Below are positions 1 to 64,000 of a stretch of DNA of 64,000 nt, piece after piece. Position 1 is the stretch's first letter. Every line of letters starts with the position of its first letter. Source of the DNA: a virus. The DNA lies in IMG/VR virus record IMGVR_UViG_3300030616_000016, positions 70,561-134,560 of that record, one strand, 5' to 3'. The notes under the pieces were generated by a model. The model was not told the origin of the DNA. It did not search any database and saw only the letters and a list, made by a program, of their open reading frames with translations. A program made the translations under genes and the position numbers.

Positions 1-576
1 CTTTGTTCTACCTTTAACAAGGAAGAAGATGTCATTGGGCTTATCAAAACCTATAGATCAAACGATAGCTCGCGTGAAACTAATGTTGTCAGAACGGTGT
101 TATCTGAATGGAAGAAGAGCCTAAACATTCCAGATGCTTGTAGTTTCTGTGGAGTTCATTCTATTCTCTCCGAGTCCCAGATGGTAGCGTTGCTAGACAC
201 TATTGATTTATATGTGTGTACTTCTCGGGGAGAAGGAATGTCAGGCCCATTAATTCATGCTATGGCAATGGGAAAGCCTGTTATTTCTTCTGACTTTAGT
301 GCTATGAGTGACTTTATTTATGGCGATACATCTTTAAAGGTTGTTCGATACTGTCTAGAACCTGTTCATTCTATGTCACACATACCTTGGTATGGTCATA
401 GACAAGACTGGGCTAGACTAAACGTTTCTGATATTAGGGAAGGAATGCGTGAAGGATATGAATTATGGAGAGATGACAGAGATAGATTTGAAGAGATTGG
501 ACAGCGTGGAAGGGATTTTGTCAGAAAGATCTACTCTGACGAAGCAGTCCAGAAACGAATTAAGGAACTTATCTGA
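1..576 (+). CDS. Glycosyltransferase (GT-B, group-1-like), C-terminal part; 5' end outside window
   Basis: Frame is open from base 1 to the stop at 574-576. LYVCTSRGEGMSGPLIHAMAMGKPVISSDF resembles the conserved GT1 donor-binding region. Confidence 0.65.
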   Translation, partial: LCSTFNKEEDVIGLIKTYRSNDSSRETNVVRTVLSEWKKSLNIPDACSFCGVHSILSESQMVALLDTIDLYVCTSRGEGMSGPLIHAMAMGKPVISSDFSAMSDFIYGDTSLKVVRYCLEPVHSMSHIPWYGHRQDWARLNVSDIREGMREGYELWRDDRDRFEEIGQRGRDFVRKIYSDEAVQKRIKELI

Positions 577-712
577 TTGCAATATATTAAAGTCAAGTCT
601 TCCTAATAAACAAATTGCATATCTCTTATTAAATGGCTATAAGCCTAAAGAGATATGCAATATGTTACGCATTTCTATAAGATCGTTTTATCGTAGACTT
701 AAACAAAACTAA
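449..712 (+). CDS. Small helix-turn-helix protein (sigma-70 region-4 / LuxR-like); start uncertain
   Basis: C-terminal LPNKQIAYLLLNGYKPKEICNMLRISIRSFYRRLKQ fits an HTH pattern. The only start codons lie inside the upstream glycosyltransferase gene. Confidence 0.3.
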   Translation: MKDMNYGEMTEIDLKRLDSVEGILSERSTLTKQSRNELRNLSDCNILKSSLPNKQIAYLLLNGYKPKEICNMLRISIRSFYRRLKQN

Positions 713-719
713 ATACTTA

Positions 720-746
720 TTTTTACTAAACAGGGTTTAGTAAAAA
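720..746. terminator. Perfect hairpin between convergent genes
   Basis: tttttactaaac-agg-gtttagtaaaaa: 12-bp stem, 3-nt loop, T/A runs in the arms. Lies between the plus-strand stop at 712 and the minus-strand stop at 878. Confidence 0.4.
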
Positions 747-877
747 TGGTTTTAACCCATGCTATTGGGCTTGTCCATATTCCCATCAGGCAATGTGTAC
801 ACTGCCCTATTCTGTATAAACTATCACCAGAAATTTACTATTTAGTTATTTTTAGTTTAGTCTTATAGAAATACTCT

Positions 878-2026
878 TTAGAACGAGTCAGCGCTTTCCT
901 TTTCTCTAACTGCTCTTTTTATTTGACTACTTAGTCTTGCGTGTGATTGCTTTTCTTTTGCTATGTCTTCTAATATTTCTATATCTTTACTGCTTAACAA
1001 CTTTCTTACTCTGATAATATCAAGGTGAGCAGCATATGATAGAGTTGCAAACAATGTTTCCAACTCCTTTTTATCACATTCATAATTCATGACTTTATGG
1101 ATCCACCCTTTATATTGCTTATATTTTTTGGATCCTATTCCACTAATTCTTCTTGCCATTGTTCTACGACTTATGTCAACTCCAAATACAACACCCAATG
1201 CACTTATTCTATTTATACCGCTTAACATAACTTTTGACTTATGTTTATTAAATCTCATTCCTTCTACTGCTACGGCCTTATTTGCGCACTTGAAAATATC
1301 ATTTATCCATTCTTTCCAGAATCTTTTAGATATGTAAGGCATAGAGCTACTTAGTTGTATGTCGTCAGCATATCTTGAATATCTGATCCTTCCATATGGC
1401 CAACCCATGCTTGACATTGTTATATCAAACTTTCTCATACATAGATTTGATATTACAGGACTTGATGGAGCACCTTGTGGTAATCCATTTGTCATTGAAA
1501 CAAGAGGTATTAATGGTATCTTATATTTTCTGCAGCATGTATCTACAGTATGTAATGATATAAGCATCTTTCTAATATGTTTTGCTTTAATAGATGGAAA
1601 GAAGTTCTTAATATCCATACTAATCATTATTCTAGCTCCATCATGTATCGACTGTAATTTGTTAATTGCAGTTTGGAAGCGTCTAGAACGTCTTAGTATT
1701 CTTCTAAAAGATTCTTGTGTTGTAAACAGCGGTTTTGGACTATATGCTAAGCTATGTCCATTTCTGTCATACTTTTGCAATAGCCATGAGACATATCTTT
1801 GTGCCGTTTTTAAGTCTTCGTCTGGCTCATGTAAATGCCTGATGCCACCTGATCTTTTTCTTATCATGTGGTGTGTATATCTTGAGTCTCTATCGTTTGA
1901 GTTTTGTTGTAAGTCTTCAAACAATTGCTGAATTGTAATACCAGATGGCAAGACTAGACTTAGAAAATTGTCAGGAGTTATATCATGAAGTCTCAGTTTC
2001 TTCTTTATCTGATTCTGTTCCATCAT
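878..2026 (-). CDS. Reverse transcriptase, retron/Abi-type (bacterial group-II-related RT)
   Basis: SGGIRHLHEPDEDLKTAQ; MDIKNFFPSI; GLPQGAPSSPVISNL; YSRYADDIQL (YADD catalytic box). The NFFPSI and LPQGAPxSPxxSN pattern is typical of retron-like RTs. The DGR-type I/LGxxxSQ motif is absent. Confidence 0.8.
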   Translation of the reverse strand: MMEQNQIKKKLRLHDITPDNFLSLVLPSGITIQQLFEDLQQNSNDRDSRYTHHMIRKRSGGIRHLHEPDEDLKTAQRYVSWLLQKYDRNGHSLAYSPKPLFTTQESFRRILRRSRRFQTAINKLQSIHDGARIMISMDIKNFFPSIKAKHIRKMLISLHTVDTCCRKYKIPLIPLVSMTNGLPQGAPSSPVISNLCMRKFDITMSSMGWPYGRIRYSRYADDIQLSSSMPYISKRFWKEWINDIFKCANKAVAVEGMRFNKHKSKVMLSGINRISALGVVFGVDISRRTMARRISGIGSKKYKQYKGWIHKVMNYECDKKELETLFATLSYAAHLDIIRVRKLLSSKDIEILEDIAKEKQSHARLSSQIKRAVREKESADSF

Positions 2027-3107
2027 CTCCGCCTTCCGATTCCGTATTGTCAGATATTAATTTGGTTATATCATTGTTTGCTGCAAATTCATATAGTGCT
2101 ATTATTCCTTGCACGCTTTCTTCGCCTATGTAGTAGTATCCACCACGCTTGGTGATTTTACCATCTACAATCATTTGATCTACTAAAAATCTTTCTTCAC
2201 TAAACCCATGATTAAAGATGAATGGATATTTTACTTCGGCTCCCTCCGGCATAGTACCAGACTGTCTAGTCTTATTGATTTTCATGTAATGCATGAAGCC
2301 AATAATTTTCTCTTTCTTCTTTCCATCTTCTTCTACAATGGCAGCTGGAGCTTCGCTTTTGCTACCTCTACGAGTCATCAGCCTTACGTGTGTAAAATGC
2401 TTAACCGCATTTCCTCCCTTAACGAGAGTTAGGTCACCATATCCACCAATATTGGTGTATATTTGACCAATCATTATGATTGTTGTGTTTGTCTTTGCTG
2501 CAGGACCACAAGCAAGTCTTAGGAACTGGCTCATTTTTCTTTGAAGAACACCGATGGTATCATCGTTTAGGCTACGGTTAGTACCGGTTTTACTTTCGAG
2601 TTCTGCGCGTGGAAGCAGACCGCCAATTGAATCAATAACTACGATGTCTACTAAATTCTCTCTCATAATGTCGAGACATTTATCTAGCATGTTCTCCATC
2701 GTATCTTTCTCAATTATAAAGAGCTCATCTGTATTGACTCCTTGTACTTTTAACCACTCTTTATCCAATGCTTCTTCTGCATCAACCCAGCATGCAATAC
2801 CATGGTTTTTCTGAACTTCTGCTACACATCTTGCACATGCAGTGCCTTTAGCTGTCTGTTCTGGTCCGGCGATTGTAACAATTTTACCTCTAGGAAAACC
2901 TCCGCCTAAATAGTCATCCCAGCCTTTAATGCCGGTTGATATTCTACCGTAATCCTCTAGTCCAAAATGTACAATTTGATTTTCATCATCGATGTCTTTG
3001 TTAATAGAAGTCGCTACTCTTTTTAGACGAGCCATCTTCTCTGCTTTTATATCTTGTGGAGATACAATCTTTTCTTCACTAGTATCTTTGCTTTTTCTCT
3101 TAGCCAT
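1983..3107 (-). CDS. recA: RecA-family recombinase
   Basis: Collinear with RecA: GGGFPRGKIVTIAGPEQTAKGT..., CWVDAEEALD, VVIDSIGGLLPRAELE, GGNAVKHFTHVRL. The 3' end overlaps the RT start by 44 nt. Confidence 0.85.
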   Translation of the reverse strand: MAKRKSKDTSEEKIVSPQDIKAEKMARLKRVATSINKDIDDENQIVHFGLEDYGRISTGIKGWDDYLGGGFPRGKIVTIAGPEQTAKGTACARCVAEVQKNHGIACWVDAEEALDKEWLKVQGVNTDELFIIEKDTMENMLDKCLDIMRENLVDIVVIDSIGGLLPRAELESKTGTNRSLNDDTIGVLQRKMSQFLRLACGPAAKTNTTIIMIGQIYTNIGGYGDLTLVKGGNAVKHFTHVRLMTRRGSKSEAPAAIVEEDGKKKEKIIGFMHYMKINKTRQSGTMPEGAEVKYPFIFNHGFSEERFLVDQMIVDGKITKRGGYYYIGEESVQGIIALYEFAANNDITKLISDNTESEGGDDGTESDKEETETS

Positions 3108-3110
3108 GTG

Positions 3111-3287
3111 TTATTCTTCCAAACAAGTTTTACAGATTAAATTCCCAACGTCATCATGACTGCTACAATCTAAACAGATTGTTTTGCCACATGAACTACA
3201 TGATCCTAGATATGTGTCGGCCATAGTTTCCATAAACATTTGGTCGCATATTTCACAGTAGTTATCATTATCGTTGTTGTCACTCAT
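3111..3287 (-). CDS. Small zinc-ribbon protein (58 aa), not in ORF track
   Basis: Hand translation: MSDNNDNDNYCEICDQMF...GSCSSCGKTICLDCSSHDDVGNLICKTCLEE. The ATG overlaps the stop of the upstream gene (ATGAGTGA). Confidence 0.4.
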   Translation of the reverse strand: MSDNNDNDNYCEICDQMFMETMADTYLGSCSSCGKTICLDCSSHDDVGNLICKTCLEE

Positions 3288-3651
3288 TATCTATGCCCTG
3301 CATTAAATATAGTAAATGATCTAGCTTCAAAGTAACAAGAGTGGTTTCATTACTAGGCTTAGCACTTCCTGAAGTACATAAGATAGGAAATCTACCAGTA
3401 TTTCTTGCTTCGCCTATCAATTTCTTCCAATCTGATTTTGATGGCATAAATATTCCATCTTTATTTGTTCTTTGTTTAGCTTCGATCTGTAATAATCGGT
3501 TTTGTATATCGCTATCAGATGCAAATACATTTCCAGAGCCTGCTGTTTCTCTTAAAGATATACCATATTGCTGTGCTCTTTCAACAATGTATCGTTGCAT
3601 TAATGCAGCGTTTTTATTCCTTCCGCCAACTCTTGACATAGGAATCTCCAT
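3280..3651 (-). CDS. PD-(D/E)XK nuclease, Holliday-junction-resolvase-like (Hjc-type pattern)
   Basis: ETAGSGNVFASDSDIQ...LLQIEAKQR gives a GSG...D...E-x-K arrangement like archaeal-type resolvases. Sits beside recA. Confidence 0.5.
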   Translation of the reverse strand: MEIPMSRVGGRNKNAALMQRYIVERAQQYGISLRETAGSGNVFASDSDIQNRLLQIEAKQRTNKDGIFMPSKSDWKKLIGEARNTGRFPILCTSGSAKPSNETTLVTLKLDHLLYLMQGIDNE

Positions 3652-3752
3652 GCTTATTGCCTTTAAGTTTCTTATAGCCTGTCCATACTAATTCCCAACA
3701 GGCTATCTTAACTACCGTAGTGTATAATCTCCAGAGAATATATCCACAATGC

Positions 3753-4139
3753 CTATTCATGGCCCATATCCTCCTCAGGATTATACAAATAGGTTTTTCT
3801 GCCTATCATAAATCCTAATATACACATCTTTGTCATGCATAAATAGATATTCTTATCAAATTCTTCATCAGTATCACTATTTTCTAATATCCATTCTAGA
3901 TGGTCTTCACATACATTATCTATGAAATGCATGAGTGATCCTTCACATTCTTCTAACCAATCTTGTATCTCATTGCTCGTCTCTCTTTCTTCGAGCAATC
4001 TGTGACATTCGGAGATTATTTCTTTGGATACCATGTTGTAATCATCAAGTGTTATTTTCTTCATTGGTTTTTGGTCTCCATGTATATTTTGCATGCCAGG
4101 TTTTCTTTGCTTCAGTTGCATTGTCGTTTGTATTATCAT
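3753..4139 (-). CDS. Hypothetical protein (start uncertain)
   Basis: Co-directional ORF with no recognisable motif. Overlaps the neighbouring ORF, so a later ATG is likely. Confidence 0.4.
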   Translation of the reverse strand: MIIQTTMQLKQRKPGMQNIHGDQKPMKKITLDDYNMVSKEIISECHRLLEERETSNEIQDWLEECEGSLMHFIDNVCEDHLEWILENSDTDEEFDKNIYLCMTKMCILGFMIGRKTYLYNPEEDMGHE

Positions 4140-4584
4140 CCTGCTTTGTTTCCTGGCTCTCGTTGGCTTCGTTCTCTGGTTTAGGATCTTCTTTCTTTTC
4201 TTCTTTGATGCGATTGTGTTGATCTAAAATATCTACATTACATGTTTTGATAAATTCATTAAAGTCTGTTTCACTTAAACAGTAATCATTAACATGAATG
4301 TGATAATGTAGATGTTCAGAATCCATCTCAGAAGAAGTTACCAGTTTACCAACAATATACAATGTAGAATCCAAATCTACAGCCTTATCTATCTCCTCTT
4401 CTTCAGGATATTCGAAGTGTAGTTCGTATATATTACTATCATTTGGAGATATACTAGTACCTCTTGCTTTATATACTTTTGTAGATAGAGCTCCTTTCTT
4501 GTCATTGTCTACGGCATCGCTCATTAAATCAATCTTGATCGCCTTCAGAACTGTCATTCCTTGATTGAACCTCTGTATTATCAT
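4045..4584 (-). CDS. Hypothetical acidic protein (start probably 4524)
   Basis: Co-directional ORF with an acidic, Lys/Glu-rich C-terminus. Confidence 0.45.
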   Translation of the reverse strand: MIIQRFNQGMTVLKAIKIDLMSDAVDNDKKGALSTKVYKARGTSISPNDSNIYELHFEYPEEEEIDKAVDLDSTLYIVGKLVTSSEMDSEHLHYHIHVNDYCLSETDFNEFIKTCNVDILDQHNRIKEEKKEDPKPENEANESQETKQDDNTNDNATEAKKTWHAKYTWRPKTNEENNT

Positions 4585-5764
4585 TATTTGCTCCTACAAA
4601 AAATCCTTCTCTCGTGTTCGATGAGTCTGATTGCTCACCGTGTTGTTCTTCTACTTTCCATAGTACTATGTTATTCTCTTCATGCTTAAGTATTTTAAGC
4701 TTGATGGTATTTGTTGCACAGCATTTAATCTGTTCTGCAAACTGTTTGATCGGCAGTAATATAGAGAAATCTTCTTCTGTTTCAGTTGTACAATTTAAGA
4801 TAATATTTGTACTGCCTTCCTCGCCATTAATATTTATTCTTATCCTTTTAACATTGTCATCGCTACCTTCTTCACCTGGAATAACAATAAAGTTAGCTAA
4901 TATTAGGCTTGGATCTTTTAGTATAAACCCTGTGAGATTAATACATTCTTCTCTATTAATAATGAAGGACGCCATTTCTATAGACTGTTCTTCTATTAAA
5001 GAAACACTATTCCATTCCGGTACAGCTTGATCAATATTGCGTTTCATACACTCAATGTTAATATACCATCTAGTGTCTGCATCAAAATGCGTGAGTCTTA
5101 TAAAGTTTAAATTATCAAATACAATAAAATTAAAGCTTGGTGAATGATTTATAATACTGCTCACGTTTGATAATACATCTCTTGTAAGTATAGATGGATT
5201 GTTTATGTCACTTAGGTCTTGTGATCTAATAATACTACTTTGAATTCTATCAATACAATACATTTTTGAGTTATCAATTGTAATTATATCGCCTAGCTGG
5301 TTAAATTCAAGCTTTGTTTTTGCCATAGCTTTAATATATTGTGGTGAAAATATTATTTTCGGTAATCCAATAGCATTAGGTGTAGCACTAAATTCATCTA
5401 TTCCGTTAGTTCCTTCTTCACATAATCTAAAGTCTCTGTTGATGTTGCCGCCGTTAATACTAATAAATCTATTATCATAGCTTATATGTATGACATCATC
5501 ACATGCAGAAATAAAATCAAGTAGCTTTTTGCAGTCATATTTAGTAATGACATTAGACTCAAGCTGTTCTTCTAGAGCATTAGCTGCCATAAATTTACCT
5601 GCTTGAGATCTTAGGCACATCATAAAGATTGAGTGACTTGTAACAAAATTGTTATCGTCATTCCAGAATCCAAAATATATGTCTGATGATTGAGCTATTT
5701 TAGTGGCATTTTGAAGTAGCTCAATCAAACGTGATTTATTAATTTGCATCTCTTCTCCCATCAA
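4529..5764 (-). CDS. Hypothetical protein, weak DnaN/sliding-clamp-like pattern
   Basis: 411-aa ORF with three roughly equal segments and clamp-like strings (ISINGGNINRDFRL; IRININGEEGSTNIILN). Pattern-level impression only. Confidence 0.5.
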   Translation of the reverse strand: MMGEEMQINKSRLIELLQNATKIAQSSDIYFGFWNDDNNFVTSHSIFMMCLRSQAGKFMAANALEEQLESNVITKYDCKKLLDFISACDDVIHISYDNRFISINGGNINRDFRLCEEGTNGIDEFSATPNAIGLPKIIFSPQYIKAMAKTKLEFNQLGDIITIDNSKMYCIDRIQSSIIRSQDLSDINNPSILTRDVLSNVSSIINHSPSFNFIVFDNLNFIRLTHFDADTRWYINIECMKRNIDQAVPEWNSVSLIEEQSIEMASFIINREECINLTGFILKDPSLILANFIVIPGEEGSDDNVKRIRININGEEGSTNIILNCTTETEEDFSILLPIKQFAEQIKCCATNTIKLKILKHEENNIVLWKVEEQHGEQSDSSNTREGFFVGANNDNTEVQSRNDSSEGDQD

Positions 5765-6218
5765 TAGTTGCTCTTTTTAATGCTTCGTCTAGTTTATTAA
5801 CTAGCTGACCAGCGCTATACGAAATTCTATTAATCTTATTATATCCTGCTATTGCTTCGACATGTGCAATATACATATCTTTAGTATTCACACGTGCTTG
5901 TCTTAATGCTTCATCTCCTGTATAGTTCTTGTTAGTTGCTTCATTCTTTGTGCCTCTTAATTCGTTATATTCCTCATCTCTAGCAATTTCTCGCTCATAG
6001 TCTGCTTGTTTCTCAGCGCCTATTAATTCTCCAACCATTGGCGAGATGCTTACTAGCAATGCAGATAGGTGTAGAAGGTCATTTTGCATATCATAGTAGT
6101 TATCCCAAGTGTTTGGTTCTCCGCCAAACTCTTCTGGTGCATACTTTTGGGAGATTCTCATAATCTCCCTTATTTCCAGCTCGATGCTTCTTCTACCTTC
6201 TTCTGTTACTTCAATCAT
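5739..6218 (-). CDS. Hypothetical protein
   Basis: Co-directional 159-aa ORF with no motif recognised. Confidence 0.5.
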   Translation of the reverse strand: MIEVTEEGRRSIELEIREIMRISQKYAPEEFGGEPNTWDNYYDMQNDLLHLSALLVSISPMVGELIGAEKQADYEREIARDEEYNELRGTKNEATNKNYTGDEALRQARVNTKDMYIAHVEAIAGYNKINRISYSAGQLVNKLDEALKRATIDGRRDAN

Positions 6219-6231
6219 AATTTACACCGCC

Positions 6232-6777
6232 TTAGACTGTTGTGAAATAGAACCTATGTGACATAAGCTCGCAATCTCCGCCACAATACGGGCAGGCAAT
6301 AGTTAATGCAACCATATCTTGTTCACTATCTGATTCAACATCATCGTGAATCAGATCACAATCTTCACATATATATAATTCATTCTTGTCAGATGCATAC
6401 ATGGTAACGATGTCGCTTAAGAAATCAGATATGAATAGTTCTAGAGACACTTTATTTTCTAGAAGACCTAAAGCATAGTCTTCTGCATCTATGGGAGATA
6501 ATGTACTTGCTTTCACAAACTTAGTCATTTTGTCTATGTCTGACTTCCCATCATTTATAATATATATAAGAGCATTGTCTTTATCAATGTGTAGCATGCT
6601 CATTCCATGTTCAGCATTTGTCGACTTTGATTCACTTATTAAGTCTTCCCACATATAGGCTAGTGCAGCTGGATGTATCATCAATTCTTTAGCTATATTT
6701 ATCAATGAAGCTTTGAATTGATCTTTCATCACATCCGAATTGACTAACGCTTTTGGTAAAATGTCTGTGTCTTTCAT
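6232..6777 (-). CDS. Hypothetical protein with C-terminal CxxC...CPYCGG zinc-binding motif (start uncertain)
   Basis: CEDCDLIH...ACPYCGGDCE at the C-terminus. The 5' part overlaps ORF 6689-7069. Confidence 0.45.
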   Translation of the reverse strand: MKDTDILPKALVNSDVMKDQFKASLINIAKELMIHPAALAYMWEDLISESKSTNAEHGMSMLHIDKDNALIYIINDGKSDIDKMTKFVKASTLSPIDAEDYALGLLENKVSLELFISDFLSDIVTMYASDKNELYICEDCDLIHDDVESDSEQDMVALTIACPYCGGDCELMSHRFYFTTV

Positions 6778-7069
6778 TTTTATGTATCCATCTGTAGAAG
6801 GTTCTATCGTTAGTCCATATAAACATTAGTTTGTGTGTATATGGTATTCTTTCTTTATAAAGATCACGAAGTATCTGTCTTAGCTCTCCTGATTCCTTAC
6901 CAGTATTATGTATTATAAGAAGTTCTGTTCTTGTATACAAAGTCTTCGCATAGAATATTTGAAGCCAATCTTTGTTTAAAATAGTATGCCATGTAGACTT
7001 AGCATTCTCAATTAGTTGCTCATCATAGTTGAATAGACTAAGAGATAACAACATTTTCTGGTATAACAT
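6689..7069 (-). CDS. Hypothetical protein
   Basis: Co-directional 126-aa ORF. Confidence 0.4.
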   Translation of the reverse strand: MLYQKMLLSLSLFNYDEQLIENAKSTWHTILNKDWLQIFYAKTLYTRTELLIIHNTGKESGELRQILRDLYKERIPYTHKLMFIWTNDRTFYRWIHKNERHRHFTKSVSQFGCDERSIQSFIDKYS

Positions 7070-7475
7070 GATCAGGTACCAATGTTACTGTTTCATAATC
7101 ACTCTCTATATACCCATAGATAATAGATTTAGTATTCATATCAATTGGCATATCTTGGTTGACTTCACATTTAACATCATGTATTTTGCCTTCTTGTATG
7201 ACACCACAAGTTGAAAACATATTGATGAAGCAACGCTTGATTGTTGTTGAAATACGATCAACAATAATGTTATTCTTAAATACTTTTGCATCACAACAAA
7301 CAAAAGTATTTTTAGCAACGTTATCAATAGATGACTTTATTATAACGGGCACGATTGAAACATGGTCTTTACCATCTTTTACATACTCTTGATATATATT
7401 AAGAAACGTATGTTCCTTGTATATACATTTAGTTATAATATAGCCACCTATGATAGCGCTGATATTTTCACTCAC
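7038..7475 (-). CDS. Hypothetical protein
   Basis: Co-directional 145-aa ORF. Confidence 0.45.
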   Translation of the reverse strand: MSENISAIIGGYIITKCIYKEHTFLNIYQEYVKDGKDHVSIVPVIIKSSIDNVAKNTFVCCDAKVFKNNIIVDRISTTIKRCFINMFSTCGVIQEGKIHDVKCEVNQDMPIDMNTKSIIYGYIESDYETVTLVPDHVIPENVVIS

Positions 7476-7477
7476 AC

Positions 7478-8476
7478 TTATTCTCCTTGATTGTCTTGTG
7501 CACTTACACGAAACTCAATGTTCTCTGATGCATCCCTAATAGCATTGATCATCTTATTGATGCCTTTGTCCGTGGCTTCCAATACATTATCATCAGCTTC
7601 TGGACAAAGCTTCGTGATTTTGTAGTCACAGAAGTGAGGAGTAAGTACACATGTACGAGAAGGGCTATCGCTATTTAGTATATTTGTTAGAGCTTCGCTA
7701 TCAACTGATGAAGTGTTAAGACCAGTAAAGAAATCATTGTTAAATTTAAGGAAGGCAACAACAGTAAAATTATTTCTTCCACTAGTTTTTCTGCTGATTT
7801 GCTCGCTCTTATATACTTCTGTCAAGATTCTAAATCCCTTGTAATAGCGGACATAGCCTTTATAGAAGTCTTCTGCAGTGATATATGCAAGCACAACGGT
7901 TCTTGGATCAGGATCATTTTTGGAGAAAGACTCACTGATCTCAAGCTCTTTAGTATTAGCACGAACCATGTCTATATATTCTTTTAATTTCTGACGCTTA
8001 AGCCTAGCAATTCTACGCTGTTCAATAATGTTAGAGATACTTCCAATGGCTTCATCAAGTACTCTAACGTTACGAATCGCAGACATAAGATCATATAGAG
8101 AGTTCTTATATATAACCGCAAAGCTCTCCAGTCTTTCAAGAGCAGCTTTAGCAACTGCTTCAGCATAACTTTGGTCGTCTATCATATTATCCATGATAGA
8201 ATCGACCTCTTTTTTTACTAGCTCCTCAGAACTGTGACAATATTCTGGTATAGTCTCTGAAATAGAATAGCCTATTGCATTTGCTAGTTCTGATGGTGTC
8301 ATATTGATTATTCTGCTGATGTTTCTTAATGTATCTCCATTAGCAACTAACCTTGGCAAAGGATTGTTGAAGTTAGGTGTATAGGAGCCTTTAACAATAA
8401 CATCAGGGATCATGATACTTAAATTTTCTGTAAGAAAATTGCGTATCTTCTCTCTTTCTGTTTTAGGTGTAGACAT
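7478..8476 (-). CDS. Hypothetical protein with HTH-like segment
   Basis: DTLRNISRIINMTPSELANAIGYS resembles an XRE-type HTH. Lies immediately downstream of the JAB gene. Confidence 0.5.
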   Translation of the reverse strand: MSTPKTEREKIRNFLTENLSIMIPDVIVKGSYTPNFNNPLPRLVANGDTLRNISRIINMTPSELANAIGYSISETIPEYCHSSEELVKKEVDSIMDNMIDDQSYAEAVAKAALERLESFAVIYKNSLYDLMSAIRNVRVLDEAIGSISNIIEQRRIARLKRQKLKEYIDMVRANTKELEISESFSKNDPDPRTVVLAYITAEDFYKGYVRYYKGFRILTEVYKSEQISRKTSGRNNFTVVAFLKFNNDFFTGLNTSSVDSEALTNILNSDSPSRTCVLTPHFCDYKITKLCPEADDNVLEATDKGINKMINAIRDASENIEFRVSAQDNQGE

Positions 8477-8492
8477 TAATTAACTCCGCTTT

Positions 8493-9485
8493 CTAGACTT
8501 TGTTGAAGTCTTTAATTACATGACTATGACATCTAGGACATTCCAGATTATTTTCATCATTAATTACAAACACATTATTACATGCAGGACATGTTATTCC
8601 TTCCTCTTCATCTGCATCTATAATAAGAGGATCAGTAATATGGTTATCAATTGGATCATCGATAGGATCGCCATATCCAGCCCAATTACGAATGTTTTGA
8701 GAAGTTCTGTGATGTCTGTTACCAAACCTAGGATTGTAATAGCTACCACCTATTGGAAACATAGTTGATTTTCCTTCAACTACTTCATCTTTGTCTTCAT
8801 CATATGAATGTGTAGTCATAGATTTTACAAGCTCATTTATCTCTTCTCTACATTTCTTATATGTTTCTGTGTAATCTGCAGTTACAACATTGAGATCAAT
8901 ATTGTCAATGACAAGCTTGGGGTTTTTCTGAACATATTTGACTAAGATGTTACCAGATTTATTTCCTACAAGCATTACTGCCCATCCATGTTGCTGAAGC
9001 ATCTCATCTGCAGCATCTACATCCTGTCCACTCCAGAATGTAGGCATGTTTACATGAGAATGCCAATGGAAATTCATGCGGCTGTATATTGATTTGCCAA
9101 TGTCTTGTTTAATAGTCAGCATATCTTCTTCTGATATATCATCAACAGATATATCTTTAAACTCCTCAGAGTCTTCAATATATTTGTTGATGTAGTTATC
9201 GATAATATCATGCTCTCCCTTAATGAGAGGAAGCTCAATTCTCTTACATCTGTCTTTATTACACAAACGAAAGTAGCCTGAGCTTGCTACTTGTTTAACG
9301 ATGAATACATTATCAATGATAAGATTACCATTCTTGTCTTGGATGATGGTACCAAGTCCACCACATTCGGTTGAACAAGCATTGATCCATCCTCTGATCT
9401 TTTCTCTTAGGATTGCTGGCATGTATATATTGATGCTTTCTTTAGTTTCTAAAGCATCTTTCTCGGATTCGTTCTTGATTTGCAT
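8493..9485 (-). CDS. JAB/MPN (JAMM) metallopeptidase with C-terminal zinc ribbon
   Basis: Exact JAMM signature HSHVNMPTFWSGQD (H-x-H-x7-S-x2-D) preceded by the conserved Glu in STECGGLG. C-terminal CPACN...CPRCH. RBS AAAGGAAAG lies before the ATG. Confidence 0.8.
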   Translation of the reverse strand: MQIKNESEKDALETKESINIYMPAILREKIRGWINACSTECGGLGTIIQDKNGNLIIDNVFIVKQVASSGYFRLCNKDRCKRIELPLIKGEHDIIDNYINKYIEDSEEFKDISVDDISEEDMLTIKQDIGKSIYSRMNFHWHSHVNMPTFWSGQDVDAADEMLQQHGWAVMLVGNKSGNILVKYVQKNPKLVIDNIDLNVVTADYTETYKKCREEINELVKSMTTHSYDEDKDEVVEGKSTMFPIGGSYYNPRFGNRHHRTSQNIRNWAGYGDPIDDPIDNHITDPLIIDADEEEGITCPACNNVFVINDENNLECPRCHSHVIKDFNKV

Positions 9486-9511
9486 ATCTTTCCTTTCTAT
9501 GCAAGGAGTTA

Positions 9512-10549
9512 TTATGATGCTGATGTATCTACGCGTCCATCAGGCAATAGTTTCAAGTCTTCTTTTTTTGCATATGCTTTCCAGTGGTCAATATCTGCAT
9601 ATGTATCGCCAGAATTACAACTTTCAAGATATTCTTTCAGAATGGCAAATATTACTCCATAACTACCACATTTAAGATACTGAGGAATGGCTCTGCTAAT
9701 ATTCCCCAAGCATGGACCACCATCAACATTAACATGAGGATGTGGATTTGAAGTTTCTTTACCTGGAGGTTCAATAACTGATGTAATGCGTATTCCTGTA
9801 CTATTATATGGAATACTAACAAGATATGTTCCCATATAATAGTACATGTCATTTTCTTTTATCCAGATAGGTGGTGTAAGCCCCTTAATTGAGTCTGGAG
9901 CGAACTCAATGTTAGCATATGCACCTGATTCATATAATTTCATTACTCCAGTAACTGCTTTGTCAATCATCATTTCTTTCTCTTCACCTTCAGGTATGTT
10001 TTCTATATCTTTTAACCTTTCCTTGGCTATTTCAAGGCGTTTCATAAGAGTAAGTTGATGTGTTTGACAAGCTTTCATTTGGTTTTCTGTGAGCCTCAAA
10101 GATGTGAGAAGACTAGTTTTCTCACTATCTACATTACCAAGAAGCTGACGATAAATACATTCCCGTACATCGTTTCTCTTGTTTGCAATGTCTCGTTGAG
10201 ATCTACGACTAGAGCCACTACCTCTTCTAGAAAGAATTATTCGCGCGTCTCTAAAACTTTTAAATGCGTTTGAGATTACTGCGTCAAATATATCTTCTCT
10301 AGAAGCAAGTATTTGTAAACAGTTTGGTGAATGGGTAATAGTTTTTCTTGACTCGTCAACAAAAGGTTCCCATACATTAGATATGTTAGGAATATCTTCA
10401 ATTGGTGTAGGATTTATAATGCAAAGAACCTCTGAAGTAAAATCCTGGAATCTATCACTAATGATAATGGTTTTTGTCAGAGAGATCTCAAATGTTCTGA
10501 AAACAGCAAATAAATCTGAGCTGTTTGCAACTCCCATATTATCAATCAT
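9512..10549 (-). CDS. E2 (UBC-fold)-like ubiquitin-conjugating enzyme with N-terminal coiled-coil extension
   Basis: The C-terminal 110 aa contain NPHPHVNVDGGPCLGNI, which mirrors the UBC HPN...G-x-x-CL active-site motif. It is preceded by a beta-meander-like segment (YYMGTYLVSIPY). Confidence 0.6.
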   Translation of the reverse strand: MIDNMGVANSSDLFAVFRTFEISLTKTIIISDRFQDFTSEVLCIINPTPIEDIPNISNVWEPFVDESRKTITHSPNCLQILASREDIFDAVISNAFKSFRDARIILSRRGSGSSRRSQRDIANKRNDVRECIYRQLLGNVDSEKTSLLTSLRLTENQMKACQTHQLTLMKRLEIAKERLKDIENIPEGEEKEMMIDKAVTGVMKLYESGAYANIEFAPDSIKGLTPPIWIKENDMYYYMGTYLVSIPYNSTGIRITSVIEPPGKETSNPHPHVNVDGGPCLGNISRAIPQYLKCGSYGVIFAILKEYLESCNSGDTYADIDHWKAYAKKEDLKLLPDGRVDTSAS

Positions 10550-10587
10550 ATTTGAAAGCCTTTCTGTGTTTTATGATTAGGGTAAAG

Positions 10588-10634
10588 AAAAGTCAAGTAC
10601 TATAGTAAGTGTTTACTATAATACTTGACTTTTT
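10588..10634 (-). terminator. Long hairpin after the Ubl gene
   Basis: aaaagtcaagtactatagtaa-gtgt-ttactataatacttgactttt gives a stem of about 20 bp. On the minus strand it is followed by TTTTCTTT. Confidence 0.5.
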
Positions 10635-10684
10635 TGTGGCCACATAACTACACAAAAGTGTAGCTACATTTTTAGGGCACTTTA

Positions 10685-10900
10685 CTACTTGCCGCCATCA
10701 ACCTTCTGCTGCAGAACGACGATGTCGCCGTTATCCAGGACTGTGTCGAGGTCAGCAGCGTCGCCGTTTACACGGACTTTACGACTGCCCAGCTCAACTC
10801 CAGCTGTTGCAAGAAGGTTCGCGACGGTTGCGTTTGCCGGAGTGAGGCTGTAAGTCTTAACTTCGCCTTCACCCTGAGCCAGCTGTACACATGTAACCAT
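10685..10900 (-). CDS. Ubiquitin-like beta-grasp protein (ThiS/MoaD-like) ending ...VDGG-K
   Basis: MVTCVQLAQGEGEVKTYSL...VRVNGDAADLDTVLDNGDIVVLQQKVDGGK. A consensus AAGGAG lies 7 nt before this ATG, so the track ORF start at 10936 is probably too long. The di-glycine is followed by one Lys. About 55% GC by hand count. Confidence 0.75.
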   Translation of the reverse strand: MVTCVQLAQGEGEVKTYSLTPANATVANLLATAGVELGSRKVRVNGDAADLDTVLDNGDIVVLQQKVDGGK

Positions 10901-10939
10901 TGCAGAACTCCTTAAATAGGGTTCATGTTTTGTCAACGT

Positions 10940-11608
10940 TCAACTACAAGGCCACACTAGCCTGTAGTCCGCTGACCCTTTTAGAAACATTAATTCATCC
11001 ATAGATAAATTATGTTCATTTGCAACTATAAATCCTATGTTTCCGTAGTCATCGAATCTCATAAGAGATATAAAGTTTTCTATTCCGAACCTATTTTTTG
11101 ATTCGTTTCCACAATAAACGCAATTTGGAAATCCGTATAGCATTTTAGAACCACATAGACCACACTCTTCTTTAGACTCCAGTTTGTAAACTCTTAGTTC
11201 TTTTAGTATTCTTTCATTAATCATAAACGATTGTTGCCCAAGTTTTACCTCTGTACGTTCATGCAAATCTACAAGAGCATCAAATGGAATTCGATTGATC
11301 CAGTAATTTAATGGTCTTAAGCTAGCTGTTCTATTTCTATATATAAGTAAGTTAACTAGTATTTTGTCTGCACATATGGGAGAGCCTTCTTTAAAAATAT
11401 ATCCCATAATTTTATTAGTTCCAATAACATTTCTAGAGCTTCCAATTTCTGGCACTGCTAATGTTAAGCGATTTGGGCTTAGGACTATATCCCATTTCTT
11501 TGATAAATCTTGAGGCTCGTCTGGGTTGTGAGGAGTTATATGCGCCAGCTTTTCTTCTATAGCTCCACGAAATATTGAGCTTTTTCTTCGCTCTAGACAT
11601 TGCGACAT
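10940..11608 (-). CDS. Zinc-ribbon protein (start 11608 or 11407)
   Basis: CGLCGSKMLYGFPNCVYCGN. The ATG at 11608 has a strong AAAGGAGA RBS but lies inside the UvrD 3' end. An alternative ATG at 11407 has no RBS. Confidence 0.5.
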   Translation of the reverse strand: MSQCLERRKSSIFRGAIEEKLAHITPHNPDEPQDLSKKWDIVLSPNRLTLAVPEIGSSRNVIGTNKIMGYIFKEGSPICADKILVNLLIYRNRTASLRPLNYWINRIPFDALVDLHERTEVKLGQQSFMINERILKELRVYKLESKEECGLCGSKMLYGFPNCVYCGNESKNRFGIENFISLMRFDDYGNIGFIVANEHNLSMDELMFLKGSADYRLVWPCS

Positions 11609-13175
11609 ATACAACTCTCCTTTCGGACTCTATTTCGTCTTCTTCTACCATTGTGCATGGATAGTATCCTTCTTCCATCCCGCACATATAAACAATATCA
11701 AACTCAAGTCCCTTTACTCCGTGAACAGTAGCTATAGTCACATCTCCTGCATCGTTATCTGAGTTGCTTGTAAGTTTGATCTTATTTACTAGGTCAATCA
11801 TTGAGTCACAAGAGTCAGACATATAATCTATAATTTCATATAAGGATATCTGATACTTACTCTCGTCCATTTCATCAAGGAGTTTACAAGCATCTTTGAC
11901 TCCTTGCATATCATTGTTTAGGATCTTGTCTATTATCTCTACTATGTCCTCATTATCAACAAGAATTTTAGATTTTTCTTGGCTATTTTCTCTGTTAATA
12001 AATTGGTTAAGAAATCGTTTGCCTAATCCTCTTTTCAAGTATGCAAGAAATTGTGAGGTTCTTTCTATATTGATTCCGTCTTCTTTATTAATAGGATGAA
12101 GCCCACATATAAGATCAATAAGTCTTTTTGTCTTACCTCTTTCTGATAGTGACAGTCCACCTATTCTAGTATATGGTATAGCACGTTGATCAAAATATAT
12201 AGCTACAGTATCTAGTTGTCTATGTGTACGACCTAATATAGCCACTGAATTGCCAGCTTCCATATATCTTTGTATGTCTCGTGCCAAAAACTGATTCTCA
12301 TCAGATTCTGAGTTGAATGGATAGAAATCAACATTAGGTATACTAGCTTCTTCTGCAGTAATTTCACTGCTATAAGTATCTGCATTGCAGGATATTAGTT
12401 TATTACAATATCCAGCAATATGATTGTCAAATCTCCATGTATATGATAATGGAAGTACTTTGGCGCCTGATTCTTTTATGAGCATTTCTGTATTTTCGTA
12501 ACATGCACCACGAAATTGGTACAAGCACTGATTTTGGTCGCCTACTACTGTGAATCCTCTGTTAAAATCATACGTAAGTTCTTTAACCATATTGTATTGA
12601 ACAGTGTTGGTATCTTGCCATTCATCCACAATAATTCCATCGCAACCTACGTCTCTCATATATTCTATGGAGTCGTAAAGAAGATCACTGAAGTCTTTGA
12701 CATGGTTCTTTAGCTTGGTAGTTTTGTATATCTTAGCGAGAGAATCTAAGCTGTCTTGTACTGACAGATTATTTACTTCTACATTATTTTGAAGCTTAAT
12801 CTTTGCAGCTTCAAGTAAAAGCTTATAGATATCACTGTCAGGAGAGTATCCCATTTTCTTTATACAGCTTCTTATCAACTCTGTAGATTCGTTCTGGTCA
12901 ATAATCTCGAATTCTTGTTTGTTATTCTTGAGGAGTTGTAAGCCCAAGCCATGGAATGTTCCAATGAAAACAGCATTGTTCCCAGTTAGTCTACTTGTAA
13001 GTTCTTTTGCTGCCTTATTAGTAAATGTAATAGCAACGAACTTGTAATCTATATCAGCAACACCATAAGCTAATGTGGTTGTTTTGCCACTGCCAGGCGC
13101 AGCCATAACTACGTTTTTGTTGGCTGGGTCTTTCATATGCAAGATAATTGCTTGCTGTTCTTCAGTTGGATTCAT
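11433..13175 (-). CDS. UvrD/Rep/PcrA-family SF1 DNA helicase
   Basis: AAPGSGKTTTL (Walker A), TFHGLG, IIVDEWQDTN, VGDQNQCLYQFRGA, TVHGVKGLEFD, VYVAMSRAKKKL. The likely start is MNPTEEQQ at 13175; the track ORF extends to 13301. Confidence 0.85.
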   Translation of the reverse strand: MNPTEEQQAIILHMKDPANKNVVMAAPGSGKTTTLAYGVADIDYKFVAITFTNKAAKELTSRLTGNNAVFIGTFHGLGLQLLKNNKQEFEIIDQNESTELIRSCIKKMGYSPDSDIYKLLLEAAKIKLQNNVEVNNLSVQDSLDSLAKIYKTTKLKNHVKDFSDLLYDSIEYMRDVGCDGIIVDEWQDTNTVQYNMVKELTYDFNRGFTVVGDQNQCLYQFRGACYENTEMLIKESGAKVLPLSYTWRFDNHIAGYCNKLISCNADTYSSEITAEEASIPNVDFYPFNSESDENQFLARDIQRYMEAGNSVAILGRTHRQLDTVAIYFDQRAIPYTRIGGLSLSERGKTKRLIDLICGLHPINKEDGINIERTSQFLAYLKRGLGKRFLNQFINRENSQEKSKILVDNEDIVEIIDKILNNDMQGVKDACKLLDEMDESKYQISLYEIIDYMSDSCDSMIDLVNKIKLTSNSDNDAGDVTIATVHGVKGLEFDIVYMCGMEEGYYPCTMVEEDEIESERRVVYVAMSRAKKKLNISWSYRRKAGAYNSSQPRRASRFIKEMGYSPKPKSLNISSARNWKL

Positions 13176-13179
13176 ATTA

Positions 13180-13389
13180 TTAGTCTGTTGTAGTGTTAAG
13201 GTGGTATTCAATCTCATCAGTAATGGATTTGGTGTCTTTATGCAGCGTTTGTTCTCCCTTAATACTGAGTTTGTACTTATTTCTTTTCTTTGGATCTGCA
13301 TATTTTGTTATAGAGATGCTTATGCGTTCATCTTTCTTTTGTGCTTGTTCTTGCGGCTGTTGTGTTTGTTCTGTTACATCACCTGGCAT
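13180..13389 (-). CDS. Small Lys/Gln-rich hypothetical protein
   Basis: MPGDVTEQTQQPQEQAQKK... with GGAG before the ATG at 13389. Confidence 0.4.
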   Translation of the reverse strand: MPGDVTEQTQQPQEQAQKKDERISISITKYADPKKRNKYKLSIKGEQTLHKDTKSITDEIEYHLNTTTD

Positions 13390-14087
13390 TTTAATATATC
13401 TCCTAATTTGTCTAGGTCTGATAAAAGATCCCATTGTTTAAACATATGAAGGTCATTTATTAGTATTTTTTTACCACAGTAATAACATTCTGTAAAGTAT
13501 TCTGTGTGTGGACCAATTAATTTGTAGCGCAATATACCATCATTAAATAAATTATATGAAGCACATGAAGGACATAGGTATGGAATTAGTGCTAACATTG
13601 TTGATAGTATATTACCACGTTTTATACGAGCTGGATTTGATTTGTATATTGTTGTAAAACCAACTACTGAATTTAATAATGATCGAGACATAGCCCCAGA
13701 TGAATTTCTTCTTAATTCTTCTAGTATTGCTGTTTTTGAGTTTATTACTATGCGTTGACATGCAATACTAATACGTTGAACAGAATCATAATGCATATAA
13801 TCTGGATATATAGGTGGTATCTTTATCTCTGACATAGTTCCAATCATTTGTTCAATGATAGGTGTAACTGACCAGTTATACAAATCTCTTCCTACTAAAG
13901 AGCATCTTGTTATAGCACATGGAGGAACATATACATGTTTTTGATAACCGGGCGACAAATTATTAGTCATAGCTTTTGTAATGTCAGCATATGATACAGT
14001 AGGCACTGTCCATTTAGGGAGTATAGTGTTTTTAAGTTCTAGTGTGGAACAGATTGCTTTATTAAGACAGTTTATACATGGATGCAT
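13374..14087 (-). CDS. Cys-rich protein (multiple CxxC pairs)
   Basis: MHPCINCLNKAIC..., CPSCASYN...CYYCGKK. Lies between the E1 and Ubl genes. Confidence 0.5.
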   Translation of the reverse strand: MHPCINCLNKAICSTLELKNTILPKWTVPTVSYADITKAMTNNLSPGYQKHVYVPPCAITRCSLVGRDLYNWSVTPIIEQMIGTMSEIKIPPIYPDYMHYDSVQRISIACQRIVINSKTAILEELRRNSSGAMSRSLLNSVVGFTTIYKSNPARIKRGNILSTMLALIPYLCPSCASYNLFNDGILRYKLIGPHTEYFTECYYCGKKILINDLHMFKQWDLLSDLDKLGDILKCQVM

Positions 14088-14107
14088 TGCTCTTTTCTCA
14101 CAGAATA

Positions 14108-14575
14108 TTATTTAGATGTCTCGTATATTGCTTTGATGTCTATGTTTGATGAGTCTTCCAATAGTAATTTTACTAGTCCTATTTTATTCTTGCTGTTAAA
14201 TGAAGACATGATTGCTTTAAGTATATTATCATTGTATGCGCCACAAAATTGGCATATAATCGAGCTTCCCAGACACATACAATTTGAACATCTTTCTGTA
14301 AGTTTAGATGTAATACTTATATAATCGCGTGATATTGTTACTGGCAAGCAACCACAACTATCTATTGCCAAAATATCATAAGTATCGTTGTCTATGTATC
14401 CAACTATTATTTTTTTTGCACGCATAAATTCTTTATATATAAGGAGATTATAAGCATTATGTTCTACTTCAAATGGTATTAATATACTATCACTGTCTTG
14501 TAAGGGTTTTGTAGACCCTTCAGAAAGTGTAAGCCCAGTGAATAATATACGATCAAAACGACACGATTTACTCAT
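14108..14575 (-). CDS. Cys-rich protein, translationally coupled to E1
   Basis: CSNCMCLGSSIICQFCGAYN and SCGCLP. Its ATG overlaps the E1 stop (ATGA). Confidence 0.5.
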   Translation of the reverse strand: MSKSCRFDRILFTGLTLSEGSTKPLQDSDSILIPFEVEHNAYNLLIYKEFMRAKKIIVGYIDNDTYDILAIDSCGCLPVTISRDYISITSKLTERCSNCMCLGSSIICQFCGAYNDNILKAIMSSFNSKNKIGLVKLLLEDSSNIDIKAIYETSK

Positions 14576-15309
14576 GGTCTTTTATCCTTAAAGATATCCC
14601 ATGTCTTGAAATTAATATCTATTCCAAATGGAATTGTTTCTTCTGTTCCATTTGCAATATGATAAATACATGAGGATATCCAGCTTGCTGTCCACATTAC
14701 TGGAAATATAATGCTCTTTTCTGTACACTTGATATCAGGCATGTCTTCATCATTATCAAGATTGTTTTCCTCGAACAGCTGAACTTCATCTGGCATGTAA
14801 GGAAGTACTGCGTATGCTTCGCATTGAGTTGCTCCAATTCTTGAGTCTATAAACATGGAAATACGAGCCATATTTTGACAACTATATTCAAACAGGAGTT
14901 GTCTTGCCTTCATGTTATCGACGGCAGAAATAATAATGTCAGCTTTTCTAGCGTATTTGTCAACATCGTCTACGCTTTCAAGTCTGTCTTTATGAAATTC
15001 CCACTCCCAGTTGGGCTTTGAATATCCGCTTATAATCTTTTCAAGTTCAGCTACTTTTAGGGCTCCAGTTTGCCGCCAATTATAAATTTGGTTTGCCTGA
15101 TTATGGACTTCAATTGAATCAAAGTCTACAATAGTACATTTGGTGATACCCATTTTTGCCATAGCAACTGCAGCAAATGAACCTATGCTTCCAGCTCCAA
15201 GCATAAATACATTAAGCTTCATCAGCTTATCAATGTCAACTAGATCAAAGTGACCTTTATAAATTTCTTCATTCTCATTGAATACAAATTCTTCTTCCTG
15301 GTTAGACAT
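14572..15309 (-). CDS. E1-like adenylyltransferase (ThiF/MoeB/HesA family)
   Basis: LNVFMLGAGSIGSFAAVAMAKMGITKCTIVDFDSIEVHNQANQ (Rossmann GxGxxG and D-x-D...N-x-x-Q). AVDNMKARQLL. The ATG at 15309 follows AAAGGA; the track ORF starts at a GTG at 15336. Confidence 0.8.
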   Translation of the reverse strand: MSNQEEEFVFNENEEIYKGHFDLVDIDKLMKLNVFMLGAGSIGSFAAVAMAKMGITKCTIVDFDSIEVHNQANQIYNWRQTGALKVAELEKIISGYSKPNWEWEFHKDRLESVDDVDKYARKADIIISAVDNMKARQLLFEYSCQNMARISMFIDSRIGATQCEAYAVLPYMPDEVQLFEENNLDNDEDMPDIKCTEKSIIFPVMWTASWISSCIYHIANGTEETIPFGIDINFKTWDIFKDKRP

Positions 15310-15328
15310 TGAGTAATTCCTTTCTGGT

Positions 15329-16042
15329 CTACTCACCGAATATTGATTGCATCGAAAAGTATGTATAACATACTAGCTCATATTCCTGAATCCATTCTTC
15401 TCTTTTTGTTCCGCTTTTATCTCTTATGATGTAGCTCGGATGATAAAGACAGATTATTGGAATATCATTATTGTTATTGTTATAGTAAAATGTTTCTCCA
15501 ACTAAATCTCCCATTTTAGTTGTAGTATTTACATCTTTTATTAATGCTATAGCTGATTGTTTGCCAAGGCAAACAATCAACCATGGATCCAGTATTTCTA
15601 ATTCTTTGTGAAGAAATGGAATACATTCTTCAACACAGTCTGTGGGTGGAGGACAAGTTTTCTCACCTTGCCTGAATGGTTTGCATCTGGCTATGTTTGT
15701 TAAGTAGCATTCTGATGCTGGCAATTCGGCGGCTTCTGTCATCTCATTGAGTTCTTGTCCAGCTGGACCACAAAATGGGATGCCTTGGCTATCTTCCTGG
15801 GCCCCAGGAGATTCGCCGATAAAAACTATGTTGTATCGGTAGCTTCCTCTGCTAAAAACAGGACTAGATGCTATATTTCTTAGTCTGCATTTTGTGCAGT
15901 CTAGTACGTCCTGTTCTAAGTCTTGGAGCTGACTTTCTTTACTTATATTTTGAGTATCTCCAGACATTTTGCGTAAATCCACTAGGGGTTTTGAGTCTAA
16001 TGCGCTCTTTGTCAATACTGACAATCTCTGAGCCTGGTACAA
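15329..16042 (-). CDS. Uracil-DNA glycosylase, family 4 (start uncertain)
   Basis: CTKCRL..., IVFIGESPGAQEDSQGIPFCGPAGQELN, LYHPSYIIR. These are the family-4 UDG motifs. Confidence 0.8.
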   Translation of the reverse strand: MYQAQRLSVLTKSALDSKPLVDLRKMSGDTQNISKESQLQDLEQDVLDCTKCRLRNIASSPVFSRGSYRYNIVFIGESPGAQEDSQGIPFCGPAGQELNEMTEAAELPASECYLTNIARCKPFRQGEKTCPPPTDCVEECIPFLHKELEILDPWLIVCLGKQSAIALIKDVNTTTKMGDLVGETFYYNNNNNDIPIICLYHPSYIIRDKSGTKREEWIQEYELVCYTYFSMQSIFGE

Positions 16043-16385
16043 AGAGCTGGGCTAGGCTCATTTCAGTATACTTTGTTGAAGTTTTGGTAAGCTCTTCTTC
16101 TGACCAACCAAACTCCTTAGCCTTTGATACAGCTTCAACAAACTCACTGTCATTATATACATCAGGATTGTATTCTATATCACCGACATCAACTACCTGA
16201 CATATGATATTCTTAATCCTTGACTTGATGAATTTTGCATCGTCGTTCATATGAATATCTTCTAGTTTACTACACATGACAAGCAAGTCACCGCATAGAT
16301 TCCATGCGGGACTTGCTTGCAGTGTTTCTAGATTTGATTCTGACAGTGGAAGTATTTGCGTGATCTTTTCAGCTATAGCTTCCAT
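15939..16385 (-). CDS. Hypothetical protein
   Basis: Co-directional 148-aa ORF. Confidence 0.5.
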   Translation of the reverse strand: MEAIAEKITQILPLSESNLETLQASPAWNLCGDLLVMCSKLEDIHMNDDAKFIKSRIKNIICQVVDVGDIEYNPDVYNDSEFVEAVSKAKEFGWSEEELTKTSTKYTEMSLAQLFVPGSEIVSIDKERIRLKTPSGFTQNVWRYSKYK

Positions 16386-16396
16386 GTTGTCCTTTC

Positions 16397-16858
16397 CTAG
16401 TCGATAACGATATAATCAGAATCGACTACTTCATCTGTTTCGGGGTCAAGAATGTCAACCTTCTGCAATTTGTCCTTGTCAGAAGTATAGCCGTTTATGG
16501 CTTTGTAAATCTTGCGTGTACCCCTCTGAATGGGATTGGCCATATCTGTGCTTGTATCAAGACGCCGGCTTCCAATTGCTTTTAGCAGACCGCTAATCGA
16601 AATACAGCCAGAGTTGTCAATCAGCTCATGATTACCAATACCAAGCACTTTTCTAAGTGCATCTTCTTCAATGATAAACTCACTATCATTGATCCTGACA
16701 GTTGCAACTACCTCCTTATAAGGAAAGAGGAAGAACAAACCGTCACCTGTTTCTGCATCCTGGATAAGTACAAAGGCATTCTTGCCTATGGGTACAATTG
16801 TTACATCTTCCCAACCATACTCATCAAGGACTGTTTGGATGTCAATATTCTCATCCAT
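16397..16858 (-). CDS. Hypothetical protein
   Basis: AAGGGAG RBS before MDENIDIQ. The track ORF begins at 16879. Confidence 0.5.
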   Translation of the reverse strand: MDENIDIQTVLDEYGWEDVTIVPIGKNAFVLIQDAETGDGLFFLFPYKEVVATVRINDSEFIIEEDALRKVLGIGNHELIDNSGCISISGLLKAIGSRRLDTSTDMANPIQRGTRKIYKAINGYTSDKDKLQKVDILDPETDEVVDSDYIVID

Positions 16859-16903
16859 TACTAACTCCCTTCTGGACATGTTAATTAATCACAGCGCGCA
16901 TTC

Positions 16904-18661
16904 TCATGAATGCTTCCAAGCGCTGTATGAGATATCAATTATCTCTGTATCTAATATTTCGTTGGCCACTTGTTGTAAAACAAGTCTTGCAGGTAAGAAA
17001 GGTTTTAGCCTATTAAATGGCAGGCCTAAATTAACCTCAATAATTCCGTTGGAATATTTATATTCAGCTGACTGAATCACATGATAAACCTTAGGAGTTA
17101 CAAGGTTTTTAACTGAATATACTATTTTGTTTATTGTTTCCTTTTTGTTTGACGACATTATAGTATTGATTCTTTTAATTTCATCCAGTATAACACTTGA
17201 ACTTTCAGTGTTTCTTCTTACTGGTGGCAATTCTCTAAATGGTATTATTTCTGCAGGATATTGTCTATCGAATCCTAAGATGGTACTATTTAGAGATTTA
17301 GATACCTTCTTCCAGTTAGATAGGCTAAAGCCTGCAGGTGAACCATAGACTGTATAGAATAGATATACATCTCCGTTCTTAATCTTTCTAGACAGGCTCA
17401 TGATATGATCTTGCCATAACAGTATTGCTTCCATTTTTTGCTGGCTAAGAGGCATGACATAGTTTTCTTCAAAGCTTCTGAATTTGATTACACCTACTAC
17501 CTGAGTGCTAGATATATCAAACTTGGATAGTAGCTTTTTGTAGTCTATATCATTCTCTTCTGCGAATTTGTGTGCTCTTTCGTCACTCTTGCGTACAACT
17601 TCTACATCAATATTATGACCAAGTTCTTCCATAGACCATCGTTCTGACATAACGCCATAGTGTTTGTCAGAATCGACTACGTCGATAATATTGAACGACT
17701 TCTTGGTTTCTGTGATTCTAGCACCCCTGCCAATACACTGCATATACAGAACTTTAGAGGCTGTAGGCCTACCAAGAACTATTGTATCTATATCTGGTAC
17801 ATCTACACCCTCTGTATATATCTCACAGTTTATAAGGGTCTGAATTTTACCTTTGTAAAATGCCTCATTAATTTCTCTTCGTTCTTTTTTGGTATTCTCT
17901 TGAGATATCATTACAGGATTAAACTCTTCGAGTTCTTCAAGTAATGATTTGGCGTGAGTATTATCTACTGCGAATATAAGGGTCTTTCCTAAATATTCTG
18001 CGTCTCTCATGCCTTGTAGAATAGCCTTATTTCTTGCTTCGCTATTGACTTGCTTTAATGATTCTCTGGTAAATCTACCATTGACTTTCTTTAAGTCTAG
18101 TTTAATGCCAGTTCTTACTATATTGTATGAAGGTTTTGCGAGCCAGCCTTTTTCAACCATGTCATAGAATGTGCGTTGATAAGAAATAGAATCGAATCCT
18201 AGGTCTTTACCGTCTAATCTGGTTGGAGTTGCTGTAAGTCCTAGGATACGATTCCATTTAATTCTTTGAATTATGCCATCATCTCCTGATATGCTTGGCA
18301 TAGGGAAATGATGTGCTTCGTCACATACTATAGTATCGACTTCAGGAAGTTCATTATGTAATTCTGATGTAGATAGTATACTGGCGATTATGATATCTCC
18401 GCCAGCATCTTTCTCATCGGCATTCCATATTGTCACTTTAGAACCAAGAGACTCGAATGCACCATAGGCTTGAGATATTAGCTCATTTCTGTGTGCAAGC
18501 CAAAGAGTTTTTCTCTTCTTTGCATGAATCCAAGATGCCGCTGTAAATGTCTTACCTGTTCCAGTTGGAAGACATAACAGTGATTTCTTTCCAGGCTTGA
18601 GCTTCTTACTCATAGCTTTATGTGCTTCTTTTTGATAATCTCTTAGTTGTTTCTTAGCCAA
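16904..18661 (-). CDS. SF2 DEAD/DEAH-box helicase (type III restriction Res-like core) with C-terminal extension
   Basis: LPTGTGKTFTAA (motif I), CDEAHH (II), GLTATP (III), TEGVDVPDIDTIVLGRPTASKVLYMQCIGRGAR (V/VI). Confidence 0.85.
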   Translation of the reverse strand: MAKKQLRDYQKEAHKAMSKKLKPGKKSLLCLPTGTGKTFTAASWIHAKKRKTLWLAHRNELISQAYGAFESLGSKVTIWNADEKDAGGDIIIASILSTSELHNELPEVDTIVCDEAHHFPMPSISGDDGIIQRIKWNRILGLTATPTRLDGKDLGFDSISYQRTFYDMVEKGWLAKPSYNIVRTGIKLDLKKVNGRFTRESLKQVNSEARNKAILQGMRDAEYLGKTLIFAVDNTHAKSLLEELEEFNPVMISQENTKKERREINEAFYKGKIQTLINCEIYTEGVDVPDIDTIVLGRPTASKVLYMQCIGRGARITETKKSFNIIDVVDSDKHYGVMSERWSMEELGHNIDVEVVRKSDERAHKFAEENDIDYKKLLSKFDISSTQVVGVIKFRSFEENYVMPLSQQKMEAILLWQDHIMSLSRKIKNGDVYLFYTVYGSPAGFSLSNWKKVSKSLNSTILGFDRQYPAEIIPFRELPPVRRNTESSSVILDEIKRINTIMSSNKKETINKIVYSVKNLVTPKVYHVIQSAEYKYSNGIIEVNLGLPFNRLKPFLPARLVLQQVANEILDTEIIDISYSAWKHS

Positions 18662-18662
18662 G

Positions 18663-18932
18663 CTATGCTCCCTGTATTATCTGTCGTACAGTGAGACAAC
18701 ATGCCTTTCTGAAAGATATTTTACCATGTTTATTGACAACTTCACTAAACGCAGGCCTAAAAATCTTGTCTCGAAAGTGGACTGCTGCCTCAATACTATC
18801 AAATGGAACCGGTATCATAGTAACTACAGGCTCATTGATAATAATGTAGTTTTGACCTTCTTCCTCAATAATACAACTGGATATACTAGTGTTACCAGTG
18901 ATTATTATATTATCCTGATCGTTCTTTGGCAT
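18663..18932 (-). CDS. Hypothetical protein
   Basis: GGAGG RBS before MPKNDQDN at 18932. The track ORF is longer. Confidence 0.45.
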   Translation of the reverse strand: MPKNDQDNIIITGNTSISSCIIEEEGQNYIIINEPVVTMIPVPFDSIEAAVHFRDKIFRPAFSEVVNKHGKISFRKACCLTVRQIIQGA

Positions 18933-19251
18933 AAGGATCCTCCGGGTCGACTGCCAGGCTGAATCTTGGTCTGTTGCCGCTCTGGTCTCTGTTTTCAAAC
19001 AAGGCAATCTTAATTTGTTTGTTGTCTCTCAAAGCACCGTCAACGATGTCTTTGATTTTGTCATCGGACTCAGGGTCTTTACCAAAAAGTTCAAGTACAC
19101 CACTGTGAACTGTATCACTTCTTGTTGTCCATAATGCTCCTACAAAGAGCTTATCGCTACCCTTCTGATATCCTCTGCCACGACCTCGGTCGTCATTTCT
19201 TCCTCTGTCGTCTCTTCTCGAACTACTATTGTTTCCGCGCCAGCTCATATT
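18910..19251 (-). CDS. RG/RGG-rich small protein (possible nucleic-acid binder)
   Basis: AGGAGG RBS before MSWRGNNSSSRRDDRGRNDDRGRGRGYQKG. Confidence 0.5.
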   Translation of the reverse strand, partial: NMSWRGNNSSSRRDDRGRNDDRGRGRGYQKGSDKLFVGALWTTRSDTVHSGVLELFGKDPESDDKIKDIVDGALRDNKQIKIALFENRDQSGNRPRFSLAVDPEDPYAKERSG

Positions 19252-19568
19252 TATCCTCCTATGGTATAAAGTATAGCTGTGTCCCAGTTTGCTCCGCATA
19301 CTTTACATTTGTATCCGGATGTATATAAAGGTTTTAATATAGTTGTAGAACATGTTGCACATTTATATATTCTATTGTGACTCATATTGCCAACAGCATC
19401 TTCTTTATTTCTTCTATCCAGCTCTTCCATTACATAATTATCAAGAGGAGCACGAAGGGGAGTATTATCTAGCCATACTAAATATGCTGTTGGTATTTGA
19501 GCTAAAAACGTGCCTTTATGCTTTCCAAAGGGTATTCTAAAGTTCTGAGCAGACATATTTGTCACCAT
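19251..19568 (-). CDS. DUF3820-like protein
   Basis: FGKHKGTFLAQIPTAYLVWL is the characteristic FGKHKG...P..YL.WL motif. C-terminal CxxC pairs. Confidence 0.55.
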   Translation of the reverse strand: MVTNMSAQNFRIPFGKHKGTFLAQIPTAYLVWLDNTPLRAPLDNYVMEELDRRNKEDAVGNMSHNRIYKCATCSTTILKPLYTSGYKCKVCGANWDTAILYTIGG

Positions 19569-20196
19569 TCAAGTAATCGTCTATTTTGTTTGCTTCTAGC
19601 TCAATGCCTGGTAGAAATGATGCTTGTTTTCTACTGGCAATAAAGTCCGCTAGCTGCACAATTTTTACTTCAATATCATCACATTTTACTGCGAGATCGG
19701 CTTCAATTTTTGGTTTAGAAAATCTATACATATGGAATCTGACACACCGTGCTAGCATCATTTCAGTTACTTGAAATGAATACGTGTCTCTAAAGCTCAT
19801 AATATATTCAAAACCTAGGATGCCATGCCGATAATCTGTTTTATCTTTCCACCTATGTCCATTCTTTCTTATGTCATGTACAATAGCTGCACCGACTACT
19901 GCATCTTTCATATCTCCTGGTATGTCAAAGTATGTGGCGAGCTGTCCTGCTATATACATAACTTTGATAGTATGTCTAAGCAAGCCATGCTCTCCATTAT
20001 CTTCTGGTGGATGATATTTACCACTAGATGATGCAGCGGCATAGAAGAATTGTTCATCTGCTTCTTTCAGTGCACTTGATACTAGATTTCTTATATTTTT
20101 GTCTTTTATATTGAGTACAATACGGTTAATGAAATTGTCAATGTTCATATATTCTTCTTTCTTATTTTGATGCCCACCTATCTCTATATTTAGCAA
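19537..20196 (-). CDS. HD-domain phosphohydrolase
   Basis: LLRHTIKV...AAIVHDIRK...D gives an H...HD...D arrangement. Confidence 0.65.
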   Translation of the reverse strand: MLNIEIGGHQNKKEEYMNIDNFINRIVLNIKDKNIRNLVSSALKEADEQFFYAAASSSGKYHPPEDNGEHGLLRHTIKVMYIAGQLATYFDIPGDMKDAVVGAAIVHDIRKNGHRWKDKTDYRHGILGFEYIMSFRDTYSFQVTEMMLARCVRFHMYRFSKPKIEADLAVKCDDIEVKIVQLADFIASRKQASFLPGIELEANKIDDYLNGDKYVCSEL

Positions 20197-20386
20197 AAGT
20201 GTTGTGCATTGCTTTATTCATTTCCTCTATTTTATGAGGCATGTCACACAATTCATGAACAATCTTATTGTTAAAAGATTTGCCACGGAATAGCTGTAGA
20301 GTTGCTCTGATAAATATGGTTATTATTACCCATATAATATATAGGTATAAGAACAATTTGTCAAGCAATAATAATTTATTTGTCAT
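20162..20386 (-). CDS. Small membrane protein
   Basis: One hydrophobic helix: LFLYLYIIWVIITIFI. Confidence 0.4.
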   Translation of the reverse strand: MTNKLLLLDKLFLYLYIIWVIITIFIRATLQLFRGKSFNNKIVHELCDMPHKIEEMNKAMHNTFAKYRDRWASK

Positions 20387-20536
20387 CTAGTTTATTCTCA
20401 AAAGAGAAAGAAAAGCTATTATCTTTGGCGCTTGCCATATAGAGTTCCCACTAAATATGAGACAAGCTGTAAATGATATACTCCTTAGTAGGTGTAGTTA
20501 TTTACTTAGATAATAGCTTTTCATAGTAATGACAGA

Positions 20537-20851
20537 CTATGTAGCACCAAGATCCCATGGTTCTTTTGGTGGTTCAGTCGCGTCTCCGTTAGTTACAGCT
20601 TGTAATGTTTGCTCCACATTGTGTTTAAATCTCATTGCAAACTGACTAGGCTTAAGGCTTGTAATACCGCAAACCTTAGTTAACGCCTCCTTATAAACAT
20701 TATAAATATTATCTCTTTCCTCAGAGCTAAGTATTTTGCCTTGTAATAGCGTCAGGCAGCTTACTATTTCAACCATACGTTTTAAATCTTCTTTGTCTAC
20801 ATAGTAATTACCTTCTAAGCTCTGCTTGTTCATAATACAGTTCCATAGCAA
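20537..20851 (-). CDS. Hypothetical protein
   Basis: Co-directional ORF downstream of a sigma-70-like promoter. Confidence 0.5.
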   Translation of the reverse strand: MLWNCIMNKQSLEGNYYVDKEDLKRMVEIVSCLTLLQGKILSSEERDNIYNVYKEALTKVCGITSLKPSQFAMRFKHNVEQTLQAVTNGDATEPPKEPWDLGAT

Positions 20852-20904
20852 CTGGTTTTGATTTATATCCCATACTCCTTTAAAGAGTGTAAGATAAAAC
20901 TTTT

Positions 20905-20932
20905 ATTATATCATAAATGTGTGTAATATCAA
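20905..20932 (-). promoter_or_regulatory. Sigma-70-like promoter TTGATA-N16-TATAAT
   Basis: The minus strand reads TTGATAttacacacatttatgaTATAAT, about 50 nt upstream of gene 20537-20851. Confidence 0.5.
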
Positions 20933-20948
20933 CCTTTATGTTTCAAAA

Positions 20949-21001
20949 AACGGGTACTTACTCTACTTCGATTAAAAAAAGAAACGGGTACTTACTCTAC
21001 T
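20949..21001. repeat. Two identical 19-bp direct repeats (operator-like)
   Basis: aacgggtacttactctact at 20949-20967 and 20983-21001. Each copy is flanked by A-runs. Both lie just upstream of the promoter above. Confidence 0.7.
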
Positions 21002-21036
21002 GATAAAAAAGAACTTATGCACACAAAAAACAAGAT

Positions 21037-21195
21037 TCACTTCTTTTCGTCACCACAAATAGTACATCTGTGACCTGAGGATGTTTTGTTGTGGACGCGC
21101 TGAAACTTTCCGTATCTCTTGTCCTGAAAGATAGCGCCGGCTTTATTCATCTTGCCGTTTGCAATATGACCTTCACAAGTACAAGTTTTTATCAT
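21037..21195 (-). CDS. Small zinc-ribbon protein (52 aa), not in ORF track
   Basis: Hand translation: MIKTCTCEGHIANGKMNKAGAIFQDKRYGKFQRVHNKTSSGHRCTICGDEKK. Confidence 0.45.
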   Translation of the reverse strand: MIKTCTCEGHIANGKMNKAGAIFQDKRYGKFQRVHNKTSSGHRCTICGDEKK

Positions 21196-21221
21196 GATGT
21201 GCTCCAAATTGGTAAAAGATA

Positions 21222-21273
21222 GAGACCATCTAAAGTAATATTCTATTCAAAGAGTATTAAAGTAGATGGTCTC
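21222..21273 (-). terminator. Hairpin terminator after gene 21459-21845
   Basis: gagaccatcta...tagatggtctc forms an 11-bp stem with an inner taata/tatta pairing. On the minus strand it is followed by TATCTTTT. Confidence 0.5.
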
Positions 21274-21458
21274 ATGATTTGATGCGATGGAAATTAATTC
21301 CAATCTCATCAATGAATGAAAGATAGCCCAGAGCGATTAACGCTATTTTCGTGCTATCAATTCATATATAATATTATCTGAAATTAATATTAGTGCATAG
21401 TCGCTTCTCCGTCAGAATTTAGATTTCTGGAATTGTTATTCTTGAATGTTATTTGAAA

Positions 21459-21845
21459 TTATCTGGTGTCAATTTTGCTACTCTCTCCTGTTTCTATGCA
21501 ATAATGGACTGTTGTTTCATGACCTGTCATTACTATCATATGATTTCCGCACATATTTATTACATTAGTACTTTCTAAATCATATACATTAAATACCTTT
21601 TGCAGTTCTTTGTCTTTGAATATGAAGACAAGATCCATATCGAACGCACTAAACTGTGTGTTAGTATCTGATACATTTATTATGTAGTCGAAATCTATCT
21701 TTTTATTGATGGATTCTTCAAGATATTCTTGATAATTTTCATCAATATCCTGAGGGTCTTCTACTCCATATACTTCTGATATTTCTTCTTCTGTCAAGAC
21801 TTCCTTGATTGTTTTGCCTTCGATTTCATCAATGTTTCTATACAT
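21459..21845 (-). CDS. Hypothetical acidic protein
   Basis: The likely start MYRNIDEIEG at 21845 follows AAAGGA. The longer track ORF (to 21872) takes its ATG from the IS right end. Confidence 0.5.
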   Translation of the reverse strand: MYRNIDEIEGKTIKEVLTEEEISEVYGVEDPQDIDENYQEYLEESINKKIDFDYIINVSDTNTQFSAFDMDLVFIFKDKELQKVFNVYDLESTNVINMCGNHMIVMTGHETTVHYCIETGESSKIDTR

Positions 21846-21865
21846 TGAATTTCCTTTCTGAGAGA

Positions 21866-23164
21866 GTGACATTACCCCACGCCTAAAGGCGGGGGCTTCC
21901 TAATTCATCGAAAATTGCGTTCCATACTGGCTACGTCTTACATCTTCTCCAAAGGCTTTAGGTTCCCCTTGCCCAGGGGTACAAAATGCAAAATTCAAAA
22001 TATTACTAGATGCAAGGGCATCTCTATCGTGTTTGGCACCACAAGTGCAAGTCCAATATCTGTCACTTAGCTTAAGATTATTATTTATAGCGCCGCACTG
22101 GTTACACATCTTGCTGGATGGTTCAAATCTTCCTATAGTCAAAACATGCTTTCCATACCAACCTGCCTTATACTCAAGAAAGGTACGAAAAGTATACCAT
22201 CCAACATCAGAGATAGCCTTGGCCAAACAATGATTCTTCACCATTCCAGAAACGTTTAAATCCTCAAGACACACTGCTTGGTTCTCGTCAATGAGCCTTT
22301 TGGACAATTTATGCAAAAAATCTTTACGTTGATTAGAAATCTTCTCATGTATCAACGCTACCTTCCTACGAGCCTTGTTTCTATTTGAAGAACCTTTCTT
22401 CTTCTTTGATAATTGTTTTTGCTTTCTTGCCAATCTTCTTTCAAGTTTCTTTAGGTATCTTGGATTATCTATTTTCTCGCCTGTTGATAGTGTTGCAAAA
22501 TGTTTTAATCCAACGTCAACACCTACACTATTATCTCGTTCAGGATTACATTTGATAGGTAATTCTTCTCCATTGTCAACCAAAATAGAAGCAAAGTATT
22601 TCCCAGAAGGAGCCATGAATATAGTTACAGTTTTAATATTGCCTTCAAATTGTCTATGGAATTTGCATTTGATGCCATCACGGAATTTCATTACATATAG
22701 CCTATTATTATCAAAATCCACATTACTTCCTTGTGGAAATTGACAAGATTGCTTTTTGAATTTCTTCTTAAATTGAGGATATCTTGCCTGTTTCTTAAAA
22801 AACCGCCGGAAAGCATTGTCAAGGTTTCTAAAGGCCATTTGCAAAGATTGACTATTAACTTCCTTCAGCCAACCATGCTCAGATTTCATATGTTTCAATT
22901 GCTTTATCAAATCAAAACAGGAAGGAGATTTCCCCGTTTTTTGATAAGACTCTGTTTTCTTTTGGAGTCCCAAATTGTATATGAACCGTACACAACCAAA
23001 ATGCTTCACAAGAAGCTCCTGTTGTTTTTTGTTGGGGTATATTTTGTATTTATATGCTCGTATCATTATATTTATAGTATAGCACAGGTTTCTGTAAATG
23101 TCAAGAGAAAAACGCATTCTTATATCCCCATGGCTAAAGCCAGGGGTCTTACGAATGCACCTTG
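21866..23164 (-). mobile_element. IS200/IS605-family element carrying tnpB only (IS1341-like), 1.3 kb
   Basis: The ends are defined by comparison with copies at 33637-33883 and 62734-62781. The left end (LE) starts CAAGGTGCATTCGTAAGACCCCTGGCTTTAGCCATGGGG immediately after TTAT. The right end (RE) finishes CCCCCGCCTTTAGGCGTGGGGTAATGTCAC. Both ends have subterminal imperfect hairpins. No tnpA is present. Confidence 0.8.
21900..23066 (-). CDS. tnpB: TnpB (OrfB) RNA-guided-nuclease-family protein
   Basis: MIRAYKYKIYPNKKQQELL, GVDVGLKHFATLSTGEKIDNP (RuvC-I Asp), VCLEDLNV (RuvC-II Glu), CNQCG...CTCG (zinc finger), HDRDALASSNI (RuvC-III Asp). Confidence 0.9.
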   Translation of the reverse strand: MIRAYKYKIYPNKKQQELLVKHFGCVRFIYNLGLQKKTESYQKTGKSPSCFDLIKQLKHMKSEHGWLKEVNSQSLQMAFRNLDNAFRRFFKKQARYPQFKKKFKKQSCQFPQGSNVDFDNNRLYVMKFRDGIKCKFHRQFEGNIKTVTIFMAPSGKYFASILVDNGEELPIKCNPERDNSVGVDVGLKHFATLSTGEKIDNPRYLKKLERRLARKQKQLSKKKKGSSNRNKARRKVALIHEKISNQRKDFLHKLSKRLIDENQAVCLEDLNVSGMVKNHCLAKAISDVGWYTFRTFLEYKAGWYGKHVLTIGRFEPSSKMCNQCGAINNNLKLSDRYWTCTCGAKHDRDALASSNILNFAFCTPGQGEPKAFGEDVRRSQYGTQFSMN

Positions 23165-23296
23165 ATAAAAGAGCAGGAGGAAGGTATCCTCTTCCCCCTG
23201 CCAGGTTTCATTATCAAAAGCTCCAGCTGCTTTCAATTATCAGTTGAACGCTGGAATTCAATGAAATGTTGCATTTATGTTGTCTACGGCGCTATA

Positions 23297-23411
23297 GCCA
23301 ATTTTTAGATCTAAGTACCTGCGACCTGCCATTAGTCCAAGGACACATAAGGAATAAAATGGAGTGTCCTGAGGGACTTGAACCCTCAACTCAGGCATAG
23401 TTAATATTGGC
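23297..23411 (-). ncRNA. Circularly permuted tRNA-like element (3' half, encoded CCA, 13-nt linker, 5' half)
   Basis: Minus strand: GCCAAT-ATTAACTA-TGCCTG-AGTT-GAGGG-TTCAAGT-CCCTC-AGGACAC-T-CCA-TTTTATTCCTTAT-GTGTCCT-TG-GACT-AATGGCA-GGTC-G-CAGGTA-CTTAGATCTAAAA-ATTGGC. All four cloverleaf stems pair, but only across the permuted order. Confidence 0.4.
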
Positions 23412-23489
23412 GTTCGAGAAGACAACGCAACAAATGCTGAGCTTTCAGGGAATAGTCTGAATTTAGCGTGCTTTCATATTATCACCAGC

Positions 23490-23553
23490 TTTCGCCGCGT
23501 ATGCCAGTTCCGCCATCTTCCCATATAGTGGGAAGAGCAGGGTTCGAACCTGC
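23490..23553 (-). ncRNA. Second tRNA-like module (T-arm, 3' acceptor, 7-nt loop, 5' acceptor, D-arm)
   Basis: Minus strand: GCAGG-TTCGAAC-CCTGC-TCTTCCC-ACTATAT-GGGAAGA-TG-GCGG-AACTGGCAT-ACGC. Canonical U8, A14, G18G19 and A21 are present. No convincing anticodon stem was found. Confidence 0.3.
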
Positions 23554-23608
23554 ACGGTGAAGGAAAGTACTTATTTCAGCTTAACCTTAAGCTTCAGCTT
23601 GCCCTGTA

Positions 23609-24346
23609 TTATCCGAAAATGAAGTTACAGATGTCCTTGCCGATTTCTTTGCGTTCAACAGACGTGTTGTTTGCTTCTTCTCGTGCAAACTTGACTGCTC
23701 TCATAAGAACAGCAATTTTGTCAAGCATTTCTTTCTTACGAGTTGCAGAAATACATGTACTGAGCTTTGTAGTAGTCCAGTAACCGATAATCTCATCGCT
23801 GACTACAAGCTGAGTCTGTGCAGGATGCTTTTCAGTAGCAGCATAAAGAACGATAGGTTTCTCAACCTTACGTGTTTTATGTGTCTGACGCGCGCCTGAT
23901 TTGAACATTCCGGAATCTTCATCACGAGCCCATGTTTCTGCTGGATCCAGTTCAGGAAGTTTCTCGACATATGTTTTAATATCGTTCAGCTGTTTTTCGA
24001 GGTACAGCAAGAATGTGGGAGGGGCGTCTTTTACAATTACTGTGTCGCCAACCTTAATATCTGCTTTTGCAATGGTATTGCCAAAGTCTTTAGTTGCAGT
24101 AACATCAAACAGATCTGCGAGAGATTCCGCTACTTCGTTAATTACATTGTTCAGATTTTCTTGTACCTTTACTGATTCTTCTGGAAAGTTCTCACCTTCT
24201 TCGTCTTTAGGCTCATATACTTTATGAAGGCCATTGAATATTTGTGGTGCATCTGACAAACGATGAGCCTGAGTAATGATAGAATTATGGCGGGATTTTT
24301 CGCCCTTCTCAACTGCAATAATCTGATTAAGTTTAACTTCAGACAT
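23609..24346 (-). CDS. Conserved-looking hypothetical protein
   Basis: 245-aa ORF, visibly more GC-rich than its neighbours. It begins MSEVKLNQIIAVEKGEKSR. No family name recalled with confidence. Confidence 0.6.
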   Translation of the reverse strand: MSEVKLNQIIAVEKGEKSRHNSIITQAHRLSDAPQIFNGLHKVYEPKDEEGENFPEESVKVQENLNNVINEVAESLADLFDVTATKDFGNTIAKADIKVGDTVIVKDAPPTFLLYLEKQLNDIKTYVEKLPELDPAETWARDEDSGMFKSGARQTHKTRKVEKPIVLYAATEKHPAQTQLVVSDEIIGYWTTTKLSTCISATRKKEMLDKIAVLMRAVKFAREEANNTSVERKEIGKDICNFIFG

Positions 24347-24371
24347 TTGTTACCTCCTTCTGTAAGATTTA

Positions 24372-25121
24372 TTATTCAATTATTTCTTTTATTTCTTTTA
24401 TGATACTTTCTTTTGATTTAATTTTTGGTTTTGACTCATGCAATATATTATTAGTACTTTCTTGTATCATATAATCTTCAACTTGGATAGATTTTAATGT
24501 GTCTTTATACAAGTCATCGATTGTTATATCTGAAATATCATTTACACTATCAGAATATGTTGATATCATGTTATTAAATTTTGATTTAAGCTCTACTTGT
24601 TTAGACTTTGCCCTCAGAGAAATGAGCTTAGAATCATATTCATTACATTTCTTTTCATATTCTTTTATCTTATTTTCCCAGCTAATCAGAATTTTTCTTA
24701 AAGAGCTTAGTGTTTCTTTTTTAAGCTTAACTTCTTCTTTCATTTTCTTTAGAACAAGTGACCTAGAATGAATCGTTTCTAGTTCTTTTAGGTTTCGCTC
24801 TACATTTGATTCTTTTAGATTTTTCTTTATGTTACTTGTAACTTCTTGTATATTTTGTTCAAGTCCATAAACTTCTTCTTCCAGAAACTTTATATCTATT
24901 TTTAACTCTATTGCCTGTGATTTACTTACTTTCAAATTACTTTTCAGGTCATCTATAACGACCTCGATTCTATCAATTTTTACATCTGTAGGAATTGATT
25001 TTTCTATCTTCTTAACAGTAGTTTTCTGTGCTGTTTTGACATAGCTTTTAACTCTGCTGTATCCAATAAATACGATTGCTAATATTGTTATTATGGCTAC
25101 GACAACAAGTTTTTTAATCAT
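24372..25121 (-). CDS. Single-pass membrane protein with long coiled coil
   Basis: N-terminal helix LVVVAIITILAIVFIGY followed by a Lys/Glu-rich heptad-like sequence. Confidence 0.55.
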   Translation of the reverse strand: MIKKLVVVAIITILAIVFIGYSRVKSYVKTAQKTTVKKIEKSIPTDVKIDRIEVVIDDLKSNLKVSKSQAIELKIDIKFLEEEVYGLEQNIQEVTSNIKKNLKESNVERNLKELETIHSRSLVLKKMKEEVKLKKETLSSLRKILISWENKIKEYEKKCNEYDSKLISLRAKSKQVELKSKFNNMISTYSDSVNDISDITIDDLYKDTLKSIQVEDYMIQESTNNILHESKPKIKSKESIIKEIKEIIE

Positions 25122-26298
25122 TCAATTTCTCCTCTGATTTTGTTGATTTTTGTAGATTATATTGCATTATGTTTTTATCAAATTCTCTAATCTGTGTCTT
25201 CATTTCTTCTGATTCTTTTATAAGTTTGCTATATTTATGTTTGATAATAGCTTTAGAATGTAATAAGCCAATATGTTCAATAAGTTTATTAAATTTGTAA
25301 GCGAATCTAGTAGCTTTTGCTGGAATTTCTGTCAATGCTTCTACTTCTTGATCAGTTAGAGTTGAAGTTTTTAATTTATCAACTCTTGATTTTAATTCAT
25401 TAAGTTTACTTTGTGGTAATTTCAACTTATTTAATTGGTATTTGAAATCATCTTTGAGGAGATCTGCGAACTTTCCTTCTTTTGCTTCAAGTATATTATC
25501 AAAGAATCCTGTACCTTTCTTAGGTTCTTCTTCTATATATTTATCAAATCTAGTTACGGGTTCTTCCGGAGCACTCGCAAGTTCTTTCAGATACTCTGAA
25601 GGCTTAGGTAATGTTTTAGGTTCTTCTGTTGTTATTTTCTGTTGTAATGATCTTATCCACTCAGCACGTCCATCAAACTTGATGCTGTTTAAAGAAATAT
25701 GGTTATAATAATATTCAATAAGACAATCTGTTACATTTTTTAATATTTGTTCTTTTGGCATTTGATATATACAAGTCTTAAGACATTTTTTACTAATACT
25801 TTCCAAAACATTTTCTTTAATGTTTGGATATTCTGCTTTAATGTATTCTTTTATTAATGGAAGTCTTCTTTCAATAAGTTCATTATTTCTAAGATTATTC
25901 ATCATTAATAATATTACGATTGTTAAGCAAGTTCCAAAAATATATGGATTTATTTTGGTCTCAACTTTTGCAGCATCTCCATATAAGCTATGCCATATTA
26001 CAATAAGTTTTCCTGCTTGGATTATTGAATATACAATTAATGGGATAAATAATATGTATCCTAATGCCTCATATGCACTCATATATGGAAGTGTATTTAT
26101 ATTCATTATTGGCATTGGCTCCTTGGTTTGTGGAACATGGACATTGCTAAGTATTGATATAAGAATAAGTACAAACGAGATTATTAGTGCACAAAATAAT
26201 GACTTACTGGTTTGTATGATTTCAGATAAAAGTATTATCAATGCAAGTAATGGTAATCCAATACAAATGATTATTATAATGTATATAAGCACTACCAT
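25114..26298 (-). CDS. Polytopic membrane protein with C-terminal coiled-coil domain
   Basis: At least four hydrophobic helices in the first 130 aa. Overlaps the downstream gene by 8 nt. Confidence 0.55.
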   Translation of the reverse strand: MVVLIYIIIIICIGLPLLALIILLSEIIQTSKSLFCALIISFVLILISILSNVHVPQTKEPMPIMNINTLPYMSAYEALGYILFIPLIVYSIIQAGKLIVIWHSLYGDAAKVETKINPYIFGTCLTIVILLMMNNLRNNELIERRLPLIKEYIKAEYPNIKENVLESISKKCLKTCIYQMPKEQILKNVTDCLIEYYYNHISLNSIKFDGRAEWIRSLQQKITTEEPKTLPKPSEYLKELASAPEEPVTRFDKYIEEEPKKGTGFFDNILEAKEGKFADLLKDDFKYQLNKLKLPQSKLNELKSRVDKLKTSTLTDQEVEALTEIPAKATRFAYKFNKLIEHIGLLHSKAIIKHKYSKLIKESEEMKTQIREFDKNIMQYNLQKSTKSEEKLND

Positions 26299-26300
26299 AA

Positions 26301-27305
26301 TTATCTCATTAAATATAGATTGCGTAGTTCATCTCTATCATAAAACACATTACGGATTTCTTGTCTAATATTATAGTCTTGAAATATTCTATCATAAAAA
26401 CTAGTAGTATCTCCACCAAGAAATTCTATTGCATCATTTATTGGTTGAGTTGTATTATGGTCTGGAGTAATTCCAATTCCTTCTTTCTCGACTCCATATA
26501 TATCATATATAATTCCTGCTGTGTAATTGAATCCATCGCCTCTATAAAACTTATATGCTTGTACGGCTCTAAAAGCACCAAATGTTTTAGAGCCAAATAT
26601 TGTAGCTTCTGAATAGTATTTCATTGCTGAAACAAATATTTCTGCGAATTGAAATGTACAAGCACTCGTAAGTATACACATATTATTTTTATGAAGCCAT
26701 GTATTTTCTGTTTGCACAGACATATCTGCAAAATCACTAAACGCAAATGCTGTATTATTAATTGCTGCAACTAATTCATTAGAATAAGTTTTGTGAGTAA
26801 ATCCAGCAAGCAGTTTTATGTATTCGCCTAATCCGCCATTATTACAATATCTAAGATCGAGAATTAAAGAATTGCATTCGAATTCATACATGTAATGGTT
26901 GACATTAAGCATAACAGTTTCTGCCATTCCAGCAGACATTTTATCTACAGATATATATAATATATCTGGTTCAATTTTATATATTTTTAATGTTCCTGAT
27001 GCTTCATTATCTGATATGGCTGCTTCCATTTCTTCGCTGTTTATATACCTTGTATATAAATCTGTTTCAGAACGGAGTCTATTTATATATGATTCTAAAG
27101 TATCTGAAGTTAAAGGTGGTTGAACGTTTCCATAAATATAGCCTTGTGATAATACCGAATATGCTTCTTGTAGATATTCTTCATCTACGTTTGTAATTTG
27201 ATTTTCTGTATTTGGATTGCTACTATTTCCTCCTCCTCCACAGCCATTACAAAATATAATTATGATACATAATATGAACAAATTAATTTTGATATTTTTT
27301 ATCAA
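26301..27305 (-). CDS. Lipoprotein, S41 (C-terminal processing peptidase)-like domain
   Basis: Signal and lipobox LFILCIIIIFCNGC|GGGG. LILDLRYCNNGGLGEY resembles the S41 DLR-x-N-x-GG motif. GSKTFGAF aligns with the G-x-x-T-x-G-K region but lacks the Lys. TTG start with an AAGAGG RBS. Confidence 0.45.
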   Translation of the reverse strand: MIKNIKINLFILCIIIIFCNGCGGGGNSSNPNTENQITNVDEEYLQEAYSVLSQGYIYGNVQPPLTSDTLESYINRLRSETDLYTRYINSEEMEAAISDNEASGTLKIYKIEPDILYISVDKMSAGMAETVMLNVNHYMYEFECNSLILDLRYCNNGGLGEYIKLLAGFTHKTYSNELVAAINNTAFAFSDFADMSVQTENTWLHKNNMCILTSACTFQFAEIFVSAMKYYSEATIFGSKTFGAFRAVQAYKFYRGDGFNYTAGIIYDIYGVEKEGIGITPDHNTTQPINDAIEFLGGDTTSFYDRIFQDYNIRQEIRNVFYDRDELRNLYLMR

Positions 27306-27428
27306 GACTACCTCTTTCTGTTTAATAATGGTTGTAATGAATAGGAAAGTCTCTGGTAAGGCAAAAGGATGAAGAGCACGAGGGCTCTTTGGGGGAAGTC
27401 GAAAATTCTCACCAGAGACGGGATATAT

Positions 27429-28220
27429 TTAGAAATCAGTTGATTTTGCGGTTCTCATACCGCGAGCCATCATTTCTTTCACAAAGTCTTCTCCAAGACT
27501 TTCGAAGGTCGCTACATTTGAAGTTGTATCTTCAATTAATACAAACTTCTTAATATTCTCATCGCCGAAGTTATCAGCAATGTCTCTTACTGTATTTGCA
27601 ACACAGTGTGACAGAGCTTCTCCAGTTATGAGAATATCGTCTGCTTCCAGTAGGCTATCAAGAAGATTGCCATTAAGTCTTGTAGTAGGGTCAGACGGGT
27701 CTTCTACATCGGCTTTTACTGCTGAGTAGTGTTCTGTAAAAGGATTAGACCCTTTAGTAACATAGTCAATCATAGCAAACTGATTTTCCCACTCAGTTAT
27801 TGCTTCGAACACATTAGCATCGATTGAATGTCCTTGCGAACCAATAAGACAATGTGGCCGCCAGATGCAGAGAACATATCTGCCATTGTCTTCAAGTGTT
27901 TTTGTATAATCTGAAGCTTTCTGTTGAAGAGCTGGGTTATAGGAATGCCAGACACCATTTTTTACATCATCATGGGATATTACTGTAAATGGGTTTGGAT
28001 GTTTACCATCTTTATCAACCCAGAATATAGGATGTGCAATATGAATGGTTCTGTGAGAATCCATTGTAATATGGATATCATCTAATCCGTCTTTCATTCT
28101 GTTGACCATTTCTGCAAGACGTTTCATATCCTCATCTGCTCTAGGAACAACTAGGGCTCCTTTTGGATTACAGAAGTCATATTGAGGATCAATAGCAAGA
28201 AGATGAGTTTTCTTGTTCAT
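27429..28220 (-). CDS. pncA: Nicotinamidase / isochorismatase-family cysteine hydrolase
   Basis: LLAIDPQYDFCNPKGALVV (catalytic Asp region), MDSHRTIHIAHP (metal-binding D-x-H...H), ITGEALSHCVANTV (catalytic Cys). Confidence 0.7.
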   Translation of the reverse strand: MNKKTHLLAIDPQYDFCNPKGALVVPRADEDMKRLAEMVNRMKDGLDDIHITMDSHRTIHIAHPIFWVDKDGKHPNPFTVISHDDVKNGVWHSYNPALQQKASDYTKTLEDNGRYVLCIWRPHCLIGSQGHSIDANVFEAITEWENQFAMIDYVTKGSNPFTEHYSAVKADVEDPSDPTTRLNGNLLDSLLEADDILITGEALSHCVANTVRDIADNFGDENIKKFVLIEDTTSNVATFESLGEDFVKEMMARGMRTAKSTDF

Positions 28221-28239
28221 AATTGCTGACCTTTCTTAG

Positions 28240-29895
28240 TTATTTTTTAATACTGATAGAGAACATTTCTTTATCCTCTGTAAAGTATACACTGGTACCA
28301 TCAGTGTATAGTGGCATTGATGAGTCTATCGGCGGATTAGTAATAATGCGTTTTTGATTATCTTTAGAGATCTCAATCTTTTGATCGCTAAATACATCAA
28401 TGCAAACTCCATTATTAAGAACAATGAAATTGATATTATCAACATCGCGCTCTTCTTTGTCTAGCAGAATACCTTTATTTTCTTTGCTGCATAGTTTGAA
28501 TCGGAATCTATAATATTTACCAGATTCTTCTGCTATGCATACTAGAATTCCTCTGCTATGTTTTGCATTGATTATTCTAAGTCCATGGAGTTCCTCAATA
28601 GGACCTAGAAAACTACCAGAATCTTCTAATGGCGCATATGCCCAACATTTGTCTAGGAAGTTGCTAATTACTACTCCACTAAACATTTGATTCATAGTAC
28701 CAAGATTTTGGGATGGATTCGAGCATGCCGCGCTCTTATTCCCCATATTTTTTGCATATACCTCATATACTGAGGCGCCGTTTCTGCAAAATATACTACC
28801 ATTGTATATCATGGCTTTGTCTGCGGCAAATTTACCTGGTATATCCGTTTCTATTTCTACACAGCCATTATCAATTATGCCTAACACAGGGTCAGGAGAT
28901 AGATTGCATAGAAATGCCTTTTTATTGGATATATCCTTAAATATGGATTTACCACAGTATATTGCCTTATCCGTAAATGTATAGAAAATACCATTTAGGA
29001 ATTGTATTGATTTAATCGGCTCATTGTACTTATACATTGATTTAATGTCAAAATTTGCTGTGCTTCTTATAGTCTTTTGAACCATAGCTATATTAATTGT
29101 AGCGTCAGGTTTAGGTGGAGCGCTGCGTTTATTCTCAATGAATATTGACTTAAACCACTCCATATGAGCTTTAGGAATAACTGAGAAGTCTTGACATACG
29201 GATGGAATGGTAACCTTACTATCAAATACGGATATACCATCATCCATTCGCTTAGTAAATTCTCTTGGTTTATAGTCTGGGTGTTTACCCTTATAAGGAT
29301 GGATACCAACATAAAGCTGAAATGCTATTACTGCAAACGAGAACCAATCGCTTAGTTCTGTGAACTTTTTGGCTAAGCGGTCTCTTATTGAATCCATAAT
29401 AGCATTAGCTGGAAATGACTTTGTCTGATAACTGTCAACGTCAATAAAGTAAGGTACTTTATGACCTTTGTCTATCAGAAAGTTCATTTCATTCATATCT
29501 ACTATCAGGCATTGTTTAGAATGAATGTGCTCGACCGTGTCTTGTATATTGCGCACAATTTCTAATACTTGATTAGGAGATATATTATTATCTTTTCTGT
29601 ACTGCTTAGTAAAGAGCTTGCATAGAGCACTTGTCTCTTTAATATACTTCATTGTATATCCGATGACATTGCTTGTCTTTTTATCGCAAACAATATCTTC
29701 CGGTTTGATAACATTGCCGGCTGTTATATAGCCAAGCTCTTCAATCTTTCTTAATGGTATCATATGCTTGATATCATTATAAATCTTGAAGGCAATATTG
29801 TCTTTTTTATATACAGAACCTTGACCACCAGATGCAATAAAATCATTGTCTTTCAGGTCAAATGAAGCCTTTGTTCTATTTACAATGACTCTCAT
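28240..29895 (-). CDS. Ser/Thr protein kinase with large C-terminal domain
   Basis: IASGGQGSVYKKDNIAFKIY (Gly-rich loop and Lys). HSKQCLIVDMNEMNFLI (catalytic-loop D..N). FIDVDSY (DFG-equivalent). Confidence 0.7.
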   Translation of the reverse strand: MRVIVNRTKASFDLKDNDFIASGGQGSVYKKDNIAFKIYNDIKHMIPLRKIEELGYITAGNVIKPEDIVCDKKTSNVIGYTMKYIKETSALCKLFTKQYRKDNNISPNQVLEIVRNIQDTVEHIHSKQCLIVDMNEMNFLIDKGHKVPYFIDVDSYQTKSFPANAIMDSIRDRLAKKFTELSDWFSFAVIAFQLYVGIHPYKGKHPDYKPREFTKRMDDGISVFDSKVTIPSVCQDFSVIPKAHMEWFKSIFIENKRSAPPKPDATINIAMVQKTIRSTANFDIKSMYKYNEPIKSIQFLNGIFYTFTDKAIYCGKSIFKDISNKKAFLCNLSPDPVLGIIDNGCVEIETDIPGKFAADKAMIYNGSIFCRNGASVYEVYAKNMGNKSAACSNPSQNLGTMNQMFSGVVISNFLDKCWAYAPLEDSGSFLGPIEELHGLRIINAKHSRGILVCIAEESGKYYRFRFKLCSKENKGILLDKEERDVDNINFIVLNNGVCIDVFSDQKIEISKDNQKRIITNPPIDSSMPLYTDGTSVYFTEDKEMFSISIKK

Positions 29896-30731
29896 GGCTT
29901 ATCCTTAAGCAGTGTAGCACATGCTATATCATCAAAGTGCTTATTGTTTATTTTGGAATCCATGATGCGTATTTTCTTCATTCTTCTTTTTACAAACTCT
30001 CCTTTGAAGGTTTTATATACAGTCATTCGTATAGCGTTATCAAGCACACTTGTATTTTCAAAAGAGCTTATACCATCAGTGAACAGGCTTATGCTCATTC
30101 CTTCTGCCATTGGCGCACTAGACATTATGTATGGCTCGAACATGGGGATTGTAGAGCTCTTAAAGTCTTCGTCTGGGTTATATGACAATACTGTTTTTTC
30201 TGGATTGCCCAATATATCCATAGTATTCATATAGTCTTTAATCTTTTCATCTTCCATGCGATATGCAAGATAGTATGGCATGTTAGATGTATATGATATT
30301 TCTTCAATACGAATCCATGGATTTGGGTCATTCGCTCTATCAAAACCATCATTAAAGACAACTACTCCATCTCCCCATACTGCTATGCCAAATCCCTCAT
30401 TATTGGCTATTACTACCATAAGCGTGGCATAGAATGTCTGGATGTCAAGACAAAGAGCTATTGCTACTTTTGATAGCGCTCCCAACACTTTATTTTCAAA
30501 TGAACAAAGAGCAGTTGATAATGTCTTGTGTCCAAACATAACTATTGAGCTTCTTAATGCTTGTTCTGCAGCAATTCCAAGTATTTTTGCACCAAGGTCT
30601 GTGTTTTGTGCAGAAGAACAGCCGTCACAGACGATACCATAGGAATAACCATAGATATCGCCTGTGATAGCATAATCTTCACACATATCATGACTGGCAC
30701 CAATTTCTACAAAACTATCTTTCTGTATCAT
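29892..30731 (-). CDS. PP2C-family protein phosphatase
   Basis: IGASHDMCEDYA, VCDGCSSAQNTDLGAKI, LFTDGISSF. This is the PP2C_2-type pattern. Overlaps the kinase start by 4 nt. Confidence 0.65.
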   Translation of the reverse strand: MIQKDSFVEIGASHDMCEDYAITGDIYGYSYGIVCDGCSSAQNTDLGAKILGIAAEQALRSSIVMFGHKTLSTALCSFENKVLGALSKVAIALCLDIQTFYATLMVVIANNEGFGIAVWGDGVVVFNDGFDRANDPNPWIRIEEISYTSNMPYYLAYRMEDEKIKDYMNTMDILGNPEKTVLSYNPDEDFKSSTIPMFEPYIMSSAPMAEGMSISLFTDGISSFENTSVLDNAIRMTVYKTFKGEFVKRRMKKIRIMDSKINNKHFDDIACATLLKDKP

Positions 30732-30747
30732 TGGTACTCCCAGTCAT

Positions 30748-31497
30748 TTAGAAGTTAAGAATTGAAGATGCCGAGCCGGATCCAAGAGACTGTGATTGTG
30801 AGGATATGCTTTGACTCACAAATTCAGCCAGCTTTGCAAGCTTGGATGGAGTAGCTTCTCCGACAGATACGTATTTATCAAGGTTTGCATTATCCTTGAA
30901 TGTAGTCAAGAAATTCTTGACTGCAGGATCTTTATCAATCCCGATAAGAACCGTAATAATTGATTCGAGGCTTTCTTCTCTTGTGATATCATCTACTAAC
31001 GTAGCAACTTGTACTGGCGCATTATTTGATTGATTATCAGCGCCATCTGTAATGATAAATACAATTGCATTTGTTAGGAGATCTACTTTATCATACATCT
31101 GCTTGCTATACTGATGTGTTGCTTCGATGCCTTCATATGTTGCATCAAATAATGCAGTTGTACCGCCTGTACGGATGATATTAGAGTATTCATCATCACT
31201 AATATCACTTAGGAGGCGGAAACCATGCATTTCGTTCAGATTAGCATTGAATGTAGTGAAGCGAACCATTAAGTTTTCTGCACGTGGAGACTTTTTGCAT
31301 GATTCGATTACAGTTTTCAGCATATCCTCAATATCATCTTTGTATGGAGACACTGAAGAAGATACGTCGATAATAATTGAAACGAGTGTATATTCAGAAG
31401 CACCTAGTTCATCAAGCTTTACAGCACTGAATCTGAAGTTTGATGCAGTCTGCATACTGGTTATGTTTGCAAGATCTTTATCCATTAATCTTGGCAT
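30748..31497 (-). CDS. von Willebrand factor A (vWA) domain protein, TerY-like
   Basis: MIDAS residues: IIIDVSSSVS (DxSxS), GGTTALFDA (Thr), FIITDGADN (Asp). Confidence 0.75.
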   Translation of the reverse strand: MPRLMDKDLANITSMQTASNFRFSAVKLDELGASEYTLVSIIIDVSSSVSPYKDDIEDMLKTVIESCKKSPRAENLMVRFTTFNANLNEMHGFRLLSDISDDEYSNIIRTGGTTALFDATYEGIEATHQYSKQMYDKVDLLTNAIVFIITDGADNQSNNAPVQVATLVDDITREESLESIITVLIGIDKDPAVKNFLTTFKDNANLDKYVSVGEATPSKLAKLAEFVSQSISSQSQSLGSGSASSILNF

Positions 31498-31499
31498 GG

Positions 31500-32486
31500 T
31501 TATTTCCTTTCTTTGTTAAGCCTGTTTCCTTCTCCTAAATGCATAAGGGGAAGCGGTTTAGGGCTATCACCATTTAGGAAGTATACCTTGGTAGCCGGGT
31601 CTTTTGTAATTGTACCTAGTGCTTTAAGTGCTTCAAGCTGGATATATGCAGGATTATTTGCAATAGCATCGTTAACTTTCTGAATTTCATATGCTTTTGC
31701 GTCTGCAAGGATCTTCTGTTTTTCTGCTGAAAGCATTGCGGCGTCTTTATCTGCCTGAGCAGTTTTAACTTTCTTCTGCTGTTCAGTCTCAAACCTGCGC
31801 AACTCTGCTTTCTCACGTTCAGCTTCCTGCTCGCGTTTCTTCTTACTCTCAACACCTTGCTGGATTGTGTTGGGAAGTTGAATATTTCTAATGAGAACAG
31901 CTTCAACATCAAGGCCCTTTGGTGCAACGTATTCTTTAATTGAAGTAAGAAGATTTGCCTGCATCTTTTGCTGAATTTCTTCCCTAAAGAATGACTCTGC
32001 AGTTTTCACACTTTTACCTTGTTCTCGCAATAAGCTTCGGAACTTGGGTAACATGTGTACTTCCATAAGGTCTTTAGGATTACCGGTTTCTTGCAGAATG
32101 TCTGGAGCCATAGACTTGATAATTCGATACTGACAGCTTACATCGAATGTCGTAACAAGCTGGTCCATACTTGGGATGGGAACCTGGCTCATTGTAATAC
32201 TTTTCTGACGACAATCGAATTCTTCCCAATCATACAAAGGATTGGTAAGGTGAATGCCTGCTTCATAGGGCTGATCAACGACTTTACCAAAGAATGTAGC
32301 TACTCCAATATGTCCTGGAGGTATTGAGATAACACATGAAGCGATGAGAGTAATAGCGCCGACGGCTCCTACCAGTAGACCGCCAAGAATATAAGGACGC
32401 CTTTTTTCTTCTGATTTAGCCATAAGACCATATACAAACACCAACAAACCGATTAATGCAATTATAATACCAAGAGCAAGTATCAT
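31500..32486 (-). CDS. SPFH/Band-7 (prohibitin/HflK/C-like) membrane protein
   Basis: Two N-terminal TM helices, then IPPGHIGVATFFGKVVDQPYEAGIHLTNPLYDW and a C-terminal Lys/Glu/Ala coiled coil. Confidence 0.75.
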   Translation of the reverse strand: MILALGIIIALIGLLVFVYGLMAKSEEKRRPYILGGLLVGAVGAITLIASCVISIPPGHIGVATFFGKVVDQPYEAGIHLTNPLYDWEEFDCRQKSITMSQVPIPSMDQLVTTFDVSCQYRIIKSMAPDILQETGNPKDLMEVHMLPKFRSLLREQGKSVKTAESFFREEIQQKMQANLLTSIKEYVAPKGLDVEAVLIRNIQLPNTIQQGVESKKKREQEAEREKAELRRFETEQQKKVKTAQADKDAAMLSAEKQKILADAKAYEIQKVNDAIANNPAYIQLEALKALGTITKDPATKVYFLNGDSPKPLPLMHLGEGNRLNKERK

Positions 32487-32508
32487 ATTACTACCTTTCT
32501 AAATCAAA

Positions 32509-32646
32509 TTACTTTTTAGTATATATACCAATGAAACCATTCCACTGGTAATTTTTGTACTTAATACCACAAATGAATCCAAACAATAGTGTAGATAGAA
32601 CAACAAAGCCTATCATTATTAAAGTAGCTTTTGCTAATTGTTTCAT
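32509..32646 (-). CDS. Small membrane protein (45 aa), not in ORF track
   Basis: MKQLAKATLIMIGFVVLSTLLFGFICGIKYKNYQWNGFIGIYTKK, directly upstream of the SPFH gene. Confidence 0.35.
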   Translation of the reverse strand: MKQLAKATLIMIGFVVLSTLLFGFICGIKYKNYQWNGFIGIYTKK

Positions 32647-32921
32647 TCTACACCTCTATAATAAGTAAGTTTCCGTATAGCAGCCAACTCCTGGGGAAAT
32701 CGACATTAGGAAAGCATGTCGACTAACTATATGTCTCCATATAGAACAGGTGAAACGTTGGTTTCTCGATTAACTTTCACCTTTCAGCTGTCAACTTTCA
32801 AATCCTGAACTTTGAATTTTAAAGTTTGAGCTTTGAAGGGCTAAGTTTAGTTCGTATTATGAGTACGATACGTAATTCCTATTTTCTTTTCTCCCTCTTC
32901 GCTATGGAAAACTTATTGTAT

Positions 32922-33440
32922 TTATTCTATTGTAATAGTAGTCGTTGCATTGATCATTGACAGCTTACCGTCAATTTCATCTTCAATTTCGCCAAGCTCT
33001 TCCAGTTTCTTATGAACACTTGGTGCATCGACACTGATGACAAGTCCCGCACTGTCTTTGTCGAAGCTGTTGTTCATCGATTCTTCTTGCTTTACATGGC
33101 TATAAACTTGCATATATGAAGTTTTAATTGAAGGGAGAGTTTCTCTTCTCCAAATTAGCCATTCTGCAATTGTCATTTCATAATTGCCAATTTTAACAAC
33201 AGTTGCTTCATTTGCAAGCTGAATTGCCATTCTGATGTTCTTTTTGCGTTCGGCAAGATCAGTGATTGTTTGCATTGTATCTTGCACGAATTTTGCTGAT
33301 CCGCCTTCATTTTCGTATGGATCCTTAAATTTCTCATTCCTTATAGAAACATCAATAACTGCTTTAGTTTTCTTGTTAATCTTATTATTGATGAGTTTAA
33401 TTTCTGCGAGCCCTTCCGTAATAGTCATGTTTGATTCCAT
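32922..33440 (-). CDS. DIP1984-family-like protein
   Basis: The GAGGAAAGG RBS precedes the MESN initiator at 33440; the family-like architecture begins at MTITEGLAEIKLINNKINKK. LAERKKNIRMAIQLANEATVV...TIAEWLIWRRETLP...EEIDGKLSMINATTTI matches the family architecture as recalled. Confidence 0.55.
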   Translation of the reverse strand: MESNMTITEGLAEIKLINNKINKKTKAVIDVSIRNEKFKDPYENEGGSAKFVQDTMQTITDLAERKKNIRMAIQLANEATVVKIGNYEMTIAEWLIWRRETLPSIKTSYMQVYSHVKQEESMNNSFDKDSAGLVISVDAPSVHKKLEELGEIEDEIDGKLSMINATTTITIE

Positions 33441-33636
33441 GCTGAACCTTTCCTCTCTATTAATTTGTTTTAACCAAAAATTCACCAAACAACACAACTT
33501 GCTTATTAAATGATAATTAGATAGTTACTTAGATAATCAAATTATTTGATAGATCGGTAACATATCTCAATTATGCAATTTTTTGGTAATATATGTATAT
33601 CACTGTGCCTTAAAATGAGTACCTATTATCGTTTAT

Positions 33637-33883
33637 CAAGGTGCATTCGTAAGACCCCTGGCTTTAGCCATGGGGATATAAGAATGCGTTTTTCTCTTGA
33701 CATTTACAGAAATCTGTGCTATACTTTTGCTAATGATCGAAAACCAAGATCATTGGCAAAGAATTTAGATACCGCAGGGCATGCGGAAATTTACGCCTTT
33801 GGAGAAGATGTAAGACTTGTCTGCTTGAAAGCAGTCTTCAGTGAATTAGGAAGCCCCCGCCTTTAGGCGTGGGGTAATGTCAC
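33637..33883 (+). mobile_element. Non-autonomous miniature derivative (MITE/PATE-like) of the tnpB element, 247 bp
   Basis: The first ~97 nt match the IS LE with one mismatch. The last ~41 nt and an internal 22-nt block (gcctttggagaagatgtaagac) match the IS RE and tnpB 3' end. Preceded by TTAT. Track ORF 33573-33866 is an artefact of this element. Confidence 0.8.
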
Positions 33884-33887
33884 CTGA

Positions 33888-35558
33888 TTAGTTTATAAGG
33901 CAAAACAGATACTTCTGAATTCTGTCACTGCCTGTTGCATATTCGTCTATCAGGCGATATAAGAGCTTGTCCCAGCCTTTAGATAGCATCAACTGCATTA
34001 CAGTGATGTATATCCTTGTTCCAGACCTCTTACCACTATTTGCATATATTCCATCATCAGATAGCTTACGACTGCATGCATGAGTATTTGTCTGGTGGCT
34101 GAACTTATCTAATACTATCCAGAACACTTTCCCAGACCATGCCTCAACTGTCTGTCCGTTATAAGTATGCTTTTGTGGCTTGCATTCTTTTATAAGAGCA
34201 GATGGTATATTCCCATCTTCTCCTTCTAGAAAGTGAGGAACGGGCGCCGGCCCTGATTCCTCTGCAATATTATTAAGCATAGCTTCTACTATCTGACCTG
34301 GATTCCTACGCTTTAGAGTTGCAAGAGCGTTGGTTACCACTTCTGCTGGTTTGCCATCTATCTTAGGCATTTGCTCGTCTGGTATAATATTTACTATACC
34401 TTTATTACCGTGACGATTTGTAATTTTGTCGCCACTTCTGAGAATATGAAATCTCTCGTATTCGACAATAAGTTTTGTACAAACTGTGTTTGCTACTTTT
34501 GTTCTTATCTCACTGATATTAGACAGTTTAGCTTCACGCTTGACATGACATTTAAGCGTGATTGTTTCTTCTCCATCAGAATAAGAACCAATTATCTGAT
34601 TTGGTCTTACAATGTCTCCGGCTTTGGCTTCCATCTTTAGGCTTTGTTTGCACCATCCTGGTACTACGAATGTCTGTTTCTCAGGAATGACACATGTCAT
34701 TTTTCTAGCTGCTGACTTACTCATAACAATCTGTTCTTTGTATACACCAGGCATGATTGCATGAACTGTAAGTAAGTGCTTGCCATTAAGATTGTTATCA
34801 TAATCTTCTGGAAACACCATAGGTTTATCTGGACTAACTAGCTTGCTGGAAGCCTTGAAATTAGATGCAGTGGTTCTGCGGCGATTATATTCTGGTACAA
34901 TAAGATTCTTATTGAGTATATCGCAATAAACCCGACCTCTTTTGGTGAAGCATCCAATATCGTTTATTTTGCATTCTTCAGCCATGTACATTGTGCGACC
35001 ACAATTCCCCGATGACTGACTTATACTTGTCCAATCAAGAATGCCTTCTGTATTGAATGGCATAAATTCATCCGTTCGTTCTTGAAATAGCTCTAATGAT
35101 ATTTTGGGTCCATAGTGAGTAGCTATTCCCTTTACGACATGAGATAATCTTGAAGTTTTAAGTAAATTATCGAGCTTCATTTGAGCTGTGGTAGAATCTT
35201 CTTGATGTCCGAACATAAAGAAGTCTGACAGTTGTGTAGCATATGCTTGCTTAATGAATTTAAGAAGAAGCTCGTATGGTGTTGATAAATATGTGTGATT
35301 AATATTCATACATCTGTTATTAAAGATTGGCATTGGATTAAGTGTATAGCATAATTGCCGGCTTATTCCATTTACAGAAAACATACCCTTGTTATCAATC
35401 TTAGGTATATTTAGTTTTACGACTGTTTGCATGCTCTGGGATGCCTCTTTAACAAGCATTTTTGTATGAAATAGGTCATCATATTCTTCTATATGACAGT
35501 CAACAGGCAAACAATTACATATAGGAAACAATCTTGCAAGATGAGACTTATTCATCAT
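33888..35558 (-). CDS. Multisubunit RNA polymerase beta-like subunit, C-terminal fragment
   Basis: RSGDKITNRHGNKGIVNIIPDEQMPKIDGKPAEVVTNALATLKRRNPGQIVEAML is collinear with the RpoB GDK..RHGNKG...DMP...NP...R.N.GQ region. Confidence 0.75.
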   Translation of the reverse strand: MMNKSHLARLFPICNCLPVDCHIEEYDDLFHTKMLVKEASQSMQTVVKLNIPKIDNKGMFSVNGISRQLCYTLNPMPIFNNRCMNINHTYLSTPYELLLKFIKQAYATQLSDFFMFGHQEDSTTAQMKLDNLLKTSRLSHVVKGIATHYGPKISLELFQERTDEFMPFNTEGILDWTSISQSSGNCGRTMYMAEECKINDIGCFTKRGRVYCDILNKNLIVPEYNRRRTTASNFKASSKLVSPDKPMVFPEDYDNNLNGKHLLTVHAIMPGVYKEQIVMSKSAARKMTCVIPEKQTFVVPGWCKQSLKMEAKAGDIVRPNQIIGSYSDGEETITLKCHVKREAKLSNISEIRTKVANTVCTKLIVEYERFHILRSGDKITNRHGNKGIVNIIPDEQMPKIDGKPAEVVTNALATLKRRNPGQIVEAMLNNIAEESGPAPVPHFLEGEDGNIPSALIKECKPQKHTYNGQTVEAWSGKVFWIVLDKFSHQTNTHACSRKLSDDGIYANSGKRSGTRIYITVMQLMLSKGWDKLLYRLIDEYATGSDRIQKYLFCLIN

Positions 35559-37074
35559 TATCTTTCTCCAATACTAGGACTCTGTCCCTGAGATACTTGA
35601 TGAGTTGATTTTTGTCTTCGTTATTCAGTACATTCATGATGTGTTCTATGGCTAGAGTATAGAAAGCGTCGCCTTCTACCATGCTTAGTCTAGGATCAAA
35701 CACTGCATAGAATATAGAATTCTCTGCGTCTACTATATCATTAATTAACTTAGGGTTATCCCTATTATATAGTAGATTAAGATATGGCTCGACTTGTTCT
35801 ACGTCTATCTCACAATCTTTAAGTATTTCGCGAGCTACGTTTATGTCGCTAATACCATCATTTTTAAGTACTTTAATGAGACTGACATATGATTCATCAA
35901 GTTTATGTTTAGAATCAAATAGGCGCTGGTTTGCTTGTTCTGATAGCTTATCTGCAGCTTTGGCTATTTCTATATTGCCATCTGCCAATACTCTTGCACG
36001 ACATGCTGCGGCTCCAGCCTTGCCAATCTCTGATTTCTGGAGAATGAGGCCTTTTGCAACCTTGATGTCGTCTTCTCGTATTTCAGATAAGGACTTGCCT
36101 TTAAAGAATCCTGTAAGGTCCTTAACGTCAATGTCTTCTGCATTACACATGGCTTTTATTGTCTCAGAATTTTCTGTGTCAATAAGGTCATGTGGTCCAA
36201 TTACTCTGAATTTTGAGATTCTTTTTACACCATCATCTATTATGTTTTCCAAGTCAGGGGTTTCTTCTTGATTATCGATAAGAAACTCTTTGTCCCACTT
36301 TGTTGTGGACCAGTCTTCTTCTATATCAATATCAGGATACCCAAGTACTGTTTCAATTAGATCTCCATCGGAATCAGCACCCATGCCATCAGTAATAATG
36401 GGATGAATAATGATCCTGTTGGATTTAGTAGGAAGTATGTATAACTTGCGCATAGAATCGTTGTGTAGCAAGGGATTTCTGAATGCAATTACATAAGGCT
36501 TCCCTTCTGTATTGGACTCTTCTTTCCTTTCTTTCCACTTTTCTATGAACTTGACATATATATGCTGAGGTAATTTTATGTGGTCATAAGGCATTCTGAA
36601 GTCGGTAGCAATATGGCCTTTACCAGAATATAATGCTCTGAAACCAAGGATATATGTATTAAACAATCCTGATTTACCGACCAGCTCTTTAGCCATTATT
36701 TTCCATACTCTTTCAGCACTATCTTCCACTACTTCTGTGTCAATATTGCCAATACCAAGTTGGCTAATTGACACAAGTAGTTTTTCTGTAGCGATTTGTA
36801 TATCATTTAATACTATGTGCCCGGCTACTGGTCCTGGCATATTCATATTAGGGATTATTACTTTTTGAACCTTCTTGCCGAAGTAATTATTTATTTCAAT
36901 CGGCAAGTGTACATACCCGCCATACTGAAGTACATCTTCATCAAGTATGGTGTTTTTGAGGTTCTTATTAAGTAAATCCGGTTTTGAAATGATCGCTTTT
37001 GTTGTATTCGAAAATAGATTTCTTCGTATCTGTATATTACCACACTGTTTCGATAAACTCGTCAGATTCATCAT
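35548..37074 (-). CDS. Multisubunit RNA polymerase beta-prime-like subunit, N-terminal fragment
   Basis: LVGKSGLFNTYILGFRALYSGKG, AFRNPLLHNDSM (NRxPxLH) and ITDGMGADSDGDLIE (variant of the catalytic NADFDGD). Confidence 0.7.
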   Translation of the reverse strand: MMNLTSLSKQCGNIQIRRNLFSNTTKAIISKPDLLNKNLKNTILDEDVLQYGGYVHLPIEINNYFGKKVQKVIIPNMNMPGPVAGHIVLNDIQIATEKLLVSISQLGIGNIDTEVVEDSAERVWKIMAKELVGKSGLFNTYILGFRALYSGKGHIATDFRMPYDHIKLPQHIYVKFIEKWKERKEESNTEGKPYVIAFRNPLLHNDSMRKLYILPTKSNRIIIHPIITDGMGADSDGDLIETVLGYPDIDIEEDWSTTKWDKEFLIDNQEETPDLENIIDDGVKRISKFRVIGPHDLIDTENSETIKAMCNAEDIDVKDLTGFFKGKSLSEIREDDIKVAKGLILQKSEIGKAGAAACRARVLADGNIEIAKAADKLSEQANQRLFDSKHKLDESYVSLIKVLKNDGISDINVAREILKDCEIDVEQVEPYLNLLYNRDNPKLINDIVDAENSIFYAVFDPRLSMVEGDAFYTLAIEHIMNVLNNEDKNQLIKYLRDRVLVLEKDNDE

Positions 37075-37417
37075 CTATGTCTCCGTCTTCAATTTTTGTT
37101 TTATACCAGAAAGATATTGTATCATTTCCATAGTTCTTTCCAGGGATTCTGGAACCATGGAGTTCTCCGAATGCTGCGTTGCTTTCGCAACTCCAGGGAA
37201 GATTTATATGCATCTTATTCTTTAATCTTCCGTCTTCGGCTCTTTCTAACTTTCTGACTTTAACAAAAACTGGAACAGGCACGTATACAGAACCATCTTC
37301 TTCCTTTTTAACTGGCAATCCGCATATTTTGCCCTCTTGATCCTTTGAACTTGTGAATCTTACTGCTTGATCGATAATCTCAGTGAAGCGCTGATTAGGC
37401 TTGAGAAACGTTAGCAA
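37037..37417 (-). CDS. Hypothetical protein
   Basis: 126-aa ORF upstream of the RNAP genes. Confidence 0.45.
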   Translation of the reverse strand: MLTFLKPNQRFTEIIDQAVRFTSSKDQEGKICGLPVKKEEDGSVYVPVPVFVKVRKLERAEDGRLKNKMHINLPWSCESNAAFGELHGSRIPGKNYGNDTISFWYKTKIEDGDIDDESDEFIETVW

Positions 37418-37525
37418 TTGGCAACTCCTTACGTCTTTTTTGAGGTAGGAAGGGAATAAAAAGAGCTGGAATACTTACCAATAAAGGTAAATATTCCAGC
37501 TCAATCCATGTTTGGAGACATTGGA

Positions 37526-38344
37526 TTAGATTTCGTCGACGCTGAACTCTCCGACAACACCACTGTTACTTGCACTGAGTACATCAGACGGATCTCCAAT
37601 GAGAATATCGTCTGTAGCAACGTTATTGTCGCTGTTTGACCTTGCATTATTGTTACCATACATGATCCTATCGATCACTATACGGTGGAACAGAGGTTGT
37701 ACAATTGCTCTTTCATTATTGTCTCCGACCCATCCTTCGAGGGTCTCAGCAGGACCTGGATCTGATTCCAGATGACCAATAATATAGGAGCGAGGAGAAT
37801 CTTCGATATTGAGTCGATGCTCACGACGCATGATATGAATCCATGCAGGAACGTCATCAAGTGACTTTCCCATGATGACACGAGACTTACTATTATGGTA
37901 AGGCTTGGCCTCACCTTTGGCAATAATTGATCCGGCACACTGAGTAGAATGACGTGTCTGCGGGATTTCTTCATCCGCAACAGTTACGATTCCGTCTACA
38001 TAATTAAGCCTGAATCCTTCCTTGGTAACTACGTTTCCTTCCTCATCAGTAGCCTTTATAACTTTACCATCTTCAGTATTGTATGTAAAGGGCATATCGA
38101 TGATTTTGGAGCGCATATTGCCAATTACAATGACGTATTCGCCATGTTTGATCTCGCGTTTTGATACTACCTGAATGATGTTTTCAAAGAAAGAACCACC
38201 ATTGCGAGCCCTCCGTTTTGCAGATACAGTCGACAGAAAACCGAGTCCGTCAATGTGAATCCCACCAAAGCTCTGACCGATAACGGTTACACCCACACTG
38301 GGTCTATCCGCATTGTTTGCACTATTGTTCCTTGTAATGAACAT
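37526..38344 (-). CDS. Hypothetical protein with acidic C-terminal tip
   Basis: 272-aa ORF, relatively GC-rich, ending GEFSVDEI. An SSB-like role is only a guess. Confidence 0.55.
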   Translation of the reverse strand: MFITRNNSANNADRPSVGVTVIGQSFGGIHIDGLGFLSTVSAKRRARNGGSFFENIIQVVSKREIKHGEYVIVIGNMRSKIIDMPFTYNTEDGKVIKATDEEGNVVTKEGFRLNYVDGIVTVADEEIPQTRHSTQCAGSIIAKGEAKPYHNSKSRVIMGKSLDDVPAWIHIMRREHRLNIEDSPRSYIIGHLESDPGPAETLEGWVGDNNERAIVQPLFHRIVIDRIMYGNNNARSNSDNNVATDDILIGDPSDVLSASNSGVVGEFSVDEI

Positions 38345-38446
38345 GTGCTAACTCCTTCCTACAAATAAGATTAGAACGATTACCAACACAAAATATTCAC
38401 AACTATACACACCAATACAAGCTGAACAAAAGTCAAATTGGGACAA

Positions 38447-38770
38447 TTATTCCATGATTTTAATGTGTGGTTTGGTTATTTTCTCGAACCTTACGTTGTC
38501 TTGATATAAAGTTGTATCAGTTAAATCAGGCTTTTCTTTTGGCTTTTCATCCTTGTTTTCTTTGCCATTTATGGTGACTTCGAAGCGTTTTAACATGCTT
38601 TTAGGAAGCACTTCTCTTGCTACTTTTCTGTATAATTCTGCCTCCTGAGGCTTGGTTTTCATTAGTTTAACAAGAGATGACATGGCTTTATCATGGCCAT
38701 TTTCTTTGAGTTCTTTTACCAAGTTTTCGTACTTTTCTCTTGCTTTCTGCTTCTTTTCTGCGCGTGTCAT
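38447..38770 (-). CDS. Lys-rich small protein
   Basis: MTRAEKKQKAREKYENLVKELKENG... Confidence 0.45.
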   Translation of the reverse strand: MTRAEKKQKAREKYENLVKELKENGHDKAMSSLVKLMKTKPQEAELYRKVAREVLPKSMLKRFEVTINGKENKDEKPKEKPDLTDTTLYQDNVRFEKITKPHIKIME

Positions 38771-38936
38771 TGACTGCTCCTAAAAAATAGATACTGTTTT
38801 TGGTGTCACAAATTTCCAACTAGTTCGACACCAATATTGCTACTAGGATTGAAATTGCCAGAAATCCCCTTATTATAATAGGATTTCTTACACCTCTAGT
38901 GCCAGTTGCCCCAAACGGTTAGTTTTTGAGCAAAAA

Positions 38937-39185
38937 TTATTTTTTGTTCATTTTTATAGACTTCATATTGAACACAAGAACTTCGTCTTTATCAGAGATT
39001 CTTGTGTCAAGATCGTCTACTATTACACCATTCAGAATAACAATTCCATCTTTAGCAATTTGATTTACTTCTGACTTCTTCATTCCCTTAGATAGTAAAT
39101 CAAGAATAGTTGCTTGCTTTTTGACACGTATATCCTCAGATCTACTGACAAGAATACGTGCGCCAACTCTTAGACGTACCTTCAT
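38937..39185 (-). CDS. Small beta-grasp (ThiS/MoaD-like) or S4-like protein without terminal GG
   Basis: IVILNGVIVDDLDTRISDKDEVLVF parallels VRVNGDAADLDTVLDNGDIVVL of the Ubl at 10685-10900. It ends ...NMKSIKMNKK. Confidence 0.4.
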   Translation of the reverse strand: MKVRLRVGARILVSRSEDIRVKKQATILDLLSKGMKKSEVNQIAKDGIVILNGVIVDDLDTRISDKDEVLVFNMKSIKMNKK

Positions 39186-39254
39186 GTTGCACCCTCAGTG
39201 TATTTTATGATTATCTTGTAGATTAGCATAATCATATTATAGCACATCCAGATG

Positions 39255-39737
39255 CTAAGTCCAACGAAATAATTTTGAATCTAGAAACAGATGCACTAAC
39301 CATCCGATGGACATAGAGATACAAATTAAAAGAATATTTACAAGTTCTTCGTCTGTATCTTTCCTTAAACAGTATACCATGACAAACGCTATTGTAGGGC
39401 AAAGTATAGCAAAGACTTGTGAATGCATGTATCCACGGTGTTTTGAAGTTTGTGGAAGCAGTGCACATATTGCTACTATATTGGCAATAGCATGTTGTTT
39501 AACAATGAACATGATTAGAAGCGCCAGACAAACAAAACGATTGAACCATCTTTGTGGAATGGATCCAATGTCGAGGTCTGGGATTAGTGAACCACTGAAT
39601 GTGAACAAGCCGCACGCTATTGCTATATCTGGTTTATGACATAAATAGTATGCGCCTGTAGATGTAGCAATGGAAGTTAGTACTCCCATACTACAATGTG
39701 CTTTGAAATTCATTGTCATTCTCCAATTAGAACACAT
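39255..39737 (-). CDS. Membrane-bound metal-dependent hydrolase (YdjM/DUF457-like)
   Basis: Four hydrophobic helices. LIPDLDIGS and SKHRGYMHS match the family PD-x-D ... HRG-x-x-HS motifs. Confidence 0.55.
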   Translation of the reverse strand: MCSNWRMTMNFKAHCSMGVLTSIATSTGAYYLCHKPDIAIACGLFTFSGSLIPDLDIGSIPQRWFNRFVCLALLIMFIVKQHAIANIVAICALLPQTSKHRGYMHSQVFAILCPTIAFVMVYCLRKDTDEELVNILLICISMSIGWLVHLFLDSKLFRWT

Positions 39738-40083
39738 TGCCTTCCATATCGCTTGCCCATCGACTTACTATATCTTCTGATTCTTCAAGACTCATCTGAG
39801 TAATACGGGCAATTAGTATGACTGTAGCGTTAGATACTTCTTTGTCATTACTAACATTTTTGCCTATATTGTCCTTAAATGAATTTTCAATGAACTTAAG
39901 TGCCTGTTCTTTATCAGCTTCATAGGCGCTTTTTATTATCATGAACGCCGCGTCTATGTTTCTCATCATAGCAAGAAGTATTTTCTGATTATCCAGGTTA
40001 TAGATCATATCATAGCCGATGCTTCTTGCAATTTCTTCCATAAGTTTATTTTTGCATTCTGACATTTTGCTACTCCTTCTCAT
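39727..40083 (-). CDS. Hypothetical protein
   Basis: Co-directional 118-aa ORF. Confidence 0.45.
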   Translation of the reverse strand: MRRSSKMSECKNKLMEEIARSIGYDMIYNLDNQKILLAMMRNIDAAFMIIKSAYEADKEQALKFIENSFKDNIGKNVSNDKEVSNATVILIARITQMSLEESEDIVSRWASDMEGNVF

Positions 40084-40414
40084 CTTCGTTTACTAAGTGT
40101 GGGAATTTATTCACAATTATCTTGCATTGTAGTACTGACTCAAGTTTTCTGATTGTGTCCTTTGTTGTACATACTTCTAAACCGATTGATCTGTCGCCGC
40201 ATAAGTAGAACTGATCGTTTGCTTTTAGTAAGGTACCAGCAGCAAATGCAACGCTCTTATCTTCTTTCTCATCAAGAAGCTCGTCGCTTCTGGTTAAGTG
40301 ATTAAGATTATATTCAATGAATCGCATATCGCCACCTGTTGTTTCAAGAAACTTTATAACGATATTGTTCTTTCTATGAATATCTTCCACCGATAGTATC
40401 TTTTTATTGTGCAT
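40070..40414 (-). CDS. Hypothetical protein
   Basis: Co-directional 114-aa ORF. Confidence 0.45.
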   Translation of the reverse strand: MHNKKILSVEDIHRKNNIVIKFLETTGGDMRFIEYNLNHLTRSDELLDEKEDKSVAFAAGTLLKANDQFYLCGDRSIGLEVCTTKDTIRKLESVLQCKIIVNKFPHLVNEDEKE

Positions 40415-40598
40415 TACCTTGCTCCTTGAAATCTTTATTGGTTATCATGTTACCATTTGCTCTATCTTTTGGAGGTACATAATTATGGTTTAGGGCCTCA
40501 TTTTTTGTAATGCCATGCTCCAATTCTACTCTATTCCAATCTATAAGATCTGATATGCTACTTAGAAAACGTACTGAATCATTTTTATCTTGCGACAT
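40404..40598 (-). CDS. Hypothetical small protein
   Basis: Co-directional 64-aa ORF. Confidence 0.35.
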   Translation of the reverse strand: MSQDKNDSVRFLSSISDLIDWNRVELEHGITKNEALNHNYVPPKDRANGNMITNKDFKEQGNAQ

Positions 40599-40631
40599 CT
40601 TTATCTCCGATAATAATTCATTCTATACATA

Positions 40632-40974
40632 TGGTATATTTATTCTTCGTGATTCATTCGTTTGGCATGGTATTTCAATTTGCTTGATTCGCTAATGAGT
40701 AGTGGTGTTTCAATATTTTTGGCTCATTTTAATACTTTGTTCTATTCTTTCATATGATTCATTCCTTGGTCCTGGTATTTTAGGGCTGATGGCTCATTCA
40801 GTACAATTGGTATTTTCGTGTTCATAATTCATTCTTGTTGTTTGGTATTTCCACCAAGATGACTCATTCTAATAAAGTGGTTGTTCAAATAAAGTGATTC
40901 ATTCTTCCACGTTGATGTATTCAATTGCATAGTTCATTCTTTTCTTGTGATATTTCGTGTAGATTGATTCATTC
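40632..40974 (+). repeat. Array L: 10 phased units of a 35-bp bipartite repeat
   Basis: TGGTATTTC-N9-GATTCATTC-N8. The A boxes fall at 40668, 40703, 40738 ... 40948, exactly 35 bp apart. The N segments are unrelated to each other. No ORF. Confidence 0.9.
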
Positions 40975-41610
40975 ATGAAAACTATGATATTCACTCCAGA
41001 ATAACTTTTCTCTGTAATCCTTACATGCTTTCATGTATTCTTCTAAAGTCTGTAGAAATGATTTCTGTTCTTTTCTATTGTATGTTATAGGCATAGGAGG
41101 AAATCTTTTTATATATTCCTCTTGCTTTTTCTTTTGTATCTTCTTACGCCTATTTTTTCTTGCAAGTTTTCTTCTTGCTTTCATGCGTTGTGTTTTATTA
41201 AGTTGTACAATTTCACTTGTAATTGTTCTTCTATGAATAATCCACGATTTCCTAAGTTCTTGTTTAAATTCCTTAAAGAAATCCCATTCTTCTATAGCTC
41301 TGATTTTTCTTTTGAGACGCCTTCTTATTTTAATCCTTGATTTTCTAATGTGATTAAGTGTGAATATTTTACTACTTATATCTTTGGGCTCATGTTTATC
41401 GAATCCTGGTATCCAGTTATATTCACACCATAGGGTAAGATCTTTTGTAATTTGTTGAACATGCTCGTAATCTGGTTTTACATAATATGTTCTATATTCT
41501 GGAAGATAATGATTGTTTCTTTGTTCTTCAACGAGTTTGTTTGCTACAATAATTACGCAGCCTTTTAGTGATTTTATTAGATGTTCTCTAACAGATTTTG
41601 TTCGATTCAT
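40969..41610 (-). CDS. Highly basic protein flanked by the repeat arrays (candidate array-binding / initiator protein)
   Basis: 213 aa with long Arg/Lys runs (IRKSRIKIRRRLKRKIR; KARRKLARKNRRKKIQKKKQ). Its stop lies inside the last repeat unit of array L. Confidence 0.55.
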   Translation of the reverse strand: MNRTKSVREHLIKSLKGCVIIVANKLVEEQRNNHYLPEYRTYYVKPDYEHVQQITKDLTLWCEYNWIPGFDKHEPKDISSKIFTLNHIRKSRIKIRRRLKRKIRAIEEWDFFKEFKQELRKSWIIHRRTITSEIVQLNKTQRMKARRKLARKNRRKKIQKKKQEEYIKRFPPMPITYNRKEQKSFLQTLEEYMKACKDYREKLFWSEYHSFHE

Positions 41611-41637
41611 TTAGTTTATCCTTATATACAATATGCT

Positions 41638-42030
41638 TTAGAACAAAAACCTTACGTTTGGATACTCCTTGAGACATTCAAGACCGGGTTTGATTACTTC
41701 CTGGAAGATATTATATCTGTTAGCTAGCCCGCCACCTAATCTGCTAATTAAGAAGATATAATCATCATATTCTTCTATTCTTCTCTCTAGCTTGGCTAGT
41801 TCTGTTTGGAATTTAGGCTTATATTCTTCTGGCTTATAAAAGCTACCGTCATTGTTATTAGGCGCCTTCTTTGTTACGAATCCATATGTATTTGGCATAT
41901 CACGCAGCTTAGCAGCTCCGCCATATCCCTTATGTAATAGATTGTCGCCAAATACAAATATTTCATATCTATGTCTCTTTAAATAGGCCCTTGTTATTTT
42001 TGTCTCACCGCCGCTTCTATTAGATTCCAT
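41638..42030 (-). CDS. Hypothetical protein (FVFGDN...GYGGAA...LGGGLAN motifs)
   Basis: 130-aa ORF with conserved-looking Gly-rich motifs. Family not named with confidence. Confidence 0.5.
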   Translation of the reverse strand: MESNRSGGETKITRAYLKRHRYEIFVFGDNLLHKGYGGAAKLRDMPNTYGFVTKKAPNNNDGSFYKPEEYKPKFQTELAKLERRIEEYDDYIFLISRLGGGLANRYNIFQEVIKPGLECLKEYPNVRFLF

Positions 42031-42079
42031 TTATATCTCCCTTAATAAATTTGAGCCGCAATTATTACGCAGGATTCAA

Positions 42080-42298
42080 TTGAGAGCAGAGGTAGTTGGT
42101 GTCCAATGTCTGTTGGTCAATCCTGCTTACACATCCCAGACTTGTTCAAAGTGTGGTTATGTCCACAAGCTCAATCGGAATGGTGAGATATTTAATTGCA
42201 GGAATTGTGGCTGCAAAGGGGATGCTGATTTAAATGCATCTCGAAATATCTTGAATCTTGGATTGGCTCAGGAGTCTATAGTCCCTGAAAAAACATAA
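42080..42298 (+). pseudogene. TnpB/OrfB C-terminal relic (zinc finger and RuvC-III only)
   Basis: NPAYTSQTCSKCGYVHKLNRNGEIFNCRNCGCKGDADLNASRNILNLG corresponds to the last ~70 aa of TnpB. The N-terminal ~300 aa are missing. Its sequence differs from the intact tnpB. Confidence 0.7.
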
Positions 42299-42329
42299 AA
42301 GAATATTCCTCTATAAATATTCTAACTAT

Positions 42330-42916
42330 TGGTGTTTTCCTTTTTGTGATTCATTCATTATAACTGATGTTTCTATAAGTGTGATTCATTCTTTAATAAT
42401 GGTAATTTAATGGCTTTGATTCATTTTTCCCCAATGGTATTTCTTATGTAATTATTCATTCTTTATACTTGATATTGTGACTACATTGATTCATTTGTAT
42501 GGACTGGTATTTCATATTTAGTGATTCACTCACTTATTTTGGTATTTCCATGGGTGTGGTTCATTCCGGCATGATGGTACTTCTAGGCAATTAATTCATT
42601 CTTATAGTCTGGTACATTGTCCTATCTGATTCATTCCTTCTTTATGGTATTTCGTGACTGATAATTCATTCTGTTCAGCTGGTATTTTGGAGCTTATGAT
42701 TCGTTCGCAATTAATGGTACTTTCTGATTTATAACTCATTTTCTCCGAATGGTATTTCAGATTGAGTGATTCATTTGTTCATGTTGAATTATTGTGCAAA
42801 GTGATTCATTCTCGCGACATGGTATTTTGGGGCTAATGATTCATTCATAATATATGATATTTTTTGGATAATGATTCGTTCATGTTGCATGGTAATTCTA
42901 GGACGCTGACTCGCTC
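42330..42916 (+). repeat. Array R: 17 phased units of the same 35-bp bipartite repeat
   Basis: The A boxes fall at 42330 + 35n for n = 0 to 16, without a single indel. Same orientation as array L. Core consensus TGGTATTTC / GATTCATTC. Confidence 0.9.
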
Positions 42917-43009
42917 CAAGGGCTTGTAATCTTAACGGATTTGGCTTATGCTATTTATTAGTAAAACAGGGCAAGCCATTGTAGCTTGCCCTGTAATATA
43001 TTCTTCATA

Positions 43010-44020
43010 TTACCAAGGCCAGTTAGGGACCTCGATCTTATGAACATGTTTCAAGTGATCGAATGCATAAGGCTGGAAAGGCGCTTCGACGCCATAATGA
43101 GCACGATAAGCAACTTCCCACCAGTGAGACAGGAATATCTTAGTAGCCCATCTCTTACTTCTCATATGAATCTGACTATTGGGGAGCTTGCCTTCGCGAT
43201 ATATTGCCCTCTGTTTATGACCAGGCACTCTTCGAAGAACTTCTCGTGCAATATGCGCATATTCCTTGGCTTCATTCTTACGCGACTCGATAATCTTCCT
43301 TTCAACAACAAGATGTCCATAGAGATCTTTTGGATTGTTGCATGTCATATTGAAAGACTCACCGATTTTCCAGCAGAGTGTTTTCAGTTCTGAATTCCAG
43401 GGACGCATTGACAGACCTCTGTAAAGCGTCTTGCCTGTATGAACTCCGCCTCCTTTCTGTAATGAGAGACGAAGTGCGGTAGCTGCTTTGATTCCTCCGG
43501 CTTCTTGTATCGCATTTGCTACCTTAATAGCATCTTCTTCAGATACTCTTCTTGTACTATCAGGATTAATACCGGCTTCGTCAACCATGATTTCTCTTGT
43601 AACTTTCTTGCCAAGCCAGCGCTTTCCGTCTACAAGACCAGCATAGCTATAGATATGTCCTGGAGTCTTAGCTTTGTCCATATCTATATGGGCAATAAGA
43701 CCGGCGCTGATAACAGGGCCAATACCTACAACTGATTGAGCCCATGTACCAATTTTTGTTGATAATGAGAAATGATTGAGCGCGAGCTTCACCTGATTCT
43801 CAAGACGCTCCGCATTCTTAAGAAACCAATCAAGCACTTCCATTGGAGGGTCGTCTACGCCCTGCTCTGCTGCTCTAAGCTGACCAGCAAGCCTGATTCT
43901 CTGGTTCTGCATGGTATAATAACTATCTACCAGATAGCGGGCTTCCTGACGCGTAATCTTTCTTGACGCGTTTCTTATGTCTTTACCTACTCTTTCAATA
44001 ATTTCTTCAATAGCCATCAC
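43010..44020 (-). CDS. Protein with IS110/IS116/IS902-type transposase C-terminal (HhH) domain-like region
   Basis: VVGIGPVISAGLIAHIDMDKAKTPGHIYSYAGL resembles the GIGP..A..L.AEI....F......YAGL motif. I could not see the N-terminal DEDD catalytic domain. Confidence 0.4.
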   Translation of the reverse strand: MMAIEEIIERVGKDIRNASRKITRQEARYLVDSYYTMQNQRIRLAGQLRAAEQGVDDPPMEVLDWFLKNAERLENQVKLALNHFSLSTKIGTWAQSVVGIGPVISAGLIAHIDMDKAKTPGHIYSYAGLVDGKRWLGKKVTREIMVDEAGINPDSTRRVSEEDAIKVANAIQEAGGIKAATALRLSLQKGGGVHTGKTLYRGLSMRPWNSELKTLCWKIGESFNMTCNNPKDLYGHLVVERKIIESRKNEAKEYAHIAREVLRRVPGHKQRAIYREGKLPNSQIHMRSKRWATKIFLSHWWEVAYRAHYGVEAPFQPYAFDHLKHVHKIEVPNWPW

Positions 44021-44038
44021 AATGTCTCCAAAAATTAA

Positions 44039-45196
44039 TTAAAGCATGTTTACCATGCTATTATATAGACCCGCATACTCTTGCGGGCCTGAACGTTTGC
44101 CTGGGTTATCGGACAATTTAACAGTAGGAACAAAGCCCTCTCTATTATATGAACAGGCAGTCATTTTAATAACGATATTAAGAGGATCTACTCCAACATC
44201 ATTAGTGAAATTAGTGCCTATACCATATACTGTTTTGATTCTTTTGTTTACATATTCTTCTATCTCAAGAACCTTGTCAACATCAAGAGAGTCTGAGAAT
44301 ACAATGGTTTTTGTACTTGGATCTATACCAAGGCTCTCATAGTGTTTTATTATTTTGTCAGCAAATTCCATAGGATCGCCTGAATCTTGCCTTACACCAT
44401 CCCAAAGACTCGCTCTGACATAATCAAATGATCTTAGAAACCAATCAGTTGTATAAGTATCAGTAAGCGCTATGCCTAGTTTGCCCTTATATGTCTCTGC
44501 CCATTTATCAAGGGCAATAGAAGTAGCCATTTGAGGACCAAATATGGCGCCGTGGAACATAAACCACTCATGAGCTTGTGTGCCAATTGGTCGCATGTTA
44601 TGAGTGGTTGCTAATAATACATTACTTGTACCAAGACAGTATTGTGAAATTTGTTTTCTTGTAGACATGTCATCCAGAAGTTCATTCTGTACACCAAATG
44701 AAAATCTGCGTCTGGTTCCGAATTCTATGAAGTTGACTTTGTGCTTGATGAGTTTGTCAACCTTGTCTACATTTGTTTTATATCTTTCTTTCCTGAACTT
44801 AGGCGCTATACCAAGCTTAAGATAGTATAGCTCGCTAATAGCCGCTAATAGCGGTACTTCCCATAGTATAGCAGAATACCATGGCCCGCATATTTCTACT
44901 TTGAGATCTTCGTCTGTTTGTGTAACACATACTTCATTAGGATTGAATCGATGATGTCGTAGGTATTCTAGATATGTTGAATCAAAGACTCCAATCTTTC
45001 GCATAGCTGTAATACTATCGTCTATAAAGTATGTATGTTGCATATGATCAATAAACTCATTTAATTCCTTTTGCATACTTTCAGGGAACTCAGTCTTTGT
45101 TCTTGACTTGAATTCATATTTTACTAATGCAGATGGATAGTGTTTAAGTACTGCATTTTGCATGGCGAACTTATAGAAATCATTGTCTGCTGCCAT
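44039..45196 (-). CDS. pncB: Nicotinate phosphoribosyltransferase
   Basis: NDFYKFAMQNAVLKHYP (TD-x-YK-x-TM region). LGTSNVLLATTHNMRPIGTQAHEWF (GTSN...GT.AH). 385 aa. Confidence 0.75.
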   Translation of the reverse strand: MAADNDFYKFAMQNAVLKHYPSALVKYEFKSRTKTEFPESMQKELNEFIDHMQHTYFIDDSITAMRKIGVFDSTYLEYLRHHRFNPNEVCVTQTDEDLKVEICGPWYSAILWEVPLLAAISELYYLKLGIAPKFRKERYKTNVDKVDKLIKHKVNFIEFGTRRRFSFGVQNELLDDMSTRKQISQYCLGTSNVLLATTHNMRPIGTQAHEWFMFHGAIFGPQMATSIALDKWAETYKGKLGIALTDTYTTDWFLRSFDYVRASLWDGVRQDSGDPMEFADKIIKHYESLGIDPSTKTIVFSDSLDVDKVLEIEEYVNKRIKTVYGIGTNFTNDVGVDPLNIVIKMTACSYNREGFVPTVKLSDNPGKRSGPQEYAGLYNSMVNML

Positions 45197-45219
45197 TGTT
45201 ATCTCCGATAATGAATATG

Positions 45220-45642
45220 TTAATATATAGCATCTAATCCTTCACCTGCACGAAATATTTCTGCCTTTTCTATGGCTTCTAATAAACCCTTACATTCACA
45301 ACCGCAATGTATACATATTGCTAATTCTTTTGGATCTACTCGATCTTTCTTATTCAAAAGCTCATTGTTAAATTCTCTGGATCCACAGTAATTACATTGT
45401 GCTCTAAATACTTCTTCAAGTAACCAAGTAGAAATACCCTCTTTCCCTGTTGTGCATGTATGTTCTGGCTCCATACTTGTCAGATGGATATAATCATTTG
45501 GATAAGTTATAGTTTCTGTTCTTATAACTCTATGAAAATATCCAATACATTTCCTTAGTTGTTCTCGATAATCGCTATCTGGGCCAAGATCATCTGCTAT
45601 TTCATATGGTAATAGAATTTCTCCAACATTATATGTTTCCAT
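45220..45642 (-). CDS. Small protein with C-terminal double CxxC (zinc-ribbon family relative)
   Basis: GGAG RBS before METYNVGEIL. CNYCGSREF...CIHCGCEC. Confidence 0.5.
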   Translation of the reverse strand: METYNVGEILLPYEIADDLGPDSDYREQLRKCIGYFHRVIRTETITYPNDYIHLTSMEPEHTCTTGKEGISTWLLEEVFRAQCNYCGSREFNNELLNKKDRVDPKELAICIHCGCECKGLLEAIEKAEIFRAGEGLDAIY

Positions 45643-45644
45643 GA

Positions 45645-46190
45645 CTACTCCATCCCGATGGTATCTATGAAGTATTGTCCATCTCTTAATAATGTCACAC
45701 AAGAATGTTTGGATAATAGTTCGCGTGTATCAAATGGCTCTGTAATTATATGACAGCCATTTAAGGTATCAATTTTGGCTACTTGATTATCAGAAGGAAG
45801 TAGATTCATGATATCGATTATTGTATCTTGATCTGTAGTATCTACATCAAGCATAAACATCTTATCACTATGTGCATGCTCTTTTTGCATTAGAGCAGTG
45901 CGCCACCATGAATCAATAGAAGCTGATATTTCTGGATGGTCAATCATCTTCTTCATAAGCCATTTCATTGCTGCTTCACAATTACGGCTATTGACAGTCT
46001 TGTAAATACGCCACATTCCTCCCCTAATAGTGAGTTCTTCTTTAAGAATTTCTAGATCTATATCATGATCTTTAATAACGCGACGAATACATTTAGGCTT
46101 ATTATCGTTTATCTCCTGGTCTTTATTTCTTCGAACTGCAATGAACAAATCCACAAACTTTGAATAAAATGTTGGCTCTTTGTTTGACAT
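45645..46190 (-). CDS. Hypothetical protein
   Basis: AAAGGA RBS before MSNKEPTFYS. The track ORF starts at a GTG at 46205. Confidence 0.5.
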   Translation of the reverse strand: MSNKEPTFYSKFVDLFIAVRRNKDQEINDNKPKCIRRVIKDHDIDLEILKEELTIRGGMWRIYKTVNSRNCEAAMKWLMKKMIDHPEISASIDSWWRTALMQKEHAHSDKMFMLDVDTTDQDTIIDIMNLLPSDNQVAKIDTLNGCHIITEPFDTRELLSKHSCVTLLRDGQYFIDTIGME

Positions 46191-46327
46191 TTCTATTCCT
46201 TTCACAATAAATTGCCACAGAAGCTACCTAGCAATACAGAAATTGTGCCAAGAAGTAATCCTATGAGCAGTGGCCATACTGCTTCAAGCATCTTTTTAAA
46301 ATCTTCCATAATAATAACTCCTTGCAT

Positions 46328-46669
46328 TCAATTGACTGATTTGGATCCACAGTTTGGACATTCAAATAAGAGTTTAATATCATAGCCACAATAAAAGCAT
46401 TGATTATACGGCTCAAGATATTTTATAGTATTGACTGTATTAATAGTTGTGCCAAGTGCGACATTGCTATTAGGGTTTAGAGTGGCATTAGAAAGCTGAA
46501 ACATATTCCATTTTAATCTTTTAGTTATATATACATTGTGCTTATGAGTCCAATTGTATATATAATTCCTATGTACATCGGAAATATCTTCGTTACAAGT
46601 AAGTATGTTCTTGTGATATCTGACGCGTATGTGTCGCTTCATTACTTTTGCGGCTTCTCTATATTTCAT
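46328..46669 (-). CDS. Small protein with C-terminal zinc ribbon
   Basis: CFYCGYDIKLLFECPNCGSKS. Confidence 0.5.
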   Translation of the reverse strand: MKYREAAKVMKRHIRVRYHKNILTCNEDISDVHRNYIYNWTHKHNVYITKRLKWNMFQLSNATLNPNSNVALGTTINTVNTIKYLEPYNQCFYCGYDIKLLFECPNCGSKSVN

Positions 46670-46854
46670 TGTGATGGTCCATTTCCGAATACGACTCCGT
46701 CTCTGTACCCTTCTGTATGTCCAGCATTATATCCTGCCGCATAGGCTTTCTTTGCTAGTTCTTTTTGCTTTTTATCTTTTATACTAGCAGCTCTACACCA
46801 TTTCTTGAATTCCTTCTCACTGTATTCCATCATCCTCCTCCTCATAGCGGTCAT
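46666..46854 (-). CDS. Hypothetical small protein
   Basis: 62-aa ORF whose stop overlaps the next start. Confidence 0.4.
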   Translation of the reverse strand: MTAMRRRMMEYSEKEFKKWCRAASIKDKKQKELAKKAYAAGYNAGHTEGYRDGVVFGNGPSQ

Positions 46855-46910
46855 CTTCAGTCATCTTATGGCGACTTAAGAATGCCCATATTATTATGAT
46901 TATCAATAAT

Positions 46911-47099
46911 TCAACCCCCATTGTTGTCTCCATCTACATGATGATTTTTGCAAATTCTTACCTTGTGTCCTTGATAGTCAATTTCTTTTGTATCCGCCAT
47001 GGCATTCAATCTGCCACAAATAATACATCTTCCAACTGACTTTCTCTTTTCAGCTATTTTATTGCCCAGCAATGCTTTACTATCATTATTTTTGCTCAT
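46911..47099 (-). CDS. Small zinc-binding protein
   Basis: AGGAG RBS before MSKNNDSK. CIICG...CKNHH. Confidence 0.45.
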   Translation of the reverse strand: MSKNNDSKALLGNKIAEKRKSVGRCIICGRLNAMADTKEIDYQGHKVRICKNHHVDGDNNGG

Positions 47100-47109
47100 A
47101 AAAATTCTC

Positions 47110-47403
47110 CTATTGGTTATGTTGTTGTCTGATAACATTAAGGAATGCATCAATTCTATCAGAAGGTCTTTTGCGCAATTCTTGAATATAAATCGCGCGT
47201 CTTTTGGTAAGATTATCTATCCTCTCTTTTAGTTTCACTTCTTTCCTTGAAATATAAAACTTTCTTACTATTGGTGATAGAACAAACCATCTACTCTTTA
47301 GTTTTTCGTACTTTACTTTCAATAGCCATATTTCATCATTTAAATTGTTTATGGCAATAGATAAATCAGCACCTGACATTTTTGGAATAAGGTTAGTTTT
47401 CAT
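47110..47403 (-). CDS. Hypothetical coiled-coil protein
   Basis: GGAGAG RBS before MKTNLIPK. Confidence 0.45.
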   Translation of the reverse strand: MKTNLIPKMSGADLSIAINNLNDEIWLLKVKYEKLKSRWFVLSPIVRKFYISRKEVKLKERIDNLTKRRAIYIQELRKRPSDRIDAFLNVIRQQHNQ

Positions 47404-47417
47404 GCTCTCTCCATATT

Positions 47418-47759
47418 TCATAATAATGTAGAGCCGCATAAATCACAAATCTTCTGCTCTATATTAATATCTTTATTCCCACAAAATGGACATAATGCTA
47501 AATGAATGTTCTGAATGTCTGTTGATGTTAATGCTGCTGTATGCCAATAAGAGTCTATGACTATTGATTTATACTCCATGTGTATTCTAGATATTTTGAT
47601 ACTCTTGTTTGCTATAGTATTTGGAAGCCTGCATTGATACATTGTTGTACCATCTCCTTTATCATATATAGCACCATTAATAAGAGGAGAGTTTTCATCT
47701 TGTACATAAATTACAGACCATTGGTTTTCGTATGCAATAACACATTCTTCATAGGTCAT
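47418..47759 (-). CDS. Zinc-ribbon paralogue family member
   Basis: AAGGAG RBS before MTYEECVIAYENQ. C-terminal LCPFCGNKDINIEQKICDLCGS. Confidence 0.6.
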   Translation of the reverse strand: MTYEECVIAYENQWSVIYVQDENSPLINGAIYDKGDGTTMYQCRLPNTIANKSIKISRIHMEYKSIVIDSYWHTAALTSTDIQNIHLALCPFCGNKDINIEQKICDLCGSTLL

Positions 47760-47784
47760 TATGATACTCTCCTTCAATAATCAA

Positions 47785-48108
47785 TTAGTATTCTATAATG
47801 ACTTCTGGCTGTTTATACTCATTTGTATCTTTGTTAGTTTTAACCGGCGGCAAGACATTAATGATCCTACCATATGTGTCTTTTACTGTGCGGCTCGCTT
47901 CAAATTCTTCTTGTGTTAGTTCATTGGGATTGCCATACTGTTTGACCCATCCATTATATAGCTGCTTAGCATTTCTTTCTCTTTTTTGTATGATGCTTTT
48001 GCTGCTTCTAAATGTACATATAATCATTGATGAAAGTATGCAGATTATCGCTAATAGTACTACTAATTCAATAAAGGCAAACCCTTTATTACACTTTAAT
48101 ATTTTCAT
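47785..48108 (-). CDS. Protein with type-IV-pilin-like N-terminus (prepilin cleavage/methylation motif)
   Basis: MKILKCNKGFAFIELVVLLAIICILSSMI fits the G|F-x-x-x-E hydrophobic pilin signal. Confidence 0.55.
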   Translation of the reverse strand: MKILKCNKGFAFIELVVLLAIICILSSMIICTFRSSKSIIQKRERNAKQLYNGWVKQYGNPNELTQEEFEASRTVKDTYGRIINVLPPVKTNKDTNEYKQPEVIIEY

Positions 48109-48119
48109 GATATCTCCTG

Positions 48120-48488
48120 TTAGTCAATGTACCCATTTTTCTTAAAGCTAACTAATACTATCTTATTTTTCTCGCGATCATGTTGAAGCTTGATGTATAC
48201 TTTGGTATTACCTATTACTGTTTTGTATACATCCATATATTTTCTTACGTATAGATTTGCTTTTGTTGCATAAGCAAAATCTGGCTCTTTTAAGTTGAGC
48301 AGAGTTTCTACAACTTGGCTTTTTGAAAAGCTAAAGTCTTTTTGCGCATGATATCTCGCATCTCTTAATATCATATATCTATCATTCTTAATGAGAGTTT
48401 TTGCGCCTTCTAACTCAATAGAAGGCATGGCTCTCCTTTTTATGACAGGGAGATCTATGTCATTATTATTTGCTAAAGATACTTTCAC
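48120..48488 (-). CDS. mqsR: MqsR-family toxin-like protein
   Basis: LKEPDFAYATKANLYVRKYMDVYK...TKVYIKLQHDREKNKIVLVSFKKN aligns by eye with E. coli MqsR LSESDFYKSMTT...WQDVYR...QVYLKITVIHDVLIVSFKEK. Confidence 0.55.
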   Translation of the reverse strand: MKVSLANNNDIDLPVIKRRAMPSIELEGAKTLIKNDRYMILRDARYHAQKDFSFSKSQVVETLLNLKEPDFAYATKANLYVRKYMDVYKTVIGNTKVYIKLQHDREKNKIVLVSFKKNGYID

Positions 48489-48516
48489 TGGTCATTACTC
48501 CTCTGACAAAAAATGT

Positions 48517-48912
48517 TCATGGTAGTTCTGAATCGCAGCCGCAATTATTGCAAGCCTTATGCTTAATGTCTATATCTTGATTACCGCAATATTTGCATCT
48601 TATTACTTCAAGATCCTCAATTGATACATTTAGGTATAGAATTGTTTCTCCATCTGATACTGCAAATCCGCCTACATTCTCTGAATTTATCACATTAAGT
48701 TCATCTTTTACTATATCGACTCCTACAATATTTAGTGTCTTACCACGAAATATATCCACATAACAAGGCCCACAAATTGATGATTGTGAGACACAACCAT
48801 TTTCATCTATGTCAGCATGTCTTGCAGTTAAATTATATTCTTCATGTTCACCTATATTTAAGAATACAGGTGTTTTGTTAATATATGCCCGAACTGCCTC
48901 TTTGAACGTCAT
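48517..48912 (-). CDS. Zinc-ribbon paralogue family member
   Basis: MTFKEAVRAYINK... and C-terminal RCKYCGNQDIDIKHKACNNCGCDSE. Confidence 0.6.
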   Translation of the reverse strand: MTFKEAVRAYINKTPVFLNIGEHEEYNLTARHADIDENGCVSQSSICGPCYVDIFRGKTLNIVGVDIVKDELNVINSENVGGFAVSDGETILYLNVSIEDLEVIRCKYCGNQDIDIKHKACNNCGCDSELP

Positions 48913-49036
48913 GATTTATCCTCACGGTCTTTAAAGATTATCAATAGTATTTTTAGCGAAATAACATACAGTATGAGAATACCTAGAAATAGCTTTAACC
49001 ATAGAAATAGCATCGAATATTCTTCTCGATAGTATA

Positions 49037-49381
49037 TTATTTCGCTTCACGGACATCAATCCCAAGTTTGTCTTTAATCCACTTTGCAACAAGATGTCTG
49101 TGACAAAACTTCGTTGATCCTTCCCAGCATAATAGTATGGGTTCGCCGTCTACTAGCTCATGAATTTCATCATAAACTTCAGCGGCATTTAATTTACTTA
49201 GAATCTTGTCGTATTCTCGTACATAGGCTATTTTATCCAAGTTTCTTCTATAGGACTGTAATAATTCTTGTGATGGAGCTAATGTACGATATGTTGAGCC
49301 TATATAGAATTTTGGAGGAAATAGCGCTATAGACACTGCATCTGGATGAGTACCATAATTTCTGAAGTATGAAGTTTTCAA
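49037..49381 (-). CDS. DUF488-family protein
   Basis: LAPSQELLQSY...ILLCWEGSTKFCHRHLVAKWI (LLC.E....CHR..va.w). Confidence 0.6.
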   Translation of the reverse strand: MKTSYFRNYGTHPDAVSIALFPPKFYIGSTYRTLAPSQELLQSYRRNLDKIAYVREYDKILSKLNAAEVYDEIHELVDGEPILLCWEGSTKFCHRHLVAKWIKDKLGIDVREAK

Positions 49382-49614
49382 TTATCTTCTCCTTTGCTTT
49401 TATTATAATAGTATCTGTAAGCTTCTGTGGCTAATGCGCTCATCATAATTAGTGTGGAAGAACGATTGATATCATTTATTCTTATGAACTCATCAGTGAG
49501 CATACGTAATTTGCAATCGCCAATTTCTCCCTTATCTCTTAGAGTTTCATAATTAGATAGCAGTTCTTTTCTATCTTCGTCTGTCATTTCACCAATATAT
49601 TCTTCCATACTCAT
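49378..49614 (-). CDS. Hypothetical protein
   Basis: 78-aa co-directional ORF. Confidence 0.4.
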   Translation of the reverse strand: MSMEEYIGEMTDEDRKELLSNYETLRDKGEIGDCKLRMLTDEFIRINDINRSSTLIMMSALATEAYRYYYNKSKGEDN

Positions 49615-49617
49615 TAT

Positions 49618-50052
49618 TTAATCTCCATTGAGAGTTTCTATTGCACGCTCTTTAATGATTTCTTTTACTTTGTCTTCTATCTCATCCATTTTATCTTCAT
49701 CAAGATTATTTGATTCTGGTTTACGAGGACAGCTTGATTCCCAGTCACATTCGAAATCTACTGCAGATTTATCTGGTTCAATTGTGTATGTAGCACGACC
49801 ATGATAATCTTGATATCTCCAATCAGTACTTACTGTCTGTACTGATTTATAATTGGAGAGTTTTACTGTATTATGCTCTCTTGCTTCTTGTATATCATCC
49901 TGGATTTGTTCTTGTGTAACAATCTTATAGATTTGAGTAATATACTTTTTATTACAAGAAGTTTTCATAGCTGCATCATGTATGGTTTCTGCTTCTATGA
50001 TCTCGCTTTGTCCATTACAGCATAATACCTCAAAATGTGCTTTATTACTCAT
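49618..50052 (-). CDS. Hypothetical protein
   Basis: 144-aa co-directional ORF. Confidence 0.45.
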   Translation of the reverse strand: MSNKAHFEVLCCNGQSEIIEAETIHDAAMKTSCNKKYITQIYKIVTQEQIQDDIQEAREHNTVKLSNYKSVQTVSTDWRYQDYHGRATYTIEPDKSAVDFECDWESSCPRKPESNNLDEDKMDEIEDKVKEIIKERAIETLNGD

Positions 50053-50294
50053 TGCTTGTCCTCCTTCTCCATGAATTCAAGTGTATTGTAATCAATAGCT
50101 TTGAAGCCCTTCTCTTCGAATGTTTCCATATATTTAAGCTGGCGCTCAAGATCTTTCAACAAAGCTTGAGCATTTGCTCTAGGAGAGCCTTCTGCAGGTA
50201 TGTTCTTCTTAACAAGATCAATTTTATCTCTGAGCTTCTGCTTAAATACATTCCTGTGTTTCATTGTCTCAGGGATATTTACTTTATGTGGCAT
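50049..50294 (-). CDS. Hypothetical protein
   Basis: 81-aa co-directional ORF. Confidence 0.4.
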   Translation of the reverse strand: MPHKVNIPETMKHRNVFKQKLRDKIDLVKKNIPAEGSPRANAQALLKDLERQLKYMETFEEKGFKAIDYNTLEFMEKEDKQ

Positions 50295-50295
50295 A

Positions 50296-51069
50296 TTACT
50301 CCCTTTCTAGACAGAATGTCTCCATCATGTGATTTTGAACTCCTCTGTATTGCCATTGAAAAGTACAATTGACTCCCTTAATCTTAGGAAACTCTCCAAC
50401 ATTTCTATCTTGTATTTTGCTATTTCTTGAGTCACTCTGAATAGTTATGAAAATTAACTTACAATCGCTTTTGTTCACGAGATGTTTGACTGAAGATATT
50501 CTTTGATGCGTTAGTGGACCATTATAATCTAAGTGTGCTACATCAATGTCTATACGACTACATTTCTTGAGAAATGAATCGACATTCTGGTTTATCAGTT
50601 TTACATCCTTACTTAGCTTGCTCTTTATCGAGTTTTCGCAGATTGTATATATACTGTTTTTCGCCTCAAAGGCTAGAATGTTGTATGTATCTACTCCAAC
50701 CATGTTATTAATTATTACTAATTCAGTTCCTAGGTATGGTAGACATAGAAATTTGATGCTTCTTAGTCCTTTTGAGTGAATAATATTGCCTATGCTAGTA
50801 ATGCTATACCGCTTACCTATTGTGGCATATTTATCATTATTAGCGTCAATATTATTCTTTTTCTTAATGATTGGAAGGTTGGTTCTAACTTTTGTTTTGA
50901 TGTTATGCAAATGTGTCTCAACAGTTCTTGGCTTTATATCAAGCTTAGCTGATATTTGAGGAATAGAAAGACCACGCATGAATAGATCAACATGTTCTTT
51001 TTCTCTCTTTGTAAACAAATGCTTTTTATTAGAGACATCTGACGGCAAATGAACTTTTGTCCTATTCAT
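50296..51069 (-). CDS. LuxR/GerE-type HTH protein with uncharacterised C-terminal domain
   Basis: LFTKREKEHVDLFMRGLSIPQISAKLDIKPRTVETHLHNIKTKV. Confidence 0.6.
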   Translation of the reverse strand: MNRTKVHLPSDVSNKKHLFTKREKEHVDLFMRGLSIPQISAKLDIKPRTVETHLHNIKTKVRTNLPIIKKKNNIDANNDKYATIGKRYSITSIGNIIHSKGLRSIKFLCLPYLGTELVIINNMVGVDTYNILAFEAKNSIYTICENSIKSKLSKDVKLINQNVDSFLKKCSRIDIDVAHLDYNGPLTHQRISSVKHLVNKSDCKLIFITIQSDSRNSKIQDRNVGEFPKIKGVNCTFQWQYRGVQNHMMETFCLERE

Positions 51070-51310
51070 CTGGATTCCTTTCTGCTGAAGTATCTCTATC
51101 TGGTCCTCTTACTATTGATCTTAAACTCCATGATTTAGACTGTGGACAGGTTACGAAATGGCTTGTAAAGCATTCTGTTAAATGCCACTTCCCATTTTTA
51201 TCTTTTGTCCAAGCTTTTATTGGATCGACATCTAATGGCATACGTTTGCCATTGGCTGTTGTGATCCATTTAATATTTGCTTCACATGTTCTGCATTTCT
51301 CATATCCCAT
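51062..51310 (-). CDS. Small zinc-binding protein
   Basis: CRTCEANIKWITTANGKRMPLD...SHFVTCP (C-x2-C ... H-x3-C). Confidence 0.5.
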   Translation of the reverse strand: MGYEKCRTCEANIKWITTANGKRMPLDVDPIKAWTKDKNGKWHLTECFTSHFVTCPQSKSWSLRSIVRGPDRDTSAERNPDE

Positions 51311-51330
51311 ATCTTTCTCCTATCTTTGTT

Positions 51331-51621
51331 CTAAAGTCCAAACAGTTTTCTGTCTGATCCTAGGTGATCAACTATTTCACGAGCTAATCTTCTAGTAACG
51401 AGAATACGTATCATATCATCATCTGCATATGGCTCCTTTCTTTCAAAGTTCAATTGAAGATGTTCTTCTTGTGTGCGCAGTGCAATGACTATTTCAGCAA
51501 ACCACGATTCCATTTTACTGACTTCCATTTTTGCTTTATGTAGCTCGGAACTCATCTCCCAACATTTTTTATTTAGCTTCTTTTCGAGCTCTGTTTTTGG
51601 TTTTTGATTATGACAGTTCAT
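51331..51621 (-). CDS. Hypothetical protein
   Basis: 96-aa co-directional ORF. Confidence 0.45.
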   Translation of the reverse strand: MNCHNQKPKTELEKKLNKKCWEMSSELHKAKMEVSKMESWFAEIVIALRTQEEHLQLNFERKEPYADDDMIRILVTRRLAREIVDHLGSDRKLFGL

Positions 51622-51693
51622 TTTTTTCCTTCCTGTTGGACAGAAATATATGGGGTCGGGCTCTATTCCCTTATGCTAAAATTATATGTTAGT

Positions 51694-51972
51694 TTACCAC
51701 CCTTCCAAAAAACCTAAATTTTCCCAATGGATGTTTTCTTCCTTGTCTTTTTTCCATCCTCGTACTACAGTAACTTTCCTAAACCACTTTGTTTTAAAGT
51801 TTATTGTTACCGGTAGTATGGCAAACCAAGTTTTTATTTCTATCTCTGTTTCATCTCTTTCAGGATCTAAAAATCTCGCCAGTTCCCATCTTTTATCAAT
51901 CATACATTCCATTATTGCGACTACTTGTTCCAACCATCGAGTTTCATTATTAGTTTTGCTCGTCGCTGGCAA
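51694..51972 (-). CDS. WFALLPVT-repeat protein; N-terminus separated by a C7 tract (see findings)
   Basis: Two WFA(L/I)LP(A/V)T...(ETR)W units. The frame stays open upstream to a stop beside a homopolymer. The track start is a TTG. Confidence 0.45.
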   Translation of the reverse strand: MPATSKTNNETRWLEQVVAIMECMIDKRWELARFLDPERDETEIEIKTWFAILPVTINFKTKWFRKVTVVRGWKKDKEENIHWENLGFLEGW

Positions 51973-52128
51973 TAATGCAAACCAAGACTTAATTTCTACA
52001 TCACCACAAACAGGGGGGGTTTACGTTTACGCTTTATTCTCATTTCTCTTATATCCTTAACAAAAAAGTCAGTGGACCGGTTACTACTCAGACTACATCT
52101 TTACCTATTAATTCTATTGCTATGAACT

Positions 52129-52560
52129 TCATGTCTTGTCCTCTCGCCTAACTAAAAATGGCCCGCTTTGGTTATCCTTCACAAGCCTTTGTATTGTACC
52201 CTCGTCCAACTCAAAGCATTCCAAATTAGCCGATGTATGAGCAGACGGGACATGCGGAGCATAATCAGGATGTGATGACAAGCCCGCAGATGTTCTTAAA
52301 ATTCCCTTATCAAAAGGAAGCTCAAATACAGTAAAGTAACCATTATCGTTAGTAGCTTGTATTGCTTTTGATTGAGCTTGCTTCGAATTAAATCCGGTTG
52401 TTCTAACTTCATAATTAAAAATACAAAGCACATCACCAGATTTCAAGTCAGAAGCGTTATGTACTACAACCAAATTAAACTTATCTTGGATTTCTTTGCT
52501 AAAGTTAAAGCATCCTCCAGCTTCTACTATTTCATCAGACATTTTTGACTCCTTATCCAT
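52129..52560 (-). CDS. Hypothetical protein
   Basis: 143-aa co-directional ORF. Confidence 0.5.
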   Translation of the reverse strand: MDKESKMSDEIVEAGGCFNFSKEIQDKFNLVVVHNASDLKSGDVLCIFNYEVRTTGFNSKQAQSKAIQATNDNGYFTVFELPFDKGILRTSAGLSSHPDYAPHVPSAHTSANLECFELDEGTIQRLVKDNQSGPFLVRREDKT

Positions 52561-52696
52561 TAAGGTCTTTGTGCCGGTGGTGCTATATCGGGCTTTGGTG
52601 TTTTAGGAGGCTCGTTTACACCACCTTTTTGATATGCCCTTCTTTAATTGGATGTACTTGTCCCAGCACCTCCTAGCCCCGCCCTGAGAATATAAA

Positions 52697-52754
52697 CCTT
52701 GACTGGGCAAAACAAACCTGCTTCCCCTCAGGAAATCGAAAATCCCAGTCAAGG
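52697..52754 (-). terminator. Compound hairpin after the ligase gene
   Basis: CCTTGACTGGG...CCCAGTCAAGG forms an 11-bp stem enclosing CCTG-AGGGGAAG-CAGG. On the minus strand it is followed by TTTATATT. Confidence 0.45.
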
Positions 52755-52761
52755 AGGTTAA

Positions 52762-54402
52762 TTACTTATCGAGATGCCATGAATCGAATTGCGCGGCTCT
52801 TCCTTCATGCCCACCAAAATGATTAACTTTTGCGACTCTACCAATATAATCATTTGGATTGTTCATAATTTGGATTACCTCTTCGCGGCTTCCCATACTT
52901 GAAGCTCCAATCTTAAATGGCTTGCCTGATTCTAGGCTTTCGAAATTGACAACGCCGGCTATTCCGCCTTTGTCACCTGGTTTAAGATTGACACTTGTTA
53001 CTTCCCAATCTGCCTCATCGTCCTTAAACTTGAACTTTCTTCCGTCATTAATAGAGGCGTTGGCAGGAACACCAACAAACCCTTCAATATCTCTATGTCT
53101 ATCGATATTGTTTATGTCTGCCTTTTCGGGTAATTTGATTAATCCGCCGCTTTTTGATACAAGAGACTTAAGTATGCTGTGATTATCAGACTGGCTGACT
53201 TCTCCAATAGACTTATTGTCTATTTTATCTGCCCGATATGCTCTTATCTCAGGTTTGATTGTTGGATCAAGGTTAGATCCATTGAGAATACCACCAATCT
53301 CATGCGCTTTGAGATATTTGCCATCTCTCTTAAAAGTAAGCTCGCCCATTGATAGCATCTTCTTGGAAGTCTTTATTTTCTCAATACCAGGAACTTTTGC
53401 GGTATATTCAATACGCTGACCAGTCTTCTTGCTAATTCTTGGAGACCAAAGCCTTGTGCCTTTGGGTCCGCTTTCAATATAAGCACTAGCACCGTCGTAT
53501 TTTATTCTTACATCACCATCTTTACCAACAATTCTTTTGAACTTATCAATATCCTGGTCATATGTTAGATGGAGCCTGTCTTTAACAGCCGGCGCGTTTG
53601 GTTTCTTAACTCCAAGACTAATAATAGGCACACTTCTATTATCATTCTTATCCATGATTTTATATAGATAGAGTTTTCTATTATTGATAATATGAGGCGC
53701 GCTTATCTCTAGTGAGTTCTCACTACCATGCATATATATTGTCTTAGATGAAACTACCTGTCTGGATTCGCCTGCTCCATAGCCTGTAGGCCCATTCTCT
53801 TCTCCTATCCAGGATGTTTCTGCATCCTTAGGAGAATGATCAAGATTTTGTGCCAGCCAGGCATTACCTTCAAATTCAGACCTGACAAGCTGCATGATTC
53901 TATCTTTAGTTGCTTCAGTAATAGAACCATCAGTATTTTTGCTTATCTTAAAATCTTGTGGAAGACGCTTCACAATACTAATGTTACCAATGTGTATATC
54001 TACATGGTTACCTGCCTTATTTGCTTCATGTAATATAATGACCATTTTGGTAAATTGCGCCTTAGCCTTAGTAAATTCATTTGTTCTTCCTGCAGATAGA
54101 TTGTTAGCAGAAGTAGGACGGCTTGTGTTTACAATTGATGTTAGCATTCTTGCACAAGACTTTGCACATGGTTTTCTTACTGCTTTATTGAACAACATAT
54201 TACCAATATGCTCAGGAAGCCTGTCTTTCTTGTATGCATCATACAACTTGTAAGCACTTCTGAATCTTCTGGCTCTACTAATTACTTTTGCAAGTCTTCT
54301 GCTCTTGAAAATGAGCGGACCTACAATTAGCTCTTCTGCTACTTCTCTATATAGAAATTCAGCGTCATGAGTTTTCTTCTCAACTCTCGCTAGAATGTTC
54401 AT
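52762..54402 (-). CDS. ATP-dependent ligase-like nucleotidyltransferase fused to LigD-type 3'-phosphoesterase-like N-terminal domain
   Basis: N-terminal half: ILHEANKAGNHVDIHIG...FEGN...GYGAG (LigD PE-like H-x-A...H-x-D-x-R/H...FEG...YGAG). C-terminal half: RIKYDGASAY (motif I KxDG), SMGELTF (III), EGFVGV (IV), RKFKFK (V). Confidence 0.55.
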   Translation of the reverse strand: MNILARVEKKTHDAEFLYREVAEELIVGPLIFKSRRLAKVISRARRFRSAYKLYDAYKKDRLPEHIGNMLFNKAVRKPCAKSCARMLTSIVNTSRPTSANNLSAGRTNEFTKAKAQFTKMVIILHEANKAGNHVDIHIGNISIVKRLPQDFKISKNTDGSITEATKDRIMQLVRSEFEGNAWLAQNLDHSPKDAETSWIGEENGPTGYGAGESRQVVSSKTIYMHGSENSLEISAPHIINNRKLYLYKIMDKNDNRSVPIISLGVKKPNAPAVKDRLHLTYDQDIDKFKRIVGKDGDVRIKYDGASAYIESGPKGTRLWSPRISKKTGQRIEYTAKVPGIEKIKTSKKMLSMGELTFKRDGKYLKAHEIGGILNGSNLDPTIKPEIRAYRADKIDNKSIGEVSQSDNHSILKSLVSKSGGLIKLPEKADINNIDRHRDIEGFVGVPANASINDGRKFKFKDDEADWEVTSVNLKPGDKGGIAGVVNFESLESGKPFKIGASSMGSREEVIQIMNNPNDYIGRVAKVNHFGGHEGRAAQFDSWHLDK

Positions 54403-54414
54403 GGTCTTTCTCCG

Positions 54415-54747
54415 TTAGTGTTGTGAGCCACAGCTTGAACACACGCGTGTATCTACTGAAACATCTCCCCCACAAAATTTGCATATAAAGTTCTTTGTAT
54501 CTTTTATGTTTTTGACACTGCACGACTCACATACGTTACTATATTTCGCTATTGTTTCTATATCTATGTTCTGTGGAACAAGGAATGCGACTATTTGTTC
54601 GTATTTCCCAGCAGTGTAGTAATCTTGACAGGTTATGCAAACGCATTCCTCGATGAACTGATATACATCATACTTATATGTATCAGGGTCTACCCATTTT
54701 TTGATTTTAATTAAGTCTCCTTGTATGAACTTTAGGTATGTCCTCAT
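54415..54747 (-). CDS. Zinc-ribbon paralogue family member
   Basis: C-terminal ICKFCGGDVSVDTRVCSSCGSQH. Confidence 0.6.
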   Translation of the reverse strand: MRTYLKFIQGDLIKIKKWVDPDTYKYDVYQFIEECVCITCQDYYTAGKYEQIVAFLVPQNIDIETIAKYSNVCESCSVKNIKDTKNFICKFCGGDVSVDTRVCSSCGSQH

Positions 54748-54756
54748 CTGAATCTC

Positions 54757-55101
54757 CTAAATACTTGTCTCACATCCGCAGTTCTTACAAACACCTTTTT
54801 GTATTTCATCGCTGCCACAGAATTCACAAATTGCTAATTTCGCATATCTAATCGATTCGGATATTAAAAAATATTTTGAACCATTTGATACTATAAAGCA
54901 ATCGGTAGGAAATAGTGCATCAACAGACTGTATGGTACAAATTTTATCTCTTATTAAGTCTTCCACAAGTACATCAAATAGTTCTGTGCTTCTAATTCCT
55001 TTTGCATCAGTAAGTGTTGTTTTCATAGGATATGAACGAGGTATATCGAATACGATTTTTAGCTTATGTTTTATGGCATGCATTGCTTCTTCTATGGTCA
55101 T
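54757..55101 (-). CDS. Zinc-ribbon paralogue family member
   Basis: AAAGGA RBS before MTIEEAMHAIKHK. C-terminal AICEFCGSDEIQKGVCKNCGCETS. The track ORF is longer. Confidence 0.6.
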   Translation of the reverse strand: MTIEEAMHAIKHKLKIVFDIPRSYPMKTTLTDAKGIRSTELFDVLVEDLIRDKICTIQSVDALFPTDCFIVSNGSKYFLISESIRYAKLAICEFCGSDEIQKGVCKNCGCETSI

Positions 55102-55124
55102 AATATTATCCTTTGGAAATGATA

Positions 55125-55328
55125 TTAGGCAGCAAGCTTCCATACTCCAGCTGAGGCGCCTGCTAATGCCCATGTAGAAGAAATGCCCATATATGTCAAT
55201 ATACTTGCTCCTCCAAGAGTGGAGAGGCATAGCAATGAGAATCCTTTCCAGTGATTAGCTATTCCTAAAAAGAAATTTTTTGCTGATGACACGAATGAGT
55301 TTGTAGTTCTTGTAATAAAGTCTTTCAT
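55125..55328 (-). CDS. Small Gly/Ala-rich membrane protein
   Basis: LLCLSTLGGASILTYMGISSTWALAGASAGVW, with an AGAGG RBS. Confidence 0.45.
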   Translation of the reverse strand: MKDFITRTTNSFVSSAKNFFLGIANHWKGFSLLCLSTLGGASILTYMGISSTWALAGASAGVWKLAA

Positions 55329-55355
55329 CAATATACCTCTGATAAAATGTTAGTT

Positions 55356-55544
55356 TTAGTAATTTGCTATCTGACATAGTGTCACTGCAATAAGAGTTGT
55401 TACGACTATGGCGAAGCTTATTGACGCAAGTGAGCCGCATCCCATTAGATTTGTAAAGAAATATATGGCCGCGCCGCATCCTCCTCCAATAGCTCCATTC
55501 ATAAACTTCTGCATTTTTGTTAGTTTTCTTTTGTTATCGTACAT
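55356..55544 (-). CDS. Small Gly-zipper membrane protein
   Basis: TAGGAGA RBS before MYDNKRKL. GAIGGGCGAAIYFF and a second TM helix. Confidence 0.45.
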   Translation of the reverse strand: MYDNKRKLTKMQKFMNGAIGGGCGAAIYFFTNLMGCGSLASISFAIVVTTLIAVTLCQIANY

Positions 55545-55554
55545 GTTGGTTCTC

Positions 55555-55866
55555 CTAAGTATTAGTTTCACATCCACAATTGCAGCATACTTCATCTTGA
55601 ATCTCCTTACTGCCACAAAATTGACATTGTATTTCATAAGGAATTATATATCCTTCATCTACCCAGCGTCTGAGAGTAGTTGCTGTAATTGCGCTCCAGT
55701 TACTGCCACACCCTATTTCATTTAGATTACAATCTAGTCCAATCAGATAAAATGCAGCATCGCAAACGGAATGACGTTCTACTCTGAATATTTGTCCTGA
55801 ATTGCGCTCAATTTTATCTGTCCATTGCCATAGCTCACCAACTTGTGGCATTCTTGTTTCACTCAT
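55555..55866 (-). CDS. Zinc-ribbon paralogue family member
   Basis: AAGGAGGAG RBS. C-terminal IQCQFCGSKEIQDEVCCNCGCETN. Confidence 0.6.
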   Translation of the reverse strand: MSETRMPQVGELWQWTDKIERNSGQIFRVERHSVCDAAFYLIGLDCNLNEIGCGSNWSAITATTLRRWVDEGYIIPYEIQCQFCGSKEIQDEVCCNCGCETNT

Positions 55867-56038
55867 TTCTCCTCCTTAGATGACAGTGCGCAATATATGC
55901 CATATCTGCTATTACTCCTGCAAATAGTGAATTTGAGAAGTCGGCGCCAAGTGCCTTCATAAGAGAAAACATGATAAGTCCAATAACTGTTGCTATAAGA
56001 ATTTCCTTACTAGCATTATATGTTTCTTTAGAGCTCAT
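55859..56038 (-). CDS. Small membrane protein (59 aa), not in ORF track
   Basis: MSSKETYNASKEILIATVIGLIMFSLMKALGADFSNSLFAGVIADMAYIAHCHLRRRNE. Its stop overlaps the next start. Confidence 0.35.
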   Translation of the reverse strand: MSSKETYNASKEILIATVIGLIMFSLMKALGADFSNSLFAGVIADMAYIAHCHLRRRNE

Positions 56039-56099
56039 TATTATATCTCCTATTATTTGCTATGCATTTCTTGTCAAAAGTTGCCAAAAACGTGTGCGT

Positions 56100-56312
56100 G
56101 CTTCTTGTTCCCATGCTATACGCCGGTCTTTTACGTCAGGGCCATCGCATTACACGTCTCAGATTTGTTCTGAGTGCGGCAAAAATGTCAAGAAATCGTT
56201 GTCCGCAAGAACCCACATATGCTCCTGCGGATTCGTTGCGAATCGAGATCACAACGCAGCGTTGAATATTTTGCGACTCGGGATGGAGTCGCTTGCAGCT
56301 TCGACTGCATAG
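56100..56312 (+). pseudogene. Second TnpB/OrfB C-terminal relic
   Basis: YTSQICSECGKNVKKSLSARTHICSCGFVANRDHNAALNILRLG (zinc finger and RuvC-III). GC-rich relative to its surroundings. Followed by the hairpin ctcggcaa-ttca-ttgccgag. Confidence 0.65.
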
Positions 56313-56324
56313 ATGCTCGGCAAT

Positions 56325-56756
56325 TCATTGCCGAGAGCATTCACTTTTGCGTTCTTCTATAGGCATTTCTGAATTGCAGCCGCAATTTAAACATACATCC
56401 TTAATCTCATTATGCCCGCAGAATTTGCATATGGCAATAGACAGCTCACGTGGCTCGATAATTATATAGATATCTGATGTCCATTCTAAGATAACAAAGT
56501 CTATCTTCTCTCCATCATAACCCGTTTCTTTATAGACTCTTGCTATCTTCAATGGTTCGTGGTCTGCGCACTCAAGTGAGATACATAATAGCACGCCTTC
56601 TTCATCTACAATATAGCGTTCTTTATTATGTATTACATTTTGAGCCTTAAGCGCGGCAGGATTAAATGCATACCATGCATAATTATCATTAGGATCAACT
56701 ATAACCATAACCTTTAGTCCATTCTTGTAGCACTGCCTTACTTCTTTCAGTTTCAT
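56325..56756 (-). CDS. Zinc-ribbon paralogue family member
   Basis: MKLKEVRQCYKNG... and C-terminal AICKFCGHNEIKDVCLNCGCNSE. Confidence 0.6.
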   Translation of the reverse strand: MKLKEVRQCYKNGLKVMVIVDPNDNYAWYAFNPAALKAQNVIHNKERYIVDEEGVLLCISLECADHEPLKIARVYKETGYDGEKIDFVILEWTSDIYIIIEPRELSIAICKFCGHNEIKDVCLNCGCNSEMPIEERKSECSRQ

Positions 56757-56786
56757 TATTTTTTCTCCAATATGGATTCACTTGTT

Positions 56787-57083
56787 CTAACTATCAATCG
56801 TAAAATCTATTGGATGGTGTATAGTATCGCCTCCTGGTTGTACTTTTGTGTCTTCTCTACTTTGTTGGTCTGTAAATTCGACATTGACCCATTTAAGAAA
56901 ACGCATTGGCTCATATGTAAAATCACTAAATGACATTAACTCCTGTGCCTCTTGAACTACTGTTACTCGTTCCAGCCATCGTGTTTCTTTAATGTTATTC
57001 TTACATATGGTTACTGGCAATAATGCAAACCATGATTTTACACGTCTATTGCCTTCTTTCATTTCTTTCTTTTGGAATCTCAC
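56787..57083 (-). CDS. WFALLPVT-motif protein (paralogue of 51694-52043)
   Basis: GAGGAG RBS before a GTG start. MRFQKKEMKEGNRRVKSWFALLPVTICKNNIKETRWLERV. Confidence 0.5.
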   Translation of the reverse strand: MRFQKKEMKEGNRRVKSWFALLPVTICKNNIKETRWLERVTVVQEAQELMSFSDFTYEPMRFLKWVNVEFTDQQSREDTKVQPGGDTIHHPIDFTIDS

Positions 57084-57085
57084 GC

Positions 57086-57331
57086 TTAATCTCCTCTCAT
57101 TTCCTCAAGTAGGATATTCAGTGCTTCCCTAGCACGGTCTGTAAGCCATTGTTGGTCACATGACATACGTAATAATGTGCATTTCATCGGCTTTTCTTCG
57201 CTATACATCCATTCAATAAGCTCCTCTGCTTGCTCCCTGTCTGCAACCTCGACAGTCAGGTAAACAATTTTCTTTCTTGTAAGCATATCTACTATGCCGT
57301 TAAAAGTTTTCTCTGCTTGTTCAGGGTTCAT
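57086..57331 (-). CDS. Hypothetical protein
   Basis: The likely start is MNPEQAEK. The track ORF extends to 57439 and overlaps its neighbour. Confidence 0.4.
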   Translation of the reverse strand: MNPEQAEKTFNGIVDMLTRKKIVYLTVEVADREQAEELIEWMYSEEKPMKCTLLRMSCDQQWLTDRAREALNILLEEMRGD

Positions 57332-57413
57332 CTGTATCACCGCCTTTCTTTGCCATAATCGATCTCCTATAGCGTTAATATAACAACTGTAGCGTATCCC
57401 CTTACATCTCCTT

Positions 57414-57644
57414 TCAATATACGATACCGTTAATGTCAAATTCTTCTATCTTATTTTCTACAGGCCCGATTTTATTACCTAATATGATTCCAGCTGCAAA
57501 ACATTTTGCACATATAATACCTACATCCAAGTTACCTTGTGATCCATGTAGCTTGGAATAATTACTTTGATTTATTTCATGATGTGTTATTGTTAATCTT
57601 GATTTGCCTTCAGTTCTAACTAAATAAACATATGTTTTATTCAT
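57414..57644 (-). CDS. Hypothetical protein
   Basis: 76-aa co-directional ORF. Confidence 0.4.
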   Translation of the reverse strand: MNKTYVYLVRTEGKSRLTITHHEINQSNYSKLHGSQGNLDVGIICAKCFAAGIILGNKIGPVENKIEEFDINGIVY

Positions 57645-57669
57645 TGCTTATTCCTTTCATATTTTGGCA

Positions 57670-58047
57670 TTACAAAAGCATTGCGATTTCTTGAATAATA
57701 AATAGTTTGGGAGCAACGCATATTTTAACTAAGCATATTGTATTACAAATTATAAATGGTATAGAAACCAATCCGCAAGTAATTCCTGCTACCCAATAAA
57801 ACACTTCTTTATTATCGCAAGAATCAAACTCCTTGGTAATCAAGCAGTAAAAACAATAAATAGCTGTTGTCAATAATATAATGCCTGCTGTAACTCCAAT
57901 TATAGACAACCAGAAATTATACCTTAGGAGCTGATTGACTATATCTGGAGCCTGAGAAATAGCAAAATCCTTGGTTTTGACTATTGATTCCAGAATTTCC
58001 TTGACTAACGACATTGATTCTTTCTCCATATTAAATTTCCTTTCCAA
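57670..58047 (-). CDS. Membrane protein (three predicted helices)
   Basis: FWLSIIGVTAGIILLTTAIYCFYCLI; VFYWVAGITCGLVSIPFIICNTICLV. Confidence 0.5.
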   Translation of the reverse strand: MERKFNMEKESMSLVKEILESIVKTKDFAISQAPDIVNQLLRYNFWLSIIGVTAGIILLTTAIYCFYCLITKEFDSCDNKEVFYWVAGITCGLVSIPFIICNTICLVKICVAPKLFIIQEIAMLL

Positions 58048-58073
58048 TAAGGGTTAAATTGGCCTAATTCTTT

Positions 58074-58403
58074 TCACGATTGTTCACTTCCGCAGTTTGT
58101 GCATGTAGTACCACTAAGATTTGTATAGCCACAATATTTACAACTGGCTGTTTCTACAACACTACTGTATGTCCAATAGTATCCTCCTGCAGATATGCAT
58201 ACCAATAAGTATTCGTCTATCTTTGATGCACTTGTTTTTATAGTATCAATTATAAATGGAATGTTAAGCGGCGGCTGCATGGTCTCAGATAAGGAGTAAT
58301 GGTCGTGCTGTGTTCCAAAACTTGGATATTCATTAGGTGTATGCCTTCTAATAACACACTTGGTTTTATTCTCCTTGGCTATTTGAAGCTCTTGAATTGT
58401 CAT
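58074..58403 (-). CDS. Zinc-ribbon paralogue family member
   Basis: MTIQELQIAKENK... and C-terminal SCKYCGYTNLSGTTCTNCGSE. Confidence 0.6.
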   Translation of the reverse strand: MTIQELQIAKENKTKCVIRRHTPNEYPSFGTQHDHYSLSETMQPPLNIPFIIDTIKTSASKIDEYLLVCISAGGYYWTYSSVVETASCKYCGYTNLSGTTCTNCGSEQS

Positions 58404-58476
58404 TTGATATTATCCTAACCATGGTAATATTCTTCAAGTTCTTCTACGAACTCATGCAATTCTTTAAAGACTGTTT

Positions 58477-58740
58477 CTACGCATTTGAGACTATGCCATC
58501 CGGCTTCTTTCCACTTTTGCAATTTCCTCTGTTGTAATATCCACTGTTGTTTTTCTCATCTACAGCCACTTTAATATCCTCCTTTGACAGATTTTTAACA
58601 AGTTTTATTTTATTTGTACACGCCTTATCCGAACATACTATACGGTCATTGTCAAATCCACATCCGTACACTGGCAACATGATTTCACCACAAATATCAC
58701 ACTTGATCTGCACCTCAATAGCCCTTATAAATTGGTTCAT
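58477..58740 (-). CDS. Small zinc-finger protein
   Basis: CDICGE...CSDKAC. Confidence 0.45.
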   Translation of the reverse strand: MNQFIRAIEVQIKCDICGEIMLPVYGCGFDNDRIVCSDKACTNKIKLVKNLSKEDIKVAVDEKNNSGYYNRGNCKSGKKPDGIVSNA

Positions 58741-59105
58741 TGTTCACCGTCCTTCAATAATTCCGGGTTCTCGTGGATGTTGCCGATAATTTTGCCACTT
58801 GTGGCACCATAAAAAATTTGCCCGTCTTCGGTTTCAATATAAAAAGTTCCTCCCATCCATTTAACTACACCAATGAGGACGATTTCGAGATCGTATTTTA
58901 TAATATCACCTTGATAAACATCTTTGTCATCCCTGTCTTTAATATCGGTGAAGAACTCAGCAATACAGCCCTTTGCCAGCCTCTGAAAATAAGTGTGTCT
59001 AAGGTCAGCAACACAAAGCTCGCCGTTTGGGTTGAGGTAATATTCATCTTCGTCATGGTCATACTTGCCTTCGTTTTCATTCCATACCCTGAATTTACCA
59101 GTCAT
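58737..59105 (-). CDS. YopX-family protein
   Basis: FRVWNE...VYQGDII...GKIIGNIHENPELL (characteristic C-terminal GNIHENPELL). Confidence 0.7.
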   Translation of the reverse strand: MTGKFRVWNENEGKYDHDEDEYYLNPNGELCVADLRHTYFQRLAKGCIAEFFTDIKDRDDKDVYQGDIIKYDLEIVLIGVVKWMGGTFYIETEDGQIFYGATSGKIIGNIHENPELLKDGEQ

Positions 59106-59153
59106 TGTTCTCCGTCCTCCTGTTCTGGTTCTGGTTCCGGTCCACCGTCTGGA

Positions 59154-59615
59154 CTATTGCTCTGATCCCACCACCTCAAACCACCGACACCGATATTTAT
59201 TTCCAGCTTGATGAATTTCAGATAATTTAGTTCGTACTTTAATAATCTCTACCTTATTGACACTGTATTCTTTCGCATGTCGCAAAGTGGGCCATAAATA
59301 TAAGCCGGGATGACATTCTGTGGTGCATACTGAGAAAAAATCAGCCGAGTAAAACCGACCATCTCTATATTTATCAATATGCCCAGCTTCCCGAGTTCGA
59401 TAACCAATAGCATAACCTTCGTCAATTTCGGGCCAGTCCGTTGGCGTGTTTAATGTCGCGTTCGGATCTAAAACGGTGTTCGACAAATTGGCTCCGGACA
59501 GATTAGCTCCGGACAGGTTGGCTCTGTACAGATTAGCTCCGGACAAATAGGCTCCGGACAAAGATGTCCCTTCGATCTCTTTTAACAATATTCCATCTTT
59601 ATTTTTGATTTTCAT
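59154..59615 (-). CDS. Pentapeptide-repeat protein with C-terminal globular domain
   Basis: LSGAYLSGANLYRANLSGANLSGANLSNTVL. Confidence 0.7.
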   Translation of the reverse strand: MKIKNKDGILLKEIEGTSLSGAYLSGANLYRANLSGANLSGANLSNTVLDPNATLNTPTDWPEIDEGYAIGYRTREAGHIDKYRDGRFYSADFFSVCTTECHPGLYLWPTLRHAKEYSVNKVEIIKVRTKLSEIHQAGNKYRCRWFEVVGSEQ

Positions 59616-59835
59616 TTTTTATCTCCATCAGCCACTGCCTTTCCCGATAATAATCGTCCCATCTTTCCTTCCAATACGCATCGTTCTCTTTCCTGCAATC
59701 CGGGCAGAGTGTAACCCAATTTTTCTCTTCATCAGTAAAAAGCGTGTTCTGTCTATATCTTTCAGCGTCATTTGCACCGCACGCTTGACATTTATTCTCT
59801 TTTTTAATATCCTTTAACTGAGATTCTGTTTTCAT
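59599..59835 (-). CDS. Small zinc-ribbon protein
   Basis: CQACGAND...CPDCRKEN. Confidence 0.45.
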   Translation of the reverse strand: MKTESQLKDIKKENKCQACGANDAERYRQNTLFTDEEKNWVTLCPDCRKENDAYWKERWDDYYRERQWLMEIKNENQK

Positions 59836-60335
59836 TGTTCACCGTCCTTCCAGACGATGCCGACGATTTTGGCACGCTTAATTTTTTTGTAATCTAAATG
59901 GTATAACGAATTGTACCAGCCGCCGCTGTTTGCCCCAAACCAGCCATGAGTAGTGCTTATTATATAATTATCAGGACGGCCCGGTTCCACCTGTAGCAGG
60001 CCGAGGCATTGGTTGAGATCCATGAGTTTGGATTCTGTTTTTAAAAGACCGTATATTTTATATAGTCTTTTAGTTCCAAATCTTTCTTTGTGACGTTTTT
60101 TCTCCGGCTCAATTAATCTGTACCCCTCTGGCAACTGGTAAATAGGCTTCTCTGGCTCTAGCTCTTTGAGTTCCAAGCCGATTTCTTCTGGGTCGGTGTA
60201 TCCCATTGGGCTGTTATAACCACAACAACATACTATATAGTTTGACATTGTACTTAGTGTAAGTTTATGGCCAAGCGAGGTTGCTGCTTTGTTTATCACA
60301 TTCTCATACGGACATTTATAATCTTCAATCTTCAT
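59832..60335 (-). CDS. Hypothetical protein
   Basis: 167-aa co-directional ORF. Confidence 0.5.
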   Translation of the reverse strand: MKIEDYKCPYENVINKAATSLGHKLTLSTMSNYIVCCCGYNSPMGYTDPEEIGLELKELEPEKPIYQLPEGYRLIEPEKKRHKERFGTKRLYKIYGLLKTESKLMDLNQCLGLLQVEPGRPDNYIISTTHGWFGANSGGWYNSLYHLDYKKIKRAKIVGIVWKDGEQ

Positions 60336-60634
60336 TCACCATCCTCCTGTGGTTTGATAGTTATTTTGCCATCTAAACAAAAGTGTTTGCAGTTTTTTCT
60401 TCTACCTTTTATTGATTTACATAGTATATTTTTATATGCGTAGCAAACTGCAAAATAAGAAATATTCCACGCTGAAATACCCCATGCTGAAATGTCCCAT
60501 GCTGAAATATTCTCTGCTGAAATATTTCTTGCTGAAATATCCCCTGCTGAAATACTAAAACTAATATCAATGTCACAGCATATGCACACATCATCATCAA
60601 TAACAGCAGTATTAGTTTTATCAACGTATTTCAA
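60332..60634 (-). CDS. Small protein with ISAxN/D pentapeptide-type repeats
   Basis: SAGDISARNISAENISAWDISAWGISAWNISYF, encoded by 15-nt tandem repeats at 60471-60555. Confidence 0.5.
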   Translation of the reverse strand: MKYVDKTNTAVIDDDVCICCDIDISFSISAGDISARNISAENISAWDISAWGISAWNISYFAVCYAYKNILCKSIKGRRKNCKHFCLDGKITIKPQEDGE

Positions 60635-60681
60635 TAACTCTTCCTGTTTTTTATTATAATCATTCTCCGTCCTCCTCTGGT

Positions 60682-61008
60682 TCAGTCAATAACGTTTCGT
60701 ATTTCATTTTCAAATGGATCGACCTCACGTACAATTCCGATTTTATATTTGCCGGGCGATAGTGTTACTGGTCCATGCTCCTGATGCATAACGATTGCCT
60801 CTTTATCAACATAGCAATAGTGTTCGCCAGTGGCATCTTCCATTAGCATAACTCCGTCTGCAACACACGAATGATGGTGCCCTGTGACTTTTCCTTCAGC
60901 AAAAGTAACAAGTCCTTTTCGTGTGTTTTTTACCGGCTTTAAATTCGCAGGTATGCTATCAACTTCCTTAAACAGTACATCTCCCTGCTGTATTAAACGT
61001 TTCTCCAT
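60682..61008 (-). CDS. Conserved phage protein (QGDV...GHHH... motif, small beta-barrel-like)
   Basis: QQGDVLFKEV...AEGKVTGHHHS...MHQEHGPVTLSPGKYKIGIVREVDPF. A decayed second copy lies at 63842-63912. Confidence 0.55.
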   Translation of the reverse strand: MEKRLIQQGDVLFKEVDSIPANLKPVKNTRKGLVTFAEGKVTGHHHSCVADGVMLMEDATGEHYCYVDKEAIVMHQEHGPVTLSPGKYKIGIVREVDPFENEIRNVID

Positions 61009-61019
61009 TATTTAAACTC

Positions 61020-62240
61020 CTATGTCAATTGTTCTGGAATAAGCTCGCTTTGATTTCTCCAATTTAGAGCTTGTTCCACTGTTTTGATATTTTGTGGTAC
61101 GCATTCCATGTGCCATGTACCAATGCTTGGATTTAGCATTTTAAGATAAGGCCATTTGCCGGTCTCACCCTTCAGATCTACTACAACCAATTCATAATCT
61201 CCTTGCGTGTCCAGTGATTCAGCGCCCGTAGATTTGACAATTCGTTCTATACCTACCTTTCTTATAAACTCCCTACGGACTTCTGCATTATCAAGTTCTG
61301 CGAATTTAGCAGGGTCAATGTCATGCTCATTCGTTTCTGCTAACCACTGCGGAACTCGTACATTATTCAAATGCCACAGTCCCCAACCGTCCGCAAATTT
61401 TACAGACATTCCTCCATCTTTATGCAGATGACTGGCTTTCCAGTTTATTTCGATTGGATTCCGACTTACAATAGCAACATTTTTATACAGTGCGCTTGAG
61501 GATATTTTTCTGTTGTAATTTAGAAATATATCATATTTTTCTTTCTCATATTTAACGCCTATATATTTCCCAAACTCGTAAACTCCGCACCAATCATTCC
61601 ACCATATGTTTATATACTGCTCGGTTTTTAATTTGTTGGCACTAAGCCTGTCACGAAGGCTGTCACGAAGGCTGTCACGAAGGCTGGCATCAAGACTGTT
61701 ACGAAGACCGGCACTAAGACTATCATAAAAACTATTATGAAGACTGTCATAAAGACTGTTACGAATATTGTCATGAAGGCTGTTACGAAGACTTTTATGA
61801 AGACTGGCATAAAGACTGTCATAAAGACTGGCATAAAGTTTGTCATAAAGATTGTCATGGAGACTGTTACGAAGACTTTTACGAAGACTTTTACGAAGAC
61901 TGGCATCAAGACTGTAATAAAGACTGTCATAAAGACTGGTATAAAGTTTGTCATAAAGATTGTCATGGAGACTGTTACGAAGACTTTTATGAAGATTGTC
62001 ATGAAGATTGTTATGAAGATTGTCACTAAGCAAATGTTCTGTTAGTGCTGTTGTTAATGGGCTATCACAGATTATAATTTTAATGGCATTATCTGCACCA
62101 GTCATTTTTACAATAGGCAATACTGCGTGTTTAATTTCTTCATCACTGTATTGCGCCGATATGAGGTTTAAACAGCGATTTATATGTCTTGGTATCATTT
62201 TTTCTTGTTCTTTTGTTAAACTCATAATTTCCTCTTTCAT
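61020..62240 (-). CDS. Repeat protein: central (x-S-L-x)n tract and a C-terminal DUF6745-like domain
   Basis: About 130 aa of LHDNLYDKLYASLYDSLRNSL... repeats. C-terminal HLHKDGGMSVKFADGWGLWHLNNVRVPQW...DNAEVRREFIRKVG. Confidence 0.6.
   Translation of the reverse strand: MKEEIMSLTKEQEKMIPRHINRCLNLISAQYSDEEIKHAVLPIVKMTGADNAIKIIICDSPLTTALTEHLLSDNLHNNLHDNLHKSLRNSLHDNLYDKLYTSLYDSLYYSLDASLRKSLRKSLRNSLHDNLYDKLYASLYDSLYASLHKSLRNSLHDNIRNSLYDSLHNSFYDSLSAGLRNSLDASLRDSLRDSLRDRLSANKLKTEQYINIWWNDWCGVYEFGKYIGVKYEKEKYDIFLNYNRKISSSALYKNVAIVSRNPIEINWKASHLHKDGGMSVKFADGWGLWHLNNVRVPQWLAETNEHDIDPAKFAELDNAEVRREFIRKVGIERIVKSTGAESLDTQGDYELVVVDLKGETGKWPYLKMLNPSIGTWHMECVPQNIKTVEQALNWRNQSELIPEQLT
61641..62030. repeat. 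Roughly 32 tandem copies of a degenerate 12-nt unit inside gene 61020-62240
   Basis: Units such as gactgtcataaa / gactgttacgaa. There is a higher-order duplication of a ~100-nt block. All three frames on both strands are open, which produces the artefact ORFs 61628-62026 and 61737-62045. Confidence 0.85.
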
Positions 62241-62512
62241 TCTGCGTCCTCCTGTTCTGGTTCTGGTCTTGTTACTTTAAATCCCATGTTTTCAACTTCA
62301 TCCAAAGTATAAGCATCCTTCCGTGGTTCTTTATATTTTCTGCTTAATTCTATCCATTTATTACAACTTGGACAACGGCTATACATGTTCCTGATTTCTG
62401 TAGGGTCAACCTTATTCAGCATGCACTCTCCATCTTTGCTTTGAAATGAATCAACAGTGGTTCCACAAAAAGGGCAATACATTTCAAAGTTTACATAGTC
62501 ATACATTCCCAT
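62237..62512 (-). CDS. Small zinc-ribbon protein
   Basis: YDYVNFEMYCPFCGT...CPSCNKW. Confidence 0.5.
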   Translation of the reverse strand: MGMYDYVNFEMYCPFCGTTVDSFQSKDGECMLNKVDPTEIRNMYSRCPSCNKWIELSRKYKEPRKDAYTLDEVENMGFKVTRPEPEQEDAE

Positions 62513-62733
62513 TCTACGTCCTCCTCAATTATTTTTTGAAGACTTTTGAAATCTGACTTTAAGTCAAAAATTGCTTTTATCATCCATCCTATCGATGTTA
62601 GTATAAATGTGATAAAGCAATAGAAAACTATATCCATTTGGTATTCTCCTGTATGTGTATCCGGCCATTTATTAGGCCAAAATGGCCTGATTGATAATTA
62701 AGTTTGTTCGATAGGCGCCGCTTAACCGCTTAT

Positions 62734-62781
62734 CAAGGTGCATTCGTAAGACCCCTGGCTTTAGGCGTGGGGTAATGTCAC
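62734..62781 (+). mobile_element. 48-bp minimal relic of the tnpB element (LE start fused to RE end)
   Basis: TTAT|CAAGGTGCATTCGTAAGACCCCTGGCTTTAGGCGTGGGGTAATGTCAC. The junction falls in the CTTTAG loop shared by the LE and RE hairpins. Confidence 0.75.
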
Positions 62782-63024
62782 TTCTAAATCTAGTTCATAT
62801 TTAATTGTTTTTACTAGATCATTAATTAATTCTGGACGTGTAGCCATAGTTTCTACATTCCAATTTCTGTTGATGTATTGTGGTTTACATCTTAAATTAA
62901 AATTTCCTCCAATATCAGAGATAGATTCAATTATAGCTTTGATTCTTTCAGGAGTTAAACCAGCATTATGATAGTCTTCAAAACTCAAATGGATTATTGT
63001 TGTTGTATAATAATTAAGTTTCAT
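62761..63024 (-). CDS. Hypothetical protein whose last five codons and stop derive from the IS relic
   Basis: The C-terminal ...EVTLPHA* is encoded by gtgacattaccccacgcctaa, the reverse complement of the RE end. Confidence 0.45.
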   Translation of the reverse strand: MKLNYYTTTIIHLSFEDYHNAGLTPERIKAIIESISDIGGNFNLRCKPQYINRNWNVETMATRPELINDLVKTIKYELDLEVTLPHA

Positions 63025-63274
63025 TGTTCAATTCCTTTAGTTTAGCTTTCCATTGTTTTTCTGAATACCATTTGCCATCGAGACACCAAGCCTTATCTCC
63101 ACTAGCCCACTCAATTGAAGGTCCATCTTCTCTGTGATATTTGTCATTAATACACCAATACTTACTTCCATTGAAACCCTCAATTGCTGGAGCACCTTTT
63201 CGATGTAAGATTTTGTTTTTATCATAATGATCAAGAATGCTACCATCTTTATAATAGAATTTACTTCTTCTCAC
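63014..63274 (-). CDS. MORN-variant repeat protein
   Basis: HRKGAPAIEGFNGSKYWCINDKYHREDGPSIEWASGDKAWCLDGKWY (repeated G-P-[AS]-I-E...G-x-K-x-W...G-K-x-H). Confidence 0.55.
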   Translation of the reverse strand: MRRSKFYYKDGSILDHYDKNKILHRKGAPAIEGFNGSKYWCINDKYHREDGPSIEWASGDKAWCLDGKWYSEKQWKAKLKELNNET

Positions 63275-63318
63275 GTTTAGCCCTTTCTCTTATTAAATAA
63301 TTAATCTATTTTCAATAT

Positions 63319-63792
63319 TTAAGTGGTTTGTAACTCGGCAATAAGTAATGTGTTTCGTAAGATACTGCGCACGCTCTCAAAACTAAGATACAAATCGCTG
63401 TAGCAATCATTACATGACTCATATGGATAGTTATTGTATATATTATCACTCCCACAAAATGGACATGTTAATTTATATAAACTATCAGATACACATTTGT
63501 TAATATTGAATGTGAATAATTTTAATGTTAGTGCGTTGCCTTCATCGAGCGGGACTTTGAACAATAAACTATAGGTACATATATTGTCACTCCCCTTTTT
63601 TCCTATACTTTCTAGATAAAGCGGCAATTTTCTTTGTTGGCCTATGTTAAGTTCTTGAGATACAACAGTCTCCTCCTCATCTGTCATATGGAACCTATAG
63701 TTAGTCGTTTGAGTCTCGTTAAGTGTATATGGGTTAGCAATATAAATAAGCGGCCATTTCTCTTTCATAGCCTTAAGTAAGTTCAATTCCAT
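63319..63792 (-). CDS. Zinc-ribbon paralogue family member (divergent)
   Basis: MELNLLKAMKEKW... and C-terminal LTCPFCGSDNIYNNYPYESCNDC. Confidence 0.5.
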   Translation of the reverse strand: MELNLLKAMKEKWPLIYIANPYTLNETQTTNYRFHMTDEEETVVSQELNIGQQRKLPLYLESIGKKGSDNICTYSLLFKVPLDEGNALTLKLFTFNINKCVSDSLYKLTCPFCGSDNIYNNYPYESCNDCYSDLYLSFESVRSILRNTLLIAELQTT

Positions 63793-63841
63793 ATTTGATT
63801 GCTCCTTCTTGCCATCAATGTTGTTTTATACATTGATTATA

Positions 63842-63912
63842 TTAGTCACGAACCATGTTAATTTCTTTTTTGAATGGATCTACTTCTCTTACAATGTCTA
63901 TCTTTTCTCCAT
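63842..63912 (-). pseudogene. Internally deleted, frameshifted copy of gene 60682-61008
   Basis: ATGGAGAAAAGATAG... keeps the MEK(R) start, then jumps out of frame to the last 22 codons (EKIDIVREVDPFKKEINMVRD*). Confidence 0.6.
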
Positions 63913-63922
63913 TGTTTGACTC

Positions 63923-64000
63923 CTATGTCAATTGTTCTGGAATAAGCTCGCTCCGATTTCTCCAATTTAGAGCTTGCCGCACTGTTTTGATATTTTGTGG
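63923..64000 (-). CDS. 3' end of a second copy of the DUF6745-like repeat-protein gene (continues beyond window)
   Basis: 63921-64000 is near-identical to 61018-61097 (a handful of substitutions). It encodes ...PQNIKTVRQALNWRNRSELIPEQLT*. Confidence 0.7.
   Translation of the reverse strand, partial: PQNIKTVRQALNWRNRSELIPEQLT

Follow-up and report, generated by a model that had tools for sequence, protein, structure and literature searches.

A putatively solitary MqsR-family toxin gene beside a pilin-like gene in a jumbo-phage-like element

Introduction

MqsR acts as the toxin in chromosomal toxin-antitoxin (TA) modules or in TAC modules, which consist of MqsR, MqsA and SecB. Members of the MqsR family characteristically cleave mRNA at GC(U/A) and arrest growth, and the antitoxin MqsA combines a zinc-binding N-domain with an HTH-XRE domain. 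In Escherichia coli MqsR, Lys56 and Tyr81 are essential for catalysis, and the exchange K56A abolishes cleavage (PMC9636575). Gln68 and Lys96 are determinants of toxicity, which is lowered by the exchange Q68A (PMC2791442). Phage T4 encodes RegB, an mRNA endonuclease that is sequence-specific, resembles RelE/YoeB in structure and has no known antitoxin; it serves to inactivate mRNAs early in infection (PMC3014915). Viral pilins were described for the haloarchaeal provirus SNJ2, where they hijack the secretion and assembly machinery of the host (PMC12426801).

The locus presented here comprises an MqsR-like gene followed by a gene for a small protein with a prepilin-type N-terminus. With E. coli MqsR (3HI2), the phage protein has in common the family, the fold, the core size and the equivalents of Tyr81, Lys96, Asp69, Tyr71 and Lys83. 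It differs in having Tyr at the position of Lys56, Met at that of Gln68, an N-terminal extension of 20 residues, a jumbo-phage-like carrier and no MqsA partner in the 64-kb stretch of DNA that was analysed (the window). Its nearest relatives include MqsR-MqsA-SecB TAC modules, whereas the phage window lacks both antitoxin and chaperone. T4 RegB serves as a working analogy, with no sequence relationship. RegB constitutes a separate family, uses His-based catalysis and depends on ribosomal protein S1, and it was not among the Foldseek matches listed for the MqsR-like model. The second protein shares the leader, the cleavage motif and the hydrophobic helix, all in register, with minor pilins and pseudopilins (GspH, ComGC/ComGE/ComGF, PpdD and Geobacter PilA-N), and its mature form would measure about 98 aa, like ComGC or ComGE. 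In contrast to these, the matches cover the N-terminal 45 or so residues only and stay far below the family cut-offs, no relatives could be detected for the C-terminal part, which also lacks a disulfide pair, and the gene is phage-borne and located away from pilus genes. SNJ2 is an archaeal temperate virus whose pilins form dominant surface filaments, and the phage pilin-like protein has no sequence link to them. The explanation we prefer, tentatively and at a little short of an even chance, is a solitary phage MqsR-family RNase beside an independent pilin-like accessory gene.

Results

Genomic context of the gene pair

The window came from contig ena:ERZ27252234:k141_1275754, which is 231.6 kb long and represents an uncultured element of the jumbo-phage type. 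Its G+C content is approximately 35%, and all genes lie on the same strand. Approximately 105 genes were present in the window, all on the minus strand, and the median intergenic gap among them was about 15 nt. Both open reading frames (ORFs) of the initial annotation were recovered on this strand, 11 nt apart, at the coordinates given in Table 1. They appear to be placed within a block of small accessory genes. Scans for consensus promoters and terminators around the pair gave background-level signals.

A bacterial host is favoured by the bacterial-type GFxxxE motif, RecA and the Shine-Dalgarno sites. A TnpB gene was uninformative for host inference: its best relatives, with 51-54% identity, came from Methanosarcina, with many other phyla close behind. 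Searches with the neighbouring GerE-like and DUF488 genes retrieved no phage relatives from IMG/VR. The DUF488 gene, located two genes upstream of the MqsR-like gene, matched a candidate-defence model of PADLOC. No defence-system model of PADLOC matched the MqsR-like gene or the pilin-like gene.

Table 1. Positions of the genes, the spacer and the active-site codons in the window
Feature	Position	Strand	Basis
Upstream 131-aa protein, C-terminal CxxCG...CxNCG zinc ribbon, multi-copy family	48517..48912	minus	blastp, alignment
MqsR-family (RelE-superfamily) toxin-like gene	48120..48488	minus	122 aa from GTG; profile, phrog and fold matches
Tyr73 codon, at the position of catalytic Lys56 of E. 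coli MqsR	48270..48272	minus	ungapped alignment from DF to DVY motifs
Tyr98 codon, equivalent to catalytic Tyr81 of E. coli MqsR	48195..48197	minus	alignment; invariant in 39/39 sequences
Spacer of 11 nt between MqsR-like and pilin-like genes	48109..48119	minus	sequence read directly
107-aa ORFan with prepilin-type (class III) signal	47785..48108	minus	profile, PDB sequence and motif matches
Downstream 113/119-aa paralog, same zinc-ribbon family as the 131-aa protein	47418..47777	minus	blastp, alignment

The MqsR-like gene and its active site

The first gene product had initially been likened to E. coli MqsR by eye. The Pfam family MqsR_toxin (PF15723) matched it with E=1.2e-10 and 42.1 bits, compared with a cut-off (GA) of 26.2, over profile positions 2-95 of 95. 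phrog_15062 matched with E=2.3e-9. A profile of the protein and 37 distant homologs, from which the E. coli sequence was left out, retrieved MqsR 3hi2_B from the PDB at E=2.2e-24. The AF2 model had a pLDDT of 87 overall and 97-98 in the core, and its best match in Foldseek was again 3hi2_B, with a target-normalised TM of 0.92 and an rmsd of 1.5 Å, followed by RelE and HigB2. Identity to E. coli MqsR was about 21% in the alignment, and no direct match to E. coli MqsR was obtained with phmmer. The motifs DVY, VYIK and VSFKK are invariant or near-invariant columns of the MqsR family in the alignment, which bears out the C-terminal motifs (VY-x-K and V-SFK) noticed at first sight. The Pfam match above the cut-off, the PDB profile match and the predicted fold all agree. 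Judged by its sequence and its modelled structure, the gene is a genuine member of the MqsR family with a RelE fold.

GAGGAG stands 9 nt upstream of the GTG start. In the metagenome, the gene caller had chosen an internal ATG, resulting in a protein of 102 aa. The GTG was favoured because a strain variant (L001) with 96% identity has ATA in place of the internal ATG. The first 20 or so residues form a disordered N-terminal extension, followed by the MqsR domain in residues 21-117 (about nt 48138-48428).

Absence of the toxin's catalytic residues, which the initial annotation had named as an argument against its reading, was found for one of the two: Tyr81 is present as Tyr98, but Lys56 is replaced by Tyr73. 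Among the determinants of toxicity, Lys96 is kept as Lys116 and Gln68 is changed to Met85. The equivalents of Asp69, Tyr71 and Lys83 are conserved in the alignment. The position of Lys56 is occupied by Lys in 29 of 36 relatives and by another residue in seven. Four of the relatives without Lys56 still keep an antitoxin (P0003 with Ile, P0019 with Val, P0023 with His and P0028 with Asn), and SecB is also present in two of these four. Lys76, which is a Lys in P0003 and P0019 as well, was considered as a relocated catalytic lysine. This was unsupported, as residue 76 lies in a predicted beta-strand and faces the side opposite to residue 73.

With both Lys56 and Gln68 exchanged, at the two positions where mutation abolishes cleavage or lowers toxicity in E. 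coli MqsR, the phage protein may be catalytically dead or repurposed as an RNA- or ribosome-binding regulator. A missing antitoxin would be expected of such a non-toxic protein. We consider this unlikely. The other active-site equivalents listed above are kept within a core that is modelled with high confidence, and the four antitoxin-bearing relatives imply retained toxicity without Lys56. The exchange to Tyr73 is compatible with toxicity, because these relatives keep their antitoxins, and the alignment argues against a strict need of Lys56 for toxicity in the MqsR family. Plasticity of the active site is found in the RelE superfamily beyond RegB. RegB itself illustrates this plasticity (PMC3014915).

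The pilin-like gene

The second gene starts 11 nt past the toxin stop codon, with the Shine-Dalgarno-like sequence AGGAGA 5 nt upstream of its start, inside the spacer. Its product reads MKILKCNKG up to the predicted cleavage site and FAFIELVVLLAIICILSSMIIC after it. All features of a class III signal are present: a short basic leader (nt 48082-48108), Gly at -1, Phe at +1, Glu at +5 and about 20 hydrophobic residues. Cleavage is predicted before Phe10, so that Glu14 takes position +5. Residues 10-33 (nt 48010-48081) make up the hydrophobic alpha1-N helix, and a charged C-terminal part of about 70 aa comes after it. Among 970 six-frame ORFs of the window, this ORF alone combined the G-F-x-x-x-E motif with a hydrophobic stretch.

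The four best PDB sequence matches were weak (E 0.02-0.44), but all were to type IV pilins, and their cleavage sites aligned in register with that of the phage protein. These in-register alignments included Geobacter PilA, PilE1 and PilA. Ten NCBIfam models of pilins or pseudopilins matched residues 5-50, among them GspH with 5.6e-6 and ComGE with 1.3e-5. The generic N_methyl models were narrowly below their curated cut-offs, PF07963 with 17.3 versus 21.2 bits and TIGR02532 with 14.2 versus 16.3 bits. An AF2 single-sequence model contained a helix from residue 8 to 58 and four short strands, with an overall pLDDT of 67 that fell to 42-57 across the C-terminal part. Fold searches with this model gave nothing significant in PDB or BFVD. 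No homologs were found apart from identical or 96%-identical copies, which came from strain-level variants of the element itself. Peptidase_A24, pilus ATPase and platform genes were not listed by Pfam among the 105 window ORFs. The protein showed no HTH and no similarity to MqsA, with an hhalign probability of 0.3% against MqsA. The initial description as a protein with a type-IV-pilin-like N-terminus and no HTH was confirmed.

The gene might instead encode a small bitopic membrane protein, such as a lysis or exclusion protein, that resembles a prepilin by chance and stays unprocessed. Generic prepilin models below their curated thresholds, a weak AF2 model devoid of structural matches and a neighbourhood free of pilus genes are consistent with this. 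Charge is no clear argument for the pilin topology either: with +5, the segment after the membrane helix is more positive than the leader with +3, so that the topology assumed here has to be viewed with caution. However, the K-rich leader of 9 aa, Gly, Phe, Glu and the hydrophobic stretch are all rightly placed, the top four PDB and ten NCBIfam matches are all pilins in register, and the predicted helix of about 50 residues followed by a small sheet would correspond to the ground plan of a pilin. A chance resemblance is therefore judged rather unlikely.

The missing antitoxin

An MqsA-type gene was located directly downstream of MqsR in all nine loci of distant relatives that were read, three of which also contained SecB. 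The nearest detectable relatives, with approximately 30% identity, include members of MqsR-MqsA-SecB triplets. A local MqsA HMM searched against the 970 six-frame ORFs of the window gave nothing better than E=1.6. MqsA and HTH_3 were missing from the families shown by Pfam for the 105 minus-strand window ORFs. Neither an HTH_3/XRE protein nor the SecB chaperone was found in the 64-kb window. The departure from the usual order of toxin and then antitoxin, as pointed out in the initial annotation, was supported by the presence of an MqsA-type gene in nine of nine relatives examined and its absence from the window.

In 50,697 deposited phage genomes, no MqsR homologs were detected by tblastn with four different queries. 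A degenerate-motif scan of IMG/VR identified two viral contigs with MqsR, both of which keep an MqsA-type gene. In these scans, LWQDVYK gave two matches, which were due to chance, and IWQDVYK gave 12, of which two were real. An alignment of MqsR relatives contained no stretch conserved enough for a locus search. Close relatives of either phage protein were absent from the phage GenBank set (megablast, tblastn), IMG/VR and the JGI metagenome contigs. Copies of both genes were restricted to identical or 96%-identical ones in three sibling ENA samples. The gene order was kept in all three samples. These are not independent, because they hold strain-level variants of more than 96% identity. Conservation of the pair was therefore seen as far as the order is concerned, but only among strain-level variants of a single element.

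The pilin-like gene occupies exactly the slot of MqsA in the nine relatives, immediately after the toxin stop codon, and has its own ribosome-binding site. No other antitoxin candidate was recognised in the window. On these grounds and with the order kept in three samples, the two genes could form a new toxin-antitoxin or immunity pair, in which the pilin-like protein neutralises the MqsR-like RNase, sequesters it at the membrane or regulates it, replacing MqsA. We regard this as very unlikely. The samples are not independent, and the 11-nt gap is ordinary for this genome, so it gives no support to an antitoxin. The pilin-like protein has neither similarity to MqsA nor homologs from which co-occurrence could be read. 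According to the established topology of pilins, the soluble domain of a prepilin lies across the membrane from a cytoplasmic RNase. Only the 9-residue leader would face the cytoplasm, where the RNase acts. To our knowledge, no pilin-type antitoxin has been described. More elaborate versions would make the pilin-like protein a membrane-anchored antitoxin or regulator that is processed by prepilin peptidase and couples the toxin to the state of the host pilus or secretion system, or would unite both genes in a joint phage module of pilus interference and mRNA shutoff. These, too, we regard as very unlikely.

A restraining protein could also be another, unrecognised phage protein, either a flanking zinc-ribbon paralog or the product of a gene elsewhere in the 231-kb genome. 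The toxin would then belong to a TA or abortive module that maintains a carrier state or acts on competing phages. MqsA binds MqsR via its zinc-binding domain (PMC2791442), and each of the two flanking proteins has a zinc ribbon at its end. The upstream DUF488 gene with its candidate-defence match would fit such a module, and the MqsA search covered 64 of 231.6 kb. However, at least 6-8 paralogs of this family are scattered over 18 kb without toxins. Their ribbon is C-terminal with a spacing of 10-12 residues, whereas that of MqsA is N-terminal with a spacing of about 30 residues. As members of a multi-copy family with an hhalign probability of 3.8% against MqsA, the flanking proteins were rejected as MqsA-like antitoxins. 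Together with the lack of HTH_3/XRE proteins in the window, this makes a different restraining protein quite unlikely.

Discussion

The initial annotation had offered three explanations. An orphan toxin directed against the host and an unrelated role of the pilin-like protein fit the results best, and a new type of antitoxin was without positive support. The orphan toxin and the unrelated role together correspond to the preferred explanation, a solitary MqsR-family RNase next to an independent pilin-like gene. That the genes are probably independent is concluded from a lack of signs that they are linked.

The MqsR-like gene may stem from a bacterial mqsRA or mqsRA-secB module, the antitoxin of which was left behind at capture. 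We propose that an antitoxin would not be needed because the gene would be expressed only during infection. The RNase would most likely cleave mRNA, leading to shutdown of host translation, faster turnover of early phage transcripts as by RegB in T4, or both. The usage of GCU and GC in the element speaks against this scenario. On its coding strand, the observed/expected ratio was 1.00 for GCU and 1.23 for GC, and the toxin gene itself holds five GCU. Self-protection of the phage through avoidance of GCU was consequently rejected. As neither GCU nor GC is depleted, an RNase with a specificity like that of the E. coli enzyme would also hit the phage's transcripts. Such cleavage would be tolerable under a RegB-like model, yet it provides no support for that model.

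The pilin-like protein is envisaged to insert into the host membrane and to be cut after Gly9 by a prepilin peptidase of the host. It might then enter the host machinery for type IV pili, type II secretion or competence pili. The likely outcome would be blocked or remodelled pili, for instance with exclusion of pilus-dependent competitors.

Current concepts stay unchanged unless the MqsR-like and pilin-like proteins prove to interact. With the pilin-like gene, the small number of pilin-like proteins encoded by viruses would grow. The natural exchange of Lys56 for Tyr would offer a test of whether Lys56 is indispensable. If the preferred explanation is true, MqsR would join the few RelE-fold nucleases, such as RegB of T4, that serve viruses and have no antitoxin.

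MqsR family membership and active site

Both profile and fold place the product of gene 1, the MqsR-like gene, in the MqsR family with near certainty, as the initial annotation had proposed. It matched the Pfam model MqsR_toxin with 42.1 bits (gathering cut-off 26.2, E = 1.2e-10, whole model covered) and also PHROG 15062, a family of unknown function. HMMER, run exhaustively against 1.84 billion representatives, returned one relative with 96% identity and 39 distant proteins with 26-37% identity. A profile of these relatives, with E. coli MqsR left out, matched the MqsR structure 3hi2_B in the PDB at E = 2.2e-24. The AF2 model, calculated on the relatives' alignment, reached a pLDDT of 87 (core 97-98). 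Its best Foldseek match was again 3hi2_B (target-normalised TM 0.92, rmsd 1.5 Å), with RelE and HigB2 far behind.

The metagenome gene caller had started gene 1 at an internal ATG, yielding 102 aa. The GTG start is favoured because this ATG is ATA in the 96%-identical strain-variant fragment L001; GAGGAG is located 9 nt upstream of the GTG. Residues 1-17 were predicted to be disordered. Between the window and L001, the first 21 codons differed by four nonsynonymous and no synonymous changes, including the lost ATG, and the other 101 codons by one nonsynonymous and three synonymous changes. This pattern suggests relaxed constraint on the disordered N-terminal extension.

In E. coli MqsR, RNA cleavage is abolished by K56A and Y81A (PMC9636575), and toxicity is relieved by each of K56A, Q68A, Y81A and K96A (PMC2791442). 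No gap interrupts the alignment from the DF to the DVY motif, which makes the residue correspondences firm. The catalytic residues were only partly retained. Tyr81 corresponds to Tyr98, invariant in all 39 aligned sequences, and Lys96 to Lys116; Asp69, Tyr71 and Lys83 are likewise kept. Gln68 is replaced by Met85 and Lys56 by Tyr73; gene 1 shares the profile and fold of the family, with one catalytic residue not conserved. It is nevertheless considered unlikely that the MqsR fold is catalytically dead or has been repurposed. Lys56 is also absent in 7 of 36 distant relatives, and the four of these that were checked (P0003, P0019, P0023 and P0028) all retain an antitoxin gene, two of them together with SecB. 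This retention argues that toxicity in the MqsR family survives the loss of Lys56. The gene 1 protein is regarded as a putative RNase.

Absence of MqsA from the window

Nine relatives were examined at the locus level: seven had come from the exhaustive search, and the other two lie on IMG/VR viral contigs picked up by the degenerate pattern IWQDVYK. In all nine, the gene directly 3' of mqsR encoded an MqsA-type protein of 157-213 aa. In eight of these proteins an N-terminal zinc ribbon (CxxC...CxxC) came before an HTH-like segment. The ninth, on the viral contig L106 (IMG/VR UViG_3300049218_000483, approximately 3688-4409, minus strand), matched in the HTH part only, had no cysteines and seems to represent a variant of MqsA that lacks zinc. 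The Pfam MqsA model was matched by six of the nine, three of them weakly, with scores that did not exceed the curated cut-off. Three loci were MqsR-MqsA-SecB triplets: L090 (P0025), L092 (P0028) and L093 (P0023), the latter two without the Lys56 equivalent.

The observation that gene 1 departs from this toxin-then-antitoxin layout was confirmed, and MqsA is firmly absent from the 64-kb window. A local MqsA HMM gave a best E of 1.6 against all 970 six-frame ORFs, and MqsA, HTH_3 and SecB were absent among the matches listed in a Pfam scan of the 105 minus-strand ORFs. Lacking the defining antitoxin, the locus falls outside the MqsRA toxin-antitoxin system. No MqsR homologs were found in 50,697 phage records by tblastn with four different MqsR queries.

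The adjacent prepilin-type gene

Gene 2, the pilin-like gene, encodes the N-terminus MKILKCNKG followed by FAFIELVVLLAIICILSSMIIC. It shows the bacterial-type class III signal elements: a basic leader, Gly-1, Phe+1, Glu+5 and a hydrophobic helix. The motif occurred in 1 of the 970 window ORFs, gene 2 itself. The best four hits of a PDB sequence search were type IV pilins in exact register at the cleavage site, with weak E values of 0.02-0.44. Ten NCBIfam pilin or pseudopilin models matched residues 5-50 (GspH 5.6e-6, ComGE 1.3e-5), as did several PHROG families without known function and one annotated 'pilin'. Generic N_methyl models stayed slightly under their cut-offs. Judged from its sequence, gene 2 fits the class III signal definition, narrowly under curated thresholds, with an uncharacterised C-terminal part, and the pilin-like N-terminus described initially was upheld. 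An ordinary membrane anchor resembling a prepilin by chance is a rather unlikely explanation.

A single-sequence AF2 model of low confidence (pLDDT 67) placed a helix at residues 8-58 before four short strands, which would correspond to the pilin ground plan. No fold match was found in the PDB or BFVD, and no homolog was detectable except an identical copy. Prepilin peptidase and pilus ATPase families were absent among the matches listed in the Pfam scan of 105 window ORFs.

The suggestion that gene 2 is a new type of antitoxin, or another partner of gene 1, was not supported and is regarded as highly improbable. No positive evidence for a meaningful adjacency was found. A spacer of 11 nt is nothing unusual in a genome packed this tightly, promoter and terminator scans of the pair gave background levels, and gene 2 does not resemble MqsA (hhalign probability 0.3%). 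The only other occurrences of the pair were on fragments from two sibling samples. These fragments share 96-100% identity with the window and differ by a single residue in the gene 2 protein; being strain variants, they do not count as independent replicates. In pilins the soluble domain lies outside the cytoplasm and the leader stays inside. With only the 9-residue leader of gene 2 in the cytoplasm, direct neutralisation of a cytoplasmic RNase would be unlikely, with the caveat for this assumed topology that the charge is +5 after the helix and +3 before it.

Genomic context

The pair is flanked by two members of a family with at least six to eight paralogs over 18 kb (100-160 aa). Members share an MT(F/Y)(K/E)E(A/C)V-type N-terminus and end in a short-spaced zinc ribbon, CxxCG-x10-12-CxNCG; no Pfam or PHROG family was found for them. 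An unrecognised antitoxin, encoded by a neighbour or in the other 167 kb of the element, is considered improbable. At first sight the flanking ribbons recall the toxin-binding domain of MqsA, but the genes are multi-copy, the ribbon is C-terminal, and comparison with the MqsA profile gave a probability of 3.8%; they were rejected as MqsA-like antitoxins. The nearby DUF488-N3a protein also matched the PADLOC candidate-defence model PDC-M45C (E = 4.5e-10) and phrog_2450.

The window is part of the 231.6-kb metagenome contig ena:ERZ27252234:k141_1275754. Every recognisable gene of the window is on the minus strand; its 105 non-overlapping ORFs are a median of about 15 nt apart, with a G+C content near 35%. 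The contig encodes a RecA/UvsX-like recombinase, UvrD and DEAD helicases, a Ser/Thr kinase, NAPRTase, YopX, TnpB, a reverse transcriptase and a fragment-sized RNA polymerase beta subunit. No near relative was found among deposited phages. As the 64-kb window holds no structural genes, we infer 'phage' from gene content and treat the contig as an uncultured jumbo-phage-like element. The RNA polymerase fragment had only 26-44% identity, over short stretches, to any phage record, and the lineage is without close sequenced relatives. In the same region are a Ser/Thr kinase, PP2C phosphatase, ThiF, UDG, Band_7 and an S41 peptidase. The reverse transcriptase gene (RVT_1, E = 7.6e-20; phrog_2825) is directly 3' of the recombinase gene. 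TnpB was unusable as a host indicator, its closest genomic relatives being from Methanosarcina species at only 51-54% identity, followed by many bacterial phyla. On the coding strand of the whole window, CpG was depleted (O/E 0.66) and GpC enriched (1.23); GGG and CCC were the most under-represented trinucleotides against dinucleotide expectation.

Features of the window and their coordinates
Feature	Position	Strand	Remark
Gene 1, MqsR-family protein	48120-48488	-	122 aa, GTG start
N-terminal extension of gene 1	48429-48488	-	first 21 codons
Gene 2, prepilin-type protein	47785-48108	-	107 aa, ATG start, 11 nt after gene 1 stop codon
Zinc-ribbon family	46328-46669, 47418-47777, 48517-48912, 54757-55230, 55555-55866, 56325-56756, 58074-58403, 63319-63792	-	
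DUF488-N3a protein	49037-49381	-	'active DUF488-N3 subclade', two genes upstream of gene 1
IS110-type Transposase_20	43010-44020	-	second transposase, phrog_4285; adjoins NAPRTase gene 44039-45196
TnpB/IS605 OrfB	21900-23117	-	Cas12f-like TNB domain, inside element
RNA polymerase beta subunit, fragment-sized, and other genes of the region	33888-35558, 28240-29895	-	Rpb2 domain 6; region 1-38000 generally
Reverse transcriptase/RecA-UvsX-like recombinase pair	878-2026, 1983-3107	-	

Proposed function

The reading tentatively preferred here, at slightly short of even confidence, combines a lone MqsR-type nuclease with a presumably independent pilin-like protein acting on host machinery. Gene 1 would encode an MqsR-type endoribonuclease that stands alone, having been captured from a bacterial mqsRA or toxin-antitoxin-chaperone (TAC) module. 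It would be expressed solely in infected cells, so that no antitoxin would be needed, and its product may cut mRNA, shutting off host translation and/or making early phage transcripts turn over faster. RegB of phage T4, a nuclease whose structure is RelE/YoeB-like and for which no antitoxin is known (PMC3014915), serves as the working analogy. If E. coli specificity applies, avoidance of sites is excluded as a means of self-sparing, since GCU is not avoided in the element (O/E 1.00) and gene 1 itself contains five GCU sites. The host prepilin peptidase may process the gene 2 protein, which would then join the machinery of the host for pili, type II secretion or competence and plausibly block or alter pili. 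There is a documented precedent in the archaeal provirus SNJ2, which encodes pilins that hijack host machinery (PMC12426801).

What is new about the locus is best described as an MqsR that is borne by a phage, has no antitoxin, carries Tyr at the Lys56 position and is encoded beside a phage pilin-like ORFan. It would be of greater interest if the two proteins interacted, or if the Tyr73 enzyme were active with a new specificity.
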